Notes under the pieces: generated by a model
The model's input: the letters and a program-made list of their open reading frames with translations, nothing else
What the model was told of the DNA's origin: nothing
Database searches by the model: none
Source of the DNA: Neodothiora populina
Taxonomy: Eukaryota
Direction of reading: 5' to 3'
Assembly (NCBI RefSeq): GCF_041146345.1
Contig: NW_027191419.1
Location: 496,001-560,000 of the forward strand
DNA: 64,000 nt
Shown: positions 1 through 64,000 of the stretch, in pieces
Position numbering within the stretch: the stretch's first letter is position 1
How the letters are laid out: each line of letters opens with the position of its first letter
Made by a program: the position numbers and the translations under genes

Positions 1-2616
1 GACGAGATGCATAGCGACGAACCCGCTCAGAATGACAGGGCCAATGGAACCAAACGCAAGTCTTCGATGACCAACGGGAAGACCTACAAGGACGCCAGCG
101 ATTCCGAAGACGATGTGCCCTTGGTATGTGGCATCCGCTACATGTCCCGCCCTCGCCAACCGTCCCGAGCTGACCCAAATCTAGACCAAGCGACGAAGAA
201 CGTTTCAGCAGAAGAAACCGCCGGAGGCGACAGCTGCTCAGATTGGCCAAGAACCTGATGATGACGGTCCTCTTGGCCAGAAGCTGCAGAAAGAGAAGGC
301 TTTGATCCAGCAGAGGGCCGAGAAGGAAGCAAAGGCGATCCGTGCCAAGGCCAAAATTGAGGACGACGATGACAGCGATGATGTTCCGCTGCAGAAGCAG
401 AGAAAGCCTGCTGCCGCAAAGAAGACGAATGGCGTGAAGAAAGAGGAGTCCGATGACGACGATGTGCCTCTCAGCAAGAAAGCCCCCGCCGCGGCGAAGA
501 AGAGCACGAAACCTGCTCCAAGATCGGCAAAGTCAACTCCTGTCGCCGCGAAGAAAGGAAAACAGGCCGTCAAGGAGGAGAGCGAGATGCCAGAGGATGA
601 AGAAGAAGAAGAGGAAGAGTACCGTTGGTGGGAAGATCCTGGCAAGAGTGACGGCACCAAGAAGTGGACCACACTTGAGCACAACGGCGTTGTGTTTCCC
701 CCGGAATACGAGCCTCTGCCGAAAAACGTCAAGATGCGATATGATGGTGTTCCTGTGACTCTTCACCCCGAGGCTGAAGAAGTCGCTGGCTTCTACGGCG
801 GCATGCTCAATTCGACACACAACGTCGAGAACCCGACCTTCAACAAGAACTTCTTCAACGACTTCAAGGAGATTCTCGACAGGACCGATCACGGCAAGGA
901 CAAGGACGGCAACACTGTCAAGATCACCAAGTTCGAAAAGTGCGACTTCAAGCCCATCTTTGAGTACTACGACAGCGAGCGACAAAAGAAGAAGAATCTT
1001 TCCGCTGCCGAGAAGAAGGCTATCAAGGCTGCCAAGGATGAGGCCGAGGCACCTTTCACATATTGTGTCTGGGACGGCCGCAAGCAGAAGGTCGGCAACT
1101 TCCGCGTTGAACCACCCAGTCTTTTCCGAGGCCGTGGTGAACATCCCAAGACTGGCATGGTCAAGAAACGCGTTTCCCCCGAGCAAATCACCATCAACAT
1201 CGGCAAGGAAGCCACAGTTCCGGCGCCGCCTGAAGGTCATCGATGGAAGGAAGTGCGCCATGATCAAGAAGGAACTTGGCTTGCGATGTGGCAGGAGAAC
1301 ATCAACGGCGCCTACAAGTATGTCATGCTTGCCGCCAATTCTGATGTCAAGGGCCAGTCGGATTACAAGAAGTTCGAGAAGGCTCGTGAACTCAAGAAGC
1401 ACATTGACAAGATCCGAAAGGAGTACCAGCGAGATTTGAAAGCCGAACTCATGGCTGATCGCCAGCGTGCTACTGCTGTCTACCTCATTGATCAGTTTGC
1501 CTTGAGAGCCGGAAATGAAAAGGGTGAGGATGAGGCCGACACGGTCGGTTGTTGCTCTCTCAAGTTCGAGCATGTCACTCTGAAGCCCCCAAATAAAGTC
1601 ATCTTTGACTTCCTCGGAAAGGACTCTATCAGGTTCTATGACGAGGTCTCGGTAGATCCTCAAGTGTTCAAGAACCTCAAGATCTTCAAGAAGGCTCCCA
1701 AGAAGGAAGGAGATGAGATCTTCGATCGTCTCACAACCAGTGCCCTCAACAAGCATCTGAGCAACTACATGCCTGGTCTCACTGCTAAAGTTTTCCGTAC
1801 CTACAACGCTTCCTGGACCATGGCTTCGCTGCTGAAGAAAATGAAAGCCACAGGTACCATCCCAGAGAAGGTCAAAGCGTACAACGACGCCAATCGCGAG
1901 GTAGCCATTCTCTGTAACCATAAGCGCACAGTCGCGGCTGGTCACGCTGCTCAGATGGAGAAGCTGCAAGATAGACTCGATGCTCTCCGCTATCAGCAGT
2001 ACCGAACCAAGCTGATGATGCTCGACATCGAGCCCAAGCTGAAGAAGAAGCGGGGTGCTGAGTATTTCAGTCTCCCCGAAGACATCTCGGAAGAATGGGT
2101 GTCGAAGCACATCGAGGATCTCTACGAGCAAGAGCGCGTCAAGATTACCAAGAAGTTCGAGAAAGAGAATGAGAAGCGTGTCGCTGATGGTGAGAAGGAG
2201 ATGAAGCAGAAGGAACTCGACGATCGCCTCAAGGCTGCCAACGAGCTTAAAAAGAAAATGGAGAAGGAGAAGAAGACTGGCAAGGTCGAAGCCGAGGGCA
2301 AGGCACCGACCGTTGAGAAATACGAGGCGCAGGTCGAAAAGCTACAAAACCGCATCGAGACCATGAAGATCCAGAGCCAGGACAAGGAGCAGAACAAGGA
2401 GGTGGCTCTGGGCACCTCCAAGATCGTGAGTGATAAGCAGACACTTTGTGAGCACGATCGGCTCTACTGACTTTTTCCTAGAACTACATTGATCCTCGCC
2501 TGACTGTTGTCTTCTCCAAGAAGTTCGACGTTCCGATCGAGCGTTTCTTCTCGAAGACGCTGCGCGAAAAATTCGCATGGGCTGTCGCGTCCGTTGATGA
2601 GGACTGGGATTTCTAA
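1..2616 (+). CDS. TOP1: DNA topoisomerase I (type IB), 5' end outside window; exons <1-123, 185-2425, 2482-2616
   Basis: Motifs [41 protein letters not shown]. Splicing GTGAGT(2426)..TAG(2481) restores LGTSKI-NYIDPR with the catalytic Tyr. Intron 124-184 keeps the frame. Stop TAA at 2614-2616. Confidence 0.98.
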
Positions 2617-3076
2617 GTTCTTACTGCACTAACAAATCGACTCCATGCTGGAAGCATCGGACTCTGCCGTCAGCATCATTGCTAGCACTACTCGAAGCGA
2701 AGCGTAAGCCTTGCCATTGATGACGCAAATGAACATGAAGACCAACTCTCGAAGGCCAACTTGATTGCTGCGCGTATCAGCACGGTAGCGACACGCCAGC
2801 TCTCACACTTGCACTGCGGCGGTCGCTCAAGGCTGTCTCAGGCAAGTCTATGTAACTAGAATATACAATTAAGTTGAGCCAGTTTCCATTATCGTTTCTC
2901 CCGTATCTCATTTCTATCATCCCTACTGCAGTGTGTCAATGGACATGATTGATGCTATCCTTATTGTCACGTAGGCCGGTCTAAGTATTGAACATCATCT
3001 CATCCTCTCTTGAGATTGCCATCATACAAAGCCTCGGAATTGTACGAGTATGTCCATTTCTTGTCCTGTAGCATAA

Positions 3077-4601
3077 TCACAGACCAAGCACATTGGATGG
3101 TCGATTGCGACCGTCCACAGACGCCGTGCCGCAAAGGCTTTCTTCAATCGAATGCTTGAAGCCCCTTTCCTGCGATGCGATCTCTAACTTTTCGAGTTCT
3201 GAAGTTGTATTGTCCGTTGATAATGCATCGGATTCGCGCTTCTCGTCAAGTATGGGTTCACTGCTGCTGATGTGCTCGCTTTCGGCCGCCATCTGGTGCT
3301 CCTCTATATCAGGCTCAGTAGTTTCCGCATGCACGTCATGTGCTGAAGATGCGCGGCTCTCTCTCGCTGTGGCCTCACGCTCAACATCTGGCTCCTTTTG
3401 GGTAGATATCGAATTGTCCACCTGATTGTCGTGTGCCGAAGGTGCCCTGCTCTCCCTCCCTGAGAATGCATGCTCAATGACTCGACCTGGCGATCGAGCT
3501 CTGCCGGGTTTTATCTCGGCCTGCTCGTGATCCGACTCTATTGCTACAGTCCCTGGGGACTTGCTGGATGCGGTGGCGCCTTGATCTGTGTTAGAAGATG
3601 CATCTGTCGCGGTGGGCATCTCAGCCACTCCTTGGCTAGAAACATGCTCCTCTCCTTCAAGGGCATCATCAAGTTCTTCGCCAAACAGAAGCCTAATCGT
3701 CACCACTAAGTACGGTAACCCCGACTTCCTATTCTTCATGACGAATCTGACGGTATGAGTCCTCGCGTCAATCCATCGCAAGACGTTGAGTGAGAAACCG
3801 GGCAGTTTTAGTGCATAGTCCTTCCAATCAATGTACCCATTATGAAAATCAAACTGATAACATCTACCTTGCTCGAATGTGAAGTTCTTTCGGTTCTCCT
3901 CAATCGCGAAGAACTTTCGTCTTTTGGCTTCATCAGCAGGTATACCTGCATCTTGACGGACTGACTCGCCATCCTCTAATCCACCCTCTACGAGAACACT
4001 CGCAGGAGCCACAGCTTCTTTGCGTTTCCCACCTAGACTGAACGTCATTGCGCTTCCGCATAGAATTGCTCCATTCACCCATGGCTGATCTGCATATGGA
4101 TCGCAATTGAGACTAGAGTCGACGAATCGTTTGCAGATTTCGAATGCTGTTGTGATGAACCTCGATGGTATACGGTCCCGTATAGGATTGACCTGAACCA
4201 GATCAACGACAATATAGACGTAACATGTACTGCTTGTGACTTACCAATTCGATTCCCCATACCAAGTCGTCTGCACTAACGTCCTCTTTCGGTACCCATG
4301 AGAATGCAATACTATACGTGTCTTTCGGATGCGCCGAGTCTTCAAAGTAAGCACTTTGCGCAACCGAGTGGCCTGGGATGCCTTGGTATTCGCGAATTCG
4401 TACTGCAACCCGGGTGCCCTGATCGAGGATGCAGTCGTCACTGTTCACTACAACTGTGTTCGCAGTACTGTTCTCGTAAGAGGTACCAGCAGTTACTTTC
4501 AAACGGTATTTCTCTGTTGTCGAAGATGAGCTGTCTTCATCTTGCGACTCGGTCGTTGAACGGCCGGTCACTTTTGATAGCTTATCCTTTAGTGAAGACA
4601 T
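3077..4601 (-). CDS. DUF1769-family fungal protein with acidic/disordered C-terminal tail; exons 4601-4245, 4192-3077
   Basis: ORFs 4203-4601 and 3077-4078 are joined in frame by intron 4244-4193 (GTAAGT..CAG). Family-like motifs: KYRLKVTAG, VAVRIREY, YF..HPKDTYSIAF, DDLVWG, DPYADQPW, RRKFF, FDFHNGYIDW..LKLPGFSL. Confidence 0.8.
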
Positions 4602-4974
4602 GTTGGGTTCGAGGTGTTTGCGAGACGAGAGGAGCTTTTGGAAAGAATCAAATATGTTACAGTGTACTCGAGTATGTACAAGCGATTCTGACTACTACCA
4701 TTCCAAGGTCTCGAATGCATGAGATCTTGGATTACCTTAATGGTGCGCTGGACCATTCAATGACGACATTCAACCAGAGACAACCCAAGCTGTGGTTGGC
4801 GTCGCTGTGCCACGATAAGGTGTAACCGCCAGAAGGTAGTCCATTACAAGTATCGTGCTTGTTCCGCGAGAACATCACTCCTGTTGAAAGTCGTCTTCAC
4901 CCTGTTGACCAGTAGACTACAATTTAGTCGGCGAAGGATGACTCGGCAAACAGAACATTACTTTGACGGCGCGC

Positions 4975-5028
4975 GATGACTCAGTGAATATATTATAACT
5001 TGGATGGCGTAGGATGACTCAGTGAATA
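4975..5028 (+). promoter_or_regulatory. Two perfect TGACTCA (Gcn4/CpcA/AP-1-type) elements inside a 16-bp direct repeat GATGACTCAGTGAATA
   Basis: Identical 16-mers at 4975-4990 and 5013-5028. A near site GATGACTCG lies at 4937-4945. A TATA-like TATATAA at ~5097 precedes ATG 5198. Confidence 0.55.
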
Positions 5029-5197
5029 GTCCGTTTCAAGAGCTGACTTTAGGTTCCGTCAAGGCACACGCCATCTCCGCATCTGGAACACTGCCATATA
5101 TAATGTATCGCGACTCACCCAGGTCAGACTATCTCTATAACTTTTGACAAAAGCTAGTAAATGATAGGTTTGGGATCTATCATATCGTCGCTAGGAC

Positions 5198-6958
5198 ATG
5201 CCAAAGAAGCATAGGCAGGCATATCTGAACACCAAGCCTAATTATGTTCACTCCTTGAAAGGTGGCAAACAAGGTGCCGTTGTGGATGCGGCATCGTCAC
5301 CTACACCACCAAATCTTACAGTGAATGAGCGATTATCTCAACTCAGACTAGCACAAGCATCGCCTGCATCTTTGGAGCGGAAACGAGAACTCGCAGAAGC
5401 GTCCAACCAAAGATCGCTGCCTCCAAGTGTAGGACAGGGTATATTCGGACAAGCACCGACTGCTGCTCCGAGACCCAGACCAGGAGTCAGATCGAGGATT
5501 CGCTTACGGACACCTGGTCCCGCTCCACCACCAAGTTGGCAAAGCGGGTCGGCCGCTTCACGAAGTCATCATGGTTCGGTCTATAGACTTGCTCGACCTG
5601 CTGGTAGGACTTTCGGACGAAAACCGGATGTCGATAGGCCGCGATCTCAGCTAGCCTTAAGATTCATCAAGCTCGTTGGCAACACCCCTGTGCGAGATGG
5701 CAGCCTCTTGCACTGCGCGCTACGGAGCGCAGCTGAGAATTGGGAAGCCATAGTTGAAGATTGCTTGTCGGAGCTAGAGTACTTGCCACTTCACTCGCGA
5801 TCAATATTGCTCAGCTATCTATCAACGTATGGCCCACTAAATGGGGTCGACGTTAGGATTCTGACCGCTCTATTCCCTGGGTTATCTGATGCTACTTGCT
5901 TAGATCTGACTGGATTCGTGGGCTGGAACTTCACTTTGAAAGAATTGAGGCGATGGCTAACAGTACCTGTGGAGGATATCCCCGCGTCTACTTCAGGAGA
6001 CTCGGCCTCGAGTGGTGATGAAGTTGTAGAGTCTTGGGAGGAAGAAACGACCGACGACATTGTCGCGCCAGCTATACCGCCGGCTCTGACTTCTCGAATT
6101 CGATTTCTTACCAAATTGTCTTTGGCATATCCTCCATCGACAATATCATGGGGTGATCTTTTGTCCCTCTCCAAAGACTTGGGTACCCTGACACACCTCT
6201 CACTGGCACATTGGCCAGTGCCGACGAGGACACCAAACATGAAGACAGCATCATACATTACAGGCACGGGCACAGAGGAAGCCGCCAGCTCGACGACACT
6301 CTACTCGGAGCTCGACAGGAACTTCGAGGAGTCCGCAATCATCCTCCGACAGCTCAGCGAGAACACCTACTGTCTACGCTGGCTCGATCTAGAAGGGTGT
6401 TCGCAATGGCTAGCCGCGCTCACATGGCAAGCCCCACCTCCAGAAACAGATGATTTTCCAATCCGTTCCGAATGGGAATCAAGCACGAGACAAAGCAAGC
6501 CCAGAGGACCGGACTGGCGGGGGGCGTGGAGAAACATTGCCTATCTGAACACGAGCCAGACCTGGGTGCCTCAAGAACGACAATTCATCAACAGCGCAGC
6601 CTGCAAAGGCCGTCTTGCGGCAAAATATCACATTCTGACGTCTACATCCCTACAGATCATTCTCGATCTCGTCAATTCATCGTCTGCAACAGACACAGCA
6701 CACGTGCAAAAGCAGTGCGAAGTCTGCTTGGCACCCAGGAACGGAAGCGGTGATGCGCAATGCGCGGTCTGCACTGCTTACTACGATCAAGAGACTGCGA
6801 GGTTGGCTCGATGGCTCGAGCGAGAAGTCACTGCTTGGGACGTTGGTCGCGGAATCATCAGTGCTAGAGCCGGCGGCAAGGGGTTGCCTGTTTTTGATCA
6901 TGGATGGCAGAAGAAGGAAACATACTCTGTGTATGCGGCGTCCGCGCCCGATCGCTAG
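5198..6958 (+). CDS. Conserved fungal hypothetical protein (586 aa) with LRR/RNI-like repeats, a possible BC/SOCS-box-like segment and a CxxC-x11-CxxC motif
   Basis: Single long ATG ORF. Repeats CLDLTG, LTKLSLA, LTHLSLAHW, LRWLDLEGC. Also SLLHCALRSA...LPLHSRSILLSYL and CEVC...CAVC. Confidence 0.8.
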   Translation: MPKKHRQAYLNTKPNYVHSLKGGKQGAVVDAASSPTPPNLTVNERLSQLRLAQASPASLERKRELAEASNQRSLPPSVGQGIFGQAPTAAPRPRPGVRSRIRLRTPGPAPPPSWQSGSAASRSHHGSVYRLARPAGRTFGRKPDVDRPRSQLALRFIKLVGNTPVRDGSLLHCALRSAAENWEAIVEDCLSELEYLPLHSRSILLSYLSTYGPLNGVDVRILTALFPGLSDATCLDLTGFVGWNFTLKELRRWLTVPVEDIPASTSGDSASSGDEVVESWEEETTDDIVAPAIPPALTSRIRFLTKLSLAYPPSTISWGDLLSLSKDLGTLTHLSLAHWPVPTRTPNMKTASYITGTGTEEAASSTTLYSELDRNFEESAIILRQLSENTYCLRWLDLEGCSQWLAALTWQAPPPETDDFPIRSEWESSTRQSKPRGPDWRGAWRNIAYLNTSQTWVPQERQFINSAACKGRLAAKYHILTSTSLQIILDLVNSSSATDTAHVQKQCEVCLAPRNGSGDAQCAVCTAYYDQETARLARWLEREVTAWDVGRGIISARAGGKGLPVFDHGWQKKETYSVYAASAPDR

Positions 6959-7593
6959 AGAAGGATTGTGATGCGGTGACAGGAGGGATGTTCGCGAAAA
7001 AAGCAGGGTTGAGTGGTCAGCTGGCGACCCTGTCCACAGACGGAGTTGCAGTATATATATTGCATCGACTCCTTTCATGAGTAGACTCGATGGCTACTAT
7101 CTATGTCTTGTTCTTGTTCTTGTTCTTGTGCTCGTACTTGTCTTTGTCGACGACTTACCGGGCCACTTGTGCTGCAGGGCTCATGCTGGAAGACTAGAGC
7201 ATAACAGCTGCTGAATGCCGGAAACGATTCACCATTATTTCTAATATGACAACTATAACATGATGAAAACACCAAACAAAAGGAACCCCTAAATTGCAAA
7301 CCTATTTCTCCAACAATCCCTTCTCCCTAACAGACCAATTTCACCTTTCCTGGACGCGTCTTTTTTTTTGATTATTTCGTCGTCGAAATCCTGCCATTTA
7401 CCGTACCCTTAATCCTCAAAACCAACGAGAGAAACACACGCCCACAACGAAAACAAAATCCAAGCAAACGACCTGACTACTCCCCGAACAACTACCGAAT
7501 CCCCTCCGTCCCTTCCTCTCCTTCCCCATCACTTATCAACCTCAGGAAACCAACACCTTCCCCTTTTTCCCCCCTGACCAGAAAAGCCACACA

Positions 7594-10500
7594 TCACCGA
7601 CAAATCATACCCGCCCCACCAGACGCAGACGGCGGACAACTAGTCACAGTCCCGGTAGTGAAGACGGTGGTGTAATAAGATCTTGGCACGGGGCAGGTCG
7701 ATGGGCGGACGGTTATGGTTGTTGCTGTTGGGCGTCAATTGCTTTCTTTTGCTTATGGAGGGGCTTGGGACTTACTGTATTGGTTTGATGTGCTTCCTGA
7801 ACTTGGGATTAGAGATGAGGTTGGATAAGATGTAGTTGGTAGGGATGATAAGGATGAGGACGAAGGTGGGATCGAGGAGAGAGGAGAAGAAGAAGGAGAA
7901 GAAGAAGAAGAAGAAGAAGAAGAAGAAGAAGAAGAAGAAGAAGAAGAAGAAGAAGAAGAAGAAGAAGAAGAAGAAGAAGAAGAAGAAGAAGATGATGATG
8001 ATGATGATGATGATGCGGATGAAGTGCTCAAACTCGAGGTCATGGTCGATGTGGTTGTCAGGCTTGATACTGGCGATGACGACAGAGACGATGACGATGA
8101 TGCTGTTGTCGAGGATAGTGGTGAAAAGGAGAAGATGCTTGTAGATGAAGTCGAACTGGACGTTCCGCTGGAGCTCAAGCGACTAGATGATGTCGACAGA
8201 CTGCTCGAGGAAGAGGAAGTCAACGAAGAAGCACTCGAGGAAGACGATCCAGGATCAAACGAGGTCGATAGGCTAGTCGTCGAAAGCGTCGAATTGTCCG
8301 GTGGAGGTGCAGGGGACACCACAATACCCGCGACGTTAGTAGGATCAGGCACTACTCCAGTGACCTCACTGAACAAAGTGCAATTCGTCCCCTGGTAGTT
8401 GACAGCGACACAATTCGCAAAATCATTACAGAGATTCAGACATGCTTGGTAGGTCGGCTCAGTGGCGCGTTTGACGGCTCTCATCACGAAACTCAGAGCG
8501 TCCAGTGCAGCTCGTTTGCGCGTGCCGTCGATGTCATCGGTTTTGATCGTTGTACCTGTGTATGCGTAGCCACAGCTTAGTTGGTAACTGGTTCCGTCAT
8601 CAGAAGAACATTGCGATTCAGTGTCTGCGCTCGATGCCTTTTCAGCACCTGCCGAGGGACAGACTTGACTCTGACTGGCTGTACAGGATGGAGCTGTGGT
8701 GCCGCTGAAAGTCGCTGTTGGTGGGGTGGTTGGTGGGGTGGTGGAGGTGGACGATGTGGATGACGATGGCACAGACGCTGAACTTGTTATCGTTAATGTT
8801 TGCTGTGACACGCTGGTGATTGTCACTGTGCTTTGAACTGTGCTGGATACAGTGCTCAAGCTGCTGCTGATGCTTGTGATGCTCGTGGTGCTGATGCTGC
8901 TGCTACTACTGCTGCTACTGACAATACTACTGCTGATGATGCTGCTGCTGCTGCTGCTGCTGGAGGTACTTGGAGTCACTACCGAGCTTGAACTTGATCC
9001 AGTCGAGGAACTGGTCGATACAATGAAAGTGGTCCCCGTGTTCGGCTCACTAATGATAGTCAGGCTAGTTGTAGTGCTTGATATTGTACTGACAGGTAGC
9101 GAGAGAGCTGATGAAGAGACCGAAGAAACCACAGAGGACGAAGAGGACGATGAGAGGGTAGATGTACTCGATGAGCTCGAACCGGATGAAGGCGACTCCG
9201 GTACGGACGACGACGTTTCAAGAAGGGTAAAAGTAGTCGTTGTCTGGGAAGATGTCACAATCGTCGTGACTCCCAGAGTTGAGCTGATTGTACTTGTTGA
9301 GACCGATACACTGGTTGATGAAATCGTCGGTACTTCAGTTCCACTACTAGAGATAGACGTCGTTGGGATATTAATGCTGCTAAGTGAGCTTATCACGGAG
9401 GTAGATACAAGCTCTGCTGTAGTGCTAGCAAGAGACGAAGGCAAGGAAGTTATCGACTCAGTACTTGACGATGTAGTACTCGTAGGAGACGAAGACAAGG
9501 TAGTGATGGACTCGGTGACAGCACTTGTAGAGGTTGATGATATTGGACTTTCCAGCGTCGATGACGAGCTCGAAGACGAGGAGATCAGAGAAGAGAAGCT
9601 TGACGATGCTGTGGTAATGCTCGTAGAAGTAGCAGTGATGGTAGAAGTGGTAAGACTTGTGGCCGAGACCTCAGAGCTTGACAGTGACAAGGTTATCGAA
9701 GAGGACGACGAAGAGTCCGTCAATGGCGCCGAGGAAGTGTCGGGAGAAGGAGACGGCTGACTTGGCGACACCAACACAGCATATGCGGTAGTGTTACTGC
9801 CGCCGTTCAAAGTTCCAAAGCTAGTTCTCAGGTAGCTAATCAATCAGTCGAGTATCAATGTGAGCGTAGTAGGAAGCCATACCAATAGCCGTTAACCATG
9901 TCGGCATCTCCACTATATGTGAACTGAACGCAGCCAGAGTAGACATTGCATGCGTGCGAGCATCCAAGGATGCCAGTCCTAGTCACCTCGATCAAATCGG
10001 CTGCGACATTGGAATCTGTCGCACAGTAGACGTTGTACACTGCTCCATCGGTGTCTGTGATTGAATGTCGATCCTGCGTATTTTCCTATTAGCAAAGGGT
10101 GACAATGAACATTCTTTTACAAGACTAAATTTACCATTGATGGACACTTCAGGTCGCCAGTTGCTGAAGGGAAGGCACTGACAGTCGAAGAGACAGCTGA
10201 AGATGCCCCACTCGAGGTAATCGTCGACATCCCGGAAGTAATCGTATCGATAGAGGAAGATGATGAGATAGTTGATATCGACGAGCTTTCCGCTGATGTA
10301 GTCAGTACCGATATTGGAATAGTCAACGAAGAGGATGTAGTCGTCAAAGAATTAGAGAAATTGGAAGTAGAGACAGAAATGACCGATATTGGGGAGGCAG
10401 AAGAGGTCGTGGAGACAGAGGAGAACGAAGCCGATGAAGACGAAGTATTCGTTACCACTATCGACGTCCCCAAAGAAATGGTAGAACTGTTCGTCAACGT

Positions 10501-13482
10501 CGTTGTCAAAGAAGGTACAGCCGAGGAAGTACTAATTGAAGTCGTCGAGACAGGGATAGTTGAATTCGTCGTGATCGTGACAACAATCGTTGTCATCAGA
10601 GACGACGAAGTCAAGTTCGCAGACGGAGATGTAACCACGGATATTGTGGAGGTTGGCAACGATACTGTCGAAATTGGCAACGACAACGTGATCGATAGTG
10701 TGGAAGTGGAAGAAGAGGATTCGGAGGATGACAGTGACGTGGAAGTCATAGAAGTCGTTACATTCAGGGACAAGGACGTCGGAATCAGACTTGAAGAAGT
10801 AGCGCCTGTGGTATTCAAAGACAACGAAGTCGGAATGATAGTAGATGTGAGACTCGTGGCATTCGACGTTGTCATTGTACTGTTGATAACAGGAGACGAA
10901 GAGGACGAAGTCAAAGAAGTCGTGTTCGAACTCGAATATATCGACGTCGAAGTAACATTCTGAGACACCGTAGAAGTCGTGATCACAGTTGTAGTGTTCG
11001 CAACAACAGAAGTAGGCATTGAGCCTGATGTACCTGTCATGGACGAGTTCGAGCGAGTCGTGGTCATGCTAGTTGTATTCAGCACGCTGGTAGTATTAGC
11101 GAGAGCTGTAGTAAAAGTTGCACTAGTCGTATTCGAGGCGCTCGTAATGTTCACAGCAGTCGTTGAATTAGCTGGGACAGTGGTGATTGTCGAAAGGCTA
11201 GCAGATGTTGTTGTCGTCGTCGAAGTGTTTCCATAGTACACAGCGTAGACTGTGGTGCTGCCAGCAGACTGCATTGTGCCGGGTATGTTGTGCAAGTAAC
11301 AAAACCCTGTCACCATGTCTGCGTTGTCTGCAGCGTAGCTGAAAGTGACGCATGTGCTATCAGCGTCACAAGCTACCATGCAGCCATTGATGCCGTTCGA
11401 GGTTGTCTTGATAGATGTCGCAGGAGCATTGGTATCGGAGCTGCAGTATACACGATATGCTCTCATGTTGGTATCTGTGAATGTAGTGTGGTCCATCCCG
11501 GGACAAGTAGAGCCGGTTGCCGCCGGAAACCCTGTGGCCAAAGACGAAGACGGAAGGCCGGTCGCAGGTGACGCTCTGATAGCGCCAACGTAGGAGTCGG
11601 TGCCAGACATGAACCTCATGGCTGAAGTCATATTAGACTTGATGTAGCAGTTGCCTGCACCCGCCCCAAATGAATTTGCCGCTCCGACGAACGTGAATCC
11701 ATTGCAACCGACTATACCGTCGCATACAGCAAAACATTGATTGAAACCGTTCGTGACTGAGCGACCGCTACCAGGGCCAGTCGTATCGTTGCCGCAGCCA
11801 ATGAGATACTGAGCGCCATAGCTGTCCACGATCGTGTTCTGATTGTTCGCAGGGCAAGAGTATGCGCTGGAGCTCGCAGTGGTTCCAGATGTAGTTGCAG
11901 GTGTAGTAGCAGTTGTGATAGTGGAAGATGTGTTGACGAAGATGCCGGTAGCCGATGTCGATATGGAAGAGGTCGTAGAACTTGTGCCCATGCCAGAGCT
12001 GACGGCGACTCCAGCTATACTACAAACAGCACTCAAGGTTGCGTAATCAACATTCGGTCCGTTTGGATTCGTGAATCTGTAGAAGTGATTCAGGAACGCG
12101 GTCGCAGAGTCAATTGGAGCTCCGCTATTGGCACCATCACGAGCCCTGACATTTGCCCAAGCGTGGATCCAAGCTGCTAGTCTGTAGTGCGTCACGATGC
12201 CCTGAATGCCGTTTGCAGCTCCAAATTCATACTTTGTTGCTCGTCCGTTCACCAACGTCGTCGTTACGTTGCTTGACGACTGACCGTCGCGTAGAGACCT
12301 AAAGTGACGTCAGTTATAGCATGTGAAGAGTGGCACATACGTATCAACGAACCAGTCAGTAACGGCATGGGGAAGGGCAGGAAGACAATATCCACGACGA
12401 CCGCCACCAAAATATGGGATCGTATCATCAGCGTCACCATGGATCTCCATCCATGGGACATTGAGCCTTCCAGGGTTGCAAACCGGCTGTATGATCGTGT
12501 TGGTGAGCTCAGTATAGGGAACATTATTTATACAAGTCGTGTCGGTGGTGTTCGCATACATGGCTCCTGAGGAGATGCCGAATGCTGCGAATCTCGTCGA
12601 CATGTTTGGATCACAAGCGAGAACGTTGGTGAAGCCACCACCATTGGAATGTCCCGAAGCGAATATCCTACCGGTATCAATGCAATAGGAGGCAGAGAGA
12701 CTGGTAATGAGTGCGTCCACAAAGCCAATATCATCGACCGGATACTTTGCGAAGTCTGGATCCGCAGCCCAGGTGCCCTGAGGGAAAATCAGTCAAGTAT
12801 GGCAAGTCGATCCGGAGAGGTAGCTTACGTTAACTCCATTGGGGTACACAGAGATACCATATGGATTGAACTTCGGAAGAGAATATCCGGACTCTGATTC
12901 CATGGCAGTACCAGTTTCTCCCTTGCCATGGAAAGTGATCAGGAGTGGAGCGGCCTTGTTCGGATCATAAGTTACAGGTATGTTGATCCTGTAATTGCGA
13001 ACCCTGCCATCCGGTGCCGTGAAGGTCATAGACGTAGTAGCACCTCCCGCAGACATACCAGCAGTTAAAGGAGATCCACAGCCTTTGCTCGCCAAGGCAT
13101 AATTCGCAACGGGAGGGGGATATGGAGGCGTGCCAGCGTATGAACACAGGACAGCGCTCTGTACGCCTGACTTTGAGAAGACTCCAGAGTAACCATTCTT
13201 CAAGTAGCAATTTCCAGCACTGTAAGAAACATGCACACAACTAGCGGTAGTATCGCACAAGGCCATACATGCTGCGAAGCCGGTGACCGATATCGTCGAG
13301 AAAGCCCCGGTATTACCGTCCGAGCCGCAAAACACGATGTAACTCGCATTGTTACTAGATATATAAGGACTATTGTACAGCCCTGGACAGGGAGCACCAG
13401 AAGTCGACTGCGATCGAGAGAAATGAGGCAAAGTAAAGAGTGTGAGGGCCACAACCCATAGGGACTGCAACGACCGTACCAT
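7594..13482 (-). CDS. Giant secreted protein (~1874 aa): signal peptide, CE1-like (feruloyl esterase/PHB depolymerase-type) alpha/beta hydrolase, five Cys-rich PAN/apple-like modules, long Ser/Thr-rich linkers; exons 13482-12829, 12777-12353, 12298-10135, 10073-9883, 9835-7776, 7724-7594
   Basis: Five ORF-track fragments plus a short last exon join through GT-AG introns into 5625 nt (1875 codons). Hydrophobic N-terminus MVRSLQSLWVVALTLFTL. Motifs PLLITFHG, GHSNGGG nucleophile, EIHGDADDTI and WIHAW. Confidence 0.88.
7898..8014 (+). repeat. Compound microsatellite (GAA)31(GAT)8 encoding poly-Ser on the minus strand
   Basis: Pure GAA run 7898-7990, then GAT run 7991-8014, inside exon 5 of the esterase gene. 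Confidence 0.97.
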
Positions 13483-14300
13483 GTTCGCGATTGACTCTGG
13501 TAGGACAGCGAATGGATATCTCAAAGACCTTGAGGTTTAGGAAAGATGGTGAACAGACATGTGAGAAGGAGACCATGGGAGAAAAACAATCGAGGGCCAG
13601 AGGAATGTAAGAGACCTACATACATAACAACGGAGGTCTAGCCTCGTATACGGACAGCCATGCATTCCATGGAGCATATGCAAATCAAATGTGAATTTGA
13701 GAAATGTAGGAAACGAATCACTATGACCTGACCTACCTTCGCCACTGGGCACGAGGTGAACCCCCCATGATGACACAGACAGTGGATTACTTTGAAAGGA
13801 GAAATATCGATATCGATGTTGGCATGCATAGAAGACTTACTTGGTTCTTGTACTTCTCCGGCACATGTGGTAATCACAAGGGTCAATCGAGTTGAGGGTC
13901 TGCTGGAAGGAGAGGCTGGAAGGAACGACGGTCGAAGCGACCAAAAGCCCTTGCTTCAAACGCACTCTTGGCGTCCAGAACATCAGTTTCTCTACTTCTG
14001 CAACGATGCCAGAAGCGTCACATCGGGGCGAGAACATGCATACATGGCTAGGGGTACAATAGCTTGTCATGTTAAAATCAGCAATGTGTCTCATTTTACT
14101 AACTAGCTATGAACCATTTTTGGAAGATGAAGTCTCTGACAAGAGACGTCAGATCATAATAGAAACGTAGATGTGCAGTGTTCGTTCGTGATGTACATCG
14201 TGACTAGGTAACAGGTCATGAAAGGGGTCTTGTTCTGCCTGTGTTTGTTAGAAAGGGTATGATAACGGCGGGCGCCATGCATGTCGACGACTTACATTAT

Positions 14301-16183
14301 CTAAAGTCTACTGCCATGAACAATCTTGTAGTCGACAGCAAGCTCGCGGCCATCGTCATCAATGACAAGGACTCGCACGCTTCCACGACCGTTGTCGAAA
14401 GACTCGGTGAGACGGGCAAGAAGGTTGGACTGGTCCAAGACTGGCAGGCCTTGCTTGACATCACCGGTCTCGGTCATAGCGACAACCTGGCCATCGTCAC
14501 GGATATCCAAGACACGGTACTGCTTGAAGACAGGTCCAAGCATGTTCTGGACGACAACAGAGGGAGAGGGGTTGGAGATGAAGCTCGACTCCTCATTGAG
14601 CTGCTTGGTGAACAGGTCGACACCAAGGTAACGGTGCTGACCAGTCTGAGCGGACGTGGTGATACGAATAACCTGGCAAGGACGACCTTGCAAGATCAAC
14701 AAGTCACCGATGCGGATGTGGTGGCAAGGGATGGTGATGGTGTTCTGGGAGGAACCGCCATAGCGGGCGGCGGGAGCAAAGGGACGAGAGCCAGACATGG
14801 TGATCTCGTGCTCTTCAAGGGGAACGTCTTCTAGGTTTTGGGGGTGTTGGGGTTGGTGGGGTTGGTGGAGGTGGTGGTGATGGTGGTGGTGATCGGCTCC
14901 GTGGATGGGGTGGAGGATGCGATCAGCAGCGCGGTGGAGGCCGTGGCGGATGGAGTGGTGGTGACCTTCGTCGTCGTAGTATCCCATGAAACCTCTGCGT
15001 TTCCTTGGGGGATCGACGCTGGTGCGGGTGTCGATCTGGGCTCGGAACGAGTTACGGGCCGCAGGCGATGATGTTGCTGGTGCCGAGGGCAAAGCAGTCA
15101 CAGGTGCTGATGCTGATGCTGGGGCAGCGTAGGACTTCTCGGTGCGAGCTGCAAAGGACTCCGGGTAAGGAGGCTGGCGTTGTTGACGGGAAGTTGGGTA
15201 GTCGTCGGCAAAAGGACTGGTACGTTGACGATAACCTCGTTCGGCTGCGTCAATGTTGCTTTCCAAGTGTGTGGCAGGGCGGTGAGAGGTAGGATATTCA
15301 CGGTCCCAAGTCTTGTCCTGGACGTTGATCTGTGCGTTGTCGTAGCGTTGGTATGGCTGACGGTAGCTGATAGGTTAAATAGTATTAGCAAGGATGTGCT
15401 TGGGTGTCAATGATATTGATGCTTTGACAGTGACGATGATGGAAGGTCCGGGTTGATGGTTGATGATCGAGGCAGGAGCAGTAGCAGTAGCATCCGCACG
15501 AGCGTCAGCACCAGCAGCACCAGCAATCAAGTCAGACGTATGATGTTGACGTGGCAACACACTAGTGAGTGGAGTGATGAAGCCATCTGCACGGCCAAGG
15601 CGGGAGTAGCATCCCGAGGATAGATTGATTGAGGGGGCTGGTTGGGGGGCAATGATGTGCAGACAGAAAACAGCAACTGATCTGATTGCGTGAGACTCAC
15701 CTCTGGCTCTGGTTGTCGCGGGGTGGCTGGGTGAAGCGGTCTTCCTCGTGGATAGAGACTCTCTCTTCGCGCCGACCGGAACGGCGAGGGGCTGATTCCT
15801 CGTAGACGCTGACCTCCTCCTCGAAGCGGTGGTCTTGACGGGGGTCAGGAAGCTGAGAAGAGGGTGAACGAGTTTCGTGACCTTCCCGTCCGACGCGCGA
15901 AGTGGAAAGGTTGACCTGCTCGTCTACCTTGAGCTCTGTAGACTGGTTGACAGTATCACTCCTATACGAGGACGGGAAGACTGTGATGGATCAGCTCTGC
16001 TTCTTGAGTGTTGCTGTTTGCATGTATCCCCTCATCGGACTTACCACTGAAGGGGATGGGGACCTGTTGCTCATCTGTCAGCGCTGATGCTCTATACGAA
16101 GGAGGCATGATGATGCATCCAGGGGACGAAGGCGATCCGAGGACGATAGTTACTAGGGCACTTACTCTTGCGTCAAAATCCAG
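14301..16183 (-). CDS. HEX1: Woronin body major protein HEX1; core from ATG 14987 (MGYYDDEG), with upstream in-frame exons 16183-16166, 16063-16045, 15980-15701, 15366-14301 (long isoform, no AUG start)
   Basis: MGYYDD start, eIF5A-like core TITIPCHHIRIGDLLILQGRPCQVIRI and C-terminal PTS1 SRL. Upstream exons encode LDFDAR/VPIPFSV/FPSSYRSD and have canonical GTAAGT/GTGAGT..CAG introns that keep the frame. Confidence 0.93.
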
Positions 16184-18363
16184 ATTTACCGGATTGAGGG
16201 CGTTCCTTCTTGAAGACCTCTCGAATCGTTACTAGAACAACTCGAAAGGACAACAAGAACGAACTGAAGTCCTTGTTGGGGGTGGGATATAAAGGTTGTT
16301 GTTGATGTGTGTAATGGGAAAAGAGCGCCGATTGAAGCGGAGTGACGAGTGTGATGATGATGGGGTCTTTGCAGAGTACTAATGTGCGGTGAAGACTGCG
16401 ATTGGAGGCGGCGAGGTAGAGCTGTTCTTTCATAAAGCTATGATAACGATGGGTACTGATGATCTGCAGAACAACAGTTCGAATCAACAGCCCGGGTATC
16501 CTAGCGGCTAACGCTTTTAGCGGCGAACGGGTTTGTTAATTTATCAAGCTGTGGAGCTTTGACTGTGACCAGTGGTTGCGGTGCCTTGGGATGAACCCTT
16601 TTCCTGCCACACTCCCCGCCCTCTTTAGGTCCTCGGATGTGATGGACCTGTCTCGAGTCACAGATACAAAGAGTGAAGTAGTCTTACACTAGAATTAAGC
16701 CTCATGCTATTCCCAAGGTTGGTCGCTGGTTGATCCAGGAACGAGGTTTGCGATTCTGCCTTGCGAGCAGAGGACCTGAAATGCACGTGCAGCCGAGATC
16801 CTCGTCTGATAGTCGGATTCACCGCTACAAGTAAGAGACGTCCATTCGCACGTCGATTCTTGATATTGCGATTGCGCAAGTACAGCATTTGCCATTATAG
16901 ACTCCTTGCAGCGGCTTCGAAGCGTTCGATCGAAGCGATCGAAGGCTGCCCGAATGTCAGCTTACCTTACCTGGCTGGGGAAAGTAGTAATCGGATTGTA
17001 CTTTGGGCTCCGACCACTTGCAGACCTCGGACGTGATACAGTAGTTACGGCTTGCATGAACCCACCCCTAATCCTTCTGCTCGTTTTCACTTTACGAGTA
17101 ATTTGAGACTGCATGTGTCGATCTTGCACTACTGTGCTCGTACGGAAAAGCGGACCACCATTTCCCCAACCTTGCTTTGATACCTGAATGGCTGGCTGGC
17201 TGGCTGGGCGTGGCTGGGGCGGGGGGATGGGGGGGGGGGAATAAGAAGCAAGCCACGCGTTTGGGAGAAATCAGGATCAAGCGATTGGTTTAGTGTTGCA
17301 TTCGCAGATTGGACAACAAAGCTGGTCGTAAACAAATAGCGCACACATGTACACAAACCCAATAACAACACAGTTGACAGACAGTATGCCAGAAACCATC
17401 AATTGAGATAGCTGTTATTCAAGAAGAAAACGCATAACGTTCGACGTTCGTCTTTCTGTACCATGGAATTTAAGCTTAGTTGTAGTCACCGTTTGAGCAA
17501 CCGTCGTCGCATGATTCACGATAAGCGAGCCTCGATCGATTATGTGAAGAAGTTCGAGTCCGTAGACCATCCTGTTCGTTGAACACTGCACGAGTGTCTG
17601 ATATCGTAGTAGTCCATGATTTGAATCCAGTATATATCCAGATGAGGAGTTGTGCTGTGCCATATCCTAAATCTGCATCGTCATACAGCAGGTGAGATAC
17701 TGTAAGGTATGCAAAACAATCTCACGTGCGTAACCCTGGTTCTCACAGCATCATAACAAAACGCAACTTTCCAACATGGCAAATCAGTCGTCGATTCCAC
17801 CACCTTCATATGTTTATAACAAGACCTTGAAATTTGGGCTGCGCTCACAAGTCTAACAAATTTTGTTGCAAACAAGGCGACTTTTCTTGATTGGTGGATC
17901 ATGTCCAAGTTCCTCGAGGTAGTAGGGTGACCCTGGTCTCATATCGTAACGACACCGCATGTCTGACACCTTACCAATCGTTGGTATAAGGAGCTTCGGT
18001 GTAGTAGTACTCAGGTTTGTACAATATCTGAGCGTTTTTACATGCTTGGTCTGCTTGATGGTGTGAGAAAGATAAGATACATTAGCTTTGTTCGTGTCAC
18101 AGTTGAGGTGGAAGGGACTGCTGCTGCTAGCCTCAACAGTCGTTATTTGTGATTGCGACACGATTGCAAATCGTATTGCTGGCAGATATAGTGAAGATGA
18201 CAATGCACGACAAACATTACATGAAACTGGATGTGTAGAGAGCTATCGATTCTGGAATATTCTGCACAGCAAAAGACACGTTCGTAATGCAAGTAAAGAA
18301 TCGAATAATGACTACATATCCACAAGTCTAGTATGCCTCCTTCAGGCTGAGAATACCACTCCT

Positions 18364-20625
18364 CTACCGCTTCTTCTTTAATTTCTTTGGCCCAGGCGGC
18401 GGCGTGTCCCCAACTGCCCGTAAAGTCTGCGCAGCTGTGCTCTCTCGAATCACTACACCCTGAGCTGCCGCTGCCTTGCCCTGACCCAGACTGATACCTC
18501 GAAGACCCACACTGGTGTGGTCCACCGATCGCAGGCTATCTATACTCCTTCTCGACACGTGTGAGCTCCGATCGTCCTGTCCGTTGTACGGCAATGCTGT
18601 CGAGGAAGGTTGCGTAACAGTGGTCGCATCTTTGGCTTGTGGAGGCGACGGGGATTCGGAGGTACCAGCTACCTCGTCCGATGACCACCACCCTTCGGGC
18701 CGGGATGTAGTGGACTTCTCAGTGATTTGAGATGCGACTGGTGAGTCTGGCACTGGAGGAGATTGGCGGGGTACACTCCTGACGGGCACTCTACTGCTTG
18801 AGGGTCTCGAGTGAGGTGAGGTGGTCGAACGAAGAGCGATAGGGGAGAGAGACGAATCCGTCTCGTTTCCTGCCGTGCGGTCTGTGTCCAAAAGCATAGC
18901 GCGTTTCGACACCGGCGAGCCCTTCCCATCCTCTGAATATGTTGAAGGGCGGTTTTCGAGAAGGAATTGGTTGCGGAAAACTCTGTAAGGAGAGTCGAGG
19001 GTCTTCCTGCCAGGCAAAGATGCGTAGAAGTCCAGAGCCTCTAAGACATGAGGAAACACCATCTTGTCCACATCCGATGCCCATAAGAAGTCCAGATGCT
19101 CGTAGTGGGGTATCTCCTTTGCTACAGTATGTCTGGGAAGCTCCTTCAGCATGACTTTGATGTTGACTAGACTGTCACTGCCGCCGTAAACGAGCACGAT
19201 AGGCGTCTTGATATTCCGTGTAGGATATTTGGCCACCTTGTAATACTTTGCGCCTGCTGATATTGAGAGTGGAGCTTGTACTTCATCGTCATACATCTGG
19301 AACGTGCCATTCCTGATGATCTGAAGCCAGTGCACCACAGACTTTGTGCTGCTGAACGAAAACAAGTGAGGGTAGGCGGCAAGCTTCTGATATTCGGTGA
19401 TGTTGCGCGCATGCCAGCCGAACAGATACTTCAAGCTCAGATCGATTACCCAGGTGAAGATTGCCGGGTAGAGAAGAGCTTGCCACATGGTTGTACTACT
19501 CAATATCGCTTTGCGTCCGAAGGCCAAGAATAGCACTTCCGGCGAGGCCTTGATGAAAGAGCTCACTATACCTGATGCGAGACCGGGTGGGGCCATCGCA
19601 GGCGCAAGAGCAATGAAGACATCGACCTTGTCGTTCAGGTTTGGATGGATGGACAGGGTCGCAAATGCCTGCGCAGTCCCTTGCGAGAAGCCAATGTAGG
19701 AGAGAGAAGGCTGATGCGTGGTTGCCAGAATATAGTCAATGCTGTCGGGAATATCGTGGAAGGCGAATTGGTCTATGGAGTAGTTCCAGAAGTCTGGGCT
19801 TGTAGGTGAATGGTGAACGCTCTTCTTCGAGTACTTGTTTCCACGATTGTTTCCCAGCTATTGCTTGTTAGATTGAACCAGCGCAGCGGCACATCGAACA
19901 AGCCAAACGGACTCACCCAGACATCGTAACCCTGTTCTACCAGTACGAAAGGTAGACATCGCTCTTTCTCGGTTAGACACACCCAGACCTCGCTGTTCAT
20001 CATAAGACCATGATGAAGGTAAGCGACCCTTTTCCGTAAACTGCCTTCTCCACTGTTGACTCGTTGGTCTTCTTCACCTCTGCGCCAGCCGAGTCGATGT
20101 AAGCCTAGGAGATATCCATCCTTGGTCTGCACGATGTGCTCTTCAGCGTAATAGCCATAGAGCTCGCAGAGTTCAACGAAGTCTGCTGCGTCGGCAATTG
20201 GTCCAGAGACGCCTGTGTCGGTCAGCCTCCTGGTCCGGCATGAAAGAACGAAAAAAGCAGAGCAGCCCACCTTTCTTCCTGTCTCGCGACTTCTTTCCCT
20301 GAGAGGAAGACAAGTAGTTGAATACTCTTCGGGAACAACCATATAAGAAACGAATGACGGGCCGGGCTATCTGCTGTCAGCACCGATGCGATTCTAGCAG
20401 GAGTAGCCGAATTATATATCTCCTTACGCAGGGCCAGGGTAATAACCCTCACAACGATTTCCAAGCCGATCAGGATGAAGGAGCCCACAAGGGCGAGATA
20501 TTCAGGGCTAGGGGCGGTAGTCTCAGTATAGCGCTACTTTCTAAGACGACGTGCATTGAGCAGAACAGGAGAACAGGCTGCCAGACATACAGATATAACC
20601 TCCCGATCAGTGGTACGCGTGGCAT
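18364..20625 (-). CDS. Ab-hydrolase-associated lipase / sterol esterase (Tgl1/Yeh family), 5 exons, N-terminal membrane anchor
   Basis: MPRVPLIGRLYL|PEYLALVGSF; EEHIVQTKDGYLLGLHR; HHGLMMNSEVW; GYDVW|LGNNRGNKYS; YIGFSQG nucleophile; GSDSLV; YEHLDFLWA. Four GT-AG introns keep the frame. Confidence 0.93.
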
Positions 20626-21384
20626 GACAATGGCCAAGCGCTGCGCAACTCTTCAAGTCGCGCGAAGATGGAGGTGGGTGATTTATATAGCGGCAAAGAG
20701 CAACGCCGCTCGGTGGCGTTTGGAGACTTGTGCTTCGACTCCGATGTGCTTGGATATCAACTGCGGAGAAGGTGGCAGCATTGGCTCATGTCGGGTGCAG
20801 CAATATGCAGTGAGGTGTCGAGACATGCATGCACCCAGGGATTCTTTCGCAGCAACAGCCGGATATGAGACGGGGACTGTGGTACAAAAGCAGCCGCGAT
20901 GCTGTAAATGCAGTGGAAACGGCAACTACGAGATTGACATCATCACCCACTTTCCCCTTATGCTCTCTCACTTTCAGCATGTGAAAGCGCTCGGCCACAA
21001 AGCTTGGCATTTCTCGGGTCAGCAGAATACTGGGGGAAAGAAGCTACAGACGATTAAAGACAAGGCAGGTACGGATAGACGTCTATGCATTAATTAATGG
21101 TCGTCGAATCCGAGGTATTGTTGTTCATCGAGACTTGTCGATAATTCGGTTGCGACTGTGAGCGCTCGCCCCAACATTATAGTAACATATCGGAAGAGGA
21201 GGCCAATTCATCGTACGACCAACAGATTAAATTTCCCGAAGCGGATCCGCATTCCGCAACCTGGCGCATCCGCGTGTCATACATCCGACACAAATCATCA
21301 GCGGCGAAAAGACCACCAGCCCACCTCATCAAGACTCATTCCATCGAACCCCGCCCCTCGGCCGGGCCTCGATTCGTTCACACC

Positions 21385-21824
21385 ATGCCATCTTCCTGCA
21401 AAGATATTCGTACGCAAAAACCCTTTCCCCCTCAAGCCCGCGACATGACGCATGGCAAGAGAAAAGAAAAGAACACAAAAGTCCTGATGAGGAATGAAAA
21501 CCAATAGGTGCCGCTCTGGCCGAATGCCTTCAAAACTCCGACTGCGTCATGGTGTACCAGAACTCTGCAGCCGACTGTCTTCGACCGCCGCTCGTTGACA
21601 CCTTACCGACCCGCTGCTTGCAGCTGAAGAAGGGCTATGGCGAATGTAAGAGAGGCATGGTCGATATGCGCAAGAGATTCAGAGGCAACAAGCCCATCGC
21701 CGCGAGTACGGAAATCGAAGCCGGTGCAGATAATCCCAAACATCAATTATATGCTGGAAAGAGCGCGTTCGGCGATGTCAAGACGACAGATGGGAAAGAT
21801 GCACCTCCCGAGGATGATTCGTGA
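21385..21824 (+). CDS. PET191: Cytochrome c oxidase assembly factor Pet191/COA5 (Cx9C-type twin-Cys protein), 113 aa; exons 21385-21409, 21508-21824
   Basis: Spliced product MPSSCKDIRAALAECLQNSDCVMV...CLRPPLVDTLPTRCLQLKKGYGECKRGMVDMRKRFRGN. Intron GTACGC(21410)..TAG(21507). Total 342 nt, in frame. Confidence 0.93.
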
Positions 21825-22193
21825 GAGGCGCCTGTTTTACTGGAGTGTAAGATACACGTAAAAAGATCATGATGCATAGAGACTTCAGCACGTGTACCAG
21901 AAGCGGGCCTTACTGGTGTCCGATCACGATTTCCGAGGCGAAGCAGACGACCGAGGAGACCAATATTTCGATTTCACACAACATGTACATTTGACTGTCA
22001 CCGCAGCCATCCGATGCCGCGGGCAGTAAGCTAGATCAAGTCCCCGCGCGATGCCAGATAACCGATACCCATAAGTCGTTCCAGCACATACTCATCATAC
22101 ACGACTTCACGACTGCCAAAGCGACCTTCACAGCTAATAAGAGTACAATCGTCAGCCCTGCTAGTGCCCAGTGTATAGCCAAAGAGCGCGAGC

Positions 22194-22916
22194 TTACTCT
22201 TGGATGGAGCTGCACTGGATTGCACCTTCGTAATGGTAATCCATATCCGATGATGTCCATGTTTTCCAAGCTTCGTTTGCCTGTGAGGCTTTCTGCATGA
22301 ATAGATTCATTTTGATGCCTGTGTCGCACGTGATTGCGGCCTTTGTGCTTCGTTGCCATCTCCTGACTAAGTGGAGCGAGGTGCACGGCGGTTGACACAT
22401 ATACATTTTGCGCCAACTCGCATGTTCATAAAGCACTGCTGGATCTATGGAGGGTAGTCTGTCGGCTGGACAAGTGATGTTGACATCCCAGGACCAATGA
22501 CCCGAACTTGGCTTGTCTTTACGGGGGACGTCAATGCTGGACTCGTCATCCCGGGTTGACGCTCCGGAGTCTTGCTCTGCATCACTTGTGATTTTTAATG
22601 TGACCGTAGGATATCTGCCGTCGAGAATCCGTCTCAGCATGAGATTGTTCCTGGGCCTCTCGCCTGGTTTGTTGATCGGTCTTCGAGCATTGTACGACTT
22701 GGTTTCGAGTGACCAGTCCGGTCGCATGAATAGAAGACGCTGTATGGTCGGCGAATTGGTGATTACACCCCGCCATATTTGTGACACACGTTGAGCGACA
22801 AGAAGTTCAAGCGGAGGGAGAAAGGAGACAATGTTTTCAAGTAATTCAGGCGTATCAAGAACAAGCTGCGCTGCACTCGAGCTCGCCATGAACTCAGCTG
22901 CGTTCGAGAAATCCAT
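22194..22916 (-). CDS. F-box domain protein
   Basis: N-terminal fungal F-box signature VLDTPELLENIVSFLPPLELLVAQRVSQIWRGVITNSPTIQRLLF, plus SWRKMYMCQPP. Start could be ATG 22916 or 22889. Confidence 0.88.
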   Translation of the reverse strand: MDFSNAAEFMASSSAAQLVLDTPELLENIVSFLPPLELLVAQRVSQIWRGVITNSPTIQRLLFMRPDWSLETKSYNARRPINKPGERPRNNLMLRRILDGRYPTVTLKITSDAEQDSGASTRDDESSIDVPRKDKPSSGHWSWDVNITCPADRLPSIDPAVLYEHASWRKMYMCQPPCTSLHLVRRWQRSTKAAITCDTGIKMNLFMQKASQANEAWKTWTSSDMDYHYEGAIQCSSIQE

Positions 22917-24388
22917 TTCGACACAATTGCGCAGGAGAAATGTGAAGTGGTTTGGGGATAGGTGAGAAACGTGGGCAACGGGTGTCACGAGGGTATCATC
23001 ACTGGAAAAGCAAAAGGAAACTCTGACAACGGCCTACCCCTTACTATTCTGGCGCCGCTATGAAACGGTGTGTTATTGGTTGGAAGGGGATTAAATGGAT
23101 GTAAAGCAAAGAGATATCGTGACAGACTTGGCGTTTCTTATCTTTTGTTTTCATGGCGCGCATCATAGTGGCATCGAAATGACCAGCGTGAAAACCATGC
23201 GCGGAGCTCCATGGCTAAGTCGAGGTAAAATACCTTACCTACCTACGGTACCTACCTGTAGGATCTTGATAGAGATGAGCGTGAGCATGTGCCTCGGGGA
23301 GGTGCGTCATAGGTTTGGTGGGGTCGGCTGATCGCGCGTCTACACCCTTCCCATGAGCATCAGGCGTGCTGCCATCACCGATCGCGCTTTGCCGATGAAA
23401 GGGCTCGCCGGACGGGCTCAAATGAACGTCGCAATTGAACGGTATCGTACGTAAGGTACTGTTGGTCTAATGCTCTGATGCGGAACCTCCGTCTGGCCGG
23501 AGAAGAAACTGTGTAAGTGTCCGGTACAACTCGATGAGGCCGCAGCACTTATAGTACGTAGACACAACCAGATTACTTGACGTGGTCCATAGAGGATTTC
23601 CGAGGACTGTGTAAGCAGATATATACTCGTCAACACACGTCGTGTTCTGACTCTTCGAGACTCAGTGGCACTTGACGTTAAGAAGAGTGGAGGTCTCGAG
23701 TTTGCGTAAATGCTGTAGTCAATGTCACGATCATGAAAGATCCTTCGAGGGTTTGTAGGACATATTAACGTCACTCATGGTCTTGCCATGCAAAAATGAC
23801 CGCGACACCGTCGACCTTATCTCCTCAGACACTGTGAGCAAGAGCACCAAGTAGCCAGTAAGTAAGCCTCTCAAGTTCCTGAGGAGAGGGCATAGTATTT
23901 ATGTAGTTAAAAGAAGACACTACGTCAGTCAGTCGAAGGGCAGAATTAGAGAAATGTGTTAAGGCTGCGTGTAGATCCCACGCCTCGTCCGGAGTCCGAT
24001 GAATCCAAGTCCGAAAGTGGAAGCGCTACAGTAGATTTAGTGTAGCTATATCAATGCTCGACGACTGGATCCTGGAATGAACGTGTGCTTCATTTCTGGC
24101 GATGTACAGTATCGACAGAAGAGTTACGCCAGTGTCTGTGGGTGGTCGAGGTCGGAAGATGCAGTATATCTTAATCGATCACCATGGCTAAAGATACAAA
24201 CAAAGATAATTACAGTTGTGTCGTCTGTCACAAGGTATGCTCCTTAAATTCATAGTGCCAAGGGCGATACTATCGATAAGGTTTGGAAGTGGGATGCGCT
24301 TCTAGAGTCATCAACTTTTCTAGCACCGACTGTTTGTATATTATTTGATCAAGTCGCGAAATTCATATCAGAACAAAATTCACGTTCA

Positions 24389-25213
24389 ATGACAAGCATC
24401 ACGATTGGAGTGCTTGCCTTGCAAGGCGCATTCAGCGAGCATCTGCAATTGCTGCAACAAGCGTCGGATCTGGTGGCAAACGATTACCAAGACCAGCAGT
24501 TACAATGGCATTTCATCGAGGTGCGAAAAGTGGAGGAACTTGACAGATGCGACGGACTTATTCTCCCCGGAGGCGAAAGCACCACGATTTCCTTGGTGGC
24601 CGCTAGATCTGGCATTCTGGAGCCTCTACGCGAATATGTCAAAGTATCTAGGAAGCCGGTATGGGGAACATGTGCAGGCCTAATACTACTAGCCGAGTCG
24701 GCGAACAGAACCAAAGCAACGGGACAAGAGCTCCTCGGAGGACTGGACGTGCGGGTCAATCGCAACCATTTCGGACGACAAGTTGAGAGCTTCGAAGCAG
24801 AGTTGGACCTTCCCTTCCTGAAAGAAGTGGTAGGGCCTGACTCTGGCACGGACAAACAGCCCTTCCGCAGCGTCTTCATCCGCGCACCCGTCGTGGAGAA
24901 GATTCTCGAGCCACAATCAGGAATACAAGAAGCACAATCGCAGCTGGCAGATACAGTAGTGGCACCGTCCAAAGCAGCCACCACGACCGGACCCAAAGTC
25001 GGAGAATGGCCAGTCGAGGTCATGTGCCGACTGCCAGGACGAGCAAAAGCGCTGCGAGACAGAGAGGTGACTGCAAGCGAGATTGGCGAGGAGGGAGACA
25101 TTGTGGCAGTCAGACAAGGCAACGTCTTCGGAACGAGCTTCCACCCCGAGCTCACAGGCGACGCAAGGATTCACGCATGGTGGATGAAGCAAGTCGTGCA
25201 GAGTGTGCAGTAA
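24389..25213 (+). CDS. SNO1: Pyridoxal 5'-phosphate synthase glutaminase subunit (Sno1/Pdx2/PdxT)
   Basis: Motifs GVLALQGAF, LILPGGEST, WGTCAG, RNHFGRQVESF, FIRAP, SFHPEL. No introns. Confidence 0.97.
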   Translation: MTSITIGVLALQGAFSEHLQLLQQASDLVANDYQDQQLQWHFIEVRKVEELDRCDGLILPGGESTTISLVAARSGILEPLREYVKVSRKPVWGTCAGLILLAESANRTKATGQELLGGLDVRVNRNHFGRQVESFEAELDLPFLKEVVGPDSGTDKQPFRSVFIRAPVVEKILEPQSGIQEAQSQLADTVVAPSKAATTTGPKVGEWPVEVMCRLPGRAKALRDREVTASEIGEEGDIVAVRQGNVFGTSFHPELTGDARIHAWWMKQVVQSVQ

Positions 25214-25415
25214 AATAGACGCAAGGCTACTCCTCCTGTTATAGACATAGAGCATATCAAACGACTTCTGACCAATGTACGGTCCAGGGTAGTGGTATTG
25301 AAGAAAAGGTGTTTTGAGACGGCGCATGGGGCGCAACTCCAGACTCCAGAAGATTGTATGCGCGAGCGTATCGAAGGCTCAGGTCGCTAAAACGTGCAAG
25401 AACTGGCAGATTCCA

Positions 25416-26144
25416 CTACCTCATCTCGTCGTAGTCCTCCTTGAGTGCCCTGCCGTATCCTCCTCTGCCGGGATCAAACTCTTCTCTGTATTCATCTCTG
25501 ACCTGGCCACCGCTCTTGCCTCTTCCATACTGTCTGCCCTCGATGAAACCCTCATCTAGATCGGTTCGAATGATGCGCTCATCGAGTTTGGTGCCACCGA
25601 TGTATTTCAGGCAGTCCAGAGCATCGGCGTGAGTGTAGTATTCGACGAAGCAGAAGCCACAGGGCGTCTTCTGGAAGCGATCGAGACCCATGACCAGACG
25701 CTTAATCTCGCCGCATTTGGAAAAGAGCTCGTGGATTTGTTCTTCAGTGGTGTAGAAGGAGCTATTCGCAGTGGTGAGTTTAAATCAAGTGCGATGGACA
25801 TGACACGGGCGGAGTGAAACTGGTGGATGTGAAGGGATGGCGTACAGGTTACCAACGTAAAGAGTTGTTGCGTCCTTCAACTTGTCCTCGATTTCAGGCG
25901 AAGGTTCCCGAGTGTCATCAGGCGCGCGCACATACTTGCGCTTCTTCTATGTACATGATGGCAGATTAGCTAGTGACTCTGGCGCAATGTATTGCATTGA
26001 TCGAAGATTGATGCAGGCACTGGACTCGGTGCAGAAGCAGATGAAGATGTTCCAGAGGGAAGGGCGCAGTACCTTGCCAATCGTGTATGAACTAGGTCTA
26101 TCGAGTCTGTCGACAGTGCTCCGCAAATGCATTGTGAGAGCCAT
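25416..26144 (-). CDS. CBC2: Nuclear cap-binding protein subunit 2 (CBP20/NCBP2), 3 exons
   Basis: [70 protein letters not shown]. Introns ~26072-25948 and ~25846-25763. Start ATG 26144 or 26132. Confidence 0.96.
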
Positions 26145-26763
26145 GTTGTGTGTGTGGTGTGCTGCAGGGGAGATGGAGAAGAAGGAAAGAGATAGGGAAA
26201 GTATAGTATTGCGCAGGCAGGTACGATTTGAGTGACCAAACAAGAACAAGCTGTAAATGACAAGCTGGGTAGGTAACTTCCTCCTCCTGTAGTTTTGGTG
26301 ATGTGACGAGTTGACTGAAAGTGAAGATAGTAATGTCAGATTGATGAATAGGATAATTATCAAACAACGATGAAAACAACAATCAAATGAATCTGTATCT
26401 TTGACGGACAAATTGATTGTATAGCGCGGGTGGCCCGAGCTCTGTGATGATTTACGACTGATGGTTACTCTACACTCTGTATGCCGCTCTGCGTGTTTTA
26501 CCTCGACCATTTTGGATTCCTGACTGTTCTCGCTACAGCGACCCTTGCTTGATCATAATACAGTGTTTGCCTTGCCAGAACACACAGGATCTGGTTGCGC
26601 ATCCCAATCTGTGTTGAGTGTGATTCGTACCTCTTTTCTTCACAACCTGCGATACAACAACAACGCCATTTGCTGCTTTTCTCGCATTTACTTCGACCAC
26701 CGCCGACACCATTTTGGATACGACTATCAAAAAGTGTAATGATTGGCAGGTGAAGATAGCAGA

Positions 26764-29460
26764 ATGCCCAAGGTCCTCAGTTACACGCCATCATGGCTGT
26801 CCCGCCCGTCGCCTGGTTTCAGCTTTTTCCAGCCAGACGCGCAGACGAAAACACCCGTCGCGCTGAACAATGGATTGGGAAAGAAGGTGGAACATCACTC
26901 GCAGTCGCGGACCATCGCGCACAGAGGCACAGAGATATTTGCTGTAGTGGGTAATGAGATCCGATGGTCGAATCTGCTCATGTTAAGGGATGGCGCAAAG
27001 GAGCAAGATGCGCAACCGTCAACTGACGGTGCCGACGCTGCGTCCTTCAGACGTCTGAAAACTCCCGTCTCTGGCCAGATTCGCCAGCTTGTTGTGTCCC
27101 CTCTTGGAGATTTTCTGGCCATCCTCACTTCGCACACTGTTCATGTCGCCGTCCTTCCAGACTCTTCTCATCTCTCATCGCCGGATACTGCGCCTCTACG
27201 CCTCAAGACTTTTCAGTTGGGTCCCACTGCCCATGTCTTGGAACAAAGTCCTGTTGTTTCGGCATTATGGCATCCCTTAGCTCACTTGGGTGCTTGTCTC
27301 GTCACTGTCACCGCTGATGCCTGTGTACGTGTGTGGGAGCTTGATCGTGATGCTCGTCACTCATTCGATGAGCCTGCACTCGCTTTGGATCTGAAGAAAT
27401 TGGGTAATGCTTCTTCAGCAGATGAAGATTTCAGGGCTTCAAAATACGGCACCAGCAAAGCCTTCTCCCCCGACTCGGTCGAAATGGAGGTTGCTGCTGC
27501 TTGTTTCGGTGGCAGTGGCACATCCGAGGAACACGGCTGGTCTCCCATGACCCTCTGGCTCGCCATGACCGAGGGCGATGTCTATGCCCTTTGCCCTTTG
27601 CTACCTTCCAAATGGGAACCCACTCCCACTACCATTCCGTCTCTGTCTACTTCGGTCGTCTCCAAGGCTACCATGATCTCCCATGATCCCGATGCTTCAG
27701 CAGATGATCGCCGCATTACCGAGCATCAACAAAAATGGTTGGCCGACATTGATTCCCAAGATCCTCTTTCCTCCACTCACCCGGACACGTTTCGCCAATC
27801 CGATGTCTACTTCCGTCCCACGAGTCCTCCAGCCATCCCGAAGCTGCAGGGTCCCTTTCAACTCACTCCCGAACCAGAATTTAGTGAAGTCTCGGATATC
27901 TTTGTTATTGCTCCAAGGATCGATGATGACGCTATGTTGGGTGACGAGGACGAGATGGACTTTTTCGAGCCCGAAGGTCTGTCTGTGGCCGTCATTTGTT
28001 TGGCGACTAGAGATGGCAATGTCCATATTTGCTTAGACCTTAATGGTGTCGAGGCTCAATGGCTTCCCTCAAGACGCGTAAGTCTTTACAGCCTCAAATC
28101 CGTTGACATCAGTATTGACCAGCAGCAGGCCAAATTTCAACGCGAGGATTTGGAAATCTCCTATAGCGATCTTGTCCTGGTGGAGACGGTCAAGTCTGGC
28201 GCTTCTCTGCCATCTCAATCGTCGTGGCCCACTTTCACCAAAGACCCCACCAACCGTTACGCTTTCTTTATGACACTTAGCCATGGCTTGTTCTCCTACT
28301 CGCTGAATCCTTGGATCGCGAACCTGGAGCAGGAGTTGGCAAACCCGACCGATTCAGGAGCTGCTTTCCGCCTTGATATCTTATTGGAATCGGAGAGAAC
28401 GGCTGTCGATCAGATCTTGCAGCTTGCAAACTCATCGGACGAGACAGTCAACTTCAATGCTTGCATATCCCTCCTTGACCCTGACCTGGGCTGGGTTGTT
28501 TTGATCAGCACAACACGCAATCAGCCGTATACCGTCATTCTGGATATTCCAGTCGACAGCGACATGTACGACATTTTCGCTCCTGATTCGGCGCCCTTGA
28601 CTTTGCCAGCTCCAGAACCTCGCCAACATTATCAACCTGATGAAGCCTTCTTCACACCATCCACGCTCCCCGCCTTCCTCGACTCGGTCACACAGTCCGC
28701 CAATACACGACTGAAGAAAAGCGATCTCAAGGCTCAGGTCCGCTTCTCACCCGCCACTCTGCAGCTCTTGACAGAAGCACACCGTGTCTTGTCCACCGAG
28801 ACGAATAGACTGGGAGCCGCTGCTGCTGATCTGTTTCGTCGGTGCGAGCGCATGAAGCTCGAGCTCACTGAGCAGATCCGCAGAGTGGACGAGATCGCTA
28901 AGCGCATCGAGTCCGTCACAGGTGATGACGACGAAGGCGCGGAAGATGAACAGAACAGCGGATCAAGCGTGGGTCGAGTGGTAGGAAGAGAAAAGATCGA
29001 GCGCCGCATGGCCACGGCTACGGATCGCTCTCAACGTCTACAAGACCGCGTCGAGGCGCTCAGGCGGAAGATGACCAATCTAGGTGGAAAGGAGCTCACA
29101 GCACGAGAAGAAGCCTGGGCAGAGGAGGTTCTCGCACTGAAGAAGAGTATCGGCGGCATCGACAAGGACGAGCCCACCGTTGAGCAAGCAGACAACAGCA
29201 GCGAAGCCAAATCGCTATCGAGCCGTCTAAACACCGTCGCGGAACTGCAGAAAGATCTCCTTTCGAAGGCAAAGGCTGTCCAGGACAGGCAAAACGGGGA
29301 TGCCGAAAACAGCAATAACGACGGTCTCGATGGTGCTCGTGTGCCATTGGACTTCAGAAAACAGAAGATCCAACAGGTAATGCAGCTTTTGCAACGTGAG
29401 ACGGCATTGGTCGACGCTGTCACGGAACGTCTGGGAAGACTAGGTGGTATTGGCTCCTAA
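26764..29460 (+). CDS. NUP82: Nucleoporin Nup82 (beta-propeller + C-terminal coiled coil); probable intron 28078-28128
   Basis: MPKVLSYTPSWLSRPSPG, IAHRGTEIF, SALWHPL, DVYALCPLLP, LFRRCERM..EL..QI coiled coil. Confidence 0.9.
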   Translation: MPKVLSYTPSWLSRPSPGFSFFQPDAQTKTPVALNNGLGKKVEHHSQSRTIAHRGTEIFAVVGNEIRWSNLLMLRDGAKEQDAQPSTDGADAASFRRLKTPVSGQIRQLVVSPLGDFLAILTSHTVHVAVLPDSSHLSSPDTAPLRLKTFQLGPTAHVLEQSPVVSALWHPLAHLGACLVTVTADACVRVWELDRDARHSFDEPALALDLKKLGNASSADEDFRASKYGTSKAFSPDSVEMEVAAACFGGSGTSEEHGWSPMTLWLAMTEGDVYALCPLLPSKWEPTPTTIPSLSTSVVSKATMISHDPDASADDRRITEHQQKWLADIDSQDPLSSTHPDTFRQSDVYFRPTSPPAIPKLQGPFQLTPEPEFSEVSDIFVIAPRIDDDAMLGDEDEMDFFEPEGLSVAVICLATRDGNVHICLDLNGVEAQWLPSRRVSLYSLKSVDISIDQQQAKFQREDLEISYSDLVLVETVKSGASLPSQSSWPTFTKDPTNRYAFFMTLSHGLFSYSLNPWIANLEQELANPTDSGAAFRLDILLESERTAVDQILQLANSSDETVNFNACISLLDPDLGWVVLISTTRNQPYTVILDIPVDSDMYDIFAPDSAPLTLPAPEPRQHYQPDEAFFTPSTLPAFLDSVTQSANTRLKKSDLKAQVRFSPATLQLLTEAHRVLSTETNRLGAAAADLFRRCERMKLELTEQIRRVDEIAKRIESVTGDDDEGAEDEQNSGSSVGRVVGREKIERRMATATDRSQRLQDRVEALRRKMTNLGGKELTAREEAWAEEVLALKKSIGGIDKDEPTVEQADNSSEAKSLSSRLNTVAELQKDLLSKAKAVQDRQNGDAENSNNDGLDGARVPLDFRKQKIQQVMQLLQRETALVDAVTERLGRLGGIGS

Positions 29461-30612
29461 GAACCAGGCATTAGTCCACGTTCGGTAGCTGTTGCTTGTC
29501 CATTGTACAATATAGAAAAGAAAACGTCATCAATGAGTGAAATCAGTAATAGGTATTATTCACTTGCCCACTCATTCTGTACAGAAAATGCCTGACGATC
29601 ATCGCAGCACTGCGACCTGATGTAGCACTACTCTCTCTATCGCCTACAGTGAATCAAGGATGGTAAATAGATCGACTACGGTAAGCAGCTGCTGGCCGAC
29701 ATAAGGTAATCTGAGGTACGGCAGGTGATGGAGCAAACAGGATGGCTAACCTAATGAGGCTAGTCTGTTTCTTACGCTTGAAAGCATCGCTTCAATTATG
29801 GAGCTCTCATCCGGCTACAATAATCGAGTGAGATAAGACAGACACAGTGTGAAGATGACCATGAATCGCAAGCGATCCTACAAAAAGAGAAGAGAACGAT
29901 GACATGACCTAGGATGGCTTCCGCCCCTGACTCATCTCAATTTCTGATCATGGTCGGTAACGCAAGCTTGTCGAGGCAAGTGCAGTTCATTCGTACTTTT
30001 GGATCGTAGTTATTTGACTTATGGCTCGGGAGTGTCGAAAGCGAGCTAGGCGGTGGCTAGCCTGTTGAGGTTAGCTTTCATCATTGCTCTTATCGGTGTC
30101 ACATGCGTTTCGCTGTTCAGTCAACCAGTTGTTGCTCACTGGAGCTGCAGGAATGGAGTTGTGTTGTGTGGCACTTTGTCTTCCTCTTCTTCCTCCTCTG
30201 GAGCGTAGCGATGGTTGTTTGGGTCTCTTCCTTGCTGGAGAAAGTATCGTGAGTTTCAAGTGGCTTACGAGGTCGGGAAGAGGCGGCATGAAGAGGGAGA
30301 AAGCAGAGAAGAACAAGCAAAGCAGTATGGTCAGAAATTGATTGCATCGCTCCTTCATAGAGTAGGGGAATGGGTCATTTGGCTATGTATATTGGTTGCT
30401 CCGGCTCCAGCCACCTTGTAAATCAGTCAGAAGGCCTCGAGTCTATCTAGGCTTCTCATAACTGCGCAATCAATTAGGTTTCATGCATAGACAGCCTTCA
30501 TCTACTACTTCTTCACCTCGCTCCTTCACTGTACCATATTCTATTCTATGTTGAAGATCGTGCGTATCTTATCGTGTCATTCATATCGAAAGGCAAGAGA
30601 CAGATGTGTCTC

Positions 30613-31850
30613 TCATGCCAAAGCAGACCCCATACCTCTAATACCCCTCTTCTCAGCCTCACTCAACGAGATGCCAAACCACTTCTCCAGAACCTCGATC
30701 CTCTGCTCTTCCGTCTCAAGCTCTCTACTATCCACCGTCTCACCCTCCACCACCCTATTGAATGTATTCCCAAACACCGATCTCTGGCCCGTGACTTGAT
30801 CCCCGTCAACTTCCCACTTGACGCACACTACCGTCCTGGTGAACCAGCTGCGCGGACTCGTGCTGGTCCAGTGATTCATGACCTCGAAGTCTGCTGGAGT
30901 GAAAGACGTGTTGTCCGGGAAGCAATACATTGGTTTCCAATCCTCGGACGAGTGGTTCTGTTTCTCGTAGACCCATAACTTGTCTTCTGAGGGCGAGACG
31001 CTGGGCAGATGGATGTGGGAGTAGCGCACGACTTGCGTAGGCCCGATATTGCGCTGCGGGTTGTGGTGGAGGAGGGGCAGAGGGTGGGTTGGTCCGCCGC
31101 CGCCAAAGCCGACGTCCACGCCGTAGCGTTTGTCGCCGATTGTGACGATGTTCAGCATGTGGGACCTGGTATCTGATCAGAGAGAGGGCTGCTCCCGAGG
31201 AAGGAGTGGACGCAGGAAGGAGAGTGCTCCGGTATCTGCTTATTCACAAGGATGCGCAAAGGATAATACCCTACAACCCATCAGGTATCCTTTTTCTTCA
31301 CTCACCAACCAGAGTATTTCTTCTCGTCACCTAGACACAACAACACAGTCAGTCAGCTTTCCTTTCTGTCTTGTCTTTCTTCCGCTTTCCACTTGCCCTC
31401 TCACACTCCACCAAAAGCCAACCCAACAAGAAAAAGAAGGAAAGGAGAAAACTAACCTCCTTCAACAGCAGCATCAATCCTCGGCCCAGTAGCCAAGACC
31501 TCAAACCCCAATCCCCTAAGCACATATCCAAACAGCGCGTTATTCTGCATACAATACCCACCCCTCCCTGCGCCTGTGGCCCTCCCTTCCCTGCGCTGCA
31601 CAACCATCTCCCACAAAACCTCCGGATCAATTGACACAGCATGATGCGTCGAGTAATGCAGATCCAGGTTCTCAAACGGCATAGACGCCAGCGTATATCT
31701 TTGCAGCGCGGCGAGGAACGCTAGACCTTTCGATGGGTCGGTTGCGACCGCTGCGCTGGAGGGGCCTGGGGCGTGGCGGTGGGGTGAGGGCAGGCCAATG
31801 TGCTCGTAAAAGGCCGTGAGTTGGGTGGGGGTGTAGATTTGGGATGTCAT
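30613..31850 (-). CDS. Arylamine N-acetyltransferase; exons 31850-31457, 31330-31306, 31165-30613
   Basis: PFENLDLHYS, GRGGYC (catalytic Cys), W|SHMLNIV (His), VDVGFGG (Asp). A 25-nt middle exon GDEKKYSGW keeps the frame. Confidence 0.93.
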
Positions 31851-32332
31851 TTGCGTGGGTAGGGGGCTCGTTGGGGGTTGCGGTGGTGGAGAGAGGGGAG
31901 ATTGGGTCCTTGTTGCTTCATATAGTCAATTCTCACCCGTCGTCGTCGTCCTTGTAGTACAGTCTATCGCATAAAATGTATATATGCCGATATACCGCAG
32001 GCTGCGGTCCGCATACCTGCGCATACTGTAGAATAAGGTACCTTACCTTACCTTTTGCATCACTGAGCTCACACTGTGACAAAAAAAGCTTAAAGTGCGC
32101 TTTCCCCCGCCTACGTCACTTTGCGAAGCGTGCTCGGACTTGGACTGGACATATCTCCGTCGCCTGAGCGGGCTCTTCGATCGTCTGGTGAACGCGGGGA
32201 AAGGTAAGGTATCCTGAAAACATCGGAGAGATTGACGTATTTCCCATGCCCATGTAAGAGAAGAAATAAAAGAAAAAACAATTGCGCCCGTGTCCGCGTG
32301 GTGTCGACTGTCAGAACTCCCCGCGTTCGGAC

Positions 32333-34321
32333 TCATATAGCGGGCGCTGCCTCGCTGTATTCTCTCTGCCAAGCTACTATCTGCTTGGTCAGGACATCCA
32401 TCATCTCTCTGCTCGTCATCTCGTTGAAGCGATCCTGAGATCTCGTAGTATCGGGATCTCGAACGGGACCGCCCTTGATTGCCAGAGTATGCGTCGCCGG
32501 AGCCCTGACTCCGGTCACTTCGATCTGGGCTTTGTTGATGTAGTCGATCATCAACGTTGTCGCCTTCTTCATGTCGTTCAAACTCATTCCGTCCTTTTCC
32601 CGCTCCTCATTGACATCTGCGTCTGCTGCCAGATGCCGGGCGTTCTTACCCTTTGCCTTGCTGCCTTTGGACTTGACAGGCGCAACAGCCTCATGGACAC
32701 TGCTCGGGCTGTTTTTGGAGTGTGAAGCGGAGTTTGACTCGGCGGCGGTGGTCGATTGCGGATCCTCACCACTACTTGTTTGAGCTCGAGCTTGCGACGT
32801 GGGGCGATGCGGAGAGTCGGCGTCTTTCAGTGAGAAGTCGCGATCCTTGGTGTGTTGATTGCGTCCAGAGCGCTTCTGCGTTTTTCTGTTGCCACCCTTT
32901 TTATGCGAGCTTCCAGGCGCCTGCGGTGGAGCGAAGTCTCTCGGACTCGGAGGCTGGGACGGTGTCAGTACGATCGCGCTCTCTGGCTTCGGCGTGTCTT
33001 CGATCGCTTCCTCTGCAGAGACAAGTCAGCACTGGTGTATACGTTGTTGGAGGGCTACTGACCATCTCCTCGCCGTCGTCCAGCTCTCTGCTGTCGTCGA
33101 CCTGCCGCCTCAACTCGTTGAGCCTCTCGCGTCTGTGCTCTATCGCGCTCGATGAGCTCTTTTTGTCGGTGGCTTTCGCCCGCCACACTCCTGGCTTTCT
33201 TCGATGTGCCTGCCGATGTCCTCGTTGCGTTGTCGTCATCTGAATCGGCCATGTTCGAGGCAGTGTGCATTGTGGATGGAGGATCGGGTGATTCTGAGTT
33301 GGTGCGCTGGCGCTTGACCTCATGTCTGAGTCTGTATCTTTGTGCGTTAGAGACAGAGGGCAAGAACATCACAGAAGCAAGGAACCTACTCGTCGCTGCT
33401 ATCATCCCTGCCGCGTTTGCCCTTCCTGAGACTTGCAATGGACAGACCCGAGGGATTGCCTTCGCCCTTGCTCTCTTCGATGACCCTCCGTAGTGTCTCC
33501 TCGTCTTCATACGTCTGGCGGCTGTTCATGGTAGACCTGCGCTTGGCGGCCGTCGAGTCAACGCTCGCCCGTGATACATTTTCCCGCTCCTTTGTCGCTT
33601 TTGCGTCGCTGTCTTTGGTGAAGGAGGCTTTTCGAGCCGATTTTGCCTCGTGAGGGTAGAGCGGCAGATAGCGTGAATAACGTTGACTGCTCGGAGACGT
33701 ATCAGTATGCCGAAGTGCTCAGAGCAAAGGTGGATGATGTGGGACGACTTACCCGCGTGAGTCAGACATGACATTGTGAAGGCTCTTGTCGCACATTTCG
33801 CAAAAGTAGTTTTCGGGACTCTTGCTCTCGTCCATGATACCTACACATCCTCCATGCTGCCAGACATGGCATTTGTCGCACTGGATGAATAGACCTCCGG
33901 CGTCTTCAGACACGCCTTCGATAGAGAGGTCGCTTGTGAGAGGCGGACCGGGATATTCCTGGTGACCACAGACGCAGCGAGTGACATCGTCCTCTCCTTC
34001 ACCTGCCTCTACATCTTCATCCATGTCCACATCCAGTCCTCTTGCTGTATGTCCACCGAGCTCGTCGTCATCGGCAGTCTGACGGGTACTACGGCGGGCC
34101 AAGGGCAGCGCACCGCTGACTTGGATGGCGCCGTCACGGTCGGACAGCGAGGCTGGAGAGATGGATTTGTGGCGTGGCGAGGTTCTGTGGTGCGATCGGG
34201 TGTTGCGCTCTGGGCGAGCAGAGGATAGCGAAGATGAGCTCGTCGCAGTCATCGACGACGAGTGTGAATTGGGGTGTGATCGATTGGGAGGAGAATTTCT
34301 TGCGCGGAGCGAAGAACGCAT
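32333..34321 (-). CDS. CTI6: PHD-finger Rpd3L-associated protein Cti6-like, 4 exons
   Basis: PHD finger VTRCVCG..FIQCDKCHVWQHGGCVGI..YFCEMC. After splicing: KRRSTMNSR, GRNQHTKDRD and C-terminal SLNDMKK..MIDYI..EMMDVLTKQIVAWQREY. Confidence 0.88.
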
Positions 34322-34991
34322 TCTTGCTTGCAGCAGATGGTGACGTCGGTATCGGTGATGTATTGGCAGCAATGATCCCTCAGAAGAGGCTGCGATTTGA
34401 GAATGAAATAGAGCGAGGTGCGAGGAAGGCAATTGCAGGATCAAGTCGTGGACAGTGACGCCGGGAGAGTGATTGCTTGCCGTCTACTGGTGAAAAGGTT
34501 CATCGATGCGGAAAGAGAAATCAAAGGCAACCGGACAGGCAAACTGAGCAATGAATCACACAAATAACCACCAGGTTGTCGTCAGCAATCAGTATTAGGA
34601 GGAGCAATCATCTTGGTGAGAAGGAGGAGAGAGGCAGAGAGGGAGAGAGAGTGCCCGCCTTCCCACTGCACCACTGCTGCACTGCACCTTCCTATCCACA
34701 CCAAAATACGCTAATCACCTATCTTTGGCTTAGCGTCGCGACAGGCCAGGGTCCATCTTGTTTTACTCTATGACACAGCACTCGCACCTAAATATACCTC
34801 GATTTGTCTCTCGTCGGCTACATTACCTCTGATCAACATGCACATTGACAGGGTGCAGGTACATCATGATTAATGGTGATAAAAATGTAAATTGGATTAA
34901 ATACTCATGGCTCATACACATGTTTTGCTACGGGATAACTCGTCAAAGGAATAATGCTTGCAGAATGATAGATGGTCATCAGACAGCGGCT

Positions 34992-36683
34992 CTACATACC
35001 CTTGTGGGTACCGGCAGCAGGAGCACCGTTGTTTGGACACGCGGTCGAGTTGATACCGTTGGCGCTGCGCAGGCTGGCGTCCTTGGTCATACCATTATGA
35101 GTGCCGTTGAAGCGAAGGTTGCTGATGCCATCGTATCCCTTGACACCGGTGGCCTTCTCGAGGCGGCTGGCAAGGTCCTCAGACACCTCGCGGAAGATGG
35201 CGATCTGGCGCTTGATGATCTCCTCCTTGCGGCAGTTCTTCATGTGGCCAGCAACGTTGTTGATGAAGCGGTCCTTGGCACCAGCGTCGAACACCTTCTC
35301 CCACAGGTTGCGAGGTCCGACGAAGTCCTCAGGTCTGATCTCAGAAAGGAAAGTGACAGCCTCGCCAATGAAGTGACCGTGCGTCTTGTCGAGGTTGATG
35401 CTGCGCTCCCTGAATTGGATGGGCGAGATCGAAGACAGGTAGTTTGGCCTTGAGCCTTGGTTGTAGAAGGCCATGGTGCCGTCACGCTGGAAGTTGGCCA
35501 TGCGGTATGGGACACGAGGGGCGTTGACAGGAAGCTGCTGGTAGTTGACGCCAACACGGTGACGGTGAGTGTCGGGGTACGAGAAGAGACGACTCTGGAA
35601 GACGGGATCGGCCGAAGGCTCGATACCAGGAGGCAAGTGAGAGGGGTTGAAAGTAACTTGCTCGATCTCGGCAAAGTAGTTCTTCACGTTCTCGTTGAGG
35701 AAGAATTCTCCAACCTTGCGGAGAGGGAATTGCGAGTGGGGCCAGACGTGGGTCAAGTCGAAGACGTTGATCTTCTGCTTCTCCCAGAGCTCCTCGGCCT
35801 CCTTGGGCTTCATGGTCTGCACGCAGACATCCCAGCCAGGGTAATCGCCGTTCTCAATGGCGAAGAAGAGATCCTTCTGGTGAGCATCGGGGGAGTAGTT
35901 GTTGGCCTCCTCCTGAGGGATGAAACCGGTGCCCTGCTTGGACTTGAAGTGGAACTGGGCGTATACCCAGTCACCCTTCTTGTTAACAAGCTTGACAGTG
36001 TGGCCATAGTATCCGTGCATCTTCCTCCAGTTCTCAGGAATACCGCGGTCACCCATGAGGATCATTACCTGATGGATGGACTCGGGGTTCTGAGAAAGGT
36101 AATCCCAGAACATGGTTGAGTCATCAGCACCAGTCAAATGAGTTGCGGGGTCTCGCTTCTGGGTGTGAATGAAGTGAGGGAACTTGGCGGGGTCTCTCAA
36201 AAAGAAGACGGGGGTGTTGTTGGCGACGGCATCCCAGTTGCCCTCGTCAGTGCGGAACTTGACAGAGAAACCACGAGGATCTCTGGCACAGTCGTGAGAA
36301 CCAGACTCACCGCCGACAGTGGAGAAACGGACGGTGACAGGGCACTCCTTGCCAGGCTGGAAGATGTCGGCAAGACATAGATCGTCGATGGTGTCAGTGG
36401 TCTTGTAGTATCCGTGAGCACCACCGCCCTTGGCGTGCACAACACGCTCTGGAATACGCTCGCGGTCAAAGTGGGAGAGAAGATCAATCAAGTGGAAGTC
36501 CTGCAACAGGAGGGGGCCGTTCTCTCCGACACGCTGGGTCTCGTAAGGGTGAGGCATTGGCACGCCATTGCTGGTCGTGTAGAGAGTATCCTCAGATGTG
36601 GCGTTCTTGTCGTCATTGTAATCACGGTAAAGATCACCGTTCTTGCGACCATCAGCCGCGTGAGCTTGAAATGAAGGAGCCAT
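34992..36683 (-). CDS. Monofunctional small-subunit heme catalase (563 aa, intronless)
   Basis: FDRERIPERVVHAKG (distal His), VRFSTVGGE, NNTPVFF, RLFSYPDTHRHR (proximal Tyr). Strong codon bias. Confidence 0.98.
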   Translation of the reverse strand: MAPSFQAHAADGRKNGDLYRDYNDDKNATSEDTLYTTSNGVPMPHPYETQRVGENGPLLLQDFHLIDLLSHFDRERIPERVVHAKGGGAHGYYKTTDTIDDLCLADIFQPGKECPVTVRFSTVGGESGSHDCARDPRGFSVKFRTDEGNWDAVANNTPVFFLRDPAKFPHFIHTQKRDPATHLTGADDSTMFWDYLSQNPESIHQVMILMGDRGIPENWRKMHGYYGHTVKLVNKKGDWVYAQFHFKSKQGTGFIPQEEANNYSPDAHQKDLFFAIENGDYPGWDVCVQTMKPKEAEELWEKQKINVFDLTHVWPHSQFPLRKVGEFFLNENVKNYFAEIEQVTFNPSHLPPGIEPSADPVFQSRLFSYPDTHRHRVGVNYQQLPVNAPRVPYRMANFQRDGTMAFYNQGSRPNYLSSISPIQFRERSINLDKTHGHFIGEAVTFLSEIRPEDFVGPRNLWEKVFDAGAKDRFINNVAGHMKNCRKEEIIKRQIAIFREVSEDLASRLEKATGVKGYDGISNLRFNGTHNGMTKDASLRSANGINSTACPNNGAPAAGTHKGM

Positions 36684-37947
36684 TGTGATGTGAGATTTGC
36701 TTTTTTGCTAATAGACAATTGGCAAAAAGAAAGAAGATGGAGACTTAAACCAGGGCTGTCACGGCAGCATATATGTACCCATTGATGATGAGGCGGGAGG
36801 GGTAAGGTATCTGCAGCGAAGGCGAATCGTTGCCGCACTAGTCTATGAAGTCATTCCTTCCACACGTATATCGCTTCGAATAATCAACCCTCTCATTGGC
36901 CAGGCTCTTCGGCATTTGCCATACGTTTCGCAGCTAGTTCCATCTGCTATGGGGTACATGAATCTTCTAAGCTCATCGCACCGGATTAGCTCTCTTATTC
37001 GAGAGGAACTATCCGTGGCCATGGCAATCCACGTTTTAGGCTACCATATTTGTCCATCAAGGATCGCTAGAGGCATCCCAAAACTACTCGATATATTTAT
37101 TCAATGGGCGCGACACAAATGCAACCCTTGAGGACTTCTTCCCTTTGTCTCTGGTCTTGGAAATGCACGTTACGTTCTCTATGTAAGGAAGGTGCCACTT
37201 CAGATGTACCCCAGACATGGCACTGTAACTTCTGAATCATTATCGGTCATTTCGCTGTAATCGGACATTTCTTGGAGATGCACTACGCTTCCACTCGGCA
37301 ACTGCCGTCATCGAGTTGCGACACAGAGTTCGAATCAATCTCGGCCCATCTTCAACAGTGCAACAAGGTAAGTTTCTCTGTCCGCCTATCCTCAGCCCAG
37401 TGCGGCTGACGGTAGGCGCCGTGCAGCACAGAAACTGACAAATGTTACGATCGTCAGTGGGTAGTCCATCGATGCATCAACCTGCTCGATCCAGCCGGCC
37501 ACACACTCTACTTGTATCGTGGTTTATTCCCACATCACCGAGGTAGGTCACCCCATCGTTGCTGACGGCTCGCAACCAGCGGCAAATGCCGTATTCTGAA
37601 GCTTCGCGTCTATACTGTACCTATCTTGTACAGAGCACACTAGATTCTCACGTTTCCACGCCACCTCCTCATGCACGGTGCTGTACGAATGCGGCCGTTT
37701 GTGCGGGAGTATCCTTTTGAGCCGAAAAACTGCTGGGAGACGTGGTCGATGTGTCACTGTGCCATCTGGCGCGTCTCCAAGGTCCTCGGAAAGAGTTTCC
37801 ATTCTTCTGTGTTCATTGTTTCTATCGAAGAACTGTATCTATCCTATTCACTCCGGGACGACGTGTGCCGTACCTCGTACGCGCATGCCTGATGTTTCAT
37901 ATCATGATGGTTCGCTATACAGCACTGTCCCACACACGACGCTCGAA

Positions 37948-39547
37948 TCAACGGAGGAACTCTTTGTTGAATGCTCTGCCAATCACCATCCTCCTGATCT
38001 CACTAGTCCCTGCACCTATCTCGTAGAGTTTGGCATCTCGCATTATCCTTCCAGCCGCAACTTCATTCATATAACCCATTCCTGATAAGAGTCAGCTAAA
38101 TGTATCACATAGCTCGTCGAGGACGGAACTTACCGCCCATGCATTGTATAGCATCCATGCTGCATTCTGTGGCTCGCTCTGCTGCATAAAGAATGGCTCC
38201 AGCACATTCTTGGGTCTTGATTAAGGGATTCTCGGGGTTGCTGTCGATTTCAGCAGCCACCGAGTACGTGAATCCAGAGGATGCCTTGTATTTCTGCCAT
38301 CAATCAGGACCAGCAAGCTAAAGTCGCAGTATCTTTGTCAACAACTCACCGTGTACATGTCAGCTAGCTTCCCCTGTAAGAATTGATTCAGAGCAATCGG
38401 CTGGCCGAATTGGTGCCGCTCGTGGACGTATGGTAGCGTCACGTCCAAAGCCGCTTGCATGAGACCGAGTGGGCCAGCACTCAAGACTAATCTCTCGAGA
38501 TCGAGACCTTCCATTAGCACCCTGACACCTTTGTTGATCTCGCCGAGGACATTTTCTCTCGGCACGAAAACATCATCAAACACGAGCTCGCCGGTGTTGC
38601 TTCCTCGCATACCGAGCTTGTCTAACTTTCTGGTACAAGAGAAGCCCTTGACACTAGTGTCAATGATGAATGCCGTAATACCCTTGGAGCCAGCTGTTGG
38701 CTCCGTTTTGGCATATACGATGATAGTATGCGCATCCGGACCCTATGCGCTGATCAGTGAAGTCACACATAGGATGGGGAAGTGTTACATTGGTGATCCA
38801 GAACTTCTGGCCCGAAAGGAGATATCCTCCGTCGACCTCCTTGGCTTGCATCTTCATGCTGACCACATCACTTCCGGCTGAGTGCTCAGACATGGCCAGC
38901 CCACCAATTTTCTGACCCGAAATGAGATCCGGAAGAAAGCGTTGTTTCTGATCGTCGTTTCCATTCAGCATCAGCTGGTTGACGCAGAGTTGGGAGTGGG
39001 CTGCGTATGATAGCCCTATGCTACCTGCCGGGCCGTCAGTCTAACTCTCTTGTTGCTGCAGCTCGGAACAGATACCTGATGCTCGCGACAATTCCTCCAT
39101 TACTATACAGTGTGCCTGATATCCCATTGCCAACCCGCCATAGTCTTCATCTGCGGTGATCCCGAGGAGTCTTCGATGCTGTCAGTGTCAATCCAGTAAG
39201 CTTGGTAGAGGGCACTTGCCCAGCTTCACCCATCTTCTGCCACAAGTCCATTGGAAATTCATTATCCTGGTCCGTTTTCCGCGCGACATTCTCGGGGATC
39301 TCACGTCCTGAGTATCTCAGATGTCAGCATTACTACATTACTTACGATTAATGCTACTGGACGCACGAGCAAACTCTCTTGTCCGTTCTCTGATCTCGTC
39401 CAGGTCTTCCTGCACTGGTTTTACGAAACCTTTGGGATGCTTTCTTGACATCCATCGACAACAACTTGGTGAGTTCCGCTGCGCAAGAGTCCCGATCGTC
39501 GGACGGGACCTTGCTGAGGTGCGAAATACCGCTCTGATTGTCGCCAT
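37948..39547 (-). CDS. ivdA: Isovaleryl-CoA dehydrogenase, mitochondrial; 7 exons including one GC-AG intron
   Basis: Mitochondrial-type leader [15 protein letters not shown]. Motifs [78 protein letters not shown]. Stop TGA at 37950-37948. Confidence 0.95.
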
Positions 39548-40468
39548 GGTAGGATTATGTGTTGTATTCCGATGATGGGTAAACTTTTGCGTGAACAAGA
39601 CCTTATACGTTCTGTCAAGATATGCTTTCTTACAGTCACCTTCGCCAGAGCTATACTCCAAATATAACGCAGCAGCAGTGACTGTAGCCAGAAAAGCGAG
39701 ACTTCCGAGCCTATTATTATTCGAAATATTTTCTTCTCTTTTCTTGTCTAATAATCAAGAACAAAAATTATACCAGTACTTGCACTTTTTCTCTCGTCCA
39801 TAGCCGAAGTCCACCGAAACAGAAAAGGGTGACCTACAAAGGATCATCGCACGACGAGGAGGAGGTGAGAAGACCGCATAAAACCGGGGTAAACCATTTC
39901 TATTGTGGGGTAAGTGCAAAAGTAAGGTAGGTAATGTGTCACAAGGAGGGGGGAAAAGGGTCCCCTCCGCCTTTGTTATTGTTCGGTTTCCCCGCACCGC
40001 TTATCCACGGACGGGGCAAGGGTCAGGTGAGGATTATAATTGTCGAAGAATGATATAGTGCCGCTCGCTGTGCTACTGCGGCTAGATTGCTGTGAACTGT
40101 GAATGCTATATCGTTTGCAGACTGATATCATGGGTGGTTGAGTCTCGTCGAGGCTTTCCTTGAAGTCGTGGTTGATTGATCAGTTGACTACCTACTCTGT
40201 ACCCGGAACCTCTGCTTGACGCCCTTAGTTTCACTCCTTTCTGCTCTTCTCCAGACAGACAACTTCCATTCCGCGCCCGGAGAGCGGCATCGCGGTGGAT
40301 TGGCAGACAGGTACACAGGTTGCGCAGATTTGCACTCGTAGACTTCGCGGTGGTACTCTTCACTCTTTATCTGTTCTTCCTCTTCCTCTACTCTGTAGCA
40401 AGATCTCAATTTATCTAAACCGACCCCCGAGAGCCTGTGCCCACGAACCAAAGGGACCGACCAGCATA

Positions 40469-42573
40469 ATGGCGACGATGCCTCTCCCGAGAAGACCAGG
40501 TCTTCCTCCCGGGCTAGCGAGAATGATACACACATCCTCTCACGCACGACTATTGACACGAAGGAGTAGCAGCACGTTATTGAGGACTGCACTGCTCGCA
40601 CGATACAGCAGCAGCAGCAGCAGCAGCAGCAGCCAGACGAACAACACACGCCGCACAAGGTCAACCTACACATCTCCCTGGCAAGCGAAGCAGATCTCTA
40701 TAATCCAGAGCAAAATCGACGTGAACTCGACCGAGTACATGGAGAACAAACGCAACATGGACGGGCTAGTGCAGCAAGTCACGAAATTGCATGAGCGGGC
40801 CGCGCTGGGGGGCTCGGATAAGGCGAGGGAGAAACATGTTGGCAGGGGCAAGATGCTGGCAAGGGAGTGAGTGGATTTTTCTTTTTTCTTCTCTCTTACT
40901 TTTTCTTTTTATCTTGGTGGAGATTATGCTATTGGGGGATCTGCTTGGTGGTTGTGGGATTATTTTTCTGATTGAAGTGAAATAAAACTAGTCGCGTTAC
41001 GGCGCTGGTCGATCCTGGTCAGCCGTTTCTCGAACTCTCGGCTCTCGCTGGCTATGATATGTATCCTGGAGAAGACGTGGCGGCTGGTGGTATAGTCACT
41101 GGCATTGCTAGTGTTGAAGGTGTCATGTGCATGATCGTGGCCAATGATAGCACGTAAGTCGTCCGTGATGGAAACAGAAAATCCAGTAATGGAGAGAATT
41201 TGCCTCTAAGCTGAATCTTCCTGCAAAGGGTCAAAGGAGGCACTTATTATCCAGTGACGGTCAAGAAACATCTCAGGGCACAAGAGATCGCCCAACAGAA
41301 CAGGCTGCCGTGCGTCTATATGGTCGACAGCGGAGGCGCGAACCTCCCACATCAGGCCGATGTCTTTCCGGATCGTGACCATTTCGGCAGAATCTTTTAC
41401 AACCAAGCACGCAGTATGGAACCTTCCCCCGAACCCAATCGTAATTCCATGGCTGACTGAACAAAAGTGTCGTCGATGGGAATACCTCAGTTGTCGCTTG
41501 TCATGGGCCCTTGCACCGCAGGCGGCGCCTACGTTCCAAGCATGTCTGATGAATCCATCATCGTGCAGGAACAAGGCCACATCTTCCTCGCCGGGCCCCC
41601 GTTGGTCAAGGCAGCGACAGGCGAGGTAGTCAGTGCAGAAGATCTTGGTGGTGGAAAGTTACACAGTGAGATCAGTGGCGTGACGGATTATCTGGCGGTC
41701 GACGACGCTCATGCGATCATACTCGCCCGTCGATGTGTCAGCAACCTCAACTACTCAAAGGACTCGTCCGCGGTGCAGACCGCAACGTGGGAAGAGCCAA
41801 TGTATGACGTCGAAGAGCTCGGTGGTGTTGTCGGGACCAACCTCAAAACACAAATTGACGTGCATGAGGTGATTGCACGCATCGTTGACGGCAGTCAGTT
41901 CAGCGAGTTCAAGCCGACTTATGGCAGCACGCTCGTGACAGGATTTGCTTCGATCTACGGCCACCAGGTGGGCATCATAGCAAACAACGGTATCCTCTTC
42001 TCCGAATCCTCGCTGAAGGGAGCTCACTTCATACAATTGTGCGCCAGCCGTGGGATTCCATTGGTCTTTCTGCAGAACATATCTGGCTTTATGGTCGGCC
42101 AGGACGCAGAAAAGGGAGGTATAGCAAAGAATGGAGCTAAGCTCGTCACGGCCGTGGCTTGTGCCGAAGTACCGAAATTCACAGTCGTATTCGGTAGCTC
42201 GGCGGGGGCCGGAAACTATGGGATGTGGTATGTACTACCCAGTCCATGATTGATAAAGACACGAGCTGATGCTAGATACAGTGGTCGAGCCTACTCTCCG
42301 CGCTTCCTGTGGACTTGGCCCACGGCAAAGACCAGCGTCATGGGACCAGAGCAGCTTTCCTCGGTCATGGAAGCAGTGGGCAAAACGGTCGATCCCAGAC
42401 TCAAGGAGCGCATCGAACTTGAAAGTGAGGCGACCTTCTCCTCCGCTAGACTCTGGGACGATGGCATCATACCACCTTCGCACACGAGACGGGCGTTGGG
42501 GATGGGCCTCCAGGCAGCAATGTGCGGAAGCGCGGAAAAGAAGGAAACACGGTGGGGTGTGTTTAGGATGTAG
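40469..42573 (+). CDS. mccB: 3-methylcrotonyl-CoA carboxylase beta (carboxyltransferase) subunit; introns 40867-40991, 41154-41228, 41414-41468, 42228-42281
   Basis: [80 protein letters not shown]-terminal WGVFRM. Confidence 0.96.
40607..40633 (+). repeat. (AGC)9 microsatellite, poly-Ser in the MCCB presequence
   Basis: Direct reading of the agc run at 40607-40633. Confidence 0.9.
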
Positions 42574-42684
42574 AAAGGGTGCACTCGGCTCGGCAATTGC
42601 GCAAAGAGGAAGAGCCAAGCCGAGTGGCGCTGCAAGTTGCACTAACCCGGCGAGTGGCAACCAGTGCAAGACATCTCGACAGTG

Positions 42685-43726
42685 TTATAGAATGGCGCAT
42701 CGATTGTGGTGTCGTCTACGGCTTCTCCGCGTTTTGCTTCGACTCGCGGTGTCAGTATCATAGCCGTCGTCCCCGAGACGACGCCGCCTCCCACCTTCCC
42801 TCTCGTAACCGCCGGAGGCTTTCGACCTGGCAAGGTCACGGTGGATAATTTGCCTGCAGACATCTACGAAGACCTCGTTCACATTCTGTCGGCGACGAGC
42901 ACTGGTCTCGTAGTACGGCACGTTCCCCCAGCTCTGGGACACGTCGAAAGCCTGAGCCCTGGAGACGGATCGGTCCTCCTCTAGATCGCATTTGTTTCCA
43001 ACGAGTACGATGGGCACGTTGGGATCATCCTTGAGATTCACGAGCTGTTCCCGTAATTCGGAGAGCTCATTCAGCGAAGAATTGGAAGTTATACTGAAGA
43101 CGAGGAGAAAACCTTGGCCTGACTTCATGTAGAGTTCCCTAGCATTATAGATCAGCAGAGTTCAGCGGCCGTATGGTCGATGAATTGTGAATTACCGCAT
43201 CGCCGCTGTTCGATTGTTAGTCTCAAAAGCAGTGTAAGAGAGGCAGTAGCGTGAACTTACTGAATTGCTCAGTTCCAGCAGTGTCGAGGATTTCCAGTAT
43301 GACCTGTCGTCCCTTTATTTTCCAGTTAGGCATGTCCATATCCACTCGGTCACAGAATTCGAGCTCACATCGACATCTATCTGTTTGCGATACGAATCCT
43401 CTATCGTCGGATCATATCGCTCAATCCAAACACCTTGGACGAATTGAGCTTCGCGACGTCAGCCTTGACTCATGCATGGCTCGCACAAAACCATTCAGCT
43501 CACCTGTCAAACAACTTTTCCCGACACCACCTGTTCAAGGGGAGAGATGTGAGTTGATGGGTAAATACTACAGGTGGTAAAGGGGCTGGCTCGTTGCTAC
43601 ACACCTGAGCCCAAAACGACTATATGGTACTCTCTGATGTTTCACTCATTAACCGACAGTCCTTTGTCATATCGAACAATACTGCAAAGGGGGCCAAATG
43701 TACCTCTGGGGAATATTTCGCGACAT
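42685..43726 (-). CDS. RSR1: Ras-family (Rap-like) GTPase Rsr1/Bud1, multi-exon with a 10-nt micro-exon
   Basis: [84 protein letters not shown] box CAIL. Confidence 0.95.
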
Positions 43727-45273
43727 TGTTCTCGCCCGCCGCTGGACTTCCTCTCAGCTGGACAGCGGAACCTGTAGTAAGGCGGTGGTGAAGTCGATTG
43801 GCACGGACTTTCAGCGGGCTTTCGGCGGGATGTTGGTCAGCACGGGCACAGGGATGAATAGGTATGCACAAGTCAAGAGTACAGATATGATGCAGGGCGA
43901 TGGCTAAAAGTACGGGGACCGAGGAGGGCTGCAAGCTATGATGGAATCAAATCTTTTCGAGTGTTGGAGTCGCGGGTCAGGCAGGAAAAGGGTCAATGTG
44001 GTCGCGTACCCTTGATGCGTCTGGACTTTTGGCTTTCACGGAAGCTGTTTTTTTAATGGAAGGGGATCGCCCTCAACGAGATGGGCAGCGACGAATCAAG
44101 GCAAGGGTGGGAGGGATTGAATGACAATCTGCATGATATGGAGAGAAATGAGCAAGCGGCGCGGGGCGGTCATTGAATAATGAACATTAGTAGAGAGGTC
44201 ATGAATACCCGCTATGGCTATCAGAGAAGGCGACAGTGAAGCAATAATTTCGGTGGACTTGTTACTCTGTAGCCGCGCGTGGGTTCGCGCGACTCATGCC
44301 ACATGCGGAAGCACAAGCCCTGCTTGGCACGGCCGCCATGGAAGAGAAGCCCCCCGGAGACCAGCGCAGTGGAACAGGGAAAAGAAGGTGTGTCTGACGG
44401 ACTTGAACACACTCGGCCGATACAGCAGCATGGATCTTGTGCAACACTCACTTGCACCATGGGGAGGACACGCATGAGTTGACTCGTGCTGCAACGGGGC
44501 TTTGTTTCTATAGGAAAATGGGGTGTGTTCATCCTTCACAGATGCTGTGGTTCCTGGTGGCACGGACTATGGATTGCCGATCTCCAATCAAGACTGCCAA
44601 ACGTCCAAGGCACAGAAGGGGAGAGGTGAGGTCAGGTACGTGTACGGAGGTAAGTAGGTAAGGTACCTAGCTTACATTGGCCACCTTTGATCAATCACAG
44701 AATCACAGCAGCCACGTCATCTTGGCTGTGAGCAGGTCTATAGCAGGTCGCCAATCGATGGAGAAGCTGTTTCATATGTTAGAGTTCCTTGCAAGTTCTT
44801 GAAGACAATGTTCTGCATGGCTTGTCGCATTGCATTACGATATTCAGATGGACACGGGTCCCGGCAGTCATAATCATGGTGACATGATACCGGGCGTTTG
44901 CGACGGAAGGGATCTTGAATTGTGTAGATATCTGACAGGTCATAGATGTCAAAGCACAGTCAGTACTGATGTGAAATGGATGAGACACAGAAGATGTTCG
45001 AGGCAGAGATGGTAAGGTAAACGGTCTCTTTCCCCCACAAGTCAAGTGCTGCAGGCGTTCCTGTCACTACCTTACTGGAAGCTAGGTATCAAAGCAGTGA
45101 CCACCATATATCGTAATTGCCTTTTCGAGCTAAGACGCTGGTCTGTACTGTATGCTCTTGCCTTGCACAGCTGGACTTGTCACTCTTCCCTACCACACGC
45201 ATCTTGAAAGCGTCTCCGTTCACACCACCACATGTCACGATCAACAGAAAGATAAACCAAATATTAAAAAGGG

Positions 45274-48150
45274 ATGCGTGTCCCTGTCGCCTTGATCGCT
45301 GCAGCGTCCTCTGCACTGCTGCGTCCGGCAGCTGCTGTGCTGGTAGATGAAGCCTGGAACGTCGACTACCACCTCGCACTACTCGGCACTCCCCAGGAAC
45401 ACACCACCTCCTTCCATCAACCCTTTGCTGGATCAAGAGCCTCGCTACTATACACCTTGTCCGAGCAGGCTGTCCTCGGTGCGGTCAACCCAAAGGATGG
45501 ATCGATAGTATGGCGCCAGCCGCTCGACCACGCAAGTTCACACGTCGCCAACACCACTCCGAGTTTCCTGCGCGCAGGCTACGGCCAGGACGTGGTTGTC
45601 AGCGCAGTAAACGAACACGTTGCTGCATGGAGCGCCGCAGATGGACGTCAGGTCTGGTCTCACCACCTGCGAGACTCAACAGTGAAAGATCTGGAGATTC
45701 TAGAGATTCCCGGTGTCAAGGAAGAGCTGGGAAGCAAGGATGCTATTGTCTTGTCTTCCAATGCGCATACGACCACCCTCACAAGACTGGATGGAGCAGA
45801 CGGTCATGCCAAATGGACCTTTACCGATGACAGCGGCGATGAAGCCCACCAGGTGTCAGCTTCTGCCACTCAGCTCTTCTGCATCTTCCTACACAAGACC
45901 ATGCTGGGCGGCTTGAAGATAAAAGTCGTCACTCTCGATCCCACCAATGGCCGCAAGATAGACCAGTACACCTTGAGCTCCGAGAGTGATCTCTCCTCTG
46001 CCGCAACCATTCTTGCAGTCGGCGCCAACACTGCTTCTCCCATCATTGCCTGGACCGACAAGGCGCGCACTGTCCTGAAAGTCAATGTCGTTGGCAGCAA
46101 ACACACCTCGACCTTTGCCATTGATGCGTCCAAGCCCGTCGAGAGCATAATATTGCACGCTCCTTACAACATCAACGCTCGTCCCCATTTTCTCGTCCAC
46201 TACCAAACAGCCGGCGATCACTGGGCCGAGGTATACCACATCGATCTCAGTCCTTCTGCCGCTGCTAGTGCGGTTTCCCAGGCATACAGCCTACCTCGTC
46301 TCGCTGGCCACGGTGTCTTCTCCACCAGCGCATCTGACGCCAATGTCTACTTTACCCGCATCTCTGAGGGCGAGCTTTCCGTTGTCTCGTCCGCATCCCA
46401 TGGTGTGCTAGCCAGATGGCCTCTAAAGATCTCCCAGCCTGGCCTGTCCAAGGCCGATGCCGTACCTCTGCATGCCGTCTCGGACATCTCCGTCAAGGCC
46501 GACACAGTTTCCGCCATACGTTCCGCCATCTATCTCACTTCCGGTGACTGGATTCTTGTTCGTGATGGCGTCCTGAGCTGGTACAGACCGGAAGCTTTGA
46601 GCCAGGTCCTGTCTGCAACCTGGGCGTATCCAGCTGTCGAGCGAAATCTGGTGCATGAGCTCGAGGTCGAAGGTCACTCGAATATGCTCTCGGCATATAT
46701 TCACCGTGTCACAAGGCACATCAACGACCTGAAGAAGGTCCCCGCTGCCCTCAGCGCTCTTCCCGCCCGCTTCTCCAAGAGTCTGGGTGTTGGTCCGAGC
46801 GACGAGGAGAACAGCGCAGTCACTCAGGATCTTTTTGGTTTCCACAAGACTGTCGTTTGTGCCACTGCAAATGGCAGATTGATTGCGCTAGATGCCGGCA
46901 GCGCTGGAAAGACTCTGTGGAACATTCCACTTCCGGAACTCGAGGCTGCGCAGAAGCCACAGATCATCGCCTCACCGGATGGCAACATCATTGTAAAGTC
47001 CGTCGACGGCAAGATCCTGCGTGACATCGATGCCCTTACCGGATCCGACACCGCGTCTGATGCTCTCGCCCCTCCTGCTGTTGAGATTTCCCAGAAAGCG
47101 TATAAGTATACCTTTGAGAACGGCAAACTCGCAGGAAATTCGCCCGCCACAGAATCTTCATGGCAATTCATACCTTTTGGTGGTCAGCAAATCATCAGTG
47201 TCACGCCACGCCCACTCGACGACCCGGTTGCGTCCATTGGCAAAGTCTTGGGCGACCGAAAAGTACTTTACAAGTATCTGAACCCGAATATCCTGCTGGT
47301 TACTGCCGTCTCCGATGAGACCAAGACTGCCAGTGTCTCTGTTGTTGACGCCGTATCTGGCACAGTTTTGTATACAGCATTGCACGAGGACGTCGACGTA
47401 ACTCTTCCCATTGCTTCTACCATCTCCGAGAATTGGTTTGCATATTCGTTCACCTCGGCAAGCGAAGTTTTGACCACCAAGGGCCATCAGCTCGTGATTG
47501 GAGAAATGTACGAGTCTGAATTGCCAAATGATCGAGGTCCATACGGATCATCTTCGAATGCATCTGCCATCGACTACAGCTACGAGCCCTATGTGTTCTC
47601 CAAATCCTTTGCCATCGACAACATGATCTCGCACATGGCCGTGACACAGACCCGCCAAGGCATCACATCGCGCATGCTATTGGCTGTGTTACCACACTCC
47701 AATGCGGTTGTTGGTATCCCTCGCCAAATCATAGATCCACGTAGACCTGTTGGTCGCGATCCCACTCCTGGCGAGCAAATGGAGGGCCTCATGAAATACG
47801 ACCCTGTGCTCCGTTTCGACCCCAAATGGTACCTCACCCACCACAGAGAGGTTCTCGGAGTGGAGAAGATCACAACTAGCCCCGCAGTGTTAGAGAGCAC
47901 CAGCTTGGTCTTTGCATATGGCCTTGACATCTTCGGCACTCGAGTGAACCCCAGCTTCTCATTCGACATACTCGGCAAGGACTTCAACAAGCTCCAGATG
48001 CTTGCCACCGTAGTCGCGTTGTTCATTGCGACAGTGGCTGTGGCTCCTCTGGTATGTTTGGCAATACCCGCATGTATTTCGATCAAGCGCTAATTAATTT
48101 TACAGGTCAAACGAAAACAGATCAATGCCCGCTGGCAGTTTGCCGGTTGA
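45274..48150 (+). CDS. EMC1: ER membrane protein complex subunit 1; intron 48052-48105
   Basis: Signal peptide, PQQ-like propeller (GAVNPKDGSIVWRQ), FGFHK, SIGKVLGDRKVLYKYLNPN, LESTSLVFAYGLDIF, FDILGKDF, TM helix and spliced KRKQINARW. Confidence 0.96.
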
Positions 48151-49372
48151 TAGATGAACAAGGCTATGTATAGATGAACTTGCTTCATGGCATGCTTCAG
48201 GGTATGATGAGCGCCAGGTATTGAATGACGAGATATGGAATCTGTCATGTGATGCTCAAATAGACCATAACAACGAACTATAGATAGCGGTCCCACGCGA
48301 CGTCACATATTGCGATGTCCTAGAATGCTTGATGGCTCTGCTTCTTACGTCCACAGCGGGGTATACAGGAAAATGGACGAGGCACCCGTCTCAGCGATAT
48401 GGAAAGAAGGCGACATCCGCGAGATACATCTACGAAATATAATTATATTTTCCTGAACGAGTATTAGTGATCAATAATCACCTGAACAAATTGAATACTA
48501 TTTTGATCCTTCTTCCTTCCCTTCTCTCCCTACTCATCTTCCTCGGACGAACACCAGGAGCGAAAGCCGAAGGAAGAGAAAATAACAGGGGAGAGATTAC
48601 TGGCATACAGGAGGATGGGGAAGAAATATTATAAATCCACCCGTCAATAAATGATACCATACCATAATCAAGCTTAACCTGACAGCTTGATGCGAAAGCA
48701 GAGAGAGAGATCCTTCTCTGCCTCGTCCTGCACTACCTTGCTATCTCAAGATACGTCAAGGTACAGTAAGTAGTGCCCTTCCTTCGTGGTGTTTAATCTT
48801 AGTCTCATACTATGATCATCTCAAGGGAAGTCGTAACGGGTGACCTTCCTCTCCAAGCTCCAACCAATCGAGCAAGGAGTGAATAAGCGAAAAGACAGCT
48901 ACAGACAAAGCAAGCTAACCACGAACGATCCAGCCTCGTGATCAAGCGCCTCCGCTCGAAGTGATTAAAACCCCCAATAACCTTTTGGTATTATCGTGCG
49001 AGATACAGCATACGGTATAGATTCGTCCGAATGCCGAGATTGATGGACGAGAGGTCATATTACTCTGGCGTTAGTTGGGAACACGCGCGGGATGGGTGCA
49101 GTAAGCCCGTTAAGTCCGGCGGGTGTCTGTGTCTGAGACGGGGTTAATGACCTCGATGATGACGAGGGCATGATACAAGTGAGGTATGGATATACCTTAT
49201 AAAGTGTAAAAAAAAAGTTGGACGATATGGAATTAATTATATTTGTGGATAAGCCTTTTTGTTTAAGGTAACTCAAGTACTTATAAGCAGATCTCTTGCT
49301 ACACTTGTCTTGCACGATATACAAAAACATATTCGTATCTTTCCTTGCGTTGATTCAAACAATATAGACACA

Positions 49373-50248
49373 ATGGCCGATCAGTTCAAATACACTAATA
49401 AACTTGCTGATAAGCATGTGCTAATCATCGGTGGGAGCTCAGGTATGTTTTTGGACAATACTAGCCAGAGAGGGCTTCATTTTGTGTTTCAGTGTTGGTG
49501 TATACATGACTGATCGCGCTTTGTTTTCTCCACAGGCATTGGATATGGAGTGGCCGAGGGCGCCCTCGAGCACGGCGCTCGCGTGACTATATCGTCTTCG
49601 AATCCTCAGCGCTGCTCAGACGCAGTGGAGAAACTGAAAAAGGCATATCCTTCGGCCGTCGACCGTGTCGTGGGCTATGCTGCGAGCATGGGCGACGAGC
49701 AGACCTTGGAAGCCAACATCGAGAAACTCTTCGAGCAGACGGGCAAGGTCGACCATGTGGTTTACACGGCGGGAGACTCTCTGGCCATGATTCCCATCAA
49801 GGAGGTCACCTTGGGTCCGCTCAAGCAAGCAGGCATGGTCAGATATTTTGCTCCCATCCTCGTCGCCAAAGTGGCGATCAAGTACATGGAGAGCAGCACC
49901 GCAAGCTCCATCACGTTTACTACTGGTTCCGTATCCGAGAAACCCCTGGACGGTTGGAGTGTGGTGAATGGCTATGCCACTGCTCTTCAAGGCACTACAC
50001 GAGGCTTGGCGCTGGACTTGAAGCCGATTCGTGTCAATCTGGTCTCACCTGGAGTGATAAACACCGCCCTCTTTGGCATCACCGACGAGGCCAAGAAAGA
50101 AGAGATGTTCAAGCCTTGGGTCGCGAAAATGGCGACAGGTGCCGTGGGACAAGTCGAGGACGTTGCCGAGGCATATCTATATGCCATGAAGGATAAGAAC
50201 CTGACGGGATCCATGATCAGTAGCAATGGAGGTGCACTAATTATGTGA
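49373..50248 (+). CDS. Short-chain dehydrogenase/reductase; intron 49443-49535
   Basis: Rossmann motif VLIIGGSS|GIGYGVA, then VDHVVYTAGD and LALDLKPIRVNLVSPG. Confidence 0.93.
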
Positions 50249-52263
50249 TGAGACGGAGTGCAACGTTGCGTTGAATTCGAGACGCAGGTCCGGCAGAGAA
50301 TTCAATTCATCAATCTCCTTTTTCTTGTATCAAGTAGACTGTACAAAGGATACTTGCCCCACTGAGGACTTGTTTGAGTTTGACCCAGCGTGACTTCAGA
50401 AATGCCGACGGAGCCACTGTATCGCGGACTGTGAGTAAATTCACTCGTCGTTACGGATGCTTCGAATGTACGTAAAGTCGCGAGCGATTGAATCAGCGAG
50501 TCGTGATCGAGTAATGGATGATGACCAGGTGTGCATCACTCGACATCATTGCTTGGCTTTCGAAGCCGTTCCGGAATACCGTAGCAGATCGAAATGCATA
50601 CGAAAACACGCGTTCGGCACACCTCCCGTGGAAGTATACGGCGCATACAATTCAACATGATCCACTATGCGTGCAAGTCGTTTGACCCACAAGGAGCAGG
50701 ACGGCATGGCACTGTACATGACACAGGGATGTTGTGGTCTAGAGCGAAAATCTGCGAATTATGTCTGATCGACTTCTTATATACGTCGAGCTTGGCTTTC
50801 TTGTGCCTGTCGGCGTTGGAGTTCAGCGTTGGAACATGAGACACATTGGCGACGCTGCCTAAGGTAACGGACCTCAGGGCGTAGTTCAAAGCGATGGGCG
50901 TCGAGAGTATGTGATAGTAGTGCTCATTGTGAAGCACTTTCACTATATCGCAGTATTACCACGTCTTCATTGATCCTTCCATCCTCTAGTGCACGCAGTA
51001 CAGTACATCAAAAGTAATCTCGGCTTCCAGCAGTCAACGACAGTGCAGTGAATTACCGAGTAGCGCTGAAGCCGAGTCAAAAACATCTATAGATCGGGCT
51101 CGCAGAATCTTCTGGCGCGCTTCTTCGCTAAGATAAATGCTTAATAGCGTGTAGAAAATTTGCGATTGACCCGGTTGGTGGGAATTCTAAGGCGTAATGA
51201 GCACAACTGTGTCGCTTGGTTGTCTCGGCTTGTTGGGCCCCTGTGGACACTGGTGGGGTCTTGTTGTCGATGGATCAACTGCAGTACAGTAGTTACCAAC
51301 GCGGCCCCCACTATGCTAAGGTCCTGCTAAGGTACAGTAGCACAAGGCTCACTCTGCTCGCTCGTGTCGTCGTTGCAGCCCAACCGCGGCCGTAGACGAG
51401 CGCTAGAGGTCACGGATAAGGCCGAGCTTGGGTGAAAAGCAGGGCGAGTCGACAGAAGTCTAGGGAGAGGGAGGCTCTCCCGTGTGTGAAAGAAGGAGGG
51501 AGGGGGGGCAACACTGCGTCATCAGGAAAGTGGATTCTTGAAACACCCGGGGACGTTTATCCAAGTGTCAGCCTTCGTTATTACATGGACCTTGGCTATT
51601 TTGTGCTCTACACCTTACCCTGCAAGGTTTGGTGCAATCGAAAGAAGATTCAAGGCGTCTTCCCAAGCGACTGTTAGTGAGTACCTTATTTCACAAAAAC
51701 GACTCGACTCCATTATAGCGCACCTCATTGCGCACGCGCAGCGTTTGGCAAGTGACGCTGACAGCGGGTCTACCCAAGAAGATTGCGCCACTACCTCGTC
51801 CTGTACAGTGCACGCCTCTGCGTTACCTCATGGTATGAATCGTGCTGTAGCGTTGTACTTGTGACCGTGTACAGTACAGTCCAGCAATACCACTGTAGTA
51901 CACTTGGGTTTCTCCATCAGCATCTCAGGAGAGAAACAGTTGCCGTTGCTCAGTCCACCCCATGCCCTGTTCGTCTCTCAGCCCGGGGCAGCAACGGTTG
52001 GTTTCGCATGTGTAAAGACGAGTATAGGAAAAACACAAAAAGTGAATCGGAAGGTGAGTTATTCATGTTCGCGCTTGATTGATTTCGAACCCCTTCCATT
52101 CAATTTTTTGTTTTAATAAGCGTCTCGTTCATCACTGGTCTCGTCTCTTCTCATGTCTCATTTTCTGTCGCTGTGCCAGCATAACAGAGCGGTGTTTGTT
52201 TTTCTATTATAGCTGCGGGCAGCTTGTATTGCACTGTACCTGTCGCATCGCATTGGGCACCAT

Positions 52264-52285
52264 ACACACACACACACACACACAC
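52264..52285 (+). repeat. (AC)11 microsatellite upstream of the R/D/E-rich gene
   Basis: Direct reading. Confidence 0.9.
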
Positions 52286-52463
52286 TGCTATATCCCACTA
52301 TATACACCACCAGATTGCAATCATGTTTGACCTGCTCACATCTTTCAGCATCCATAACCCACCTTCTCACACAACGGTGACTCTGCTTGACGACAATCCC
52401 TCTTGCAAGCAAAAGCCATTCCGTGGCTTTCCTTCGATTAAACGCGCAAAGGCGAATAAAAAC

Positions 52464-55336
52464 ATGTCGTCGCACTATCGCTCGAGCTCTCCTGGGGGCA
52501 GGCGCATCGCCAACCCTGGACGAGTCTCGGATCCCTACTACCCAACCTATGGCTCCCCGAGAGGCAGCACCGAGCGTGTGATCCCCATTTCCTCGACCAC
52601 CTTCATCAATGCGCCGCGAGGCAGAGAAAGCTTAGATGGCTATGTAACCAGGCCCCGTCGCTCGACACTGACCGAACCTGGCCGCCCATCATCTGCGCAC
52701 GTCCACACCCACGCGCACACACACACCCACCCTAGACCATCGACCGCCGTCGTTCATACTCATGTGGACCGTGTACCCAGTCCCCTGAACCGTTCTGGTC
52801 GCGGACCCTCTGATCAGCCGCGGGCTCCAGACTATCACGTCACACCCGCCTCGTCCTCGTCTACACCCTCGCGGCGAGAATACAACACACACAAGAAAGT
52901 CTACAGTATCGACGAGGGCAAATCACATCTCGTTGCCGACATCAACATCCAGCCAGCGCGCTCAGCCCGACGGAACAGCGTAGACCGCAATGGCTACCGC
53001 ACCCACGGATCCTCTGCCTACACATCATCGCACAGGAATGTCTACCATGTCAACGGCGCTCGCAAAGACCATGTCGACATTGATCAAGGCTTCTCTTACA
53101 CCGACCCTGCTGGCATGTATCGCGACACCAAGCCTAGAAGACATACACGCTCGGACAGTGTCGAAGCGGCTGCAAGACCCAGACCGAGTAGCATGATCAT
53201 CGATCCTTATCCGTCTAGGCCCTCAGCACGGGAAGGTGGCCCGCCAACTTCACGAGCACTTGATCGCTACAACGATAGTCTGCCCATTCAAGCCCCTGTT
53301 CTGGGCGCTGGGCTTGGGGCAACACTTGGTGCAGCGCTGGGCTCGGGTCTACAACGAGGGGGAAGCCTCAGAGACTCGGCGCGTGCTCCACCAGTGACCC
53401 AGTCAGTGTATCACGAAGTCCCTGCTCCATATCTCACCTCACAAGAGCGACATCATGCCACTTCCAACAAACGTCATTCCGCTTCGTTGCACCAGGAGAG
53501 ACTTCCCGAGCGTCGGGAAACTCACCCTCAGTCTCGGGATACGTATATAAGAGAGCCATACGAGGAGCGCAGAGATCCGCGCGATGCTGATCGATCACGC
53601 GTACCTCCTCCACGCCTATACGAAGATCATAGCGTTGAGACTCGTGGCTTCGGCATTCGAGCACCAGCGCGGGCTCGGGACGAGTCACTTGATCGCAGAG
53701 ATGCGTACTTGAATTCCGCCGCTGCGGCTTCGAGGGAGTCTGTTCTACCGCGACCAAATCGCGACGAGGGTAGAAGGGAGCAGGAACGCCGAGATCGTGA
53801 ACTAGAGTACGCCAGAGAGCTTGAGAGAAAAGACCGACACGACCGCGAGAGAGCCAGAGACAGAGATCGGGACCGAGACCGTCGCGAGCCTGACCGACAA
53901 GAGAGAGACAGACCTCGGGACGATCTGGGCTACGCCTCCGAACGAGACCGTGACAGGCCGCGACCCGCACGAGAGAGTGCACCGTATCGTGAGCAGGACA
54001 GAGATAGACGCGACAACGAGAAGTACAGCACCACCCCTAAGACCAGTGCTGAAGGTCTCTCGAACATCTTACCAGCGGCCGTTGGGAGTCTCAGTGGTCT
54101 CGGAGCGGCTGCCGCAGCTGTCGGGGCCATTGCAAAGGGGAGAGACAAGGATCGTGGCCGCCACTCTCCACCCTCCGACAGCGGTAGAGAGGACGAGGGC
54201 AGGAGGCGTCGTGACCGTGAGCATCACCGTGCTCCTGATGATCCATCGTCGTCCGATCGCGAGTATCGCGACGTGGAGAAACGCAGACGCGATACAGACC
54301 GCGAGCGTTCTGTCTCAGACCCAGCTAGAACAAATGTCGACCCTGAAGAAGACTTCAAACGCCGTTTCCAGCAAGCCCAGAGGGAGCTTGGCAACACCGA
54401 GCCTGGCACTTCGAGAAGCTCCCGAAATGAGTCCGACGCCGACCGCGACTCGGAACGCCGCAGACGAGAACGTGATCGTGGCGAAACCGCTCGTCATGGT
54501 GATGCGAGCCAACAAGAGAGCCCACCATATCGTACTCGCAAACGTAGTCCGAGCGAGAGCAGAGCCACAGGTGGTCCATCTATACAGAGTGACAGAGAAG
54601 ATCCAGCCAGGGAAGGTCGTGTGCGTATCGTGGATCCACCGAAAGAAGGAGAGGACCAACAGCCTCTGAAGGGCATTCTGCGAAGACCAACGGAGAAGTT
54701 CCCGGAGGACCCCAACCCAATCCGCGAAGGTGTTGCCCCTCTGAAAGATGTACGTCGTCAACCACGCCGTCCTGGCGGCACCAGATTTCTGGATGACACT
54801 GAGACCGACCACTGACAAACCACACAGGCAAAGGACAAAGATATTCCCCACGATGCACGCTGGACTAAGATCAGCCGGGAGCTAGTGAACCCGGAATGTC
54901 TCGAGGAGGCCAAGGAGCGCTTCGAGGAGCGCGAAGACTGTGTGATTGTCTTGCGCGTCTTGACCAAGGAAGAGATCCAGAAGCTCGCCGATCGTACAGC
55001 AGCCATTCGTTGTATGTGTATCCTGCCATTACGCTTTGCTTTTTCGTATATGATGCATTGATCACTGACTTCTCGCTAGACGCTCGTTTCGAAGAAGTAG
55101 ATCGTGCCCGACGTGGCGATCGCCGACGACGAGATAAGGACCATGATCGGCGTGATCGCGACGAGTATAGCGATCACAGTGAAGACGAGTATGCCCCGAA
55201 AGAGCCCCGCCTCCTCGAGGCCCCCAGCTCGTCTCAGGATACCGCTTCTTCTTTCAACGGTGACAGGCGGCGCGACAGGGAACGAGACAGAGGCGATCGG
55301 GATTATGTCGGTCGTGGAGGAACGAGTGGAGCCTAA
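52464..55336 (+). CDS. Arg/Asp/Glu-rich low-complexity protein with a conserved fungal C-terminal domain (DUF8035-like); introns 54750-54827, 55012-55079
   Basis: Long ORF. After splicing: KGILRRPTEKFPEDPNPIREGVAPLKD|AKDKDIPHDARWTKISRELVNPECLEEAKERFEEREDCVIVLRVLTKEEIQKLADRT. Alternative start at ATG 52323. Confidence 0.85.
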
Positions 55337-57021
55337 ATGGTCGGAAAACATGAAATCTGATTAGCATACTGCTAAGCATCTTTGACGCTCGACCGAATGC
55401 ACGTTGGTAATGAATGAGAGTTTCCACGCAGCTAGCTAGAACTCAGGATATGAACTCACAACTTTTCCGCGCCTGGTTGCCTTTTTTAGTTGCGGAATTT
55501 CAGCATCAGCGAGTCCTTGAATACACGACGTCTTCTCTTGCTACAAATCGACATTTCCTACGCTAATCCATGCCTAACCCACGTTGTTTCCCTCCCAAGT
55601 GATGATTCCTGCTCTCAATCAATAAAGACCATGGAACATTGAATCACTCACAGTCCATCTACTGTAGCAGACAAAACAAACATCCCAGCACCCCCTTACG
55701 ATACGCAAAATCCCCCAGTCCTCAACGCGTGCCTGAGTCTCTCCGCACGCATGTACACATCATCAACACGCTTTCTACGCACATGCATACATACCCAACC
55801 CCAGCATTAGCTAGAAGCGAGAAACATCAGCACAGATATTCGCTTGTTCACTTGGGCTATGCATACATACATGTATACACGTAACACTCAACTCGCTACG
55901 GAGGCACATCCGGAGCCAGCCAGCCTGCCAGCCGTCCAGCGAGGAGGAAGAGGTCAAGGAGGGGAGGGCACACACCGTCCCCGATGTATCAGGAAGCTGG
56001 CGAAAAGAAGAAAAGGAAGAAGAAAGGAACGTATTGTTAATTTGCCAACATGCTGCTACAAGCAGACGAACAAAAACGCCGACAAGACAGTCAGGGCAAC
56101 TGGGGAGGAGAGTTTCTTGCAGTGGCAAGCACAGGTTCACGCTAATGCGGTTTCTTTGGACGGGATTGTGATGGTTTGTGAAACTATGCTGCTATGTATG
56201 TGCTGTTATATGTGCCAATGAAATCCATCTTGGGCTCGTCCTTTTCGACTTTTGCTTCGATGATGATGCTGATGATGCTGCCTGCTTCTGCTTCCTGGTT
56301 AGTTGCAGAGTGGCCTGCAACGCGGACGGAAAGGCTCTTCTCCTTGCTGGTGGGGAACATGCTTCTCTGTGCTTACCGCTGTAGTGTGTTATTGGATAGA
56401 GAGGAGAGAAAGGGGAAGGGGGTTTTTCTTCTTCTACTCAGAGACTGTCACGGGTAGAAAGTGGGACCTGCAGATCGAAGGCCATGCAAAGGCTCTGAAT
56501 ACATGCACTTCCCGCAGCTGTGATGACTCGAGACGATCTACGTGAACGTTGTTGGTGATGGACCCACCTACCTGTCTGCCTGTATATGGAGGTCCAATGA
56601 ATTCCGGGCAGCAAGGGAGGAGAGGCACGATGGAGGGGAAGGGAAGGGGAGCAGGAAGAATCAATCTGAGCCAAACGATTGTTTGTGTATGCGTTGGAAA
56701 TCTGTGCGGACGCAGGGAGACATGATTCCGCGAAATTGAAATGCAAAGATGGATGAAAACCGTTCGTTGGGCAGTCGGGCATGCATACTTCGAACTGCAG
56801 CGTGTGCTCTAGCTCACCTCACGTACATGACAACGACCCAAAAGGACACATTCGATCAACACGTCGTTTGGGTCTTGCGCAAGACTGACAGGAACGCATT
56901 GATCCAAGTCTTCGGTTGGGTTGTCTGGGCCCCAATCGGTCTGCGTGTCACGTCCACTCGTCCCTGCAGCAGGACTATGACGGCGCTTTCCAATTGGCTC
57001 GTGTGTTGTTGCTGTGGATGA

Positions 57022-57045
57022 TGCTGCTGCTGCTGCTGCTGCTGC
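57022..57045 (+). repeat. (TGC)8 microsatellite in the long intergenic region
   Basis: Direct reading. Confidence 0.9.
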
Positions 57046-60000
57046 TTCCTCTTCTTATTTTTCTGCTGGCTCACCAAACCTGCTGCACCGCGCGCTGTCG
57101 AGAGCGACATTTGGGTGCGGCAAAAGATACTTCAACAGGTACACGAACTCAGGGTCTGCGCATGCTGCACATGTCAACCTGTCCTGCCGGTTTCTTGTCC
57201 ATTGTCCTAGATTGTTGCCATTCACCACAGTCGAAACTCTCGACGTACTGTATCTACATGGTACTGAGAATGGAGTACGTGAGGCCAAGTAGTCAAGACT
57301 GCCTCAAAGCATGACAGACCAGGCATGGGCAGATCATCATAACGTTGCTTGAAGACGTTGAAAATCTGGGAAGATGACAAGGAATAGCGAGGCTGATGAT
57401 CGATTGCGGGCCGCATCTCCAGAGATTGCTCTCTAGGATGTCAACAGCTCAGTGACCGGGTTTGTGGGTACGAAGCGAACGAAATGAGGTTCGCCGTACA
57501 GTGAACCCACTGGGCGCTTCGGAGTGGAGTGGGGGGAATTGTGGAGAGCTCTGCCATTGCTGAGCCGCTACAGCCACCAGAGCCACCTTGATTAAACCCG
57601 TTCCAAAGTTTGATGGGCGGAAATACCCGGCAGTCTGAAGGACGACTGTCTCCTGCAAGGGCGATCGCATTAAGGTACTGTAGTACAATTTGTGCAAGTA
57701 AAGTAGCGTCCAGGTAAGCGAAATCTCGCGTACAGTGACAATCTAACTTTTCGCATATGGGAAATGATTGGTCCTTGTGTATCGATCCTTAGTATGAAGA
57801 GCGTGACCCGTGATAAATGCGCTATAACCGCTAGAGTGGTCTCTGATCGGAGCTGCGTCTGGATCAATCACAGTCCAGCATTCGTATGGAAGCAGATGCG
57901 GGAAACTGACAAAGGGCGTTGCATAGTATTGTCATTTCGCCACCGTCTAAGACTTGATCTCAAAAACCCTCCAGCAGCTGCTACAAGCGCAGTCGCACCG
58001 TCTTCATTACCGATACCGTAGCCTCGCTCTGCCATGGGATTCGGAATATGTGACAGCGATCACGCGATCTGCTTACCACCAGCTTCCACTATCGGGTCTG
58101 TCTTTCTACAGTACAGTGGTCACGGATTCTGTCGCACGTTGATAGACAAAAGTGGGGCTGTTGACTGTCCACAAGATGACGCTGTAGTGGAAAGGTAGTC
58201 ATCATAGGCACTTCTGAAAGCAAGATGGCGGCGTTGATGACTGGTGATGCGTTAGCACTAAGGTATGCACGGAAGGCTTTTGGTGACTTCGCAACAACTT
58301 TTCCAGCGATAAGAGAGCTTGGCTTAGCAACCGATCACATCCTCAGAAATTGGAGGCCGCTTTCATAAAGGATATTACTTCGCTGTCACGGTTTGTGTGC
58401 TTGAAGTCTGGGTCGGAAGAGTTGGCCCGTTATCGAAGAGCAGGAGAAATGCCGATGATGCGCCCCAACGTCGAGAATGCATGCAGCGCAAATTTACTCT
58501 GTGTTCGCCTGACGAAGCTCAAGGCCCGACGCTCCTCGACAATTTCTCTTGAACATTGCCCCCGAATCTTTGCTCTGTAGTTTGCTACTAGCTTGACAGC
58601 ACGCAGTAAGAGGAGCCAGACGCATGACAATTTCACTTCAACCAACAAACTTGTCATCAATGGTAGTCGAGTAACTCGTGTCATCACGGCTTAGAGCCAC
58701 ATGTGATGCTGCTGAGCAAGCATGTTAGACATAACTCGGTAGGAAGAACTCATCTTTTCTGCACCGGCATCTCCTCATCGACGTCCGTAGGCGTGCCGAG
58801 ATCGAAAGGATGTGATCTACTCGACCAGTTGAGATGAGCGAGATTGAAGTTCGCAGCAGGAAGCTTGTAGCGACAAACGTCAAGTAGCGACAAACGGTAG
58901 AATAGAGTTTGAGGCAGTTCCCCCGCAGCCCACATCGTAAGGATACCTACCTAGCGGCAACCTTTGCCTTCCATCATAAGGTACGTAAGGCAGGTCGTGA
59001 GCAGTGGTAACGAGTACTGAGGTACCGTTTCACCCGCCGTGTCTGGACGATTCACCCCTTCGGCTGGACTTAACAAGTCTCCATAGTAAAGGCCATAGGC
59101 AGCGTTGATGCTGTGAATGTATAGGTAGATGATGATGTACCTCGTGACGAGGGACAGCACATATGTAAATGCCTCCTCACGGCGTTCCGTACATCATAGC
59201 GATTAGGGATCTAGAGCCACGGCTAATGCTGCCCTTTTCCATAGTACACGGCTCACTGGACATGCTGCAACGGATGCTAGCGTGCTGTCGAGTGGGATCA
59301 TAAATGATGGCGAAGTGCACTTGCAGGATGAGTATCTCAAGAGAATGATGCAAATGTGATGAGAATGGTCTTCACACATTGCCTCGGAGATGTGCTCTTG
59401 TATCTATTGCAACCTACAACTCCATGCGAAATGCTCAATGCTAGTCTGCAAAGAATGAAACTGTCGTCCACAAGTTTTCCGATTCTTCTTCTTGGAAAGA
59501 AAGAAGCAATTATAACTGTAACAAGCTCTCAGTGGTGGGATGCGCCGTGTGAATTCTGCAGACTGCTCGGACCGTTTACAGACAATGTACTTGTACGTAT
59601 CCACAGCTGACCTTCGCATCACATACACTGCTGATACCTGATCTCGCCTTGTCAACGTAGGATGACGGGCATGCAACGGGCAGAGCTGTCTTGCTTTCCG
59701 TTAAAAGCCTAACTGCTAAAGCCTTTGCTTAGCTTGTTTCCGATTGTCGAAGCATGACGTGTCGGGCAATGCCAAAGGCAACGCAGCAGAATCCACAGAG
59801 AAGCTCGAATCAATCTTCTGGATCTCTATGATAGGAAAGGAAGAAGAGATGGCAATCCTGAAGCACTTGTGAATGGACAATATCGTCCGTGAGTAATCCC
59901 ATGTGTGAATAAAAGGTGATGTAAGAATTTAGTGGGCGACTGTGCGAGCACTCGTTCAACTCCGGATTCAGCAGAGGTGCGGGCTTGTCAATCATCAGAT

Positions 60001-60987
60001 TGTTCTAGTTTCATGTACTTCACCTTGGCCGAAAATGTCAGCCCATGGCCCCACGCGCCAGAAACACGCTAGGTCGACCTTGAGCTAGCTGGCTATGTTC
60101 CAACTACCCGGCAACTCACCGAATGACAGTCAATCGAGTCCCACCTTAGAAACTCAGATCCTGATAGCTCAACTGATGCAGATTTGCGTCGCGGCTTATG
60201 GTCCAGCAAATACCGACAGATGATGCCAACACTAACGATGGTGAGATCGCAAGCCAAGGCTGTCGGGCTTGCATAGTAGTCTGTTTGATAATAAGATCGG
60301 CGCTTCACTTCATGCGCGAAATGTGGAACGTTGGGACTGGCAGGGGCTCTGAACTAAGGTTGGACCGTTGGAGCGGTTGCGTCTTCCGGGGCTGGCGCAA
60401 TCGACAAGCCCCAGCCCAACTTAATTTGCATCTTGAGAATCACTATCACAGCCCAAAATTCACATCCTCCATTTCACGGGAGCGCTCCATGTGCTACTAG
60501 CCATGTGGGACCCGCTGAGCCTATGCTCTGGGTATTCAACCCGTATCATCTCAAGCGCTCGAAGGTCTCTAGCAATGTAGTACAATCCCGATATGAAGAT
60601 TTCAAAGCAGCCGAATGCGATTGATGGAGACATCCAAAAGGACTCACTGATGGTGCAAGGTGGAAAGGACATATCACAACGCGATGCACGAATCATGGCT
60701 GCTGTCTAATGTATCGCTTGCGCTGCGTGGCGTGTTTCAAGTTGGACGTGCTTTTACCTTGCCTTAACTTGACACTCCGCACGTGGAGTGGAGCAGCGAC
60801 GACGCGTGCCGGAAACGCTTGTACTTCTAGTCTTCCAATACTTGTAATTGATTCGTCGTCCTCTGGGCCGCCTTTGCACAGAAGTGACAACACTGCGTAT
60901 TCGCGGTCGAGGTCTTTGGTCTTATATTACGATGGCTTGATAACTGATTACGGTACATGCGTACTGCAGGTCGCACGGACTACTCTT

Positions 60988-63900
60988 ATGCCTGGTCCTC
61001 ATCCTCGCAGCCATGCGATGCATCCCCGGCCGGGGGAGTATAAGGTCGAGCCGGGTCCTGATGTGGCGGACGATCTTGTGAGTAGTGCCCGTTTTCCTTT
61101 CTCTTGCTACCTGCCCGTCCTTCTTCCTCCACTACCTCTGATGTTCTGTCGTCAACCTTTTTATCCTTGTTAGTTCCAGCCGCATCTCCAAGCTCTCCCT
61201 GCACAACCGTTGCCCGTTGTCTCCACTGCAATTGGCTTTCGTGCATGTGCCAGACCTGGCATCGCATATCATTCAACTGCTCGCTACATGGTGAGGGCTT
61301 GTCCTTTTATTTTCCAATGTTTATCTAGTTCGCGCGACTATTAGACGACCCTTATTTGCTCTTCCATGCTTGCACTGCGCTTGCGCTTCCTTGTCTTCAG
61401 AAATAATATCAGTTCCTAGTGTTCTCCACACTGTTCGCATTATCTGTCTAGCCTCAAGAGCAATAGCACACACAGCTATCTTTCTCTTTCGTTGGCTGGA
61501 TCTGCAAACTTCATAACTCTTTAATCCTTGCACTTGAACTCGATATTCGTGTATGTTCTCCTGCAAGCCCCTTCCCATATATCCACTGGGACAAGATGCG
61601 ACCAGTCCCCAATGATGCCTCCACCTTTCCTCGTTTGTCTACTATCTGCTCACCATCATCGAGCATGATCTGCAAAGCACTGCAGTCATGGCTGCACTCG
61701 AGTGGCTCGCTCATGCAAAGATCATCTCGTTGATTCTACTACAGCCTGCGATCTTCACCACTACCTATGCATCTATTTAGATATAATGTTACGGATCGGA
61801 CTGACATTGTCTGAACAGCATAACATAAAACGGAGCAGTCAGTCAGGCGCCTCCCCCTCACAAGCGGTCATACAAGAACAGCCCGGAGCCTTTTACCAGC
61901 ATCTTGCGGACTCTCCCCGAGAGCCCCATCTGCCTCCTCCCTTGGCAGCAAATATCTCTGCCCCAAACCCACAACCTAGCCGAGAGGTGCCAACGACCCC
62001 AAGAAGCACTGTGTTCCCAGGCACGGAGGCTTCGATAGTCAACCAACCTCTATCAGATCCTCGCTATCCGGGGCAGTCTATAGCGTATCAAACTTCTCAA
62101 GATATTGCAGGAGGTTACACTTCCGGTATGTACCAACTCTGGCCGCAGGCTCTTCTTACTGGCATGTGGCCAAGCTAGTCTAAATGTTCAAGCATCTGAC
62201 GAGAATGCAGCCCAACCAGGTCAAATGGCAGTCCAAGCAGCTCGACACATATATCCACCCATCGGGAGTTACCATCCTCCTCAATCTAATTCACCAGTAG
62301 CGCTTCATGCCTCACAACACGACGCTCACAACCGGGGAATGTACGGTCAAGGCTTCGGCTTCCATCAACAAGTCTTTTTCCCTCAATCGCAATATAGTCT
62401 ACCACAGCAGGCACAATATGGAGCCCATGCGCAGCCACAGCATTATCCGACGGTAACTACGGCTGACTCGAATATCCTTTTGTCACAGCAACATGCTGTA
62501 CCGATGTCTCACGCAATACCATCTAGCCCTCGCCTCAAGATGGAACAAGCTGGTCTGCCACGTTCCTCAGGAAGCATGGGAATGAACCATGGACAGTCAG
62601 TCTCCCACGGTGGTTCGCCTCCAAACATGGCTTCTGCGAACGGACCAACGCCGAGCGCTGCTCCAGGCCCTATTCCGGCAACGACCCCTCTTGTTGTCCG
62701 GCAAGACCAGAATGGTGTTCAGTGGATCGCTTTCGAGTACTCTCGAGATCGAGTAAAGATGGAATATACCATCAGATGTGATGTCGAATCTGTAAACATT
62801 GATGAATTGGGTCAAGATTTCAAATCCGCAAACTGTGTGTATCCGCGTGCATGTGGTGGCAAAGACCAGTACAAGGGCAACCGGCTGCACTATGAAAGCG
62901 AATGTAACGCAGTGGGATGGGCTCTGGCCGAGCTCAATCCCGTACTCAGAGAAAAACGTGGACTCATCCAGCGAGCGGTCGACAGCTGGCGCAATAGCAA
63001 CCAAGACCCAAGACTTCGCAGTAGGCGCGTCAGGCGTCAGGCCAAAATAAGCACCCGCAAGGCTCACGTGGGTCAGCCTTCCTCTCAGATGTCTGGACAT
63101 CCAGGCATGAGCAATTCGGCGTCTGGGAATATGAGCGCAATGCATATCCCGCCACAAATGGGTGTGCCTGCTGGGCGGCTGCATCATCACCATTCTAGCT
63201 CAGAAGGTCCATTAGCGAGTGGAAATGAGGATGTGAGCGGTATGTTCCATATGTGATTGACGAAGTATGCAAAATTCTGCTTTCCTGGGTCGGCCCATAG
63301 ACTTCGCTCTTGATGAGCATGTTGGACATGGCGGATATCTGCGTTTCCGTACAAGTGTACACTACTCGAGGGTCATTGCTGGGCACTTTCACCTTGGTTT
63401 TTTACTTTCTCACTTATGTTTACTTGGATACCTTCTGATGTTGTCCCGAGGCTAATGTTCTATTTGGTTTTCATATAGCCGAAATTGGAGTCAATTCTTC
63501 CGTATCGCACCATCCCACCAGACTTAGTAGCCAGTCTCTCTCCCCCACCAACATTCGCCAGACTCCCCTGAATTTCCCCAATTATACCCTGCATCCAGGT
63601 CTTCCTAGTACCGACACACTGAATGTACATGGTGCAATTGACTCACACTCGTCGACTGTTACTCCAACATCCTCTTGGATCAAAGAAGAAGACGAAGACA
63701 AGAAAGCTGCCTTGTTTGGCGACATGCCTCGAGGCAAGAGACGGAAATTCATCCTGGTAGACGACCACTCCCGGGGCACCCGGGTCAGGGTTCGTGTGCT
63801 TCTAGACACCGTCAAGATGGAAGAGATGCCAGATTCCCACCTACGAACAAATTCCGTATTCCCGAGGTCATACTATCCTCGCCAGATGCATTCTCCGCCC

Positions 63901-64000
63901 AACTCTCCTGGACATCCCGGCAACTGGGATGACTGTGAGAGCGAAGACGAGCAAGCGGTCGCATGCGCGCCCGATAAAGCCAGGAATCTGGTATATGTTC
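60988..64000 (+). CDS. Q/H/P-rich fungal protein with two conserved-looking domains (DUF8032-like), 3' end outside window; exons 60988-61077, 61819-62125, 62211-63239, 63479->64000
   Basis: Conserved-looking block PGPIPATTPLVVRQDQNGVQWIAFEYSRDRVKMEYTIRCDVE..NCVYPRA..GWALAELNP..RGLIQRAVDSWRN. Second block RKFILVDD..RVRVRV.LD.V..EMPDS..NSVFPRS in the last exon. Splice phases are consistent; the first exon is less certain. Confidence 0.8.

Follow-up and report, generated by a model that had tools for sequence, protein, structure and literature searches.

A conserved CTG codon ahead of a methionine-free extension as the very probable start of a long HEX1 form in Neodothiora populina and related fungi

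HEX1, which plugs wounded hyphae, is among the best-studied organelle proteins of fungi, and its database models of 400–550 aa have been either used uncritically or dismissed. According to the accessible text of Vangalis et al. (2020; PMC7762394), long N-terminal extensions of HEX1 are viewed as probable annotation errors, and a revised hex1 gene model begins at MGYYDD. A Metarhizium Hex1 of 392 aa has also been reported. The hex1 locus of Neodothiora populina raises the question of whether a long form is real and where its translation would begin. The locus was analyzed within a window of 64,000 nt (GCF_041146345.1, NW_027191419.1:496,001-560,000, forward strand), the whole stretch of DNA to which all positions below refer; hex1 lies on its minus strand.

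The gene product has the eIF5A-like two-domain core of HEX1, the Woronin body major protein. PF21485 scored 29.1 bits (cut-off 27.1) and PF01287 28.7 bits (cut-off 24.2), and solved Woronin body major proteins, including 1khi, matched the core at E values of 1e-76 to 1.4e-84. The two family marks given in the accessible text of PMC7762394, MGYYDD and a C-terminal PTS1, were both found (MGYYDD at 14987, SRL end), and MGYYDD forms the first residues of every solved HEX1 chain found. Removal of three GT-AG introns placed 232 open codons in frame with the MGYYDD start, and the spliced frame was uninterrupted from just past TAG-TAA to the final stop (Table 1). The predicted forms comprise 460, 228, and 165 aa (52.2, 25.6, and 18.1 kDa), each with SRL at the C-terminus. 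Introns 1 and 2 were independently confirmed, as LDFDAR-VPIPFS-VFPSSYRSD is contiguous only after splicing and is unbroken and near-invariant among homologues. The original prediction, made from the letters of the window, had proposed this architecture: three introns joining about 230 codons to MGYYDD, a frame closed upstream without an intervening AUG, a CTG in optimal context, a weak context for the MGYYDD AUG with a strong AUG next and none between, and isoforms of about 460, 228, and 165 aa ending in SRL. All of these features were reproduced. One sequencing run gave a single 191-nt contig (16122-16312) that was colinear with the genome and is probably DNA, which makes it uninformative on splicing or expression.

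Table 1. Parts of the N. populina hex1 locus, in window positions.
Feature	Position	Strand	Basis
Minimum ATG-free 5' leader; nearest ATG above is 16433-16431	16184..16430	-	
Long leader hairpin ("hexA motif")	16202..16264	-	fold, RNAalifold, description in accessible text of PMC5640933
TAG-TAA in-frame stops, 15 codons above CTG	16229..16234	-	sequence
CTG, proposed long-form initiation codon; A at -3, G at +4	16181..16183	-	sequence and relatives
Exon 1, coding part (LDFDAR)	16166..16183	-	sequence and homologues
Intron 1, 102 nt, GTAAGT..CAG; 3 ATGs including public-model start 16108-16106	16064..16165	-	
Exon 2, 19-nt micro-exon (VPIPFS)	16045..16063	-	
Intron 2, 64 nt, GTAAGT..CAG; 2 ATGs	15981..16044	-	
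Exon 3, mid-extension (P0002)	15701..15980	-	
Intron 3, 334 nt, GTGAGT..CAG; 3 ATGs	15367..15700	-	same junction in public model P0003
Exon 4, final 126 codons of Met-free extension	14988..15366	-	
Classical MGYYDD ATG; T at -3, G at +4; starts 228-aa form	14985..14987	-	
Next ATG in any frame, in frame, A at -3; would begin 165-aa core-only form	14796..14798	-	
Rest of 165-aa form, mostly HEX1 core (IF5A-like_N + eIF-5a OB fold)	14304..14795	-	PF21485, PF01287
PTS1 tripeptide SRL, then stop TAG	14304..14312, then 14301..14303	-	sequence

The sequence ahead of MGYYDD proved to be devoid of ATG. The spliced stretch 16430..14988 (943 nt, its upper limit set just below ATG 16433-16431 and not a mapped transcription start) contained none in any frame, while the introns carried several, as had been claimed. 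Base composition predicts 9.4 ATGs in 943 nt, with zero reached in 0/5000 shuffles, and the density over the entire window (18.2 per kb) predicts 17.1. The ATG at 16433-16431 opens an 87-codon uORF that crosses the CTG in another frame, and would be relevant if N. populina transcription starts above 16433. Across 30 full-length spliced transcripts of relatives, the stretch from CTG to the MGY ATG (468–1089 nt) lacked ATG in every frame without exception. The leaders of 29 of them were ATG-free, 52–334 nt long, and colinear into the CTG, although assembled 5' ends may be incomplete and an ATG farther upstream is possible for each contig. In transcript L071, ATGs begin 323 nt above the CTG, and in L069 the AUG-free tract extends up to 1260 nt. 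The AUG depletion that the original prediction had proposed to look for in relatives was pronounced: leaders and extensions together (31.8 kb) held 1 ATG compared to 129.8 expected from dinucleotide shuffles, and densities in the core ORF and 3' UTR were 13.1 and 25.5 per kb. At the protein level, the extensions of 106 annotated homologues contained 2 Met in 24,491 residues, both in one retained-intron model, compared to a Met frequency of 1.26% downstream of the extension. Retention of a 0.5 to 1.3 kb AUG desert in several classes would be an unusually clean natural case of selection for leaky scanning.

Conservation of the proposed initiation codon was examined in 116 metagenome and metatranscriptome loci, retrieved with a degenerate pattern that left the Leu codon unspecified. 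This codon was CTG in 115/115 readable loci (53 clusters at 90% identity, 28 at 80%), and A occupied -3 in the same number, so that the alignment first suggested for the codon and its context favored both; the loci share ancestry, and probabilities computed from cluster counts therefore overstate independence. Elsewhere in these loci CTG made up 71 of 613 other Leu codons (11.6%), and the Ala, Arg, Val, and Pro codons beside it differ synonymously. The G at +4 is due to the Asp codon that follows. The near-cognate codon thus keeps both its identity and its position, and its context is strong. Codons -1 to -4 showed no amino acid conservation, which starts exactly at the CTG. An upstream in-frame stop was visible in 112 loci, 3–54 codons from the CTG, with an in-frame ATG between them in none; as in the window, the extension is in frame, closed by a stop, and lacks an in-frame AUG. 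No ATG of any frame lay within 100 nt above the CTG in any of 107 loci, and the nearest one in related genomic loci was 191–730 nt away.

An ordinary AUG could also be provided by an alternative upstream exon if splicing used an acceptor lying after the closing stop but before the CTG, which would then be a mere Leu codon. AG dinucleotides are present in this interval, the 3' side of the leader hairpin is partly like a 3' splice site in the accessible text of Li and Breaker (PMC5640933), and many annotated models carry Met-started N-termini, 1–116 residues ahead of the motif. However, these N-termini share no sequence, 17 of the 106 models begin with a residue other than Met, and many among the matches listed are flagged partial. 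Such an exon is also at odds with the colinear, ATG-free leaders of 29/30 assembled transcripts and with the onset of amino acid conservation at the CTG itself, and a plain Leu codon would not remain CTG in every readable locus given its low share among Leu codons. We regard this explanation as very improbable. Gene finders assign arbitrary or "partial" N-termini to long HEX1 because it has no AUG, and hundreds of hex1 gene models could be corrected.

The extension was then considered as a protein. Its frame was open in 30/30 transcripts over 156–363 codons, and nucleotide-level alignments gave differences of 885/612/1484 at the three codon positions. The expectation of dN/dS below 1 was borne out by a median of 0.40 over 71 pairs, less constrained than the core at 0.20; these values come from protein-guided alignments, which may depress dN. 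Residues 1-245 matched 166 proteins at E<=0.01, similarity between families was as strong as E 1e-46, and indels that were not a multiple of three occurred only above the CTG. By its pattern of substitution, the extension is evolving as a coding sequence under purifying selection. The anatomy is conserved in at least five classes of Pezizomycotina, and the long form would also reach a divergent intronless lineage; no Sordariomycetes were present among the best 120 of the 166 matches or in the species list in the accessible text of Li and Breaker (PMC5640933). A search with the last 126 extension residues alone returned only the self-match owing to a word-index limit, and residues 1-245 were needed. 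No Pfam family matched exon 3, and ESM Atlas gave no usable feature match for the extension, with structure matches at TM <= 0.23. AlphaFold2 prediction of the related long form L014 (45-row alignment) placed the extension at pLDDT <50, except for residues 173-185, which formed a weak helix.

This coding signature bears on the possibility that the upstream stretch is merely a lengthy 5' UTR, free of AUG and preserved for its RNA, with MGYYDD as the sole protein product. In the accessible text of Li and Breaker (PMC5640933) the region was initially presented as a candidate structured non-coding RNA, the leader hairpin is real as judged by folding and RNAalifold, and the solved HEX1 structures and the functional studies seen all use the MGYYDD form. 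Against it stand the open frame joined to MGYYDD in every transcript, the excess of third-position substitutions, the dN/dS value, the similarity between families, and the confinement of frame-breaking indels to the region above the CTG; codon-like conservation in the tail was seen by Li and Breaker themselves, in the same accessible text. We consider an untranslated stretch highly unlikely.

The hairpin lies upstream of the proposed coding region, with the frame-closing TAG-TAA in its apical part. It consists of an outer stem TTCTTG/CAAGAA and an inner stem CCTTTCGA/TCGAGAGG, and 131 nt around it folded in the window at -43.9 kcal/mol (z -4.6). RNAalifold on 44 sequences yielded 14 consensus pairs as nested stems (7+7), with compensatory changes in 3 pairs, and 98.5% of the hairpin cells were paired compared to 39–68% when slid. 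The spacer between hairpin and CTG measured 20–34 nt and fell in all three mod-3 classes (12/12/21); therefore, the sequence upstream of the CTG is non-coding. Visual inspection failed to recognize the hairpin in 5 of 48 dereplicated leaders; each of these 5 retained the CTG. A second candidate, a consensus hairpin located at the CTG or farther 3', was dropped: in the window the CUG lies in the 3' arm of a small stem, but the RNAalifold consensus was without such pairs.

A structured RNA has been described at this position. The hexA motif is a candidate structured RNA upstream of hexA in Eurotiomycetes, Botrytis and Sclerotinia, and Phaeosphaeria, with a long hairpin, two internal loops, and then a tail that is least conserved at every third position; its authors suggested splicing regulation, noted the resemblance of the hairpin 3' side to a 3' splice site, and named no start codon in the accessible text (Li and Breaker, 2017; PMC5640933). 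The hairpin found here is at the same locus and fits that description, and the conserved tail corresponds to the beginning of the CTG-initiated ORF; the identity of the two rests on the authors' description, in the accessible text, and not on their alignment. The published motif can thus be re-read as the leader and first codons of the long isoform. Rfam 15 gave no match for 14000-17500 on both strands at E<=1.

Translation of the extension might also start elsewhere than at the CTG: at a different near-cognate codon, for example an AGG above it or a codon below it, at more than one site together, or along a hairpin-guided cap-independent route. At least one other efficient near-cognate codon lay in frame between stop and CTG in 52/112 loci, two in-frame AGG codons occupy this interval in the window, and the role of the conserved hairpin 20–34 nt above the CTG is still to be accounted for. 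A stable leader hairpin would also usually be expected to hinder rather than help scanning, which counts against the scanning model set out below. In the other 60/112 loci, however, no alternative efficient near-cognate was found, and some stops are only 3–4 codons off (TAG GTC GTC AAC CTG). The invariant positions are the CTG and its -3 A only, and the upstream spacing is not frame-conserved. A different start is, in our estimate, only faintly probable. The public model P0003 (469 aa), in which intron 1 is kept or transcription begins inside it and translation starts at ATG 16108-16106 (MPPSYRASALTDEQQ-VPIPFS...), draws on that annotation and on the length of intron 1, a multiple of three without an in-frame stop that would offer an ordinary ATG start if unspliced, but is extremely improbable: it replaces LDFDAR, the first part of the motif that is near-invariant across homologues of several classes, with 15 residues found in no homologue, disregards the consensus intron ends GTAAGT and CAG, is preceded by an out-of-frame ATG at 16118, has no counterpart in 30/30 related transcripts, where the corresponding region has no ATG anywhere, and leaves the invariant CTG just upstream unexplained. 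The ATG at 16108 is an artefact.

Initiation at the CUG is the reading that we prefer. On comparative evidence, the long HEX1 form appears to be real and ancient and is very probably CUG-started, and the hex1 mRNA likely has two initiation sites, the CUG and the MGYYDD AUG, and in this clade probably three. The non-AUG initiation and leaky scanning of the original prediction are supported by the invariant CTG, the ATG-free extension of all 30 transcripts, and coding evolution. Scanning 40S subunits would traverse the ATG-free leader with its conserved long hairpin, and a minority would initiate with Met-tRNAi at the CUG in its strong context. The resulting 460-aa protein would carry a disordered, methionine-free arm (about 230 residues) that opens with the invariant peptide (M)DFDARVPIPFSVFPSSYRSD, followed by the whole classical HEX1 and PTS1. 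The majority would bypass the CUG and initiate at the MGYYDD AUG, giving the known lattice-forming protein; subunits past the CUG would not be trapped over about 700 nt because there is no AUG in any frame. Near-cognate starts are weaker than AUG, and for this reason we infer that the long form is a minor product, possibly with a role in Woronin-body assembly or tethering. It is conceivable, though we rate it as rather unlikely, that CUG-started HEX1 is an ancient sub-stoichiometric Woronin-body subunit whose core joins the lattice while the arm caps crystal growth or links to a membrane or septal tether, with the hairpin setting the CUG:AUG ratio. If so, one mRNA would hard-wire the stoichiometry of an organelle building block and its adaptor, to which Dothideomycetes would add a core-only third form.

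The original prediction had extended this scheme to a three-tier cascade, of which the CUG and MGYYDD tiers were supported generally and the third tier only in a Dothideomycete-like or Candelaria-like group. Of 19 dereplicated transcripts, 11 had an in-frame ATG at +216 to +423 nt as the first one following MGY, 21–45 nt before IPCH; their best matches were Dothideomycete-like or Candelaria-like, and at -3 of MGY 9 carried G, 1 carried T, and 1 carried A. In the remaining 8, an out-of-frame ATG occurred at +13 to +115, and A was at -3 of MGY in 7. By this correlation, a third start is probably present within that group, including N. populina, where the sub-optimal -3 base of MGYYDD and the in-frame AUG before the core would probably allow some leakage to a core-only form. 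Short and long HEX1 forms already have a known explanation that competes with a third start, namely alternative splicing of the intron after MGYYDD, and such splicing was seen in related transcripts (P0086 vs P0088). HEX1/HexA splice isoforms from this intron are summarized in the accessible text of Vangalis et al. (2020; PMC7762394). Like the proposed CUG form, they provide several N-terminally different HEX1 proteins from one gene with core and PTS1 kept; both splice isoforms, however, start at MGYYDD and differ by about 20–35 residues, whereas the CUG form would add 156–363 residues upstream through a choice in translation.

Non-AUG N-terminal extensions are known in related systems. Neurospora crassa cpc-1 has conserved ones (Ivanov et al., 2017; PMC5487733), and as far as the accessible text goes the two cases are alike: a Pezizomycotina mRNA with a long leader, a stop-free in-frame extension conserved as amino acids, conserved near-cognates with A at -3 and G at +4, and extended isoforms beside the AUG form. 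In contrast to hex1 with its single invariant CTG, cpc-1 uses ACG, AUU, and CUG, kept in 74–98 of 100 species, together with AUG uORFs; the hex1 leader and extension are AUG-free, and where cpc-1 encodes a transcription factor, hex1 encodes a structural protein of an organelle. The supplements of PMC5487733 had no hex-1, NCU08332, or Woronin entry. For a fungal peroxisome-related protein, a non-AUG N-terminal extension arises from an annotated 5' UTR and, in the accessible text, supplies a cryptic PTS2 that changes location (2020, PMC7214817), whereas the HEX1 isoforms all end in PTS1 and the extension is without a recognized targeting signal. Our searches of the literature turned up neither a description of non-AUG initiation in hex1 nor ribosome-profiling, peptide, or western data on its CUG initiation, and motif peptides of the extension were in no article main text searched. 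In mammalian FGF2 and MYC, a CUG in good context, in frame upstream of the main AUG, yields a minor longer isoform by leaky scanning. Compared with these, hex1 has a much longer AUG-free tract, reaching 1260 nt in L069, and this tract is retained throughout whole classes of fungi.

The last exon of hex1 codes for the eIF5A-like core (PF21485 and PF01287 in Pfam), and the protein, in which MGYYDD is present and SRL, a PTS1 tripeptide, forms the C-terminus, matched solved Woronin body major proteins with E values of 1e-76 to 1.4e-84. The three introns predicted in this gene have canonical borders, and their removal leaves the frame open from right after an upstream TAG-TAA pair to the stop codon. 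The reported absence of ATG was also confirmed: none occurs in any frame in the 943 spliced nt that run from 16430 up to the MGYYDD ATG, where 9.4 would be expected from base composition (zero was reached in none of 5000 shuffles) and 17.1 from the 18.2 ATGs per kb of the window as a whole. The contexts ascribed to the CTG and to the two downstream ATGs were found in the sequence, and the three nested products have calculated sizes of 460, 228, and 165 aa, as proposed. This anatomy is conserved in relatives, and the original prediction, that a long form of HEX1 is initiated at the CUG and that leaky scanning serves the AUG downstream, is supported by strong comparative evidence.

Features of the hex1 locus in window coordinates
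Feature	Position	Strand	Remark
hex1 (Woronin body major protein HEX1)	about 16430..14301	minus	
Long leader hairpin	16264-16202	minus	fold of window leader
In-frame stops TAG-TAA	16234-16229	minus	
Proposed start CTG	16183-16181	minus	A at -3, G at +4
Intron 1	16165-16064	minus	GTAAGT...CAG; 3 ATGs
Intron 2	16044-15981	minus	GTAAGT...CAG; 2 ATGs
Intron 3	15700-15367	minus	GTGAGT...CAG; 3 ATGs
MGYYDD ATG	14987	minus	T at -3
Next ATG in any frame	14798	minus	in frame, A at -3
C-rich low-complexity tract	about 17185-17235	minus	C runs, then repeated CAGCC units; ~1 kb upstream of the CTG, presumed promoter region
247-codon open frame	12793-13536	minus	from ORF list; rich in Cys and Gly, downstream of hex1

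The public N. populina gene model (P0003, 469 aa) begins MPPSYRASALTDEQQ at an ATG at 16108, within intron 1, a start that is possible because this intron, 102 nt long, has no in-frame stop. Comparison with homologous proteins indicates that this start is probably wrong. HEX1 homologues of several classes share the motif NLDFDARVPIPFSVFPSSYRSD as one contiguous stretch with hardly any variation; we take their genera to belong to Dothideomycetes, Eurotiomycetes, Leotiomycetes, Lecanoromycetes, Xylona, and Geoglossomycetes. The window yields it only if introns 1 and 2 are both removed, leaving a micro-exon of 19 nt; the homologues settle the question against the start in P0003. Upstream of the motif, the annotated N-termini comprise 1–116 residues with nothing in common between homologues; the first residue is not Met in 17 of the 106 homologue models counted, and many among the matches listed are flagged "partial." Such arbitrary or partial N-termini are the output expected from gene finders when no ATG is available. 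An out-of-frame ATG at 16118 (minus strand) precedes 16108 inside intron 1 and opens a short ORF that ends at a TAG a few codons past 16108, which would therefore not be the first AUG even on an intron-retaining RNA. P0118, a database protein from an assembled contig, is the only homologue among those counted with Met in the extension, the coding stretch between the CTG and MGYYDD. Its sequence continues across what looks like a retained intron, an insert that is hydrophobic and unrelated, and stops short of the core; public assemblies thus contain hex1 RNAs that keep an intron.

Conservation of the CTG was examined in a collection of metagenomes, with DF[DE]ARVPIPFS[VI]FPS as a degenerate search pattern in which the preceding codon was deliberately left unspecified. 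At least 116 loci were returned. Many are ~2-kb contigs in which a single ORF extends without a break from the motif as far as ...SRL, and are therefore spliced transcripts; others are long genomic contigs. The preceding codon was CTG and the -3 base was A in all 115 readable loci, which supports the proposed start codon. The listed loci cluster into 69, 53, and 28 groups at 97, 90, and 80% identity, respectively. By best match to named proteins, the 53 clusters include 26 Dothideomycete-like, 13 Leotiomycete-like, 6 Lecanoromycete-like (with 1 Candelaria-like beside them), 5 Eurotiomycete-like, and 2 Geoglossomycete-like ones, class labels that we presume and that are approximate. CTG accounts for 71 of the 613 other Leu codons in the same ORFs, the synonymous sites of nearby Ala, Arg, Val, and Pro codons change freely, and the amino acids of the four preceding codons are not conserved. 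Conservation therefore begins exactly at the CTG. No in-frame ATG lies between the upstream in-frame stop, 3–54 codons away, and the CTG in any of the 112 loci with a visible stop, and 60 of these also have no other efficient near-cognate codon in that interval. Within 100 nt upstream of the CTG, ATG was absent in every frame from all 107 loci.

The AUG depletion of the window recurs in its relatives, as the original prediction anticipated. No ATG occurs in any frame over the 468–1089 nt from the CTG to the MGY ATG in 30 of 30 full-length spliced transcripts (19 once dereplicated at 90%), and the assembled leaders (52–334 nt) are free of ATG in 29 of them. The exception is the locus L071, whose ATGs start 323 nt upstream of the CTG and which may stem from a chimeric assembly or from a transcript that is longer or reads through; L071:1-1270 (oriented) holds 13 ATGs upstream of the CTG, every one at least 323 nt away. 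Over 31.8 kb, one ATG was observed vs. 129.8 expected from dinucleotide-preserving shuffles; in the same transcripts, the core ORF contains 13.1 and the 3′ UTR 25.5 ATGs per kb. On genomic loci, ATGs resume at 8–18 per 500 nt beyond 191–730 nt upstream of the CTG, and this point lies at 248 nt in the window. Only 2 Met were counted in 24,491 extension residues of 106 homologues, both in one intron-reading-through model, and Met makes up 1.26% of residues downstream; this count covers those of the 120 listed homologues with both motifs and excludes the 14 that do not have both, including P0003. Leaky scanning would require such an AUG desert because ribosomes missing the CUG must reach the MGYYDD AUG. 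Just above the 16430 boundary, an ATG (16433-16431, minus strand) opens an 87-codon ORF in another frame, ending at a TGA past the CTG (16175-16173); if transcription began above 16433, this ORF would take ribosomes past the CTG.

When residues 1–245 of P0003, all upstream of MGYYDD, were used as the query, 166 of 1638 candidate proteins matched at E<=0.01, and nearly all of the 120 listed (275–642 aa) are annotated as Woronin-body or eIF5A-like. Each of the 30 full-length spliced transcripts keeps the extension open and in one frame with HEX1. The dN/dS below 1 predicted for the extension was observed, with a median of 0.40 vs. 0.20 for the rest of the protein (71 of 171 pairs, those with 0.1<dS<1.5). 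Differences at codon positions 1, 2, and 3 of the extension numbered 885, 612, and 1484, respectively, in nucleotide-level alignments of 28 pairs. Judged by these sequence comparisons, the extension is coding and is a genuine, widespread part of HEX1. A Pfam family for the extension was not found; that of a related long form is predicted to be disordered (pLDDT <50), the exception being a weak helix where the conserved patch IDxTERxYRxRT lies.

Of the three nested isoforms proposed, the core-only form gained support that is correlative and confined to the Dothideomycete-like/Candelaria-like clade, where a further leak may produce it. Eleven of the 19 dereplicated transcripts, each with a Dothideomycete-like or Candelaria-like best match, have an in-frame ATG as the next one after the MGY ATG, 216–423 nt downstream of it and 21–45 nt ahead of the IPCH core motif; at -3, the MGY ATG carries G in nine of these, T in one, and A in one. 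The other eight (Eurotiomycete-, Leotiomycete-, or Lecanoromycete-like) have an out-of-frame ATG within 13–115 nt, and seven of them carry A at -3. The window resembles the former group, with T at -3 followed by 188 ATG-free bases before the in-frame ATG. Short HEX1 forms could instead arise from alternative splicing of the MGYYDD-region, which excerpts of a published study describe in other fungi (PMC7762394) and of which variants are visible in P0086 vs. P0088, proteins of relatives.

The 131 nt around the leader hairpin fold at -43.9 kcal/mol (z -4.6). The window was aligned with 43 of the 48 dereplicated leaders of sufficient length; L012, L037, L055, L087, and L095 were excluded as their leaders looked unalignable, an exclusion that favours structure. 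RNAalifold analysis of this 44-sequence alignment yielded two nested 7-bp stems, the cells of which are paired in 98.5% vs. 39–68% with the partner slid. Compensatory changes occur at three pairs, and the covariation score was matched by none of 500 shuffles. Given the five excluded leaders, the hairpin is common, not universal; the CTG is kept in all five. The hairpin and the CTG are 20–34 nt apart, a spacing distributed over the three frames (12, 12, and 21 loci), so the upstream conservation is one of nucleotides and not of encoded protein.

Li and Breaker (2017; PMC5640933) reported a candidate structured RNA, the "hexA motif," that precedes hexA in Aspergillus, Penicillium, Onygenales, Botrytis and Sclerotinia, and Phaeosphaeria. 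In excerpts of that report, the motif comprises a long hairpin, which has two internal loops, and a conserved tail, which "exhibits evidence that it codes for protein"; splicing control is suggested and the start codon is left unnamed (PMC5640933). In our reading of this published description, the tail would be the first codons of the CUG-initiated ORF. No family in Rfam 15 matched the leader region. As guesses, the hairpin might set the share of ribosomes stopping at the CUG or bind a factor. The outer stem's 5′ arm (TTCTTG) has a second potential partner, a conserved CAAGAA-like element that lies farther upstream (columns about 64–87 of the leader alignment A1), and two exclusive foldings are therefore possible; within 16251-16277 of the window (minus strand), CAACAAG (16277-16271) would pair with CTTGTTG (16257-16251), with an apparent compensatory C-G/G-C change vs. 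other species. The minimum-energy fold places a small hairpin at 16173-16197 (minus strand), with the CUG opening its 3′ arm (ATCCGG / CTGGAT, 5-nt loop). Some relatives allow a comparable stem to be drawn, but none appears in the RNAalifold consensus.

In the proposed mechanism, a minority of scanning subunits would begin at the CUG with initiator Met, giving a long HEX1 (52 kDa in N. populina) composed of a disordered arm tipped by the invariant peptide and the classical HEX1 with PTS1, and the majority would continue to the MGYYDD AUG. With minority initiation, the long HEX1 would be present in sub-stoichiometric amounts, as might befit a cap or adaptor on a lattice that assembles itself. 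Non-AUG extension with leaky scanning is already known in kind, and among fungi the case nearest to it is cpc-1 with its conserved near-cognate N-terminal extensions, for which excerpts of the source likewise describe conserved A at -3 and G at +4 (PMC5487733). Neither a report of non-AUG initiation for hex1 nor the motif peptides of the extension were found in the literature searched, with subscription journals (e.g., the original HexA/AoHex1 papers) lying outside the search. A survey of 460 Hex1 proteins, mostly 405–534 aa, leaves the length variation unexplained in its available parts, stating that "misannotation could not be precluded," and HEX1 N-terminal extensions are regarded as annotation inaccuracies in excerpts of PMC7762394. 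The solved HEX1 chains all begin at MGYYDD.

A divergent intronless HEX1 lineage of 607–629 codons was also observed (L012, L021, L032, L055, L069, and L108 among the loci fetched by motif search; e.g., L069:2498-4339). The common leader hairpin is missing by eye, the extension is His/Gln-rich, MVKYD replaces MGYYD, and the C-terminus is AHKL, not SRL. The CTG and the N-terminal motif are unchanged, and 1260 ATG-free nt lie between the CTG and the MVKYD ATG.
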